A stretch of 63,578 bases of DNA, counting the filler, from Platydemus manokwari (Eukaryota), in NCBI GenBank assembly GCA_037951405.1. It is 6 parts of 6 records of this genome, joined end to end, with 100 filler letters (N's around TTAATTAATTAA, not from the genome) between each part and the next. Parts side by side here need not be neighbours in the genome. Positions count along the whole stretch, not along the records: positions 30,172 to 41,420 come from JBBMOY010817758.1; 5 more parts are not named here. One strand, written 5' to 3'. A program made the translations under genes and the position numbers. Positions within the stretch are counted from its first letter, which is position 1, and each line of letters starts with the position of its first letter. This document shows positions 1-63,578 of this stretch, in pieces. The notes below the pieces were generated by a model. It had not been told where the DNA came from. It searched no databases and saw only the letters and a program-made list of their open reading frames with translations.

Positions 1-2718
1 AAGTGTTAAATGTTATTTTGTGTTTATGTTGAACATTTTATTAGATTGTTTGGAGGTAAATTTGTATAATTGTGATTTATAGATTATTTATAATTGTTTG
101 CCATTTTTATATTCAACATAAATGTGTTTTTCTCGTAAGTATTGACTTAAATCCAAGTTTTCAATTATTTGTGTCATTGAAATTATTTCAATTCGATTAG
201 GTGTGCTTTCTGCATCCTCCATGCTTTCTATCTTGCAAAACATTGCGTGGAAATCCTTTATCAAAATTCATTTCCTTTAACTCATAATTCTGGAAAATAC
301 TCCCCTCATCTTATTTAACCGTGATATCGTTTGAAATTCCTAAATATTGATCTCTATATCCAATGATTTGTTTGTATTGATTGTGATCTAATTTTTTAAA
401 CCCTGTTCCCTATTTAATATTATATCAATTATAAATATTTATAAAATGTTTATAATATTTAATTTGTTTAAAATAAATAAATAGAATATTTGTTTGAATA
501 ATTGGAAAGAATAAATCAATAATTTCACAATGATGAATTACGTGGATCCATATATTGCAAACATCAACAATACGATTACAGAAAACAATTGTTTATTTGA
601 CCATCGATGGATTGCGTTGATAATATTCATTATAGTTTTGATTATGATTGTGTTGAAACTGAAATGTTTTCAAATATAATTTGATGCCTTGATTTATTTT
701 ATTGATTTATTATGTCATTCATTTAATTGTAACATTTTAACTCCTTGAAATTATAAATTAGTTATTTCCATGATTTGGGATATTTATAAACAGAATGATG
801 AATTCAAAGGAATTTTCTAACGCAACAATAATATCTTTGAGAATATTTGAATAACCTTTTTAATCTTAATCTCTATTCTGGTCAAGAGCCGATGATATGT
901 AAATATTTTCCTCAAAAATTATTGGCCAGTCAGTTCTCCCATTATTTTCACCTATTTAAACTTGTCTTTCTTGAAATATGATTATGAATAACACTTTACT
1001 TACACATATGGGCTTGTATCAGTAACGGTATTAATGTTGATATAATTTTCAAATTTTCCTGTAATGGAATTTGGTTAGCTATCTCTTTGGTGATAGCGAC
1101 AAACAAATCAACAATAATTTATCGATGATTTATTTAGTAAATTTATACATAAAGTTAGAATAGATATTTGATGATTCCACCAATGATCTGATCATTAACA
1201 GATTAATAAATTGCGTGTCACTATATTAATGAAATAATAATGATAATAACAAGAATATAATAATAATATTTATTAAATATAATAATCATTAACAAATGCG
1301 TGATATAAGAGTAAGGTAGAATAAGTACCATGTCTTGAAGATAGATAACAATATCACCGGTGAGAACAAAAGGCACTCTGCTGCGATGAAAAAGAAACTG
1401 CTAAATATGTTTTTGGGTACCCTACAATGTTCGGTGAACATTGTGGATGAATTATTAATGACAGTTCACAACCAATCTCCTGTCGGATATTGATAAGAAT
1501 ACAATGATGACATGATTGTAAGTTAAATTTACCTTTGATTGAAGTTAATTGAAACAATGTCTGCTGAAAATATTGTTCTGCTTATGAAATGATAACCGGA
1601 TTTGCTGCTTTTGAATAAAATTGCGACTGATAGTCACTATAATAATCCCCCAATGATTAATATTTGAAACGATAAATTTGAATGAAAATTTCTACTTTTC
1701 TGGAGACAATTTTGTGCTATTATTATGGCAATCTCGTTGCTTATATACTGATTATTTTATGAACTGAATTAAGAATTTTTTCGTTGCTATAGAGGTGTGA
1801 ATTGAGATTTCAAAATCTATGGAGATTCATGATATCTTCATAACAACGGGTATTCCTACAAATTAGTCATTGCTTTATTGGTGAAATTTTCCTATTATGA
1901 ATTTCGCGCTCTTATCTGTATATATATATACTTCTTTTCTGAAACTAAAGCCAAATTACCGATGCATTGAAAATAGAATATTTAACTTTTTGTCTAGCAT
2001 TAAGAAGCAGCTGCATGCATTTTGATAAATATCACATCGCTGATGATAATTATAATAATACACAATTGTTTATAATTATTAATGCTGTGACATTTCCGTA
2101 TTTCTTTTATTTTGAAAAGCGTCATTAAATCGAAATTAAATTCATTTTCAATTTGCTAATATCGCAACGATCGATTGAAAAATTTATTTGATTAGCTTTT
2201 CCTAAATCTAGACTCCACACTTGGTCTCTGGTTTATACTGAGAACTTAGAGAGCTCAAATTATTTTTTATTAAATTGTGTGTAACAGTGAATAGATTTTT
2301 ATTACTTATGGCAACGTGATTCTCAATTATTTGTTAAATATTTTTGAAATTATCGAAGAGTGTTATTAAAATTTTCGTATGATTTTAAATTTAATACAAT
2401 GGCAAGTGAAATATTTCAAACACACTCTCTAATATTTTCTATAATTTCGCAATTTTATTGACCCATTTTTCATATTGAAAGCACTAAAATTCGAAACAAT
2501 GCGATCATTACCGTTTACAGAAATATCCACTCACAACCAATCAATATTTTCCTATCTACTTTGAGACACAAGAAATGTAATTAAATATCAATTTTAATAT
2601 TCAATTTAATTAAATATTAATTTTAATTAATTCTCAACCAATAATAAATAAGATAATTCAGAAAATTAAATAATAATAACTTATTTATTTCTTACAATAC
2701 TGGAATAAACATGATAAA

Positions 2719-3084
2719 ATGAGCGAAAATTGTGAAGTAATTTCAGAACAATACGATTCATATAATGATTATGGTGAATATTATGAGTACCGTCGAGGAA
2801 TTTTGAAAAAACCTTCAAACAAAAAAAAGACCAATTTAAAGAAACATGGCAAATGTGTCGAGTTCGGAGAATGTCATTTTATTCTTTTTGACAAGGAAGA
2901 CGGAATAGAAGATACAAACTTCAATGATATTCATACTGTTCCAATGGGAGAAGATATATTCAATACAAAACGGGTACAAAATATACTACTAGGAGAAAAT
3001 AACAAAGAAAAACAGTGGAAAACTGAAACAAAAAATTCGAAAAAGAAACATAAGAAAGATAAAAATAAAAAACTCAGAAATTGA
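2719..3084 (+). CDS. 121-aa intronless ORF antisense to the ZU5 gene; putative PP1-interacting protein (GILK + KxVxF)
   Basis: Open 121 codons in AT-rich DNA, AATAAA at 3136-3141. The duplicate at 6057-6203 differs by 4 synonymous vs 2 non-synonymous changes, consistent with coding constraint. Confidence 0.6.
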   Translation: MSENCEVISEQYDSYNDYGEYYEYRRGILKKPSNKKKTNLKKHGKCVEFGECHFILFDKEDGIEDTNFNDIHTVPMGEDIFNTKRVQNILLGENNKEKQWKTETKNSKKKHKKDKNKKLRN

Positions 3085-3345
3085 TGAAAATATATTTGTG
3101 TTTAATAATCGATTTTGTCCTATATGATAAATGTAAATAAATATAAATCAATATAATTGTGTAAAACCGTTATTATTTCATATAATTGTTTTGTTTTGTT
3201 TTAATAGATTGTTTTTTAATTCAAATATAGAAAATAATTCCTCAATTGTTAATTGCTGGAGATATATCGATTTTATAATTTTGACAACTTAACAAAAGAA
3301 AATAATAAAAGAAATCAACAGATAATCAGAACTGTTTCAACTTAC

Positions 3346-6300
3346 TTAATGTCTGATATTTTATTTATTTCATATTTTATCGAATCCTTTTTGTCATCCA
3401 TTTCATATTTTATCTCATTATTCTCCACCCAATTCTTATTCTTATCCATGATCAATACACAAACCTTTTCTTCTGGGCCTTCACCAGATAAAGCTATTTA
3501 AAATCAATATAATTATTAAAAATAACCTTGAGATTCGAAATTAGCTTTTGGCCGTGATTCAGTGTTAGAGCTGAAAACAGCCATAGACATTGTACCTGTT
3601 TCAGATTTTGTCAATTGTTTCTGAGGAAGAGGTAAGGAAATTGTGATTGGTTTTAAAATATTCCTATTTTGAGATTCTATATGAAGAAATATAATATAAT
3701 AATGGTCGGTGAATTTAGAGAAATGAGAATAATTTCTTAATCCATCACATATACTACTTTGTTTATTTTATTAATGAATGGTTTTTAAAATGAGGAATAC
3801 CGAAAGAGTCACAGAATTCGAACTCGACTTTTCTCAATTTCACGTGATTGTTAAAACTGTCGAAATTAAATTCTAGTTTCATTCACATTAACTTTCATAA
3901 GAAACTTTATACAATTTTCAATTTTTGAATAAACTGGCAATTATCAGATGTTTGTGAATAATAACAATTTAACGATCATTTCATAGCCTTTCTAAATTCT
4001 ATTTATAAAGCAGTTTAAATTTTTTATTTAAACCCTAAAATTTACAGGAAAAGTGAGTTTTCATTTAATTAAATCTTATTTTTAAAGGAATAATGTAAAA
4101 TGAAGACGCCATGAAGATACCCTGAACACACTTTAGTAGTAAAGAAAATATGAAAAATTAATCAGAAAACCTTTTCACTGTGGTATTTTTAAAATGTTTT
4201 TCAAAATATTTTCAGAATATTTTTTACACAAAAATTTGTGTGTCCAATAAAGGAACAGGTTGCCAGGTTACCAAGTATTTTTGGTAAAAAAAATTTCAAT
4301 GCGTGTTTTATAAAATAGTAGCAACAGAATTCTGTTCTGAAAAGATCAATGACTGTAAATTACGGAAAAGAAGGAGGAAGATGTTGAGATAAAGAAGGAA
4401 TATATATAGAAGATTTAGATATATAAAGAAAATGTATAGAAAATGCAAAAAGATATATAGCGAATATCTAGAGAAGATATGAAGAAGAGAAATATTTTTA
4501 AGTAGATAAACGTGTAGAATATTCGATACAATGATTAAGACTACAAAGTAAATCAAACATTTTAAAGAAAGGGAGTTGTGAGAATGTTAAATTATTGAAT
4601 TAAAAAGTTGAAAACCACTGCATTAGGTCAATGATATTTTTTATTAAAATAGTCAATAAATCTACCTATTTTCAAGACATGAGTAAATGCATAAATATTA
4701 TCTGCATTGGTTCCTTTCGATTTGACTTTCATGTCTTGAGCCCAGCTTGAGTCAAATGCTAAAGTCTAGAAACAAATAAAAGTAAGAATAAAATATCATT
4801 TAAACTGTGAAATGTTTAGTGAAGAAGTTTAATAAAGCTCAGAAATATAAATGTGAAATATTAGATAATTCACAGAAAATCAATTGATAAATTATGTTCT
4901 CACGGTCAATAATTCACAGGCATCGAATTTTTCACGAAAATTTATTTTTGACCTTGATAAAATGAGCTTTTGTATTTTTAAAATTTAAACTGACGACGTA
5001 TTTAGAATAGAAAAATGTTTTTGGTTTTAGTTTTCAAAAATGGTTTCAGAAATATTCTGAGACTAGGAAAAGTTTGAATTTCTTTGAAGGTTTAGAAAAA
5101 AACTAATTAGAAGGAATTCTTTAAAAGTAAAGATAACCTAAGCTCAATAGCTCAGATAAAAACATATATTCGCGATGTGTTTTCATTGGAAAGAATAATA
5201 ATTTTATATATTGAATTTCGTAATAACAAACTACTTATAAAATAAATAATAAATAAATATTTGTTATACCATTTCAATGATCTTTGTTCAAATTTCAACT
5301 GTGATTGTATTTTGGTTCTATATATGCACATCCATCATAATTCTTACAAGCTTGGGGATAAAATATTTTACAACAACAGAAATCTAATTAATCAAATAAT
5401 ATTTCCAGATTATTATCCCTATTCGAATATAATAAGTATTATTTTAGAATATTGTGTCAATTGTACTTTATTTCTAATTATATTTATAATTATATAATAA
5501 TTACTTTATTTTTTATTTTTTTTTAATTTATTTTGCTTTCATATCTTTATTAGAGTCAGATTAATTATCAAAATATATATTAAATTCTATTTAATTTTCA
5601 AGCTATTCTGATCTATTTTATATCAAAACATTTGAGAAAAGACTCTAGCAAATATATGTGGATTAATATGACCAATTAATATAACCAATGAAAAAGAATG
5701 TTATGTCAACCTATTGAATGGCATATATTTTTCAATTCTTGTTGTCATCAAAGCTTAATTAAATAGTTTTCGAATGTATGCCGTATTTTTACAAACTCTT
5801 TTTTACAAACTCTTATAAGCTATCCGTATCAGTATTTTACAACTAACAAAATAAAATCACCTATGCCTTAGGTGACACCCATTCATTTTCACTCACATTA
5901 AATTAAATTCTTCATCTTACATAAATAAAAACCAGAAGATTATTTCCATCGACTGTAAAATTTCTTTTGATAAGCTTAATTCTTAACTCCTTTTACATCA
6001 ATATTTCTATTTCTATTCATACCAGCTTACTAATCCTTTTCGATACACATGATAAAATGAGTGAAAATTGTGAAGTAATTTCAGAACAATATGATTCATA
6101 TAATGATTATAGTGAATATTATGAGTACCGTCGAGGAATTTTGAAAAAACCTTCGAACAAAAAGAAGACCAATATAAAGAAACATGGCAAATGTGTCGAG
6201 TTCTTAGATAAATTCTGTTTAATTAGATAATTTACCCTCCTCATCAAATTAGGAAATCCTAAAACGCTGGAATAAATGAAAAGTCACATTTTGTAAAGCA

Positions 6301-8870
6301 AACATATTATGAAGTCCACGATATCAAACAAACTTTTAAAAATAACATATTTCATCGAAAATCTTCATCAATAATATAGAATATTTTGATTGGCAACTTA
6401 AAACGGAATTATGATTGAGTTTTTCGAGAAAAATGCCATAAAATATTATTAGATTTTCTTATTTAATTTATTTATTAAAATGAAATGAAACCCCACCGTG
6501 ACATTCATGGCAAGATTGACCTTGACAGCTCCAGCAGGAATCATAAAATTAACGCGACTATCAACAGCAGGTGTCCAATTACAACCCTTTTTGCCATACT
6601 GTAGTTCTTCGATGCGAGGAATACTCACAACTGTCAGAATTAATGGTAATTCATTAAAAACTGCTTCAACGAATCTTGCTCCACATTTATCAATATCCTC
6701 CATAGAAACGTCGATTGTATCGATAGAAATCCATTTCGATTCATCACAAAGATATTTGAATATTTTCGTTTCTTTTCCTTGAGTACGCATCATGGTGTGA
6801 GGCAGAATAATGGAAAAGGCTTGATCAAACTAAACCAACGCATATGCATTCATTCGAAAAATTTATCAAAGAATCTGTTAAATTGTATCAAAATTTCATT
6901 TGTTCACAAATAATTAATTTCATATGCAAATATCCCAGTGTGTGAAAATACTCCACAAGTCTAAAATCTTTCGACAAAGCAGTTTTTTAAATAAAAATTC
7001 AACGCCTGCTATACATCGAGTGTGGAATAAACATGGTAAAACCAAAAATTGTTTAGAATTTAATATCATTATGGATTAGAAGTGTAAGTTTCACTTTTCA
7101 AACACATATTAACACCACTCTATAATTTTCTGACCTTCCTATCTTATTATTCTTACGACATTATATCATTCATTGATTTGTTGTTCAACCCTTACATGGA
7201 AATATAAAATAATTGCGTCGTATGTGAGGTAAACAATTTGTTTATATCAAATGATATAATGGTAAAGATTAAATAAACAAGCTCTGGGTTCGAATGTACT
7301 CAGTAGAAGGAACTGCGATATCGGTTAATTAACTGCTAGTAATTCAATCACCAAACTATCACACCCATGCATCAAAGAAAGTGTACAAATTATATTCTAC
7401 AAAATACGGTCACTGATAGTCATTTCTACTCATCATTTTCAGATGAAATCCTGAATGAATAATTTAGTAATTCTCTGATTGGTGGAAGTGATAGTCAATC
7501 ATTATCACTCGCATTTATTATCACGTGACATTTAGTTGTGAGCACTTGTTGTTAATCCATTTTACTTTCATAATAAATTATCTCATGCCATGAGTTCCCT
7601 GATTCCAACTGTTCGACTCTCTTATTTCTCCAATGGACACATTTGCGATTGAAATGATAAACACCCTTAGCAGCGAAGTAGTGACAAATTATTAAAACAA
7701 AAAATATATTTCATTGATAATTATGAAGGGGTTTTTGTGAGAACAAGTCGACAAACTTGTCCTTATATCGCAAGAAACTTTTATTATAATTAATTAATTA
7801 ATTAATTAATTAATTAAACAATTAATTAATCGACAGATAAAGCCCTTGAAATATGTTTCGATGGGAAATCTGTAAGATAAAACCACATAATTACTTTTAA
7901 ATCATCATTATCAATGTTTGATGATCGTATTTTGATGATATTGCTCACGATTTCGTCACTGCCATCGAGATTGAGACAGATATTCAATGGATCCATTAAT
8001 TCAATACTAATATCACATTTTGATGCCATACAACCCGGCAAAACCTTAATAAAACATCCAATACCATTCTCGCCGAATTCGCCATTGAACAAATCGTACC
8101 TGGAAGAAATACGACAGATCAATCTCATCGTCAAATCAAATCAAACCTTATTTTGTCAAATCTATCCATTTGTTCGACAGATTGTTTATTTTCTTCCTCA
8201 ATGATTCTCCTCATTCTATCGACTTCTTTTTGTCGTAATTCAGCCTCTTTTGCTTCTTCTTTGGCCTTTTGCAGTTCTTTTTGAGCTGCTTCTTGTATTG
8301 CCAACTGTTCAAGCTCTTTTTGTTTCTTCAATTCTTCGATTTTTCTTTCTGCCATCAATAAATTATTCTGACAAACATTTTTTTTCGCTACAATTTCGGC
8401 ATGGCTTTGTTCGATTTCAATAATTTTCTCCTCAATTACTTTCAGTGCGGTTAACATTTCAGTGAAATAATTATTGTTATCAGTTAAATATTTCATTTTC
8501 ATTTGGGATTTTTCTAATTCAATTTTCTCTGTTAATTTCTCTACAAGAAATTTTTAAAAACGAAAAAAATAATAAAAAAAATACCAGAATTTTCAAATGC
8601 TTCATTTATTGATTTAGTATTTTCACAATTGAATTGCTTCTGCTTTATATCAATTAAATTAGCAAATTCAATTACTAAATTGGAAAGTTCGATAAGAAAA
8701 TTTCCATTCTGTTTTAAGTCAATAAGATAGCTTTCAATGCTCTCTTTGATGAATTGCAACTCTTCAACTTTTGAAGCATTAATATCCAAAAATTGATCAA
8801 TAGTCTCCGCTTGTTTGATATGGTTAATTTCATCTTTAAGAATGCTTTTAATTTTCGCAAAGTTTTCCAT
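3346..8870 (-). CDS. Spliced gene: N-terminal coiled coil + two ZU5 domains (DTHD1/ankyrin/PIDD-like); 3' part not found in window
   Basis: Seven phase-consistent GT-AG exons: 8870-8585, 8540-8147, 8099-7895, 6829-6497, 4765-4666, 3676-3527, 3493-3346. Joined protein has a coiled coil (…KQKELEQLAIQEAAQKELQKAKEEAKEAE…), ZU5-A-like 'IGCFIKVLPG…EIVSNIIKI…FDQAFSIILPH' and ZU5-B-like 'YGKKGCNWTPAVDSRVNFMIPAGAV…NIYAFTHVLKIESQNRNILKPITISLPLP' (cf. ankyrin 'FHKPITMTIPVP'). No compatible phase-2 exon found in 1-3345. Confidence 0.75.
4300..4610 (-). repeat. Copy of the 59540-59900 repeat, inside a ZU5-gene intron
   Basis: Shared blocks 'ATCAATGACTG', 'GATGTTGAGA', 'ATTCGATACAATG' and 'AATCAAA…TGTGAG' in the same order. 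Confidence 0.75.
6047..6203 (+). pseudogene. 157-bp partial duplicate of 2709-2865 (first 49 codons of the 121-aa ORF)
   Basis: Near-identical direct repeat (6 mismatches in the coding part). Identity ends after 'GTCGAGTTC'; the frame stops at 6230. Lies in the ZU5-gene intron 6496-4766. Confidence 0.85.
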
Positions 8871-9368
8871 AAATCAATTTATAATTAAGTTAATATAACA
8901 AAATCTAATTGATGTTAATTCAAAAAATTATCTCAAAAATATAACGAAGCTTAAATTTTCAATATTATGTTGCAGTTTGTATTTCATCTAGAATAACTGT
9001 AATGTCAAAATTTGACATTTTAAAACTTGAGTTAATGGTTTATTGTCAGTAATTTTGCAGTGAGAACATTTTACCAAATATTAATGTAAATATTTTGGAA
9101 TAGGTCAGTATTTCGATTAAATTTTGACTATTAAATTATATTTGATTTGAATGACAAATTAACGAAAATTTTAAATAAAGTTCATTATATTATTCAAACA
9201 ATGAAAATAATGGAGATTAATCTATTGTTCGATAAAAAATATTTAAATTATTCCTGAATTTATTTCTAATTTAATTATAAACCATATCTTAAAATCATAT
9301 TTAAGAATCTTTGGGAAAGTTCAATTAAATAAATTTTGTATGCAGTAAACTTTTCATTTCTGATGGTT

Positions 9369-9468
9369 NNNNNNNNNNNNNNNNNNNNNNNNNNNNNNNN
9401 NNNNNNNNNNNNTTAATTAATTAANNNNNNNNNNNNNNNNNNNNNNNNNNNNNNNNNNNNNNNNNNNN
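9369..9468. other. Artificial scaffold spacer (44N-TTAATTAATTAA-44N); identical spacers at 21172-21271, 30072-30171, 41421-41520, 53407-53506
   Basis: The same 100-nt structure occurs five times; the 12-mer gives stop codons in all six frames. Confidence 0.97.
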
Positions 9469-9682
9469 AGTTAGTATGCATTAGGTCACAACACAATATG
9501 ACCACAAATTTTGCCAGAACAGCACAATAACTTTCTAGGAACGCATCGGATGTGTAAGTCAACAGTGAACATACAAACCAAGCAAATATGACATTTTAAA
9601 ATGAAATTATGGTACACAATTTTTTAACTATATATCTACATTTAAAAAATAGAAATGCTAATATTTGTTTCTTTATTAATAG

Positions 9683-9765
9683 GCGATATCGGATATTACG
9701 ATGATGACGAATATTTCTACATCAATGATAGATTGAAGGATCTTATTAAAGTTAAAGGATTTCAG
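9683..9765 (+). CDS. Single exon of an ANL-superfamily acyl-CoA synthetase (4-coumarate-CoA ligase-like / firefly-luciferase-like)
   Basis: ttaatag| … |gtaggt splice sites flank (G)[27 protein letters not shown], matching the family motif [30 protein letters not shown]. Confidence 0.85.
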
Positions 9766-10314
9766 GTAGGTCAAATAATAATATTTTTAATTTATAATTA
9801 TTGATAATATAATTATTTATGAAAATTATAAATTATTTACAATGAAAATTATGAAAAATGAGCTGATATTGTACTAGAAAACCATAACAAGTACCGATAT
9901 TCTAGAAGTCCGAGTATCAAAGAAGTGCCGTTGATTAAAAACATTAAGTTACAATAAATGCAAAATATCATCGCTTGCCAAGAGCTTCATTTAATAAACA
10001 CCCAATAATGAAGATTAAATTATAATGCAAAATGAATTTTTATACAACAATAATTTTATAATAATTTTCCATTAACTTTGAATGTTATTAAAACTCCTTT
10101 TGTTTCCAAATGCATGTTTTATGCAAACCGGTATGTTATTATATTCACATTTAAACACTAAATTATAAAATCGTGTAATTAATTAATAACGGCTATTAAA
10201 ACCAATAACATAATCCCATAACCCACTCCACAAAGTCGCTTCATCATCTGAAAGTGCTTATCGACCACAAAGAATGGTAGTTGGTGCATTTTAGTATATG
10301 CAGTTTTCTTTTAA

Positions 10315-12696
10315 CACTAGATATTTAACACCAGCTATTTAATATACCTATTTCTAACAAACCTGTCAAAATGACTGGTGCATAAGAAAAAAGGCTTATT
10401 TTGGTTTCCAGTCTATATTTACTCTTAAAAATGACAAAAATAAAGTTGAACAATATTAATTATAACAGATAAATGGATTTATAGACATTGCCAATTGACA
10501 AAACACTTAATTGTTTACAGTTTGTTGCTCACAATTTCTACACTTTCCGCATAGACTATTTTTGCATTTATTGCAAATATTTGTAGTTTTATTGTTATTG
10601 CAATATCCTATTTGGCACCATTTTCGTACAGGAACTGTGGCATTTGTGGTTGGTATATTGACTTTGGTTTATTGGTTTTTGCATTGAAGTCTGATATTCT
10701 GAAGTAAGTTCTTCTGCTAATCGAAACAGAAAGTCTTTTCGTGAGATATTTTCTCCTGTTGTGTTTTTGTATAATATCTATTTATTGCGTCTAAATCTAA
10801 AATATTGAAAAATACTTGAAGTGGTCACCTTCTGGAACCTGATTTCACCGTATATTTTCGTGCCATTTGATCAGTAACATCGATGCCAAATTTAGTATTA
10901 TTTTAAAACGATACAGTTTCAAGTAATTTCTTTGCAGCTTTATCAATTTTGATGTGTTTATGTTTTGTACTTAGTATAAGCACTTTTTTATTTGGTTTGC
11001 CCTTATGAATAGTAAGTGTACATCCATTGGATTGGTCCAACAACGTTGAGAAACGTACCATGTTGTCTTTTTTAGTTTGCAATTTTGTGGCAGATCCCTC
11101 TTGTTTGCGCTTATTGTTCCAAGCAACGCAGTATTTTTAGATTTTAATTCTAACGCTAAAGGAATACTTGTAAAAAGATTATCAGTTGTTACAGTTCTAC
11201 CCTTCATGGTATATGGTTTAAGAAGTTTCATCACGACAAATTCTCTTGGAGGGGTTGATGCATTTCGTGTCTCGTCTTTTCCTAAATACGGAAAGCCATT
11301 TACCACATATTTCGTCTCTACATCGGACGCCAACCAAAATTTTATGCCAAATTTTTGGAGTTAGTTTGGCATATACTGAGTAAATCTGCATCTAGCCTTT
11401 GATGGAAAAAGATGCTCATCCACGGTAATATAAGCTCCTGGTTTGAAGCAATTTTTACTGTTTTCAATAAATTTATCCAAACTGCTGAGACTAAAGCGAA
11501 CTTGTCTGTCTACAAACGTTAACTCCTCTGATTTTTTTGTCGAAAAGAATGTATCGCAGAATCTCAGTAAAATCACGTCTACTCATAATGTTGGAGAAAT
11601 ATGATGGTCCCCACTTGTTATTCCACAAATATTGAAGCCTCAAATTATTTCCTTTGTACGCTCCACGTGCAAATAATATTGCTAGAAATGCCTTCAATTT
11701 TTCTTGCACAATTATCCAGTTTTTCCTCAAAACTCGAGAGGCTTCTAACTCAGTACAAATTCGAATATGTTCCAAAATATGGTTGTCAATCAGTAATAGA
11801 AACGCACTACTTAGATTCCCGTTCATAATGTTTCTTTTAACATGTGCTGTTGGCCCGTGTACATCTTTGAAAGCACTATAAAGTGGTGATCTACCAGCAA
11901 TACCACCTTTTTCAATTCTCGTCCAAATAGTTTCGTCTGAAGCAATTTCAGTTTGTTGATTTGGTATATTACTTCCACATTCATCTTCAGAACTTGAAGG
12001 GAATCGCATACATTCTCTTGTGCGTTTGTTTAGAATATTTTTGCAATCACTGTCACTCGACTGATCTATATGGTCTTCATCAGGAATTTCATCATCACCA
12101 CTTTCGATAATAGTCCTATTACTATCACCATCATTAGCACATAATTCACTTTCTACATCTGAACATTCCAGAGGTATGTTGGCTGCATTTCCAAATATGT
12201 AGAAAGTTTTGCTTTTTTTGACATTTTTAGGGACTCAGAATCACTATAAAAATTTTGTCTATAAGAAAAATGTTGCAAGTTGAACAAAGTTAGAAACAAG
12301 ACTGAACGTGTCTAGTGCATTTACAAAACAAATGCTCATCAAAATGACGTCATTAACACAATGACGATAGTGAAAGAAAACAAAAGTCGATAACGAAACA
12401 AACAAAAGACGCTTCGGTGCTATATGTACTGTATCGGTCTCATGATTCTCCCAAAATCATACATTTTTTCATACAAACACAACCTGTCATTTTGACTGGT
12501 ATTGGTATAAATGTCAATAACAAAAATTATATTTGTTACTAATGTATATAAAATAACATTAAGTTTATAAAACGTATTCTCTAATTATAGCTACAAAAGT
12601 CATAACATCATTTCTGAAAAAAAATGCGTAATGTAGTAGGAATTTTGAATTGAAATTGCACTATCAGTCTAAATGACTGGTCTGGTAAATCTAGTG
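10315..12696 (-). mobile_element. piggyBac DNA transposon, full length, decayed
   Basis: TTAA target duplications at 10311-10314 and 12697-12700. Termini CACTAGAT…/…ATCTAGTG. Subterminal CCWGTCA-nnn-TGACTGG-like motifs at ~10362, ~12483 and ~12665. Confidence 0.92.
10507..12224 (-). pseudogene. piggyBac (PGBD4-like) transposase with frameshifts and stops
   Basis: Fragments show 'MSRRDFTEILRYILFD', catalytic 'TVDEHL', 'TTDNLFTS' and 'GIDVTDQMA', then a C-terminal Cys-rich 'RKWCQIGYC…ICNKC…LCGKC'. In-frame stop at 11361-11363 and frameshifts near 11510 and 11040. Confidence 0.9.
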
Positions 12697-12700
12697 TTAA

Positions 12701-13863
12701 AAGGTTTATTGATACTGCCAGCAAGAAGTTGCAATTAGCTTGTGAGACCACTTGGAATGACTGCTAACTGGGCTCTCAGTTCTTTAGCCCTTTGTTTTTC
12801 TTTTTCTGTTAAAGTCCTCTACAATGATCAAAAACCAAAAGAGATTTCTTCTTCAACAGGCCTCCAGGACGTCTAGACCATACCTTATCGAACCACAAGT
12901 CCATGGGTTGCTGGTCCATCCATCCTTTTGAATAAACATGAATCAATACTCCTGGGGGATTTTGATTTTAGGCAGGGTTTTACATTTGAAGATTAATACT
13001 GGGAGCTATTGGTGCCATCAGCCATATAGGTCAAAACACAGGTAAAATGATTATTTTCATGACTTGTTGAACGAATTACGGTTTTCTTGGCTCCTTTCTC
13101 ATCAATTGTGTGATTATCAGGACAATCCAAATTCAGAAGCGTTTCATCCATATTGCTTATCTGTGACAATTCATAGCTAAATTTTTGCTGGGTATTGATG
13201 ACAAATTTCTGGTAAGATAGGAATTTTCTTCATAAAATCCAGGCATATGTTGGGCTAACTTTGTTCTTGTTCTTATTACCAAATCCAGACGTTTTCTAAA
13301 TATGTAGCACCAAATTGGACCTCTTTGAAACTCAGTGATATCTTGAGATTACGCAATTTTCTTAGCCTCCTGCATGGCCATCTTGATTGAGACTACAGTA
13401 CATCTCTAACGGTGCTCAAGAATCCAAATTTTTATTTCCTCTTCAAGTTTTGGCCACTTTGTTCCATGTTTTGGTGAATGTTGATTCTCTTTAAGCATCT
13501 TCTTCAAATGATCTTCTTGTTTTTGCCATGTCCTGATCATCTTATCAGCCAAAATTCACGTTTTGCAGCTCTATTCCTATTGATTTTGGCAAATTCAACC
13601 ACTTTTAGCTTGTATCTTGCAGTACAGGAATTTTGCTTTTTAGCTATTTTACTGGAATAAGAAAATTGCACACAAATTTGAAATATCAATTTGCGGTGTA
13701 GCAACTGAATTAGAATCAACTGAATAACTGCAGAAAAGTAGCTAATCACATGAATTAATAGTTGATCCAGCAATCTAAGTTGCTGACTACACCTATTAAG
13801 ACCCCCTGGATTTTAGACTGAATTTTTTGCAAAAAGGTAGGTCTTAATACACGTAATCTACGG
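12701..13863 (-). mobile_element. pogo/Tigger (POGK-like: Brinker DBD + CENP-B HTH + DDE_1) transposon, decayed; interrupted by the piggyBac
   Basis: Minus strand reads 'YKLKVVEFAKINRNRAAKREF', 'WPKLEEEI', 'ISNMDET', 'FTCVLTYMADG' and 'AVIPSGLTS*LQLLAGSINKPF|K'. Terminus TA|CCGTAGATTACGTGTATTAAG at 13865-13843. The other terminus was not found. Confidence 0.85.
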
Positions 13864-13889
13864 TAGTTCATTTAATAAATATTTCATTC

Positions 13890-14908
13890 TGTTGGGAAAA
13901 CAACATAGAACGACTAGTGCTCTACTCAGACATTGAGAAGAGCGAGGAGGAAAAAATCCCATCCCTCATTAGCTCTTACAGTGAATGGAGGTAAAAACAA
14001 CAGCAACAACAACAACAGCAACCTGTGGGGAACTAACCAGACCATTTTGACCAACGACATTAACAAAAAATAAGATTAAATTAATATAACATTTTTTTTC
14101 AAATTAAGGAAATTATATTCATAAAATTTTAAAATTTTTTTATTGCATCCAAAAACTAATCGACATTAAAGTTATTAGGAAAATCCACATCAAAATCTAA
14201 ATATAAAAAACCCCGATGAACGGAAAATATAAATAACAACACAAAGTGCAATAAATAGGCACTTGAACTAAAAATAGTAACCTGTGCTGTACATATGCTA
14301 AAATTAGCAACATATGCTATTAAGCATAGAATGTTACCAAAAATAGCAACAAGATGCATGATTCGCAATAAGTCACCAAATAGTATATATACTGGCATAA
14401 ACAGACAGCACTCGCACTTCGACTCATTATAGCTACTAATTTTATGAATATTTCAAGCTATTTTATAACCATTTGAAGCCGCAGAATTTGAAAAAACTTA
14501 TAATTGATTGTATGAAAATTTTTATCCTCCATATCTGAAGAATTTTATTTTATGATGCATTCGACAAGTATATTTTCTCACTATTTTATTAATTACAGAC
14601 CCACGGCTAGTTTTAGACTTGAGGTCTATTAAAATCATATAAGTTCCCCACTTTCAATTTTTTGTCACGAGACTCTTACCCGAGCACCTAAGCGGTACGC
14701 CATTTACTGTTTTCTTAACACACAACTCTTTCCTCCCACAATAACGAACACCGCCTTGAGTGATTTAAATTTATTGCAATTCAATTATCAGTTGTAGATC
14801 AATATATTTTATTTTGTTTTGTTTTGTATTGTTCATTCTATATTATTTATTTATCATTTTTATTTTAAATACTATTTTTATTATAATCATCCGAGTGATA
14901 TGCCAACA
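13890..14908. mobile_element. Possible solo LTR
   Basis: TGTTGG…CCAACA ends and a TATA-like run at ~14384 followed by a GC-richer stretch. No TSD; boundaries uncertain. Confidence 0.3.
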
Positions 14909-17900
14909 ACAACCTCTTATCTGTTTGGAGTCCAGATAAGTTAAAGATCTAGGGCGATTATTATTAATTATATTTAAATCCTTCTGATCAATTTTGTGTA
15001 TTGCTGCATCAAGTTACAAATTGTACATTTGTAATTTGAATTTATAATTACTATATAGACAACCCGACAATCTTTAACAAACCACCTCAGAAAGCCACGG
15101 TCAAATCATCCAAAGAATTCATAGAACCGGAGTTTAAAAAGCCAGTAACACCCCCCCGTAAGACAACAAAGACCCGCTACACCGATTTTCATCAAACCTA
15201 TAAAGCCAAACCCAAAGTGGAAACCTTGGGCCACCCAAAGCTGGAGTGTAGATTTGGATGCCTGATGTTGGCAAGAATTCGAACCGGAATCTGCAACAGG
15301 CAGTTATCTGTGACTGAATTCGATAATTCTACCCAGAAAATTACTTATAAGATAATTTGACTAGCTTGATCAAATCACCTGATTTTTACCTTTTTATCTT
15401 AACCCTTTTAACTTTGCATCTTTCAATTTGATGTGAACAGAATTTGTAGTATTTTTTATGATATGTAATCATGTAAAAAATAAATGATATAAAAACAAGG
15501 AATAAAAAATATATATTATTATAGTCAGGTATGTAAAAATATATATTATTTATAAATCAGATAAGGAATAAGATAGAGTGTAAAAGAAATTTAATATTTA
15601 ATTTTAATGGTTAATTATTTGATAATAAAATTTTTAAAGTCAGACAATTTAATAAAAATTTTAAGTTTAAGAACTTTTAAAAATATAAATATTTAAGCTC
15701 TAAGGTAAAATAATAGTTAAAAATTTCCAAAAGTGATGGAAAACCTAGGTACAAAGTACCTAATCTCAGCGTTTATATAAGCTGATGGATTTCCATCACA
15801 ATTGACTCTCAAAATTTGGTAATTCGAAACCTAGAGCTAACTGATTAGTGAATTAAATATTTTACAATTCGGTTTAAAGCGACAGAAATCTTTGAACAAT
15901 TTTTCGAAATCAATAATTGGTAAAGCATCAACAGAGCTAATATATAAAAATTTTATAAAAAAGATCAATAGTAAACGTTGCACTAAATTCTGAAGGATCT
16001 CTCTTCAGAGTAATATTGTAAAATCTACATTTTTAAATAAAACAGAAATCATAGTTGGGTTCCCACGATCTCGGTAAGATTACCTTATCAATTGGTTATT
16101 TTTCAATTAATTGATTGAGTTAATCATTGTGAGAAAATTCTATTGTATTGTAAATTCGTGTTTTATTAATAAAGTTTATAAATAACTCGTGTGTAGTTGA
16201 TACATCGAAAAATTAACAAGGGAACTCATGCTGTTGAGTTGAAAGTACAACATTTGAACATCACATACAACTCAACAATTCAAATTTTTAAAAGCGGCAT
16301 GTTTTATGGTTATTTATTAATGATGTCGTGGTTACTTTCTAGAAATCACGTTATTAAGATGGATATCAAATGCCTATTGTCGAAATACCATAACAACAAC
16401 TTTCCCATAAATTTATAAAATTTCCTTAATCAATATTTTATTGACTATATTAACATGTATCTTATTAATAAAACGGTTTCTGTGTTGTGGCTATTATCTA
16501 CTCGAAAAATTGTAATTGTTTCTTCTTATTAAGTGTTAATTAATTTGTTTTATTGAATTTCCTCTCAAATTCTTACTAATGACTTGATCACACAAATTTT
16601 TATTTCTAATCAAATTTTATTAATTAGATATACGAGATTTTATTTTAATCACATAAGATTTAATTTTATTACAGTTTCCAAAGAAAATTTATCGTGTTTG
16701 TAATCCAGAAAATGATTTAATACTTGAATTACAAATTTTGACTTGAAATTAACTGTTGAAATTAACTGTTAGTCTTGATGACTAACAATTTTCTTTTGGA
16801 ATGAATAATGTGCACTTGACCATGAATATTCTTGTGTAATTTTTATTGTGTTCGAATGAATTCCTTGTACTAAAAGCTGAGAAATATTCGTTAGAACGGT
16901 AATGTACAACTCCACTGTCCTTGTTTCTCTGTCCCAATTGTGTAAGCTTGATTTTCTTTAGTTGCTTCAATCATTTCCTTGATTCCAAATGTGTGGTTTC
17001 CTTGTTATCTGATCATGTGCCAGAATCAGTCCTTATTGTGTCATTATTGAACAGGAACAAAGGTCTCTCAACAGGGCTTTGTGTGAAAGCAAGATTTTCT
17101 GACAAAGCCCAAATACTAATTGTAAAATTTTTAAATTGTCATATTTTTATTATATTTATTGGAGATCTAGTGCTCCAAATACTTACAATAAAAATAAATT
17201 AATTAGAAAAATTAATTAATAGAAAATTTTTTATGAATGGGCTATTTGCTATAAATGGACAATGCATTAAAAATGGCTTCAAGAAGCGTGGAATTTTATT
17301 ACGATAAATGAAATTTTTTTCCTTACATTTTATTGTCTTCAAGGACACTAATACAATAAAATTTTGTGAAATATTCTTGGAAGTAAGAAGAAATAAGATT
17401 AAATAGTAAGATTATTAAAGCAAATTAGTGTTGGGATTTTGAGAAAATGACTAAATCAAGCTAAATTTTGTATGACTTTGTGTACCGATTTTTATAACAA
17501 TTGTATTTCCCTGCACGACAATATGTATAATATGTGTATTAATTTCTATTGTAATCTTTTTATCTTGAATATTTTTTTTTAAATTTGACAATTCCTGGAG
17601 GGCATTAGTAAAGTCATTTTATTAAAATGGTATGTATAAGATAATATATTGGACATTTATATTAATAACTTTCCACAAATATTTTATGATCAAAAAATAT
17701 AAATACCCCTACAACATAAAACAAAACTCAAAGCACTAAAGCCCAAACATAATCCCAGTTAAGCACATTGATCCTGAGTATGGACTGCGTCGATGACCAA
17801 ATCAAATTCGAGGATGCTCGGACAAACAACTCAAGCTCGCAACCAAGTGACAATATTTGACACTGATCCATGTTTGCTTAAATAAACATTCTGTTTTGAA

Positions 17901-17978
17901 TACTGATATCGCTTTTTGCTTAGCATTAAACATTTTGGCTATTATTATTAAGTGTTTTAACTATTATTTTTTATATCA

Positions 17979-18988
17979 TGTTAAAATCTAGCAGCGTGGA
18001 AGATGAACGGTACGGAGAGATATTTTTAATAATGAATAATGTAATTAATAATAAGTAAAATAATAAATAATAAAATGGATAATAAATAACAAAGAAAAAT
18101 AATGGCATTAATAATAAATATTAAAATTAGGGAAAGGAGCAAACAATAAATAACAAAGTTAAAAGAAGAAAAGTTAATAATAAGAAAAGTCAATTGAAAT
18201 AGATAATAAGCTAGAACCCTTAAATTATTCAGTTGAATAGGCAGATAGGCCTATGAGAAAAATTGATCAAAACAGAATTCAATGTGCAAAACGGTGAGAG
18301 AAAAAAAAAGGTTAAAGTGTCAAAAATCGGCATGAAGAGCCGTGAGAAAAATAGGCAGGACCAGGCACGTATAAATAGCGGCGCTGGTCATAGAACAACA
18401 CCCACAATAACTAGCGACAGCCGCACAGCCACAAAGAATCAATTCAATTAAGAAGAATCATTTTGATTTATAATTCTATAAATTCGGACAGATCATTTTA
18501 AGTTATTCGTAGACGCTTTTTGAAGAGATATTTTGAGGAAGGAATTTTTCCAGCCTGACGCTAGGTATTACCAGCGAGAGAAATTATATCGAGGACATAC
18601 ACTAATCATTGGATTTTTCTGTGGAGCGATTTTTATCAACAGTAATAATTACTCCTTTTTTCTCTAAATCTGTTAGTAATCATTGATCACGTAACAATAA
18701 TTATTAATTACAGTAACAATTTATTTAATTCTATTTACGCCTTATTCCGTTTATAACCCATAACAGTGGATGTTAATTTTATAATTAATTTTGTTGAAGT
18801 GTTATAACTTTCTCCGCATTATTAATTTCTTCGTCCGTTGTCCGGATTATCTGTTAATCGCTAAGGCGAGGTACGGGATATTATTAGAAACTTTTGTGTT
18901 CTTTTTAATATTAATTGTTTGAATTCATTTTTCATAAATAAAAGCTTTTGAAACCCATAGTCGCGTTCGTTTTTGCTATATTATTACA
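17979..18988 (+). mobile_element. Candidate solo LTR (~1.0 kb)
   Basis: TG…CA ends with imperfect 15-nt inverted termini (TGTTAAAATCTAGCA / TGCTATATTATTACA, 12/15). Internal TATAAATA at ~18370 and AATAAA at ~18937; GC-richer than flanks. No TSD seen. Confidence 0.55.
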
Positions 18989-21900
18989 AAGATCCGTCAC
19001 GACTGAGAATTGATTAGGAGTTGAGAAGTTATACAGTTTGTCATAACTTAACACTATTCATTAATTACAAGAAGCGGCTTTATTAACTCCATATTATTAT
19101 TTCAGGCTCAGAGCGACTCAGTATCCTCTGTGCTACAATTCTAAATTAATATCAAATTCATTTCCAACAGCTTGGTCTTCAATACCGGTTGTTGAAGCCA
19201 CTTTAGGACCAGTCAAATTATATAAAATTATTTTAAAACAACAGTTTATACCAACCAACATTTCATTTAATAATTTTGATAGAGTAGAATAAATTTTTAA
19301 AGAATTTATTTTCTAAATTATTATCATCAGAAACTTTTTGAGGTTGTAAAGCTAGTGTTTTAATGTCGATATTTTAATTTTAATATTTAATCTTAAAAAA
19401 AACTTTTACAAATACCTGCAATGTTTGAAGGCGGTTTGAGATTCAAAAATAATAGCATTCGACTTATTTAAATTTGTTATCGTTGTTTCTGATAGATTCA
19501 AATATAAATTTATAAGTCTTTTTGTCTAATTTCCTAACCATTTTTATAGAAAAAATTTATGAAAAATTGATAAAGTTCACCTTTGACTTGGTTATCAGCT
19601 ACGGTAAGCTATTTTTGTCGTCATTTTTAGTACTTTTATCTTTTCTTTCTTTATTCATATATTATGACTTATTTAATTTTATTTAAATACTATTTATTGA
19701 ATTATAAACATTATTATGTCCACCTTTCTTTGCAGTTAACAATTTTCTTAATCCATAAAACAATTGTATTGAATTATCGACATTATGTAAATCGTTAACA
19801 TATGTCTGACGTGCTTGAAATTGCTAAATCTTGAAGTGCGGTGACTTCTACAGATGAAATTTTACTTGCTTATATTTTTATTTTTTGTTTAATTTTTGGT
19901 AATTCCTTTAAATCTTCAATATATTTGAAAGCTTTATATTTTCGAGCTTGATGAAGATTTTTTAATTCTAAAATTTTAAAATAATTATTAACATCATTTA
20001 TATTATTTAGTCATCAAATGATAATACCCAATAAATAATTAGTATCTCAATTTCCCCAGATGATGATATTGTTACCATAATTTTAGAGTTATTTATATTT
20101 AACCTTTGAAAATCTTTCTTGTCCAAACATATATTCAATCAATAAGTCACAAATATAACTGTTTTAAATGACAAGCGGATTTTATTATAGAAACGGATTT
20201 CACTAATTATGTGCATGGACAATCTTTATATTTTTAGAATTAGATTTCATAACTACTTTTATGGAGTTGTCATATAAATTTCAAAACTTCTTTTATTGCT
20301 CAAAGTTTCTTCTAATTAATCTTATTCTAAAAATATTTTAATTATACCTTGAGCTTTTAAACCCATGATATAAAATTTGATATTTTTATTGGTATAGAAA
20401 ATTTTGAAAATTTTATTATGTTGTTTTGATTTAAAGACTGAGGGTTAATAACATTTTAAAAATCAATCATAAACCATTTTTAGGTTCAAAATGAGTAAGC
20501 TTTTTTTGAAATAAAGAAAATTTTAAATCTATTAAAGCGAAACACGAAAACATTAAATATAATATAGATTGCATGAGCACGAATACGAATCATTTGAATG
20601 ACTGGACTATGAAAAGTATTAATGGTACAAATAGTAGGAGTAAAAAGACGAGTAGTGCGAGTATGAATCATGCGAATAAATATGAGTACTTAGAGTAAGA
20701 TATAAGGTTTTGATTTTGAAAATTAAAACGTTTATTAGTAGTAACCACAGGAAGATGAAGTCAAAAGAGAGTCAACAAAGATTCAACAAGCAAAGTTATT
20801 AAATAAATTTTCCCTTTGTTGCCATTCTGTTAAATTTAATTTAAAAAGTTAAAATCTATTTTAAAATAATGTAGCACATAATTTTAATGCTCTGGGAACA
20901 AAATTCCAAGCACATTTACAAAGTTATGATGAAATTATTAACCACTATAATGAGATTGAAGAACAATAAATAGAAATTATGATATAGCTATTTACATTAT
21001 GTACATTATATTTCTAAAAATCGATCTGTTCTGATGTTAAGATGATAAAAATGAATGAATGATTTTATCAATTCAGCATTTATGGAAAAATTGAACAGTT
21101 TTATAGTTGAAAATATTATGAAAGAAAATTATGCTACTGGAGAGGAATCATTAAGGATAAAAGAGCAAAATNNNNNNNNNNNNNNNNNNNNNNNNNNNNN
21201 NNNNNNNNNNNNNNNTTAATTAATTAANNNNNNNNNNNNNNNNNNNNNNNNNNNNNNNNNNNNNNNNNNNNTACCATTATNNNNNNNNNNNNNNNNNNNN
21301 NNNNNNNNNNNNNNNNNNNNNNNNNNNNNNNNNNNNNNNNNNNNNNNNNNNNNNNNNNNNNNNNNNNNNNNNNNNNNNNNNNNNNNNNNNNNNNNNNNNN
21401 NNNNNNNNNNNNNNNNATTTTTGTTGTTGTTATTATTACTATTATTATTACCTTCATCAAAAACCACAACAAATATCCACTCACTAAAAAGATAAAACCA
21501 AAAATGTAATTGACTTTAATACATATTAATTTTCATCCTAGTATAAACATGTAGCAATAAGGTCTTCACAAAGAAAGAAAGCGATATTAAAGAGACTTCA
21601 ATCAAATTCGAATTTTAAGGTCCTGAAAAGCAATTATATACAAAGACTCATAAAATGGACATTGATGTATTTTTCATTAATTTTCTTGTAAATACTTAAA
21701 TATTAGTTTAGTACATTAGAGAATACCTATATTCGAGAGATATAGATTACCGAAAATTTAAGTATTTATATTTCATCTTTAAATTGTTTGATGATATATA
21801 AATTTTATAATTGCTGATACCGTTATCATACAAACATTCATAATAGCAAAAATCTAATGGCCTGAATAAACTTTCTCGGCTATTCCAGTGTTACTACCTT

Positions 21901-22555
21901 AATTGTTCTTAAACCTAGCCCTTCATCATCATCATAATGATGATTATTATTATTAAATCTCTTATGAGTGAAAATATTTCAGACAGTAATATATAAATCC
22001 ACTGCACGTGAAAATCTATTTAACGATAATTAGAAATGAATATTAGACCAAATTCAATGTATGCATCTTCTAGTTTTTGTTGGTATTTACAGTCATATAT
22101 GTTTATATAAATTCACTCATATTTATGAATTCCATTATCAGTGAATTTAAATTAGTATATTAACATCGCAGTAATGAGATCTGTATTCAGGCTTAACTAT
22201 GGGATAAGAAATTTGGTAAAAACAATTTAAAGTCTCTGTTAATTCTACTGTAATGCAAGAATTGCTGCCCATTTTATTATAGTATATATAAATTGGACTT
22301 CAATCCCTAAATAGAGTGACTAATCTTACATTTTCATATTTCTCATAATGTTTAACAGCCACATTGGTATTGCAAATTAAAAATCGACAAGAAATTAATC
22401 CATGGTTAGCATATGCTTTATTGTTTTTTTAGTTTTGCAAATCAAGCTTGGAGAAAAATTGTACACATTTAATGAACAAGATTACTGTAAATACCAAGTT
22501 AAATTATAATAATAATTCAGACATTTTTGCAGTAAATATTAATTTATTTGAGTAT

Positions 22556-23288
22556 TGTTGGATTTCTATTTAAACTTCGTTTAATCGAAATCTTATTCTT
22601 AAAGATTCGATCTAAAATATTTATAAGAAATACAATAAAAATTAAAAACCTTATGATTTAATAATCCAATAAATGCAAAAATCGAAAAGACCGAAATTGT
22701 AGTCGGTCATGGAAAAAGTCTGAATAAGTTAATGAGGTAATAAGTAAATATTTTTTGATATGATATGGTAATGTTAGGCAGGTCAACAAAACAGCCAAAA
22801 TATGCATGAAACCATGGAAATAACCCTTAAAAGGTCGACACACACAGATTCAATAAACGAATGTGACAACAGAGAATCAGATTCCCTCCGATATCAATCC
22901 GTACTTAGAAGTTAATAATCGACTGGCGCATACCAACAAATGGCAACAAGCACCAATATTCGCCAATGGCACGACAGATGTAAGAAAAATTACTAACATA
23001 TGCATGTACGAACAAATTCAAAAAATGAAAAAAACGAAACTCCCGGATATCAAACGGACACACACAAAAGGTCTGTAAAAGAAGTTGGATTCCAGGAGCA
23101 TCTGCGATTCTTTAAGTCGTTAACCTTCATTCTGTTCTTTGACTTTTGTGCGATTTTTCTGAAAACCAGTCTTATTGGTTGACTTCTGATCTGTTATATC
23201 TGTTATCTGTTTTATTTTAATTGTACCTATTGATGAGTCGAACCTGTGGTTCTGTAGTATAAATTGTAATTTTCAATTATACCCAACA
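22556..23288. mobile_element. Candidate solo LTR (~730 bp)
   Basis: Starts TGTTGG, ends CCAACA; flanks GTAT / GTAA (near-perfect 4-bp TSD); GC-richer interior. Confidence 0.5.
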
Positions 23289-26200
23289 GTAATGATAATG
23301 CAGCCATCCTTAAATTATATGTGAGTGCTACTTTTTTTTCTTTATGCATTACAAGCTAAAATTGTTTGCAAAAATTTAAGATCATATAAAGGTAAAATAA
23401 TAATTTTAAATATTATAAAAAGAAATTTTAAGTTTTAGGTTTAAAAAATCATTTGTTGCGTTCCAGCATATGTTAGCCACATCTGTGATAGACATTTAAA
23501 TGTTCTCTTACTATTGTCAATAATTATTTGTTATTAACGATTTATTTGCTGGACCATCAGATTTTTGCTTTTAATATATTTATGAATACCCAAATTAATT
23601 TCTTATAATCGAAGTGATTTTTCATAAAAAACCAAAAATAGGACAAAAAATAAAATAATTTTATAAACATTCAATTTGACGAATATAAATTCAGCTTGAA
23701 TCAATCCAATACTGCAATAAGTGGAGTCCATTAAATATTTAGAAAGTGATTTATAACACACCAAAGTGTTTTTGTAGTTAATTCAAAAATCATGAAATGA
23801 AAGTTCAGCTTATTAATTTAATTTCCTTTTGAAATATTTTTATAGTCGATGACCTTTTTAACTAAATTATTATTTTTATCCGAAAATTTTATCCGAGTTG
23901 AAGGCACTCAGAGAATCAAAGTCATCTAATATAGTCTTTGTTTTTATTACCTCAATGATATGATTCAAGTTAGATTATTATTTTTATCCGAAAATTACGG
24001 TCGTTTTCATTGTAAATACTCAATAAGAATCTCAAATTTCACACTTATTCGAAATAATGCCATCTTATTTAGTTTTTATCTGCAAATAACTTGCTATAAA
24101 TATGGGCGACATTTACTGAACATAGACTTTGGTGTAGAAAACATTTTTCTTGAATTACTTGATTTTTTCGTTGATGAAAATATGAATTTGTAAACTTCTA
24201 AAAAATGATTTTTCAATCGATTCTTTTAGTAAAACGTTGTTTATGAAATAATTTTGAAATGATAATTGTAAAACTAAGCTTTCATTAAATTTCGGATGAT
24301 CATCATCCAAAAGAACTTTTCTTGGGAAAGATGAAATCTTTTAAACCGGAATGGTGTTTCTTTCCTGGAATATTTTATTCTCCAATCAAATGATCATAAT
24401 TGATTGTTTCCTTTTTGTAGAGAATTCATTCGATTCAGGCGACCATTGATGGAAATCATTGATGAGATTGAATCATAAAGAATGATTCGTTAATTATATT
24501 TAATTATATTTATAATTAATTGTATTTTTTTTTAATTTTAGAATAAGAAAATATTTATTTTCAAAGGTATTCCAATATCGAAGATAAGTGATAAAGAAAT
24601 AAATTTTGAAAATCTTAAAATGAATAATGCTGTAGTTATTTTATGTTTTCGTGAAATGAATAGTAAAGACATTTTTATCGAAAGGAAGCAAATTCGAATC
24701 AAAACGGTTTATTGTGGGGAATAAAACTCGAGCTTGGTCGAATAAGAAGTCATTTCTGATTGCAATATTATTGTCTAATGATTAAAACAAACCAAATTAA
24801 TACATTAAAATTTGAAGCTTGGTACATTGAGAGTAGTCTGTTTAGCTAGTATTGAACTCATTGCCCAAAAATGCCTGATTAAATGAAAGGTATATGCTTC
24901 TAATTATAGACCATTGGGTCAAATTGGATTTCACAGTTTAAAGCCAAAATCCACAAATATAATTATCTACGAAGAGCTAATTATATAATTTTTAACTTTT
25001 AAAACAACAGCGACTTCAACAAATACAATGAATTGTTTTTCAGTTTTACTAATTTGATTGAAAAATCCTTTGAAACAGTGACAACAAAGATTCCCACAAC
25101 AATCAAGAACGAATGGTCCAATTCCATACAATATTAAAGAATCTTAACAGAAACCCTAGGCTTTCAGAATGCCAGTTTATTGAAAATAATGTAAAGCAGT
25201 AATATATTTTTATATATTTCATAATATTTTAATAAATTAAAAATTATTTTTAATTAAAAAATTTTAAATATCATCTTTATATTTGAAAACCCACACACTT
25301 CAAATATGATTTTATTTGCTTTCAGTTATTACCATCCAATTATTTGTTTTATCGGATTGCCATCAAAATGTCAAAAAACACTGAAATTTTATCAAACTTT
25401 TATAGAAATATATACTACATACTATCACCCTTTTAAATATCAAAATATGATTTGATAAATCGAGCATGGATCAATACTTTGTTCTAAGTTTTTAATGATA
25501 TTACATCTGAGAATTTTGACGAATTTATTTGATTCTTTACGATTTTTCCATGAATGCAAAATTATTAAATTAATTTCAAATAATTATTCCAATAATTTTA
25601 AATATAAGAATTTTAATTTTATAGGTATAGTGTATCGAAATTTTTTGAGTTCTTAAAAGTAGGAATGCAGAACGATTCTAAATAGTAACAATTGACATTC
25701 TACAAGCAGGTTATTGTATAATTTATCATTAAAAAGAAATAAAGTAATAGCTAGAATTATGTAAAATGATATTGACAAATAAATTATATATCTGTCACTG
25801 TAAGACTGATCACGCAAAAAATCAATCAAATTTAGAAAACATAAGAAATTTAAAATTTAGTCTGTTATTAAAAGGTAAAATTAAAATCCATAAATTCATA
25901 ACGATATGAAAGAAAAACGCTGATGAAAAATTATTAGAAAAAATTATCAGGTTTTTAACTTTGTCACATATATTTAGGCTATATAAATATAACCGTTAAT
26001 AAATTTTCTAAAACAGCATGTGATTGTTGAATGTTTTAATTTTATTTAAGCAATACCAACATGAAATGCTGTGATGGAACCAAAATCCAATTAAAATCAT
26101 GGAGAGGTCTTAAATTCATATCTATCCAACATTGATGCAGAAAATAATTAAACAGGTATGTCGATGAATTATCTGTTGTGTTCAGCAACCATTTGAACGC

Positions 26201-29200
26201 GAAACCCTCGAAATCCTTACATTAGTTTTTAGACACTTTTAATATTATAAATTCTTCGATGATAAGTGATTTTCCAACATAGTTAATTCTCAAATGAAGC
26301 AGATGCCACGCACTGATAACTTTTTTGATGATAAAGTATTTGCGGAGATATTACTATAACGTCGATGACAAACTAGTCGAAAACCTTAATAAACACGCTG
26401 TCATAATCCCGTGAGATAGAACACACAGGCAGAGACACAACTGCTTCAAGCAGCCAGTAAGAGGTCTATGGATTTTTCGTTGCTAATTGAACCTCTTCAT
26501 TTGAACAGTACATTGTAACAAGAAGATACAGGCACGTCAAATGTTTTAAATAAAAAATAGGATCTCCGGAGTCAGTAATCAAAATTCGTGGTCAAGTTCC
26601 AGCACATGATCGACCATCAAAATTCAAATTTTCATAAATAAACATAACAGATACTCACTGACTATTGGAGTTGGCCAGTCTTTATCATTTTTCAGGTTAT
26701 CCTATAGATTCCGAACTCTTTTTGTGCGATTTATTCTGGTTATGAATATTGTATTTAATCGAACTTTGTGTATGACAGCAAGTATTTCATGTATTGTTAT
26801 CATGTATTGTTAACACAACTAAAATCAATAAAAACCATATTAATATAATAAAAGACCATTATTTGACAATTAGAAATCTCAAATCTGTCTTCAGTAATTA
26901 AAACAAAACTTCAATCTATTTATCAATTTTACTAGCTGCCTCGTCATCTATTTGTTTTCTACGACTACAACAATTCTTAATTGTCCAGACATTCTATGTT
27001 GTTCCAAATTCTGTATGTGTCTTCCTCAAAATTGAAGCGGAAGCTTTAGTAAATCATTTGTTTTGCAATATTAAAATAGAATTGATGCTTACATATAACA
27101 ATTCATTGAGAACATCAATGTTTGAAAATTTGTTGTGATTATATAGAAACAATTTAAATTCATTTCGTATGAGTTTCAGTATTTATATAAAATTTAGACC
27201 GGGAACAAATTGTGTTACCTTTTATGATTCAAAAATGTTGCTTAATGGGATATTTTTTTAAAAAATTTAAAAATAATTATTAATATATTATCTGAAATTT
27301 ATTCAAAATTAATCTTTCCAAATGAAACCCATGATGAAAGTAGGTGGGAAAAATAAAATAAACTCTGGTTAAACTATGAAATAATGATTGAACTTATTAT
27401 AAATATACTGTAAAGTACAATTTCTGTTTATTGTGAGAAAATACAATTTTTAATGTCGTCAGATTTCTTCATTTATTCATAGAATATCTGAACTATCAGC
27501 TCAATGTTAAATTACGGAAATTACAGTCATAGATATGATGCATTTTGTTTAAATAATGAAATTAAACTATTCCAATAATAGAGAGTATTGATATGTAAAA
27601 ATAGCGAACTATTGACAGAGGAGATATAGATAACTTAAATCCTTCACCATTCATTGATTAGCAAGTACAATTGTCCCACCTATCTAAACTTAGACAGTTT
27701 AATAAAGGACAATCGATACATATATACAAAAGCAAAATTCCCATTCAACTTATCATAATGAGTTCATCAATTATAGCGTGTTGCTTGTGATTAAAAATTG
27801 GGGACAAAATAATTAATTGAGAAACAAAGTCATTCATAATTAAAATAAATGAGTTCCGTTAATTTGCTGTACATCAACAAGTTTAAAACAAGATTATACA
27901 AAATAGTCCTTGTTTGTCAAAATCTCATTTTTAAATTACAGATTTGACAATAAGTTGATATTTATTATTAAACAAAAACCTAAAACGTGGAATATAACAT
28001 CGAATTAAAACACAAAATATACAAGTAACATTATTAACTATATTCATTAATATCATCTATCAAACCAATATCATAACCAACAATATGTAAAACATTATCA
28101 TTTATTATACAACTTCGATTAGCTTTAGTGCGGAACCGATTGATTGGCGAGATTATTATTTATTACTATCAAATTAAGAATTTATTGCTAAATTTGCTTA
28201 ATATCTTATTAGATATGTATATTGTCTAAAAATAATTGATTTCCTGTCATTTGGATGATACTAGTCGACTCAATACAATCGTTGCATTGCAAATTGATTA
28301 TAATTCATTTTTATGTTCGCGATAAATTAAATAGCAACTCATTAATCAGTTATGTCAGGAAAATTCATGATAACCTATAAAAATTAATTAATTCTCATTC
28401 GCGCATAATTTGAGTTAAATAAACAAGAGATTTTTTTTCAAATAAAATTATTTATTTTATTTTGAGAAATTTACTAATTAATGTAATATTTTAATTAAAT
28501 AAACATTATATGTTAAGAAATATTCTTATTTAATTTATTTGAGAGTATTTGTTTTGTTCTTAATATTTTTTATGAGTTTCAGTTTGTTATTAGCTTCTAA
28601 CATTTTAACTGTATTGAGATTTCCACAAATTTATAAAAAAATAAGTTGATTTAAATTGTGCATAAACAAGTTGATATCTGCAATATTTATTATCTTTGGC
28701 CGTCAACGTTTCACATCCTGAAGAATTAATAGAATTACCCTAACGAAGAACGGAAAATCATTAGTCATTGAGAAAGTCAATGTCCAAAATTGCGATTCTC
28801 GATTCAGGAAATTTTGACTGAGCTTGATATATGGGAAATGATTTAGTTAATTAATGACCAATTATTTATAAGAATATTCAGTTTTAAAATTTTATCGAAA
28901 TTATATTATTCTAGTATAAAAGTACAATAATTAATTATATTTGACAGAATAAAATTATACGGATTTGTGATATAATCTAAATAATATCTATTAATTATGG
29001 TGGCTGACTTAAATAGAAAGTTGAAATATTTATATTTGAAGAAAATCTACAGGTAAAATGTTATGGAGACGTTCTAGTGAATAAGGAGGTCAAGCTTTAA
29101 GACAACAAGTAAACTCGCATGAAAATTCTATAACAGAAGTTATATTGTTTTAGTTTGCTTCTGTCCTGATTTGTTTGTATAATCATTCTGATGACCAATA

Positions 29201-30621
29201 TTTTATAGTCTTTATTTTTATCGCTTTTATCTCTTTGATGCTGATCCATAGTGAATTATTAATTGACTTTACTAGTTGAATGCGATTCACAGAGTGCGAG
29301 CATTGTTTATTTAATTTTAAAGTCTAATTTTTATTTTAACTCTATGATTATAATTACAATTTTGAATATTCTATGTCAGAAGATATGTGCATGACATCAC
29401 TAGAAACTATTAACTAAAATATAATGTCATATGACTTCTTAATTTAATTTTTATTTGAATCCAATAAGGATCTACATTGCAAATTAATCCGATTTTGTCC
29501 TATTAATTTATAATTACGATGTCTTGTAATGACGATTTTATCATTGCTCAAAATTCTTGGAAGATCTCATAACTCTGACAAAAAACAGCCAAATTTCTTC
29601 AATGTAAACACCTATGTATCGATATTTTCTTATGTCCATGTTTAAAAATAATCATCATTAATTTCCAATCCTTCGAAATCTTTTTTTACATCTCAATCAA
29701 ATTAAAGAAAAGTTGGTCATCGATTTTTGAAGTCTATTTTTTCAATGAATGTATTTTCAAGAGACTTGGTAAAAAACTAGAGATAGTGGTTGATATTATA
29801 AATTATTTGCTAACTTAATGCGTTCAAGCAAAAAATTTTCCTACTTGAGATGCTCTATCGATTATTTACGAGAGAAAATGAAAATTATGTATATTATATT
29901 ATTAGCAAATCAAGATATGAATAATGGCTTTGAAACTCACTCAGAAGACTAATTATTCTCTATAACATAAGCATTCATATAAAAACAATCTTTTAAATCG
30001 AAAAAGTAAAGCAAACCTATTCTCTTTATTTTACCATTTAAAGTTTTTAATGAATTTAATATTATTATTTGNNNNNNNNNNNNNNNNNNNNNNNNNNNNN
30101 NNNNNNNNNNNNNNNTTAATTAATTAANNNNNNNNNNNNNNNNNNNNNNNNNNNNNNNNNNNNNNNNNNNNAATAACAATATTTTAACTCCTTCATTCAT
30201 GGAATAATATGAGATTCAATAAATATAAAATAAGCTTTAATTATAATGTTCTAATTAAATATAATAGATTCTAGAGTAATTATTGTTAATAAAACACAAT
30301 GATATTATTTGGATATCTTTCTGAGAGAAGAAAAGAGGAATCAATATTTCCCATCAATTACTTTTATTCAATGAAAATTATTATTTATCGAGAAATGGTG
30401 TGATAAGGAGATTATTAATAATTATCAAAATATCAATTATAATAACACTAGCTTTGATTATAATTAATTATTATTGACTTCAAAATTTTACTGAAATAAT
30501 GTTGATTGTATTAATTGTCAAATTATAATTAATGAGATCAACATAATCTTTTCTAATGATATTCCATATCTTTATCTCACACATTATATATTAATAAACA
30601 AATAATAATAATAATAATATT

Positions 30622-33600
30622 TTAGAAAATATTTTTACTGTATCCATTTGGAGTGTATGAAGACGTTTTTTGAACTGGAACTGGTTGTTTTGATTTTAAT
30701 GTTGGAGGTTTGTACTGAGAAATACGAGGTTTATAAAATAAATTTCAATAATTAATGTATTACCACAGGTTTTTTAGATGCAGCACCTCCTCCTCTAGGA
30801 CCCAATTTCGCTTGTTGCTCTTTACAAAAAGGAATATGACGGTTGCAAGCATCTTCATTAAATCGTCTTTGACAATATGGACATTGCATAAGACCTAGAA
30901 TTGAATTATTTTTACAAATAACTCTAGCAAATCACTATTTATATTTTAAAGATAACTATTAAAAGGCTAAATATGAACCAAAATAATACTAATATTGATA
31001 TAATTGTTAAAAATAGAATTGTAATAGTAATTGAAATGATAGTCATAGAAATCAAATTAATATCATTAAAGTTTCAAATCTACCACTTAAATGAAATATT
31101 AAAAAAATCTCATGAAAAGATACTCAATCTTATATTTCATTATTCAAGAAACATTAACATTCACGTCATCAAGATCATTCTACAAAAGCTATTTGTAAAT
31201 TAATTCATAAATTCATTTTTCAAATTTAAAAAATTAATATTTTATCAGAATTTTCTCCAAAAAAATTTTAATCAATGCAAGCAAATAATACACTAGAAGG
31301 CCAGTTTCTTAGTCTTTTATACTCATCAATATCGGGTATACAATAAACCAACCATTTCATAATTCGCTCACCAGTGAATATGATCAAGGGTTGCGATATA
31401 ACTTCATTATCACTCAAATTTATTAATAAAATTTTGAAATTGAAGCGTGAACACCGATTTTTATTATTAGAGGTTTATATAACTATAACAATGCCTAAAT
31501 ATATTTGAAAAATAATTACAATTGTAAACATTCTATTTTTAAATTGCACTAAGTTTTATTGATAATGTGCTAGTATATTTCATTGTAACAAGAGAATTTC
31601 TATTTATTTATAGACTTGAAAAGCCACTCTTTTTTGAGTAAATATTTTCGAATTCTCGAATTAATCGTCCACAGTAACAACAATACATACCGATCACAAT
31701 TTTTATTGTGCCAAAAACAATGTAACCATGGAAACGACTACAACTCCTAATCTGTAAATGACTAATTTTAGAGTGATGACTAATCAAAAATGATTCATCG
31801 AATGAATTGAAATTGGTTTGATTGGTTAACTTTACATGAAATAATTCAACAATATCACTTGTCTGTGAATGTTTTGGTATTCTAGTTTAAAAGATGAAAA
31901 TCAAATCAAATATCAAGTCGAATCACAATCGACTTACTATTAATATGAATTTAATATAACTAAAGTCTAGCTTTTTGTTCATTGAATTATTAATGGATCA
32001 TTGTATTTCAACAATCAGTCGGTTTAAATCACTATAATACGATTTATATTTGTCATAGACCTCGATTTTGTTTGACGTTATTTGAATATATTTTCGAAAT
32101 AATTATGTTATTAATAAAAAAATGTTTTGGAAATATTGATGATTATAATTTTAGTTTGTAAGAGACATTGTCGTGTGTAGAAAAAAATCATTAAATACAT
32201 TAAATTTAGAAATGTAGATTTACTAAACAGGTGCAAATATTCATACAAAAAATATTAGAGATGTTTAAAAGCAATCAATGAATCGACGATGTTCACAAAA
32301 ATAGAAAGAATTTATAATTGTCGAACAAAGTTCATAAGAATCAGAAGTTTCTCGGATAAATTTCGACTATAATCATTCAAATCAAGTTGAATCTGTTTCA
32401 GTATTAAATCGTCCATAAAAAGGTTTTAATATGAAATACTCTTTACTTCACCTAAAATCATAAAGAGAATCAGAAAAAAAATCTGAAAATTACAACCATT
32501 TAAAACAAAAATTTTAAATATTATGATAAAATAAACAGAACACTTGCAAATTAAGATAATAATGGAAGAATATAAAGTTTATGAAAACAAATCCCTTGAA
32601 ATTTTAATAAAGAAAATTGCCACTGGTTTCAAGATTATTTTTTACGTCTATTGTATACCCCATCCCAACTTTATTTCCATTAACTGACGCGATTAAACAC
32701 TAGTTCTGCTAAATTTTGAAATGATAATATTATTGTTATTCTATCCGTGATTTTTAATTCTATAGCAGAATAATAATTTAACCTGATCGAAAATCGCCAT
32801 AAAAAATCGATTAAATTTGTTTTAATGAATAACAGAGATGAACAAAATTCCGATTTAATTATATTTATATGGTTTATATTTTTTTTTTTAATATTTTTCT
32901 TTTATTATTATTTTATAATCGAAAGAAATAACCAGTACAGGAAATGAAATATTTAAAAAAGGATTTTTTTAATTTCATTTATTAATTGAATAAATTTTAA
33001 ATATAAATTGATTTATAAATTATTTTTAATGCTCTTCTATTGATCATTACACGGTTACGTAATTCATTTTTGAATGAAATAATTATTTCACAAAATAAGA
33101 AAAAATTAATGACTGCTTCCTGTGATATTCACCAAATGCAATGAAAAAATAAATTAGCATTAATTAACACACATTATTTTTATTAATAAATTATATGATT
33201 GCTTGTTTTTGTTCTTTTGACTGCTAAAAATGCAAATAAAACACTTTTACAGATTGCTCTATGAGAAAAATTATGACATTTAAAATGCGAGAGAAACACA
33301 ATTCTAGATTTAAAACAAACCCAAAGTTTCATTTCGAAGAAAAAATATGAAAAAAAAATGGATAAAATCAGCATAAATATCAACAATAAATATAAACGAA
33401 AGACCAAATATTAAAGATTCTTGACAAGGATTTTAGAGAATATGATTTATTATTATTAGATTTAAGCTAATGTTTAATAATAATGAGTAATAATAACAAA
33501 AAATAAAATAATAATAATAATATAATAAAGATAAAAATATAATTAAAATAATAATTAATTATAATATCAATAACAAATAATAATTAACTCATATAATTAT

Positions 33601-34177
33601 AATTTATTATATAACAGTAATAAAATATAAATTACTATAATTATAAAGCAATATTTATAAAAATGAAAATCGATAAAAAGTTAAAATCAAAAATTACTAG
33701 TGTCAACCACCGGTGGTGGAGGTGGAGGTAAAGGAGCTCCCGTATTTTTTGCAATAGCATAATTTCGAGCAGCTTTAAATGAGTTGATTAATTGTTCATG
33801 TTTCGCTCTCCATTGTTTTGTTTTAGCTTCAGCTTGAGCTAATTTCGGATCTGCTTTCGGTATTTCACCTGGTTTTAAGGTTTTATTTAGTGGAACATCA
33901 CTGCCTTGAGCCCGTTGTTTACCACTGTCGAAAACTTTCCGCTGTTTTCTGTTACTCTTGATGCATATTGGTTCGTGCTTTTTCTAAATTATTAATAATT
34001 TAATATGATAATAATTTGGAAAATTAAATTTAAAAAAAATTAAAAATCGTATTACCAAAACATCAGGGCGAAAGTTTCTTCCACAGCAATTGCATGGAAT
34101 GAGTTCAAAATCACCTTCTAAGGAAAAAACAAAATTGATATTAGTTAATTAATTTTGGTTAAATACAAACCATCCAT
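30622..34177 (-). CDS. ZC2HC1A: Zinc finger C2HC domain-containing protein 1A-like
   Basis: Exons 34177-34171, 34117-34056, 33983-33698, 30894-30764, 30714-30622 give MDEGDFELIPCNCCGRNFRPDVLKKHEPIC…RKVFDSGKQRAQG…WRAKHEQLINSFKAAR…LPPPPPPVVDTSLMQCPYCQRRFNEDACNRHIPFCKEQ…YKPP. This has two C2HC fingers and the family's conserved linkers. The last exon may instead splice onward towards the gap. Confidence 0.88.
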
Positions 34178-35579
34178 TTAAAATATTTACGCGTCGCTTT
34201 GTTACAAATGAATCTTAATGAAATGATACACTTAAACAAAAAGATATATGTTATGCATTTTCACTATTTTTAAATGATTTTGAAATGTTTTCTGAACAAG
34301 CGTAATGACAAAATGAAAACCTGCACATTAAAAAAAATTCAACTAGTACTATTTTGAAAGATAAAGATTAGAACTGATTTCTTTGAGGTATACAATGTTT
34401 AGATTTCCTAGGAGTTCGTGTTGCATGTAATTTTAAATAGTCATAAATACAAAAATATAGAATTAATAAATCTTAAACCACCAATTAAAAAAATTTCAGT
34501 ATATTTGAGAAAACACTTGTATTCATCTGAACAAATTTTAATTACTGCAAAAATATATTTAATTGAACAAATGTATTTTAGATAAAAATATAGATGATAA
34601 CAATATTATGTACATATTTGGTTTCGATAATAAAAAATCAAAATTTTTCGGAAGTTAATTTTGTGGAATTTATAAACAACTTCAGATTCTTCATGTTTAT
34701 AGAGTTAATCCCAACAATCTTGGTCAATTAGTTTTACTCTTCTTGGGGCATTATAACCAGTGCCTTTTCCAGAACTGTAGTAGAAAAGCTTGTCGTTTAT
34801 GTGTGTATACAAGTAGTGATTTATAAACTTATTGTTATAATTGTATAGCCGTAGTAATTTATATTAATAAACGTGTATTTATCAAGGAATATAGTTTTGA
34901 TATTAAATCGGAAAATGCCATTAAGTTCCACAATCATTTCTGTTAATATTATCATCATCAAAATCACCTCATTATCTTTTTTGCAAGGTATAGTTGAGGC
35001 AGTTAAAGGTTAAAATTAATATAAAATCATTATAACAATATCTAGAGTAGCTCATCCCGAATTTGTATGTGTATTGGTGTTGATCGAGGCGAAGGAACAT
35101 CAAGATATTAGGTTTAATGACTGTCTGTGGGTCATAAGGAATCAGAGAACTTATTAGACTCAGATATTTTCAAAAGCGAGTAAAAGTTCAAAATTTGAAA
35201 TTAAAATAAAAGAAATCAGAGACTTCGAAAATCATCATGAGATACAGTTATGACAGGATATGTGAGGTATCAAAGTGCAAAACTGGAAAGAAATTTTCAT
35301 ATTAATCTTCCAGATGAGACCAATAAAATTTGATAATAAATCGATGATATTCACGGAGAAAAATAATGAAGGTAACTGAAAATTATAGACTTTATTGATT
35401 TTCATAGAAATGAAAATTTTCGTAATGAATGAAATGTTTTTATTGTTATTATTATTATAAACATAAGGGAAAATGGTACAGTGTTGTTCAAATTGAAAAA
35501 TTTTGCCTGATTTTGAATAATTCAATAATATTACAATAATTTTGTTAAAAAGCACACCGCTAGATCTTTCAAAATGGAC

Positions 35580-38500
35580 ATCTTCTTCCTAAAACTTAGT
35601 GGTCATCACGGGACTACTGTAGCCAGTCAAAACCACAAATGGATTGTATACTGAAAACTTGAACAATGACAATATCATGAATCTAAGCACAACCAGAATT
35701 AACATTGGATGCAACGTCTCAACTAAGAGACTCACTAAACCGAATCTCAACCAGTTCTCTCTTCTCATTAATTACCTTGATTCATTAGCCTGTAGATTGG
35801 AACAATGCAAGCACTGTCCAAACAGCAAACACAACTCCTTCTCACCTAACGAAATCATATGAACAACTGCAAAATGCACAAAATTGCAAACCTATTATTG
35901 GAAGTATGCCAAGCCAAGTAAGCTCCTATGCCTCCTCGAGTGCAAATGTAATAGCTACTCCAACAATTACATCTCCAGATTCTCTGATTTATAGCTATTC
36001 CAAGAAAAACCGAAAAAATCATGTCTAGCAATTAATAGTGACTCAACAAATACAGCTTTCGAAGTACTGCAAAACATCCAACGCTGTTGCAGTACGTGTG
36101 TTAACTCATTCAAAACAATGATATCCAAATGCAAAACCAAAAGAGAGCAACAGACAGACTGCAAGCTAAAATTCGATCAAATTATCCCAGAGAGCGAAAA
36201 ACTAATCGTATGTTCCTGCAATAAGTGCTACAAAAAAGCTCCACAAATAATTAAACAGTTTGAAATAAATTAAAGAAAATGTTATACACTCTGCAAGAGA
36301 TACTCCACAAACAACAGAGCCTAAACCTGTCACAAATAAAAGTCAACCCCTCGTAAACAAGGTGCAACAAATAGCCTTTGATTATCCAAGGATATCCCTT
36401 ATTGAGAACAAAGAACAGCAAACTAAAGAAGCTCATCATAATTCAACATTTTATCAAAACAATACAGCCTATCCAAATCAATCTCAAAACAACCATCAAA
36501 TTGCAAATCATCAAGCTGACATAGATATTGATGATGTTCTCCTAACTTAAACCACAAAATTCTCCAATATTTCACCATACACTTTCAGATTCTGATGAAG
36601 AAAGTACTCCAGAGAAGACCACTCAACAACAAAATACTAACCGAACTAGCTACAACGTGCAGGTGAACTACATACCGCTTTCACAATTTCTATCTAAGCT
36701 GTATAGTGGATCCCCAACAACATCAGCTTTCATGTCGCTAATCAATATACGGAAAGCACAATGTAACTTGTGCCCGAATATCTTCAAGTTCCCGTTCGCC
36801 AACACCACTATTGTACCAAAGCAATCTAAAAATCACATAACATCAACCTTCTATCAGAATAGGCTGTGAATGCTTGTGTGGGTTCATTGGAGTGGTAACA
36901 CCATCTAGATTGCATCTTGACAAACACAAAGCCGAAAATCCGTAATCAAACTAATTTCATGAGCTCAACAATCTTCCTGTTATCAGCGAAGGCATAAAAT
37001 CGCAATGACTATAAAATCTCACCATTGAAGTCTACTTCTCAAATAAAATGACAGAGATCAAAACTCATATATTCATTAAACCACAACTGGCTAACGCAAA
37101 CATGAACCAAGACTTCGAAACTTTCTATCTATCCTTTCAACGTTCAAAATCTCCTTTTGGTTATCATAATCACTGGAACCTATATATCACTAATCAAACT
37201 AAATCATGCTCATTCTTTATTTATCCTTCAACCCAATATTTATCAGATTGCCAGAAATCACTGTGAAATAAACTGGACTCACTACTGCAAAACCTTCAAG
37301 TAGTTAAAGCATTTATCACGTATAAACAATCATCACTTACCTGTCTTCCAAAGCAATTTGAAACTTCCTTCCATTTTCAGTACCAAAATTGTTGCTTACA
37401 TTGGAGGTAATCATAGAACACTATTCATTTGCAATCCCACTTTCATTATCTCAACTTCTCACCTACGCTACCGCGTATCGAAGACAAATCAAACCTCAAA
37501 CAGACCAGATTAACCGAAATTGACAAAACGTTCCAGAACTGGCATGGTGTACAAAGACTGGAGCCAGATTGATCTACAACATCTGTTCCTCTCATCATTA
37601 TTTACAGGATCCTTAAAACGAAAATAATATCTAAATGAAGTAAGGAAAACAATCAACTTCCCATATCACTACATAATGGAGAACAAATGCCTTGACTCAT
37701 ACAGGATAATCACCACAAATGAATTGACTCGGGGCAATCTAATATATTAAAACCAAAAGGCAATGTTTGCCTCGGACAATAAAGACCTCCATATATGCTA
37801 GATCAATTTCAAAGAAGCATTCCAAGCCTAGCACATGAGATCATCTGGTATGCCCTGGACAAAATTAGCTGCAATATGCATTACATCAAAATGATAAAAT
37901 TCCTCTATAAATACACCAAATCAACTTATTCTTGTGGTCGGATGAAAACATCACCAATACCAACACATCGTGATGTCAAACAAGGATGTCCTCTGTCAAT
38001 GATATTATCCTGCCTTTTAATTAATTACCAAATCAAATCATCAACAACACGGCCGAAGCCTCCGACAATGTATGATAATCAATATTCGACATTAGACTAC
38101 GCTGATGATATAATCATTCTGCCAACTTCAGTGAGAACTTAGAACCTAGGTTGAACCATCTTATTCATCTTGCTAACAATATCTATCTACACATCAATGT
38201 CGACAAATGCGGATACTTCACCAGAAACATCTTAAACAGAATTGATCTTACAATCTCCAATGAATCTGTGCCAATTGTGGACAAAATCATTCTGTAAAAA
38301 TATCTAAGCGTCCCACTTGGTCTTTCAAAACATACACCAGTCAATGATATTCTTCAATCAATTATTGCTGACTTTTGAAGCAATAGTAGAATCTAAGCTA
38401 CATTCATAACAGAAATTCCAAGTCTACAATATATTTATACATTAAAGGCTGCCATTTCACTTCAGAACACAAAAAGTTGAAACAAAGGCCCTAGACTCCC

Positions 38501-39360
38501 GCACTCTCATCACAAACTGAGATGAATAACATGTCCAATCATTTGATAAGAAAATCCGTGCCATGTGTCCTAAAATTTTAAAGCTTGGCGGTTTGAAATT
38601 GAGCAACAACTTCTTTCTACACGCTTCAACAAAAATGGATGAAATTGGCCTAGCCACTTCTTTAGTGGAATACTGTATCCAAAGCATTGTCTGCGATTTC
38701 AGATTCATGGCAACTCCTGGACCAGGAATTCAGAACTTTCATCTAACTGACTTAATCAAATAGAAGCTACTGGATGTTTCAGAGTTAAATACGACATTGT
38801 ACTGGATCCCTGATAAAATCACATCCAATAAAAAAGCACAAAAGCAATGTCACAGAAATTCAATTGAAGGTGACTGTCAAAACGGCCAGGACTTATTTCT
38901 TCTTAAATGACAACAGCAGGAAACTGTGTGACATCCTGCACGACTCGGCATCAATGACTCTCTTCAACGAATAGTCAACCATGAAAAAGCAAGGCAGAGT
39001 GGTGCACTGCTTTTTGGCCTCATAATTATCACAGAAACCTTTAAAAAATTTCAATTTATTGACAAAAGCTGAACTTCAATCATACTTTATTAAATTGAAC
39101 AAATCAACTTTGTACCGAACAGGAAACTGACGCATATATCTTCATTCATTATCTAGCTGTGCCAGGCTAAGCTTCGAAAAGACAAGTAATTCTTCTGAAC
39201 CACCTTGGACATTACTTCAGTAATTCAAGAGATGAGCAACGATTTTCGCCAATATTTGGAGTCAACATCAGAGGCCAAACTCGCAAGAAAGTTTCAAAAT
39301 TTTACTCGTCACCTCCAGAGTATAGCTGAAGCTAATGGAGACTATGTCTAGGCTCTGTTA
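35580..39360 (+). mobile_element. Decayed RLE-type non-LTR retrotransposon (NeSL/R2-like), copy 1
   Basis: Zn-finger 'AQCNLCPNIF…' (~36760), Ulp1-like 'HNHWNLYI' (~37165), RT motifs 'INFKEAF/SLAHEIIW', 'DVKQGCPLS', 'YADDII' (37790-38120), then a 'CTEQET…IFI' / 'LNHLG' region (~39110-39210). Many stops and frameshifts; ends approximate. Confidence 0.85.
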
Positions 39361-39579
39361 TTATTTACTAAAACTTTTAGCTTAATTGCACATTCGATTT
39401 TCACAAATAAATGTTTTAAAATGTATTTTTTTGTAGATTTTTATAAGATTTCAATTATGTAGAAAAACGAAATTTTTTTCCGGCCCCTTTTTAAAGAAAT
39501 TAATTTTATGAAAACCATAGACTGATGTGAGGACTTGTATCACCACGTCCTGCAGATTTTGATGTGTATGCAAAATAAA

Positions 39580-40400
39580 TTTTAGTTTTCTGACATTAGA
39601 TCTAATTGCATGAACATTTTGGAATAGAACATCTAGGGTTTTCCAAAGGTGATTTTTGGACTTTGAAAAAAGATTCGGATTTTAGAATATCAATTATTTA
39701 AAGATTCCGATGTTGGTTATTCCAGTGAATAGGCCAGCACATAGCTTTGCACGGGATGGGATGCAGGAAAGGAAAGAAATGGTAATATGATTTGTTATCG
39801 TGTTTATTGACCGCTATAACAGGTTGAGGCTTAATAAAATTTTGTTCCCTGGAATTCACAAGTTTCCAGGATTGACATTAATTGGGAACTCAGATCTTTC
39901 GGTGAGAGAGGGATGCGGGACATTTTTATTGTTGAAGAAATGGTAGCAATAGATTTACCACACACGGTAAACTTATCGGAATGGACATAGATCATAATCA
40001 TGTGGGTTGCAATGCTAATTGAACCTCGATGAAGTTCTGTTGGTTGATAAATTGGCATGGATTGGTTATAGTGATGCAAAGTATTGGCAGGAAATTGGTT
40101 ATTATAGAAGACATGTATTTTACGTTGGATTCAGGGTAATTATCAGAGAGAATAGGTGTGCAAGGTTCTTCGATCGGTGCTAGGATTATGTCATCGGAAA
40201 CAATACAAGATTATTTCAGGCACATAAGTAATCAAATTTTGTCGTCTCGAGATGTACAGAGAGAGTTGGGGATTTGAAATGACATGGAGGTTTTAATTAT
40301 GTTTGGGTTAAGTGCTTTGCTATTGTCAGTACGAGGAAAGTACAAGAATTTGCTCGTTATTATTTGCGTGATATAGGTTAAAGGTTCTATTATAAAATTA
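39580..40400 (-). mobile_element. 5' fragment of the same retrotransposon family (copy 3) with the clearest Ulp1-like motif
   Basis: Minus strand 'FIKPQ…WPIHWNNQH(R)NL*IIDILKSESF…LWKTLDVLFQNV' aligns with copy 1 'FIKPQ…HNHWNLYITNQTKSCSF…L*NKLDSLLQNL'. 40130-40200 resembles 35665-35785. Confidence 0.7.
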
Positions 40401-42935
40401 GGATGAAAATATTACGTCGTTAGAATTTTTAGACCTCTGTTGATTATATTTGTTTGTGAATTTTTATCTTTTTAGGGGGTAGTCGACTCAGTATTTAGTT
40501 GGAGTTTATGTTAAAATTGCGTAACGTAAAATAATATTAAAAAATGTTGTCAGTAATAATTATGTAATAAAATAATTAAAGTTAAGAAGATTTAACAATA
40601 AAAATAATTAAATCAGGATATTTTTGGTAGAGAATCTCAACTGTTCGCTTTAAATATGACAGTCATATCCCTGTCGATTCTAATCAGAATGCTCTGGGTT
40701 GCGATAGGAAACTATCGATGCTGTGATAATGAAGAATGTGTCTTGAGGAGGCAACCTAGAAGGAGAAATATCTTAATTTTGATTAACAACAATAGGCTGA
40801 TTAGATGTACCGGGGTAAGGTTCCTAAACTCGTTGTTTATTCGGTCGATAACATAGGGCCTATCGTCTGAAGTGAAAAGGTGACGATCAAGAAAGTTATT
40901 ATTTGAGTCTCACAGTGATCGGAGTGGCGTCCGTCAGTTACGAGTTGCTTGATGGTTCGTTGGGAATCTTATGATGAGATTATGCGGTCTTGGTCGAACG
41001 TGAAAGCGTCACTATTGATAGTTCTTCTTATTATTGAATTTGTGCGGGTAGCTTTAACCGTCTGGGGATATATTGAAATAATAATAATGATTAAACGATT
41101 ATGATTTTAGATGTATAGCTCTTCGATCTGCGAAGCAATGAGTGTCGGAAGTTGTGTATAACAAATAAGCTATGCGAACGATTGCAATTGAAACAGCTTA
41201 TAAATATAATTATTATAAATATGATTATTAGTAATTTCCACCTTTTATTGAATTTATTTGGATCGTATAATCGTCAATTGCTTAAAATGTACATGAACTA
41301 GAACACAGTCATGCATTACTGTCGTTCATATATACAACAAATGTTATTAGGGTGATCGATATGAAATGCACAAGTGACTTCTAAAAATGTAAATAAGTGT
41401 AACTTTTTTCTTTGTTAATANNNNNNNNNNNNNNNNNNNNNNNNNNNNNNNNNNNNNNNNNNNNTTAATTAATTAANNNNNNNNNNNNNNNNNNNNNNNN
41501 NNNNNNNNNNNNNNNNNNNNTCTACACTCTTCGATTACGAGATTACCCAAACTTAAATAAAATTTCATAAATATAGATTTTAAAATATTTTTATTCTAAA
41601 ATCGTTTAAAATATATAAATTTGCTTCATACTCAATTATCTTCAAAGGTAATTTATTACGTCATATTTACAATTATCTCTTTAATTGTATAGTCAATATT
41701 TAGTAATTTAGCTTCATCAGATCAATTTTTGTGAGTGATATTTCTTCCACAAATTACCATTTTATGCTGATGATGTGTATTTATATTCTCTTAGCAAATA
41801 CTAAATTATATTTAATTATCAGTTTTTCAAAATAAATTATTTTATTTTCTTCCAGCAAATTTTATTCATAGTGATTTTCAAGATTATTCAGCATTTTTAA
41901 AGTATAAAGAATTATTTTTACGGTCTCTTATTTCGAGATCGTTTCAAGCTTGTAACCTATTTTTCATTTGCTTGAATAGTATACTATAAAAATAAGTTTA
42001 AAAAATTTATATATTAATTCCCAAATATTATTTATTATTAATTCTAGTTTTTCATCTGGGATAGACAATATAAAATTTCGCAATATGAAATTACACCAAA
42101 AAGCTCAATTTTAAATTTTAAATTCAATTACGATACATATTCATTTCCAAGATTTAAAAATGTATAATTAATATTAAATCCAAAAAATGTCATAACACGT
42201 GTCAATATAAAGAATAATGCTTTTATACATTTATAATAAATAGGTCACTTAACAGTATTAGGTATCAAAAGTATCGCATTCAATAATCTCTTAGTTATTT
42301 GCTTAATTCTAAGTTGATTACTGGATTCGGATTGATCAAGGCCTAGGTTAAATCGTTACATCGTATAATATTATTTTACTTTTTTGGGAATTTTTCGATA
42401 TTTTTGACAACTTTTTATGTATTGTTCTGCATTCATACACAGTTGCTCTAGTCGGCGAACACTGTCGACTCCATTCCTTGAACAGCATCATAAAATTTGA
42501 TTTCGAAGAAACTTCTGTTGAATTATTATTCTCATATTTATAGTATTAAGGAAATATGATAACACATACGTCTCATTTATCTTTCATTATTTATACTTTT
42601 TATTCTATTGTTGATAATAAATTTGAATTTTTTGAAAAATAACGATTTCTATCTTTACTTTCAGTGATTTTAAAGTAATTGATTCGGTATAACTTAAAAT
42701 GTTTAAGAAATTACTATGACATATTTTTAATATAATATATAATTATATTTATTCAATAATTTTTATATAAGATTAATACTCTAGAATTTATTTTTTAATT
42801 TCTTATGAAAAGTTATTGTTTTAATATTTAATAATTTTTAATTAAAAGCTGGTTTTTTAAATATATTAATTTTTATTTATTCGTATTTTAGCTATTAAAT
42901 ATATTTTGTAGTTTTATGATATTTTTTAGATCTAA

Positions 42936-44426
42936 ATGTATATCGATGAATATATCACATCAGAAACAGAAACATTCCACGAAATACTCAGAAGCGGTGT
43001 TACTATATTTTTGATATTTATTATTCTTTTAATAATAGCACATATTGTTGTGAATAAGTTGAAAGTCAAGCAATCTGATGATAGGTTCTTTGTTAGTAAA
43101 AGTGATCATTGTGCATATCAAGTAGCATTATTGACATGTACGTTTTCTCTTGCTATTACACTAGCAGCAACAGCTTTGCTACCGTTGTCTATAATAAGCA
43201 ATGAAATAATGATACATTATCCTAATTCGTATTATATGCAATGGATAAATACTTCTTTAGTTCAAAATTTATGGAATACAGTTTCATTGAGTTCTAATAT
43301 CACAATTTTCATTTTAATGCCATTCGCTACTCTTTTTTTGGATTCAGAGGGGTTTTCTGGATTAAAAAATAATATTCACAATCGTGTTATGGAAGCAATT
43401 TGTTTTTTTTCTTTCACATTATTTATGATATTAGGAGCTGTTTGGATTGTTTGTATTCCATTTCGAGAAAATCACAATCTATCATCATCTTTAAGAGATT
43501 TGTGGCAATTTTATTTGCCTTTAGTTTATTCAAGTGTTTCACTTATTGGTGTTGTTATTCTCTGTGTGTTATCTCCACTGGGATGTCTCAATTTTATTAT
43601 TACATTTTCAAAATTATTACAAAATCTTACCAGTCGTTCAAGTAAAACTCCAGATGGTATGCTTCAAATGTCAATGGAATTGAGCACTCTTGACAGAAAA
43701 TTAAGAAATATGGACTATCTTCATTGTTACGGAAATATCAACAAGAAGCAGATATTTAATATGAAACAACAACTACAATCTCAGACATGCAAAAAATATT
43801 ATTTTTTCAAACTTATATCCTTATTGTTGGTTATAGTTTTTACAACTACAATTGTGTTGTTGCTGATTTTCTATGTTGTTTTTAACACTGTTGGCATTGT
43901 TATTGGTCTTCAAGCATTACCGAAATCTCGAGCAGAAATTCAACTCGGTCAATATCCGTCATCTCGACTCGGTTGGTTTGGAGCAGCTGTTCAGATTCTC
44001 CTCATTCAATACTTACTGTTTAGTAGTGTTTGGGCATTGTATCAAGTCTTTCCAATGGTGAATTATATTCCCAAATGTCAGTCAACTGATATACAAGCAT
44101 TATTAAAAAACAGCATGTGTATATTGCTTGTGTGTTCAGCAATACCTATTCAGAGTCGTCTACTCGGTGTGACAACATTCAACCCACTTGGCACATTCGG
44201 TCATTTTGATTGGCTGGACTCGAGTGTGCTTGTTCTCATGTATAATATTGGTTTTCTAACCTTGTTATGCATCTGCACATTTAAGAAAATCGTTCAGAAC
44301 ACCACTCACAAAGTCGTTCTCGTCGATTCTATGAGACAAGTGATGACGTACCTGGATTCATCACCGAAAGTCGTCAAGATTTTGTCAAATAATCTCCTTT
44401 CAAAAAATGAGCTTAAACGAGCTTAA
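42936..44426 (+). CDS. LMBR1: LMBR1/LMBR1L (LIMR family) multi-pass membrane protein, single coding exon
   Basis: 496-aa ORF with 'CTFSLAITLAATALLPLSIISNEIM…YPNSYYMQWINTSLVQNLWN…FILMPFATLFLDSEGFSG', plus C-terminal 'SAIPIQSRLLGVTTFNPLGTFGHFDWL'. These match LMBR1-family signatures. Confidence 0.9.
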   Translation: MYIDEYITSETETFHEILRSGVTIFLIFIILLIIAHIVVNKLKVKQSDDRFFVSKSDHCAYQVALLTCTFSLAITLAATALLPLSIISNEIMIHYPNSYYMQWINTSLVQNLWNTVSLSSNITIFILMPFATLFLDSEGFSGLKNNIHNRVMEAICFFSFTLFMILGAVWIVCIPFRENHNLSSSLRDLWQFYLPLVYSSVSLIGVVILCVLSPLGCLNFIITFSKLLQNLTSRSSKTPDGMLQMSMELSTLDRKLRNMDYLHCYGNINKKQIFNMKQQLQSQTCKKYYFFKLISLLLVIVFTTTIVLLLIFYVVFNTVGIVIGLQALPKSRAEIQLGQYPSSRLGWFGAAVQILLIQYLLFSSVWALYQVFPMVNYIPKCQSTDIQALLKNSMCILLVCSAIPIQSRLLGVTTFNPLGTFGHFDWLDSSVLVLMYNIGFLTLLCICTFKKIVQNTTHKVVLVDSMRQVMTYLDSSPKVVKILSNNLLSKNELKRA

Positions 44427-44890
44427 TTTTTTTTTCAAACAAGCATTCTCATTCAAAGAAAAAAAATAATTTTTGATTTTATTTTTTTTTTCCTTTTTTA
44501 GTTGAAAGATAAACAGAAATATCAACAAAAAATCCCTTTAAGAATTGGTTTAGAAATTTAATTTTCCAATATATATATACATGTATAACAAATATATTTG
44601 ATTTGCGGATTTATTTTCAACTATTCGACAAGAAAATCGATTGCCGACTCGAATTTTCGATTCTTAGTTTTTAGTTTGAAATTTGGTAAAACAAAAAAAT
44701 CTAAGAAAAAAATTTCGAAATATTCAAAATCAACAATGTTTCCAATTGATTGGAATAAAACAAGATTTATTGTTAATAATAATAAAATTATTGAATTCAT
44801 TTATTGATTACATGATTGAGTGTTTTATCTAGATTGTTTGTAAAAATATGTTCGATTTGATTATTATTATTATTTTATCAAAGTAAAATT

Positions 44891-46021
44891 TCAATCAAAT
44901 CTGACATGTTTTTCTTGGCCAATTGCGTCGTTCTGTGTGGCAGGTGATGTATTGTTTATTTCGAAATTGTCATCGTTTCGCCAAAAATCGAATGATTGAT
45001 TTTTAATGATTGGTTGCATCAATTCTGTTGGCGATTCGTCTTCGAATTCCAGTTTCCAATCGCTCTCTGATGAGTCCGAATCTTTTTCATGTTGGTTTTC
45101 GTTTTTTTTCTTATTGTTTCCCCACATCAATGGACTTTTTAGAACTTGAACATGTTTTAATTTGTCCAATGGTTGGTTGTTGGCATGGTTATTCGAACTA
45201 TATTTACACTCATTATGATTATTGAGAAATTCATATTTTGGATGGGTAAAATGAATACAGTCTGTAATTGATTCTGTTGAATCGGATAAATTGTCAGATT
45301 TGATGTTATTATTATTATTATTATTGAAACAGCAATTGCAATGGTGACAAGTTTGATCACAATTATTCTTAGCCAACTCATCATGATGCATAAGGTTGCT
45401 CATTTTATTTAAATAATCGTATATACTTTGATCATTTGTTGATGGATTTCTTTCAGTGTTGTTCTTGTTGTATAAATTAATGCGAGGGATAAAAACTCTC
45501 GGTAAATAAGTTAATGAATTATTTTGATAAAATTTCAATCTTTCATCATCTTCTTTTTTATGTAACTTTAAGTTTCTTTCGATATACCTTTGAACGGATT
45601 GCTTTTGTCTTTGAGGAACTCCAAACCTTGGTGTTTGTGTCGCATTGGATACTAAATTATGCGTTGGATTTCTCTCCATTGTCAACGAAGTTGTTTTGTA
45701 ATAAGAGGCTGGAGATAGATTAAAAGGAATGTCTTCAGTTTTCTTTCTAGAATTTTTTGTTCTTTTAATTTGATTCTGTTCTACATTTAGCTTGGGTAAG
45801 AATTTTCGCATTGTATTATCTTTTTTAATTGTAAATGTATCGTTTAGAGAATGGCATCTCGTCGAGAATTTTTTCTGGAATTTCATACTCTGTTCATGAA
45901 AAGAATTATCTCTTTCTGGTAGTATTGGGTAATATATTTTTGAATTATATATAGGATGTCTATGAAAATTTCTTTTTCGAACACATTCACCACCAAGACA
46001 TTTTTTAGATTGAGAAGTCAT
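44891..46021 (-). CDS. 376-aa orphan, Asn/Ser-rich, likely disordered; ends in KHVRFD
   Basis: A 1.1-kb stop-free frame in very AT-rich DNA is unlikely by chance. No recognisable domain. Confidence 0.7.
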   Translation of the reverse strand: MTSQSKKCLGGECVRKRNFHRHPIYNSKIYYPILPERDNSFHEQSMKFQKKFSTRCHSLNDTFTIKKDNTMRKFLPKLNVEQNQIKRTKNSRKKTEDIPFNLSPASYYKTTSLTMERNPTHNLVSNATQTPRFGVPQRQKQSVQRYIERNLKLHKKEDDERLKFYQNNSLTYLPRVFIPRINLYNKNNTERNPSTNDQSIYDYLNKMSNLMHHDELAKNNCDQTCHHCNCCFNNNNNNNIKSDNLSDSTESITDCIHFTHPKYEFLNNHNECKYSSNNHANNQPLDKLKHVQVLKSPLMWGNNKKKNENQHEKDSDSSESDWKLEFEDESPTELMQPIIKNQSFDFWRNDDNFEINNTSPATQNDAIGQEKHVRFD

Positions 46022-46297
46022 TTATTAAAATGATTGGTAATACTTTCGAATGACATTTACAATATTTGCTTCAAAAAATAAACAAAATACATTATGTAAA
46101 TATCAACAATATTCATAAAAATTTAAAAAATATTAAAAAAATATTTTGAATTCCATTAAAATGAAATCTAAATAATTGTAGATAAGCACATTTATAAAAA
46201 TATTAACTGCTTTTAAGATAAAACAATATTATTTATAATTTTGTTTTAATTAGAAATAGTTTTGATTTAGAGTTTCTCAGATATTTGGATATTTACA

Positions 46298-46870
46298 ATG
46301 TCTGCAAGTAATGAAGTTATGGTCGAAATGAACTTATAAATTATCCTATGATGATATTTTAGTTATTCCCAGAAGCTTTTATTTATTGGATGAACTAGAG
46401 GAAGGTATGAAAGGTAAAGATGGTACAATAAGTTGGGGTTTAGTTGATGATGATGATCCAACTATGACTTATTGGAACGGAATGATTGTTGGTCCGTCCA
46501 AATCACCATATGATGGAAAAATATATTCATTAAAAATAGACTGCACAGAAAAGTATCCAGATGAACCACCAACTGTTCGGTTAGTTTCCAAATATTAATT
46601 TACTTAATCTTATTAAATTCATTTTCCTAAGATTTACTTCTAAAATACGAATGGTTGGAGTCAATGAGAGTAATGGACTGGTAACTATTTATTATTAATT
46701 TCTAATTAAAATTAATTTATGAATGCTAGATTGATCGTAAAAGGTTTTCAACTCTCAGCCACTGGACTCGCGGAAACACAATTAAATTGGTTTTATGTGA
46801 TATTCGAAAAAATATGTTGCAAAAAGAAAACGCTAAACTAACTCAACCAGCTGAATCGTCAACTTTTTAA
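46298..46870 (+). CDS. UBE2V: Ubiquitin-conjugating enzyme E2 variant (UEV1/MMS2)
   Basis: Exons 46298-46307, 46363-46579, 46632-46680, 46730-46870 (introns 55, 52, 49 nt) give [30 protein letters not shown]…WNGMIVGP…[38 protein letters not shown]…[29 protein letters not shown]. Confidence 0.95.
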
Positions 46871-49399
46871 AAGTGTAACTGGATGACAGCTTCATAAATC
46901 GTTCTGAATAAATGACATACATTTTCTTATCCTTTTATTGATTTATCAGAATTTATACACAGTTATATTTCCAAATTTCATTTTGCAAATGTATTTAGTT
47001 CCTAAATTTCAAGTTGAATCCAGTTAATTAGTAATAAAAGTCGCAAAAATTGTATTGTCAGTGTCAAATTATACAATGTTACGGTGATCATTTTCGCTAT
47101 TGAAACCCTATTTTAATTGATTATAGATTACATATTCGCTGATGTGGCTAGATTATTGTAGATCTCGTTTCAAAAAATAAAATATTTCATTGGAAAAAGT
47201 ATTTTAGACATTTTGTGGATATTTTATTAATTGAATTGGTGGTAGATAATTTTTTACAGGAACAACATTGCAAAATTCTAACTGTTATTTAGTTGTTTCC
47301 TGTGTTGGTAAATTCTTGTTCAAAGATAGTCATTTTATTATTTAGCTTGATTTTTTCTTTGTGTGGTTGGGTTACTTGAGAAATTTTTGAGCTTTAAAGT
47401 ATCTATCTAAATTATATGGCAATGTTGATTGATTTTAATCAAGTTCTGTAAACATCATTAATTCTTACCATCATTTTTCGTTTGCAATTGAAACAAGTGA
47501 TTTAAAATGTCTTGACATAGCTTCCTGTAGGTCACCTCTGTGTATTATAGATTTATGTTTTGTTTTAACTCGCGGAGAATTTTAAATTATTCATTGTTCA
47601 AATAGTTCGGCTACATATTGTCTAGTTTATTATTATTAGTAAGGTAATTAAGTATCAGTGACCAATGGAGGCAGATTTGTCTTTGTCGTGATATGATAGC
47701 CATGGTTCGATGTTTTTTGGTGATATTTTTTGCTTTAAGTCGGTGATTAATTATTCTTTTTCTTCAATCGTAATTCCATTTCGTTATGATGATCGATCTA
47801 AAAATAGTCAATACAGACAATATTGATATCTAAATTTATGGAAATTATGTCTATGAAGTTAATGAATAAAATTTCAATTCTATATATTTTTGAAATTACA
47901 ACTAATATCACAAAAATTCGTCAATGTTCGATAAAAATTATGTATTTTTAATATCAAATATCTCATGTCAAATCAACGAGCTTTGTAAATTATATTCTCT
48001 ATGATACTTGTTAGAAGATTAGTTTAATGTGATTGATGATTAAATAGATTTCTAAGCGATTGTTTGATTATTATGAAACCGTCGGTTTTTCTGTTATATT
48101 TATTTCAGAAATAATACTCTAGAGAACAAGTACTTATCAAAATATCACGGGATATCTTATATTATGTAGTGTGAAGTGATAATTTCATATTTATAAACCA
48201 ATTATTTCAAAATTAATTATCATTGATATGTGTGTGTGTGTTAAGTCTTTCAATAATTTAAATTAATATTCATATTATGATACATTACCATCCATGTTAT
48301 TTTATAAATCAAAGGTCACCAAATTCATTCACTTTGAATTCTATTTATGTATTAGATTAAAATTGTATAGGAAGTGCATTTGTAATTAATGATACTCTAC
48401 AGCTATGATAGCTAATCAATAAATTCAATGAATTTTTCAACAATTGTTAATGTAAAACATAGTTTTAATAAACAAATGTAAATTGTGGTATCCATATTGA
48501 ATACATTATCATTATTTTTTAATTAAAAACGTATAAAATATTCCAATTTTCAGTGTACGAAAACAAATAAAACACAATTAATAAGAAAATATTTATTAAA
48601 TAAGATTATCTCCATACAAATGAAATTGCTAAACAAAATAATAATATTAATTTGTAAATATGTATGCAATTGGTCAGATAGAACTAATTGGTCTTTATAG
48701 TCAAATGAAACAATTAAATATCATTAATTCATCACGGCATAATTAAAACAAAACAGTGTATGATAATAATCAAAACAATGCTATTTTATGGGCTTTGATA
48801 TATCCAGAGCAAAATACAAACAGAGAGAAAATATAATTGATCAATGAATCAATCGCATTTTTTAATTAATAAAAAAATGTTTGAATTTTTTTTTGTGATT
48901 CTAGGAAAGTACATTATTGATTGTGTGTACTTTTATTGACCAATCTGCAACTTTTCCCAAATTGTATTGCGGGTGATTTGCCAATTGAAAAATGTTTATG
49001 ATTTCTCTTAATATCCAATATGATTTGAAGGAATATGAATTAATGGATTTTTTCTTGAATAATGATAATTACTTTTATAAAACTGGAGAGAAATTTAATG
49101 AAAATGAAATTAATTCAATCGATAAAATATTTTTCTACTAGATTAATAAATAATCTCCAGTAATTTGATGGAATTTACCTATTAGGTGGTTATTGATTTA
49201 TAATGTGATTATATTTATATATATTCGGTAAGTTTATTTGAAAGTTAAGAATATAAATTATTATTTACAACAATACCATACATTGTTTACAACTCAATAT
49301 GTAGTTGATTGTGTGACAAAAACATTCAAAACACTTACTTATACCAAGGAATAACCCTCAGATTGGTCGATACAGACATATAGTTATCGCACCTGCCGT

Positions 49400-52300
49400 A
49401 ACAAATGAGATGATTTCAAAATGTCAATCCATAAATGGAATTCGATAGCTCGCTAATTTGTGAACATCAACAACAGATAACAAACATCAAGACACACCAA
49501 TGGTATGAGAGATAGAAATAATATGTTGATGGTTCTAACAAATAAAAAAAATGAAACTAGAAAAAAACCAAGAGATAAATGTAATTTGCTTCTTGTCAAG
49601 TTCGATATTCGATAGGACCTTGAAATTGTGAGGGTCCAAAGACCCAACTACACTGATGCAGTACAGACCTTGAAAATTGTTGTATTTTTCTCGTGATTGA
49701 AGATAGCCACTCTTGACGAAAGGAATCTTGAGGTCAACGATGTGGAATTGACGTTTGTTTCTGTTTTGGTACCGGTCCAAGTTTGTTCAGATTCCGGTGG
49801 AGTTGTATCGATGCCCCTGTCGAAGCCTAGTGATTGCATATAATTTCCTAAATGATTTAGGATTATCGCGTGGCGTTTTGAAGCTAGCCTCGAAATCGCC
49901 GAGCATTGGATAAAAATATGATTATTAGTTTCTTGTTCTGAGTTGCAGCTCCGGTATAGTGTTGATTTATTTAATTTGATAAAGTACGAGGTGTAATTGA
50001 GTAGTAGGAGGTTGTTATGCAAATAAAGGATGAATATTCAAACTTCCGGTGACAAGTGGAATTTCTTTAATGGTTTATGGGACAGATCAGAAGTGGCGAA
50101 ACTGTTGACCAACATTTCATTTTTTCATTGTGTACAAATGGTTGAAGAAGACACTGAATTGTGTAGGATATCTAAAACTTTGCCTCTGCTTTCTTCTGAG
50201 AAAAAGTATATCTGGTTCGATAAGATAATAATTTCTAGTTGGATTTGATCATTGTGATGATAGAATTTACGGTAAATTTAAAGGTTCCTGAGTTTCCTGG
50301 TAGCAAATCTCGTTTTGATTCACCAGGCTGTGGGAGTTCATTTTTAGTCCGATGCAATTATGTCTGATATCCAGGTATCGGTGGCTTGGTTGAGTCTGTA
50401 TTCGATGAGGTTGTTAAGTGTTTTATGATGAATTACCTGAATTGATAGTCCGGATTTGTTATAAATGTGAAGGCTTAAACAATGCAGTACTTCATGTGTG
50501 GGGTAGTCAGAACGATTCTCCCGAACTTGCGTGGAGAGTAGAGGAAGTAATTGTTGATAGATTTCAAGCCTTGCAGATTTAGTATTTTACGAGAGATTGG
50601 TCAGATCTTTTTGTAGAAAGATTAAGCCAGTTTGTCGTCTACATTCGTAATCAGAGTGCGAGAGTCGAGTTTAGTAGTTTCGACCTGTTGAATTCTGAAG
50701 TGGAACAAGAATTTTGAGTTCAGGAAGGTGCTGTATACTTGAAAATTTTGAGAAGGTGCAGTCTAGACTTCAAAATCTGATATTATCGTTTGAAGTGGTG
50801 CTCGCTGTGGACAGCCGAACAGAAATCGAAAGTACTTGTAGAGATTTGTGCTGTCAATAACCGGGACCGTTTCATCGAAAATTGCGAGATCAATAGAGCC
50901 CATTGGATTTTTGAAATAGTAATGATGCTTTGACACTTTTAAGACAAGGTAAATGTCAGTGATATTGTGGATGAGGTGAATGAGTCTCTGTTCAAGATTT
51001 TCTCCAAATTTTGCTATGATGACAATATTATCTGAGTGTGAAAGAGTGAAAATTGTCTTTGATGGATTATTAATGAATCTGGTAGTTGCGCAGAAGACTT
51101 GATGAGGAAGTTGATTGACAAGCAGAATAATGATAATGATAGTAGGCATCCTTGCTGGACATCACAGCGAATGGAAATTGATGGAGTTTTTAGATGATCA
51201 CAAGAGTAAGTAGATTTTAAGTTCTTTTGTAAGGTTTTTATTATTTAAACGTAGTGAAAGTTGCATCCCATATGGTATACTTGGGAATACTTCCTTAAAA
51301 CTGATCTAGCCGAGGTGGAAGTATTGGTGTTGTTGAATTGTATATTTGGATATTGTGATTAAGTAGGCATTGTGTTAGGCACATCCGTCAGAGGCGAACG
51401 AATAGATAGAAGGTTGCCAGATTCTATCCAGTTCAAGATTAGTAAATTCAGGACAGTTGCAAAAATTCGATATAATGTGTTCATTAAACCTATTGGGTAT
51501 CATGATAATATAATATGTGAGGTTTACTATTTGCTTGGTTTAAGGAGGGGTTGGTGTTGCTTTCTTCCTATTCTTTCAGTATGGTCTTTGTTCGTAGGAT
51601 TGTTGAAGAAAGGTAGCAGAATATCACGTTCTTCTTCCAGTCTTTATAAATGATGCCGTCTGAGCCTGTTGTAGATTTTGACAATTTTTGGAAGATGTTT
51701 GCAATTCCTGCAATTGTAATTTCTTTGAGGTTTTCGTGCCGAGGTAGAGTAGAAGAGAATTCGTATTATAGTTGTAGAGGAGCTGGAATTGTATAGTGTG
51801 CTATGATCTGTTCCAATATTGGCACAAATCTTGGCGTTGAGAAGGGAAGAATATTTCTAATTGTCTTTTTGGGCTCACTGAGAAATTTACTACGAAGTTT
51901 GAAATCTTAAGATGTTTGGCTATTGAAATGTAATACTGTAGGTTTGACATGTTTTTTTGTTGCAAATATAAGGGGTTTGTCCACGGACAAGTGTGTTCTA
52001 TAAATATATAGTATTTGTGTGAGGTCTGGAGAATCAATTTCCAGCAGCTTGATTGCTTCCAGCAGTAAAGGGCGTCTCATTTGCCCTGTAGCTGGTTCGA
52101 TGACATTTGATGTTTTTCTGATAATTAACTGGTTGGTTTATCAGTTTTTAGTCTTGTGCTGGTACAGATGCAGCATATGACATCGTGGTTTTGCAGAAGT
52201 GTTTTCGGACAATTGATGTGTTGGAAAATGGAAAGTGATAGATTTTTGGACATAAGTTGCACTGGGCATTACGATCAATGATTAGAGACATAAATGGCGA

Positions 52301-52470
52301 CATTGCTGGAGAACCGCCATATAGTTTCGATACCAATTAGTTGAAAGGAATGTGATCTGTTTGGATAGTGTAGGTTGATCTGTTTGATTGAAATTTATAG
52401 TTATATTCTTCTTCACTGCAGGCAGTATCATTTGTAGTTTGAGTGAGAGTCACATTATCGATGCAGATAT
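49400..52470 (-). mobile_element. Decayed RLE-type non-LTR retrotransposon (NeSL/R2-like), copy 2
   Basis: 'SKLYGGSPAMSPFMSLI…AQCNLCPKIYHFPFSNT' matches copy 1 (36700-36810). RT 'STYSCDHLKT…DVQQGCLLS'; CCHC-like 'SCNSEQETNNHIFIQC…RHAII'; endonuclease-like 'HIVDLKIPF…REKY…VVGSL'. Confidence 0.85.
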
Positions 52471-53331
52471 GGTGCAGAGGCAACTTGGTACGAAAAAAGC
52501 GTACGATTGCGAGCTTTTTTAAGTTGGTTGGTGGGTTGAGAAGACAATATTAAAACATATTATTCTTTTCCCAACACTTTAATGTTTATAGTTTTATATT
52601 CTTCAAAGACACTTAAAGTATTAAAACTAAAAATAAAAAGAGATGTTAATAATAAATAAGAAAGACAGAATAAAAATTATAATAAGGAAAAAGTAGTAAT
52701 ATAAATAAAATTGAGAAATTTTGCGTAGTAGATTAATTTATAATCTTTTATTGGTGAAAAATCTTATAAAAATAAATAAAATAAATGAGGAAATAAGAAA
52801 GTAATTTCCTGAATTGTTTAGGTGAATATTTTGTGACTGACAATTAATTTACTAACTTTAAATTATATAATACAATTTAATTTATGATTAACTTAAATGG
52901 CTTGGACCCAGTCTAACTATTCTTGGAATGAATACTTAAAATCCAGCTTCGAAAAATCATTAAAACTAATAAGCTCAACCACCAGTAATCTATTTAACAG
53001 GCAGGGCTGTTATTTCACAAGCATAAAAGACTTAATTTCGAATATTACAACATTAGATTACCATTTATAAAAATAACTTCATTAATTTTACCTGGTTATT
53101 TATTCTTATTTAATTTAATTTAATTTTACTGGTATTCTGAGATATCTTAAATCAAATCCTTAATAACATAATCAAATCATATATTCCGCACCAAAACAGT
53201 GATTCTATTTTTCGCATTGTTGCTAAGACAACGACCTAATTTTCTTTTGTTATGAAATTTAATTAAAATGAAAGTTATGCATTTCAATAATTTCATTTAA
53301 AAGGACTGTTAAAATGAGAGACTTATTTTAT

Positions 53332-53406
53332 AAAAATAAAAATAAAAATAAAAATAAAAATAAAAATAAAAATAAAAATAAAAATAAAAATAAAAATAAA
53401 AATAAA
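53332..53406. repeat. (AAAAAT)n microsatellite at contig end
   Basis: About 12 perfect hexamer units running into the N spacer. Confidence 0.95.
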
Positions 53407-54149
53407 NNNNNNNNNNNNNNNNNNNNNNNNNNNNNNNNNNNNNNNNNNNNTTAATTAATTAANNNNNNNNNNNNNNNNNNNNNNNNNNNNNNNNNNNNNN
53501 NNNNNNTGAAAAAAATTCAAATTTAAAAAAAAATTAAAGAATTAAATAAAAAGAATTTATAAAATTATAATACATTAAAATATTTGAATAATAATTTATT
53601 ATAGCAAATATTTATTTATAATTTTATACATATTGATAATTTTTAACTGAAAATAAATTAAGCAAGAAATTAAGAAATTCAACTCACAAAAGTATATTTA
53701 ATCAAAATATTGAAAAAGCCTTGTATAGTGATCAAATAAATGTTTATTTATTTTTTAAATCCTCATCATATGCTTTGGATCAAGAATTTTTGTGAAATTT
53801 CGACTTGAAAATTGTTTTTACTAATGAAATCATTTAAAAAAATTTTCTCTCCATATTATCTACCAAATTCTTTATTACGATTCAGCTTAATATTCTCGAA
53901 TTTTTTTTTCTGCTTCATTTATTACTTGGCAGTTTTGGAATATCTACTATTTTTATTTGATAAATGAATAGGGTTGGTATGAATTGGTTTTCTTCACGAT
54001 GGACTCAATGATGAACTCTCCATTATAATCCTCGGACACCTGATATCCAAAATGTCAACATAAATTTACATTAATAAAAAAAGGCGATGTTCATGAATTT
54101 CCACGACTGATAATATTAGAATAGTAATTTTCCTAGTTGTAATTTTTCA

Positions 54150-54270
54150 GTGAGCGTTCGACGAATATTTTCGCTATAGCAGATCAGTTTGCAAATACGG
54201 TTATCTCTGGAAGAGAAAGTAAAAATGGTGGCTGGTATTGAGAGCATTATTTTTTATAAATGGAAATGGT
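54150..54270 (-). pseudogene. Possible hAT transposase C-terminal dimerisation remnant
   Basis: Minus frame 'KIMLSIPATIFTFSSRDNRICKLICYSENIRRTL' resembles the hAT 'LSIPATSxxxERxFS…R' motif. Short and degenerate. Confidence 0.3.
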
Positions 54271-55384
54271 GTGTATAATATCGCATCAGCCACACAGTAA
54301 AACAATTAACGTTCACACAAATCGATTGGGTTATATTTTCTATTCACATGGCAATATTATTATGACCTGAATTCCTTTGATGACGTATATAAAATGACAT
54401 GTTTGTGCTTCGGACATTTTCTAAGAATCCTATGGCCTTACAGATTGATGTCTACTTGTTATTTCTTTTTAATATACTTCCATCGTGTTTATCGGATCTT
54501 TACAACATCAATATTATTTACGGAAACGATCGATTAGAAAAAATTAAAAAACTTTTTTCATTGAAAAATATTTATTAGTGAAATCTGCTTTTTGTAAGGG
54601 CTGACATGTTTTTCTTTCATTTCCTGTATTGACAATTACTTCTGGAGCCTCTCAATTAATATAAGCCAGCCTTGGCGAGGAATTTATTATTCACTCGCTC
54701 TCTATCTCTCACATTATTCTCTTGAGTCACAAATAAAGGAGAAATAGTAGGCTGGGACTAAACGACGTCTTCAAATTATGAAAGTCGACTCAATTGAGAG
54801 ACTGGGAATCGATGCTATGCATTTCTTGGAATGAGAATGAAAAATACCAATAAAGCTTGAAGAAGATGTAAAAGCAAATGTTTCACATCGAAACAGACAA
54901 CTGAAATGAAAGAAATCGATTATTTCAAAGGATAATATCTAATTATCGCATCAATTTCTGCTGATCAAACCAGGTGAGAAAGTAAGTCGGAATAAAATTT
55001 TTAACGTAAATCTTAATCAAAGAATTTAATGACATAAATATTGGTAATATCGAATATATATATGTCAAACGAAATACTTTGTTTAAATCATAATCGATTT
55101 GAGCTAAAATTTGAAAGTGAAATTGAAATATATTTTTATCAAACGAAAAAAAATTACTGATTAAAGAAGATTTTTTGTTTAAATTTATTCATCGATGATT
55201 TTGTCACTTTTCGGCATGTTCTCTGATATTTGTTTTTTTATTCAATTGAAACAAAAATAAATTTAAATCATCAACTATTAAGTTAATTAAAACAAATAAA
55301 AAATGTATTATCGCTTTCATAATTACTATTGTTTTTCAACACAATCATGATTACTGAATTATCGATTTATTACTTTATGATTGG

Positions 55385-58300
55385 GAGGCGGCTACTGTTT
55401 TATGAAACATACATCGAAAACGAACTGTAAACACATGACAACAAATTATGTGATTATATGAACAAATGTACCTTTATATGAAATCAAAAGTTGCAATGAT
55501 AGGATTATTATATGTGTGATGTGAGATTATGTGAGCTGGCAGAGTTGGAGTTTGATTAATTAAAAATTATGTTTTCACTTAATACTGAGATTTGAAAAAG
55601 CTTATCCATCCATCCAGCCATCTATCTCTAGACAAATCTATAAATTCTTTCGTAAATCGAACATATATAAACCTCAATTGTCTAATATCTGGTCGATTTA
55701 GAATTGAAAAGGAAATTTTCAATTTAAAATTAAATTCGTGATTAAAGTGTCACCCAAAGTGTGAAAACACTTCAAATCTCTGATAGATAAAATGAAATAT
55801 CATCGAGAAAGAATTTGTTTGCCTCATACATGATCTGTTGTTTTTTTTTCTATAATTGAAATCAACAGAGATGTTTAACATATGGATATGGAAATGGGAA
55901 AAAATCAGCTGAGGATTTGATTTTATTTAGAAAAATAATTGATTGTTGTTTCTTTATTATTTCTGTATTCATGATGACATTACAAGTTAAATAAATCAAG
56001 TACTGTTCTAGATTTATTCACAAGTACAATGCCATGACATGTGTATGAAGGATGTGATAGCTTATAATTATTTCTGTTATCGACAAAACTTTAGATAAAT
56101 ATCATTTCCAATCGCAGATCACTTTATGAGTCGATCAGAGATAAACAATTTTATAATAAAAGCTAAACCGAAATTTTAATAATCAAGCTATCACAGCCTT
56201 TTTATTGAAATGCTTTGATTCGCTATTCCAAGATGTTGCAGCTTTGTCCGGGCTCGTGTAACGTTCTTGTTCAGAAGAAACATTCACTGGTTTCAGACTT
56301 TTTCAAAATAAAATAAAATAAAGGCCATTGTCGGATAATAGAAATCGTTCAATCGATAATGAGAGTTGATAAAGTTAAAAATTATCGTTATCAATTATTA
56401 ATGATGATGATTATTATTATTGTTGTAATTATTGAGGTTTAAACCGGGCGGTTTTGTTGTTAATATTATTAGTAGTGGACAAAAATTATACAATAAATCT
56501 CCTCAATCCTAACTGAATTTGCATGACCCATGGAAATATAAACAGAGAAGTAAAAATCAATATTAATCGTCAATCAAATATACTGATTGTTTTAGATTGA
56601 TCCTGTCGGTTTTTAGCGCACATATTCGAATAAATTGAAAATAATCGATTGAATTCACTGGTCATCAAGTGGATGAAATCAATTTCTGAACCCAAAATTA
56701 ACCCCTTCATAACACACACACACAACAATCGATTGTTATTTAAGTCATAAGACGAGATGTTGATCAATTTATCCAGGTCAAATAAGCAGGCTTAATATAT
56801 TTTGAAATCAGTGAATCTGTTATCAGCAATGGAGTATCTTCATTTGAATAGGGTTGAAATCGATGTCGTCGTATCCATTTCCATAGCATTTGACTGTGAA
56901 AAATGTCGTAATTTTTCATTGAAAAATTCAACACAAACTTCCAACACGGCTGTTCAGAGATTGGAATAAACTTTTTCGATTAGAACTGAATACGTTTCAG
57001 TAATCCTTTTTTTCTCCTGGAACTCTTCATTTACTTAATTAAAGTCATCATAATGTTTAAATCAGATCGACGCTCAAAAATATTGTGCTGGATAAAAAAT
57101 CACTTTGTCACCGAGATAATAATTGTTATTGTAAGCTTCTACTATTTTTAAAAATCATTCATTGATTGAAAACGAACTGAAAAGTCACGACATCCAATTA
57201 TATTCCAATTATTTAAACAAACAAATTCGATTTATACAAAAAAAATGTTTAAGAAAAATTAAATTTTATATCAAACTAAATATATGAAAATTTTAATTTT
57301 AAGTTAAAATACTCACAATTATTATTGGCATTTTCTTTTAAATTTATAATTTTCATCATTCTGGATTTATATGACAATTCAAACAATAAAATTAAAATCC
57401 CATTACAAGCAGACATGAATATAAGGATTAAAAAATTAAAAATTCATGATCTAATCAAGTACCAGATTAGTAATAAATTATTTACAAAATCTAATCTCAA
57501 ATAAGCTAATAAATGATTTATCGGAACGAGTCTACGATCAATATGAGTTATCGATGAAACCACTCGAAAAAAAACTCAACCAACCAACAGGACAAGCGAA
57601 AAGTCCTTTGTCCATCTCTAATTATGTCAAAGAAGATCAATGGAAACTTGATTTTTGCGAAAGATAATCCTAAATCAAATATTTGCTTGAAAATTTTGAT
57701 TTTCCTAAATCTAATAAATAGAAGAAAGTAAAACAAAAATTATCTAAAAATACTTTTTTTTCCAATTATTTTTTTGCCGTTAATAACAATGTGAGAAAGA
57801 AACAACTTCCACCGATCGTTGTAAAATTCGTTAACGAAGTTTTTAATGATAAAAGAATTTTTTCTAAAAATTTTTGTAAAAAAAGAAATAAAGTAAATAT
57901 TAAGAATAGAAATTACTAAGTTTATTATAAATTTTTATAAAGATATTTTCTGTTTAAAATGAATACTTATTAATAAAACAGGAATCTCAGCGTCACTTTG
58001 ATAGCTGTAGTCAATTAATCCAGCAATCTTAGATTTTAACATTGGTAGTCGTGTTGCATTCAGAATTTCAATTCGTTTCGCTGTGGTAATTTTCTTCGAA
58101 TGTAAATATTTTTTAATAATAATCCAATTCTTTTACGAAATTTTTGTCAAAAATTATTTTAAAAACTAAAGAAATTTTAAAATAATTCGGATAATTGTTA
58201 TTGTAAGCCACTACTATTTTATAAAAAACGCATTGAAAACGAACTGAAAAGAGTCGACATTCAATTCTATTCAAAGACAATTATATAAACAAAATAAATA

Positions 58301-59990
58301 AAACTTAATATCAAATAAAATTTAATATCAAATAAAATTTAATATCAAATAAAATCTAATATCAAATTCAATTCAATATAAATTCAAATTCAATATAAAT
58401 TCAAATTCAATATAAATTCAAATTCAATACAAATTCAAATTCAACATAAATTCAAATTCAATTTGATATTCTCACAGTTATAAAATTAAAATCAATGTTT
58501 TTAAGTGTTTTCTTAAGCTGTTTTATTTTAATAATTTTAATCTCAGCGTAAATAAAAGACAATTAAATTAATTAAGCCATTTCATAAACTATCGAAACAA
58601 TGAGATCGTATTTAAATATCGATATGTTCCAAGTAAAAAACAATTATTTTAACTTAATCTTTTAGGTAAAACCTTATCAAACTAAACAAACAAAACTGAG
58701 AAAATACCGAACTATTTCAAAACGTTTATGAGAAAGTTCTAAGCTTAGATTTATATATAACAAAGACCAATCAATAATTAAGAAAATATTGACTTAATTG
58801 TTTTATTTTAATCTGCCGGTTAATTCTAAAAACATCAGCAGTAATATCAACACGGTTATTTGACTCATTTACTTTCCTAGGTTTTGTATGATTTTCAATT
58901 TCTTTCATTCATCATTGCTGTAGTTTGATTATTTTTTTGAGATTTTTTCAATTCATGAAATTATTTTGATATCACTTTTTTTTATTAAAAATGCTTCGTA
59001 ATTAAATTCATAAGAATTCCGTGAATTTCTTTCTTCGAAAACAAAATCTCAATTATTTTTTTTGTTCATTAATTTATTCGTTAATATGAACGAAACCCAT
59101 TCAAATATATGTGGTGTCTGTTAGATATCGAAATGATAAATCAAGTCCAGAATAAGTTGGTGGATATCGAAGGAATTATTGAATTCTCAATGTGTTTATA
59201 TTGGTGTCACAAAAACCGCCAACTGTCACTTGAGCGATGGGTCATGATATTAAATCAAAATTCATTCAATCATTGGATCAAAACATTATTTACTGCAGTC
59301 CATTTTGTTAATTCCTTGAGCAATATCAGTGTCCAGATATTTTGTAAAATATATTTTAATAATAATTATTTCATATCATTTATTGTTTTTTCGAATTACC
59401 TGTGATTTCATGGTTTTTATTGTCTAGATTTACCAGTGTAAGCCACTTCGAAATCGAACTGAAATGTCACGACATCAAATTATTTTTAAATATTAAATAT
59501 TTAATTGGATTTTATACAAAAAAGTTTTATACAAAATTTAATTTGTAATTAAAATTTTTAAATTTATAATGCTCACATCCTCCTATCGTAAAAATCTTTG
59601 ATTTTCTTTGTATTTGTAATTAGCATTGTATCGAATTGCTCAAACTCATAATAAACTCCAGTTCTTCTATCGGATTTATATTTTCTTTATATCTTCTTTA
59701 TATGTACTCTACAACGTTTTTATATATTCTTAAAATCTACCCTACATCTACTTTATACTTTCTTTATATCATCTTATTATATATATTCTTTATGGTCTCA
59801 ACATCGCTCTTCTTCCTTCTCACAATTTTCAGTCATTGATTTTCTCAGACTCGAATCCAGATAAGTGGTCGCCATGTAAGTCGGTACTACTTTATAACAC
59901 GAATATTTAAACCAATTAATTTGATTTTATACAAAATAATTTAAACACAATTTGGTCTTTAAAAATTTAAATTCAAATTAAAATGCTCGC
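55385..59990 (+). repeat. Cluster of degenerate copies of an unclassified repeat family
   Basis: Motif 'TGTAAGCCACTACTATTTTAT…GAAAACGAACTGAAAAGTCACGACAT' recurs whole or in part at ~55390, 57130, 58203, 59437 and 59876. 59540-59900 is the reverse complement of 4300-4610. Confidence 0.7.
58305..58462. repeat. Minisatellite: 16-nt (TTAATATCAAATAAAA) units grading into 17-nt (TTCAATATAAATTCAAA) units
   Basis: Directly visible tandem units. Confidence 0.85.
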
Positions 59991-62900
59991 AACCAGATTT
60001 GTTGATTAAACTTTATTCAATCCCTTAACATTGTCATTTTCTTTACTAATCAGAATCCAATATGACCTTCAATCCACGATTTAAATGATTCGATAATTGA
60101 ATTATTCGAATCCAACACCCCATTCAGTCGCTTCAATTATCACTCATCTATTGTGATTGCATTGCGATTCCAAATCAATTTATCTCACTGTTAATAAAAT
60201 ATTTTCAAATGACAAAATTGTTGATAAACAAAACAATAACATAAAAATAATTACAAACTCTTTTTTTTTAATTTAGAAATTGATTTTTATGTTACCAATA
60301 TTGTCTGAAGTCATTTGTTGATTTTGACAAAAAAAGTGAATATGGTAGTATTTGGTGGGATTAATTTTTCTAATTCCAAGATTCCAAGGATTTCAAAAAA
60401 CACATTAAACATTAACCAGTATTAAGTTTGGTAAGTAAAATTTTAGAATCTCGTTACTATAGCGACGACATGGCGTAATTATTTATTATTATATTATTTC
60501 CATCCTATTATCTGTGATAAGACTCTATACAAGTTATTTTTTATTTCTCTTCATTTAAAATTTTAAGATAATGGAGCTGGTGCTAACGATAAGAATACGC
60601 TTCTACAAACTTATCTAATAATGGCCGATCATATGAAATTTAGAAAAATGAGATTTCATTAGGTCTTTATATCGATGTCAAAGAGACTTCGAAAATTACG
60701 AAAACGAAATATGAATCCAAATCGGTTTTTTTAATGTGCTATATTTTTGTCAAAATCTCTTGGACCACGACCGATTAGACAAGTTTGCCTATTATCAGTA
60801 AAATCGAAGAGACGAATTTAATAAATTTAAAAAAAATTATAAAAGCAAAATAATTTTCATAAATTCATTAAAAATGTCGACAATTAGGAAGTACAGTTCT
60901 ATCAAGCTTTGAATTTTCAATTTTTTATGTAAGATTTATAAATCGTTTTAAATTAAAATACTGATATTAATTGGTTAAAATCTCATAATCTCTTTTTTAC
61001 AATTTCGTCCAATAAAATTACTACTTAATGTATTACTTATCGATTAAAGTTACGAAAAGTGGTCCTAAAATAATATTTTTAACTTAATCAATGTATTGCA
61101 TGAAACTATATAGTTTATTTAGTTGTATTGAGTGAAAACATTTTGAATTTTTTATTTAAGAACTTGAGAAGAATTTCATTTTATTGAAATCAAATATTAA
61201 ATAAACAATGGCTTCAAAAATTGATAGATATGTCTGTCTTTAAATATGAGAAACAAATAATTAGATATCCCCAATTAGTTTATAAGTAATAAAAGCTCTA
61301 CATTATTAGTAATCGCCAGAGTTTACGAAGTGGCTTTAAAATGAGAAAATTTAAATTTACAAAATCCAAGAATCACATAGAAGATATTGTTATAAATTTA
61401 GTAAATATTGTGATTAGAATACTAACATGGTTTCACAATTCTGTTTAATTCCCATTTCACATCATAAAAATCGTGCTATCAAACAAATTCCATGAATAAA
61501 TCAAACCTTACCCAATGGTAAAAAATGTCATAAAAATAAAAGAAAAAGTTTTGACAAAATTATTATCATATAAAAGTGGGCGATTGCTTTACAATGAAAA
61601 ACCAAAGTGTGATAATCCTAGAGCTAAAAATTACAACGGAGAGAAATAATGTATTGGATATCATTTAATTGAAGATGGATAGGCCCGTATGACTCATTTA
61701 TACTTCTTATTGGTTTCAAGCGAACTTCCAAATTTTCGTTATTAACACGGCACTGTAAACTGGTTTGAGTGTTTCATCAATCTATGAAACTGAGACATTT
61801 GAAACCCATAGTAATGAAGGACAGTTGATTCATATTATTTTGATCTAAAATTAAAAAAAATTATGAAAACTAATTATTTAGTCCAGATTTGATAAAAGTA
61901 TATTTATAAAATTAAATTATAAAATTACTTCATATACAGCGATGGACCCATTTTAAATAACTGAAACTTTTTTCTTTTCAATAAACAGCGACCATTTCAT
62001 AATCTTAAACATTTACCAAACACGAACCAAACAATGTTTTTCTTCTATCATTGTCACCAGCAAAAATACTTTGACTTAATATTTTAATAATCTTAAATGT
62101 ATTCCCAAAAGATGAATAATTTTTATCGAGAAAATCGAAATCTATTCCCAGTTAGAAATACCATTTTTATTCAATTTAAATTTGTAATAAATTGTAATTT
62201 CATGTCTGATAATTTTGCTTTTGCCAGTGTGGATTTTCGTTTTATTAGTTTTTTTTCCCATTCAATTCGAATAGATATATGCATATATAATTTTAGTTTT
62301 GAAAATTATTACATTCGTTGTTCAGTATGACAATTCAATCGATATTAACTAACAAACAATATAAAGGTTTTTTATGAATGGACTTCATGTTTTATTTTAT
62401 TTATTGTGAATTTATTATTTATGGATTAACGAAACAAAATTTGGAAATAAAATATTGGAAATTGAATACCATTGTTGAGATTCATAAATACAATGGTTGT
62501 TGAATCAAGCATAGTTAAAGTTATTTGTTTTCCATTTATAATTCCTGTAATATTTCAGTTAATAAATTGTTCTCGAGAACATACGAAATAATACAAATAA
62601 CTATTGAATAATAAATATAATCGATAACAGAATCAAAATTTGAAATTTATAATTATTATTTATAAGAGAATAAATTGAAGTACAAATGAAGAATGAAATA
62701 TTTATACTTCGATTTTATAATTCTACCATTTCCGATCAAAGCCAAAGAATGCGATAAAATGGCATGAATTAAATTGTAGTTGTAAGAAGATATTGATGAA
62801 TGCCTTGATTAATTCATATTACAACAATGGCAGAATTCGATGAAACAATTATCAGAACTATGTCGATTGAATATTGTTTTTTGATGATTTACTGATGGAA

Positions 62901-63578
62901 TCATCTGTCATTCCAATGGATAGTTCACTGACGGGTATATTTGCTTAATATCTTATATAAATCAGTATAAACAAGTACCTTCGATCAAAAAATTTATGAT
63001 TTTTTCATTAATGAGTTCAAAACTATTTATTCATCCTTTTTACTGCTCGATCTTTTTAACGTACTGTAAATGTACTTGCGTTCCAAGTCCGCATATGGAT
63101 AACAGATACATTTCATAGCTAATTTTTCAAATTTTAAAACTCAATTACCACGTTGTTGATTAAAGCGCCATGAGCTTTGTCATATTTTTCATAAATGATG
63201 ATAAATAATGAAATTCAAATTACCATAATTATTATCAATTCCCAAAATTTATTCACATTCAACTATTGTTTCAAACAAATTTAATCACATTATTGACATC
63301 ATCTATAATGTACGAAAGTTGTAACAGTGCTGTTAATTCTAAAGTCTCACATATAAAAAAGCCTTTGTAAAAAGCAATGAAATTCATCCGTATCAATTTT
63401 TTTCTAGTGAATTATAATATGCTGGTAGCTAATGAATTCAATAGAATAACCGTGTTCATAATATTCGTTACAACTTCAATTACTTTAATAACGCGTTGAC
63501 AATTGAGTCAATTGATGGAAATATAACCAAATATGTTACAATTTTTTTCAGAAAATAATCTGTTGAATTTTTTAATTG

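Follow-up and report, generated by a model that had tools for sequence, protein, structure and literature searches.

Remnants of two diverged retrotransposon families and a third protease fragment in Platydemus manokwari, from a Ulp1-bearing lineage with probable UGA read-through

Described relatives and the setting of the window

Planarian R5 has two ORFs, an arrangement that would fit the stop found here between a zinc-finger frame and an RT frame. R5 and LIN of planarians are RLE elements of the NeSL clade with varied targets, according to the part of Kojima and Jurka 2015 (PMC4640811) drawn on here; an R5/LIN protease is not listed in S5 Fig of that paper, and the terms tried found no R5 row in one supplement of PMC5678591. 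Within the NeSL clade, nematode NeSL and Utopia-1_TSP alone are reported to have a protease in the same part of PMC4640811. NeSL is thus a known case of a protease joined to an RT, and these elements carry a Ulp1-like protease upstream of the RT, as in the clade described here. They differ in that the present protease characterises a varied clade, with at least 24 proteins bearing it, whose core group has a stop at a protease Trp. The NeSL clade belongs to the R2 group and has a C-terminal CCHC and RLE after the RT, which are also present in our copy 2. R2-group elements have a single ORF (excerpt of PMC3636483), whereas L001, an intact locus close to our copies, has an in-frame TGA, and the protein calls of the core group start past it. 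Utopia, which targets U2 snRNA, has the RLE type in common, and the named relatives with the highest scores include Utopia-like rows; however, the RT of the copies falls outside these rows and no U2 fragment was seen in the window. The intact relatives share fold and catalytic set with Ulp1, NEDP1/DEN1 and SENP (clan CE, family C48), yet identity in the best fold matches is 16-20%. For Ulp1 domains of DNA transposons, removal of SUMO or ubiquitin-like tags during transposition has been suggested (PMC2836005, in part). As to the stop, Tca2 of Candida albicans has a UGA between two retrotransposon frames (PMC2194720, in part), but Tca2 is an LTR element whose stop lies at the gag-pol boundary and not inside a protease motif.

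The window, by which we mean the whole stretch of P. manokwari DNA analysed (63,578 nucleotides, filler included), is AT-rich, with a GC content of 0.22-0.37 in 2-kb bins. Its GC-richer blocks, at about 35500-41000 and 49500-52500, contain the retrotransposon copies, and an LMBR1-like ORF without interruption (42936-44426), pointing to a host of animal type, lies between the side of copies 1 and 3 and that of copy 2. The features are as follows.

~36550-39226, plus strand: copy 1, a decayed RLE-type non-LTR retrotransposon
36546..37005, plus strand: remains of the upstream frame of copy 1, carrying two zinc-finger-like motifs (48% amino acid identity over 81 residues to copy 2)
37006..37008, plus strand: in-frame TGA, followed by CTA, at the protease N-terminal Trp site (W-L-x-D-x-x-I)
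37009..37349, plus strand: copy 1 Ulp1/C48-type protease, N-terminal half (profile match, alignment to relatives)
37350..39226, plus strand: copy 1 pre-RT linker, RT, thumb and linker, decayed CCHC region
39228..39660, no strand assigned: unrelated high-copy repeat, boundaries approximate (contig depth)
39665..39870, minus strand: copy 3, which comprises only a piece of the N-terminal half of the protease (FIKPQP...FPF...WPIHWNNQH)
49580..52482, minus strand: copy 2, a separate family, with zinc-finger part, linker, RT, CCHC remnant and RLE

The repeat at about 39228-39660 truncates both copy 1 and copy 3. Contig loose ends lie at 39214-39233, and summed contig depth over the repeat reaches about 5800 against 10-150 alongside, a depth that in the matched read run is not a measure of copy number. 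In the same run, related copies are present as 26 contig records over 571 bases, 20 of them less than 90% alike. The sister contigs referred to below possibly come from the window's own source and are not independent support.

The protease remnant of copy 1 and its intact relatives

Copy 1 had been predicted to carry a Ulp1/SENP-type domain with a Tyr in place of the catalytic Asp. Six-frame translation reproduces the letters on which this was based, with HNHWNLYITNQTKSCSFFIYPS in frame +1 at 37165-37230, and the Tyr indeed lies 17 residues past the His, where relatives carry Asp. No alternative letter at the first base of the Tyr codon was found among the contig rows listed, in which one sister contig covers the base, and Asp is therefore not established as ancestral in the copy 1 family. 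A frameshift-tolerant alignment shows that the protease of copy 1 runs from the first helix to the helix past the Asp site, with the His-Trp motif retained and a short deletion ahead of the His; about 125 codons are then absent, namely the region with the Gln and the catalytic Cys. 'LPKQ...QNCC', originally noted behind the Tyr, was not confirmed: coding switches to frame +3 at about 37350 (SKAI*NFLPFSVP...IIEHY), and this frame encodes the pre-RT linker. QNCC is off-frame because the +3 linker frame matches copy 2 (67% DNA identity over 139 nt) and is supported by sister contigs, two of which begin fitting at 37350 and 37354 and three of which have an A at 37359 that abolishes the frame +3 stop. 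LPKQ may either mark the end of the protease at the junction or have arisen by chance. Two sister contigs read PFQ-like letters behind 37138. A contig loose end behind 37356 was rejected, as the Asp-Cys-Gly motif is absent from it and it may be a misplaced short match.

The zinc-finger-like motifs of copy 1, labelled by eye and without a Pfam match, read CNLC... in frame +3 and CECLC...HLDKH in frame +1, the protease frame. The 5' end of the copy is not fixed, with related contigs matching from about 35640. Downstream, the RT has YADD at 38098 and matches Pfam RVT_1 (E 4.6e-6), the threaded part contains 14 stops and 9 frameshifts, and the copy ends before the endonuclease.

Pfam Peptidase_C48 gave no domain on the window pieces tried, and Pfam gave neither RT nor C48 on the long read-through frames. 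When only the protease fragment served as the query of a word-index search, none of 11 candidates was a hit. A profile made from the protease domains of 16 relatives matched two of 426 six-frame window pieces at E <0.01, with E values of 6e-6 for copy 1 and 2e-4 for copy 3. In addition, 97 residues of copy 1 align to an alignment of eight relatives over 94 columns with a probability of 94.9%. The profile match together with this alignment shows that the protease remnant is real.

We then used frame +1 of copy 1, read through its stops, as a phmmer query. All matches listed fall within that section of the query which covers RT and thumb; upstream of RVT_1, the Pfam C48 cut-off was passed in all six top hits and in 9 of the 20 best, and at E up to 0.011 C48 was matched in 12 of those 20. 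The viral contigs searched contained no relatives. After removal of 6 near-duplicates, 89 of 192 RT-region rows were chosen for tree building (75 best-scoring, 12 named or outgroup, and 2 copies). Copies 1 and 2 are sisters in the 89-row tree, adjoining P0157 in a 14-row core group (SH-aLRT 98) within a protease-rich clade of 35 rows (SH-aLRT 100), and a 60-row mixture-model tree gives 97 for the core group and 99 for the clade (32 of 60 rows); both are quick trees without bootstrap, and the copies were threaded on the core-group profile beforehand, which may pull them towards that group. The RT thus groups with protease-bearing elements, and the contrary case, a protease-free clade, did not occur. 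Rows from turtle, bee, ant, nematode and oomycetes, called Utopia-like from their host names (host list in part of PMC4640811) and RNase H domain, fall outside the protease clade in both trees. One locus with a 34% RT match, L003, was set aside, having a different N-terminus without protease.

Inside the RT clade the protease profile matches 24 of 32 database proteins, as against 1 of 53 outside; the profile was made from 16 of the same clade proteins, with Pfam as the independent check. Six of the eight unmatched clade proteins start at or near the RT. The catalytic set of His, Asp/Asn and Gln...Asp-Cys-Gly is found in one domain in 17 of the 24 protease-bearing proteins (one has Asn), CCHC and RLE motifs follow the RT in most full-length clade proteins, and some carry extra dead protease repeats. 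The ancestral layout had been proposed as zinc fingers, Ulp1-like protease, RT, CCHC and RLE in one ORF; the layout is found whole in intact relatives, but the single ORF is contradicted by the stop in L001. The clade is NeSL-related by architecture and may be R5/LIN itself. We consider it highly probable that the window copies are dead members of this Ulp1-bearing RLE retrotransposon lineage. The predicted structure of the L001 domain, modelled with Trp at the stop (pLDDT 88.5), matches NEDP1, Ulp1 and SENP5 about equally (E 4e-7 to 2e-6), and such fold matches do not separate SUMO, NEDD8 and ubiquitin as the putative substrate class.

Copies 2 and 3 and the insertion target

Copy 2 (~52480-49580, minus strand) aligns through the endonuclease, with the RLE motifs IVDLKIPF...EKY...VVGSLDP, and its threaded alignment contains 19 stops and 7 frameshifts. 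The letters 'CWKLIL...YIFIE', listed for copy 2 in the original prediction, are unmatched by the protease profile, and CWKLIL is not the His motif. Other frames at the CWKLIL site weakly resemble the first protease helix, and copy 2 appears from its sequence to retain at most that helix. For copy 3, the predicted WPIHWNNQHRNL*IID was recovered in one minus frame near 39750-39690. It is a 200-base protease fragment that has HR at the motif, from a decayed Trp codon. A complete His-Asp-Gln-Cys set is not visible in the window: the Gln-Cys part is missing from all three copies, and Asp, oxyanion Gln and catalytic Cys are Tyr or deleted in copy 1 and absent from copies 2 and 3.

Frameshift-tolerant alignment scores of the three copies are 429, 484 and 80, as against 26-28 for 3 shuffles. 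The three were thought to be decayed copies of one reconstructable family. However, the DNA blocks of copies 1 and 2 are 58-67% alike and copy 3 has no DNA match to either. Between copies 1 and 2, identity at codon positions 1/2/3 is 59/68/37% (523 columns), with 13 of 63 fourfold sites identical. Silent sites are saturated, and copies 1 and 2 therefore come from families that diverged while active. Since the copies are not one family, a consensus cannot be built from them.

No shared target was seen for the window copies, of which only copy 2 keeps its 3' end, and nothing in support of site specificity was found. Searched with Rfam (E up to 1) and for tRNAs, the window gave no match of either kind; an undescribed leader RNA would escape such a search. 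Neither a U2 fragment, a 28S or tRNA flank nor a spliced-leader target was seen in it. The 3' flank of copy 2 is unremarkable. Two families on either side of an ordinary gene do not suggest strict targeting. Rfam was also run on the 3' flanks of 19 loci out of 80, and of these only L011, a distant element, lies next to rRNA.

An in-frame UGA at a protease tryptophan

In a metagenome scan, the protease profile matches 1 of 80 loci, and L001, the one intact close locus, is the only intact locus with DNA across the N-terminal Trp site. Its frame 3 stays open over 253 codons, which include two zinc-finger-like motifs; a single TGA follows, and then 1152 open codons covering protease, RT, CCHC and endonuclease, these with 17 TGG and no TGA. 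The sole stop in 1406 codons is thus the TGA at the protease Trp site. It lies 64 codons ahead of the catalytic His, and a Trp or Phe lies 60-65 ahead in all seven relatives keeping the site in the ORF. In Ulp1 the distance from W448 to H514 is 66, and W448 is part of the Gly-Gly tunnel (PMC9603560, in part); motif and spacing suggest that the TGA site of L001 is the W448 position. The stop context is TGA-CTAG, and UGA CUAG is cited as read-through-prone in the portion of bioRxiv 10.1101/2021.04.18.440353 drawn on here. The first ATG past the stop is 5 codons behind the catalytic His, and plain AUG re-initiation would therefore lose an active-site residue. No RNA structure beyond shuffles was found past the stop (z 0.05 to -1.45, 5 of 5 folds).

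The same arrangement is seen in copy 1, whose TGA-CTA at 37006 is in frame with the last zinc-finger motif and lies 6 codons from I-E and 22 from F-I, the spacing of L001, with a TAA two codons past the TGA. The starts of all nine core-group proteins with a protease part, which are gene-caller choices, lie downstream of the Trp site, and in two cases the distance is 5-6 codons; for several, the contig exceeds the gene by 2-4 kb in total length. The sister of the core group, P0176, is one open frame with Phe at the Trp site. In copy 2, the G-N-TGA at 52036-52034 (minus strand) is a weak candidate because decay of Trp to TGA is common there, and the DNA alignment of copies 2 and 1 at the TGA site does not exceed that of shuffled sequences (58 of 500). 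Copy 3 has a possible G-N-x-TGA at 39858-39856 (minus strand), likewise weak.

Taken as a whole, we read the window as holding two diverged RLE families and a third protease fragment, of a lineage that probably uses UGA read-through for fusion. The read-through step itself, inferred from these frames, stands at about an even chance. At the UGA the majority of ribosomes would terminate, yielding a zinc-finger protein, whereas a minority would insert Trp and supply the Gly-Gly tunnel residue. The product would be a full-length protease-RT-endonuclease fusion, inserting by target-primed reverse transcription, and its protease might act on proteins of the element or the host, its putative substrates, by stripping SUMO or NEDD8-type tags, or might trim the fusion. 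More tentatively, and with somewhat less than even confidence, we propose programmed UGA read-through on the tunnel Trp throughout this sub-lineage, which would set the ratio of zinc-finger protein to fusion and switch the protease on. The dead window copies add little by themselves. The lineage, however, extends Ulp1-bearing LINEs well beyond the nematode elements in the part of PMC4640811 cited above, and its intact relatives are material for studying the function of SUMO-type proteases borne on transposons. Should the UGA be read through, a LINE would have gag-pol-like control. In the papers searched we found neither UGA read-through on a protease tunnel Trp, nor a stop on that residue, nor this breadth of the clade; Repbase R5/LIN entries may already describe the protease or the stop.

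Several other readings must be weighed against read-through. In other two-ORF LINEs the second frame is reached by re-initiation or a non-AUG start, and a start of this kind near the stop, giving a protease without the N-terminal Trp or a separate product, is unlikely here but is the rival with most in its favour. One sister contig has both copy 1 stops and is one base shorter, which produces an ATG that overlaps the TGA in the protease frame (in a 30-letter loose end); L001 has a GTG five codons past the stop; and P0003, P0004, P0005 and P0019 start 33-70 residues ahead of the Trp, so that a two-frame layout may be general. Nevertheless, L001 has no ATG ahead of the catalytic His, there is no phase shift between its two frames, and the residues flanking the stop fit W-L-x-D-x-x-I. 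The TGAs could also have arisen separately, by decay of TGG codons in an element with one ORF, the window then holding an ordinary dead NeSL-like family. P0176, P0013 and P0177 are single long frames, and conserved Trp codons have decayed to TGA in 3 of 9 columns in copy 2 (0 of 7 in copy 1). This we regard as improbable given that the 1406 codons of L001 contain no further stop and that 9 of 9 core-group calls start past the site.

Two further explanations are more remote than these. A-to-I editing turns UGA into UGG, and in the RNA it would yield exactly the conserved Trp, but no stable double-stranded structure above shuffles surrounds the L001 stop, and we give editing only a slim chance. 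Finally, the protease-like letters might be chance, or a host or DNA-transposon Ulp1 gene beside the retrotransposon, in keeping with the lack of a Pfam C48 match in the window and with the Ulp1 domains on Ginger1 and Mutator transposons (PMC2836005, in part). This very improbable reading is largely refuted, in that the intact proteins matched by the fragment are also those matched by the RT, with order and strand in agreement.

Protease domains among the RT relatives

Among the database proteins related by RT, P0003, P0005, P0019, P0159, P0023, P0160 and P0050 each have one protease domain that is catalytically complete; between it and the RT lie one or two further copies, which are degenerate. 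The catalytic Cys of the protease is replaced by Ser in P0008, and a C48 domain is present in P0107, whose RT falls outside the protease clade, i.e. the Ulp1/C48-rich clade of the RT tree that includes copies 1 and 2. The very long RT proteins P0236, P0244, P0251, P0258 and P0286, which belong to a different clade, are assigned PF00443 (ubiquitin C-terminal hydrolase) in precomputed annotation. A distant RT match in the metagenome-scan locus L011 lies next to LSU rRNA and is probably an R2-type insertion.

L011:1-1624, eukaryotic LSU rRNA, upstream of the RT match

Sequence flanking copy 1

35000-35200 and 39228-39660, repeats of high copy in sequencing run X1
35790-36300, + strand, decayed Cys-rich frame, 5' of copy 1

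Clear terminal inverted repeats were sought in the 39228-39660 repeat and none were seen. The Cys-rich frame, which matched neither Pfam nor relatives, is possibly the 5' part of copy 1's element.

Other features of the window

42936-44426, + strand, LMBR1-like membrane protein ORF (496 codons)
44891-46021, - strand, open frame (376 codons)
10971-12234, - strand, decayed piggyBac-type transposase (PF13843 across two frames)
2705-2865 and 6043-6203, direct duplication (161 bases, 96% identity)

The LMBR1-like ORF is uninterrupted (Pfam E 5e-37) and sited between the two retrotransposon element blocks. The 376-codon frame is convergent with it, and no firm Pfam match was found for this frame. 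Both units of the direct duplication are located within short open frames.
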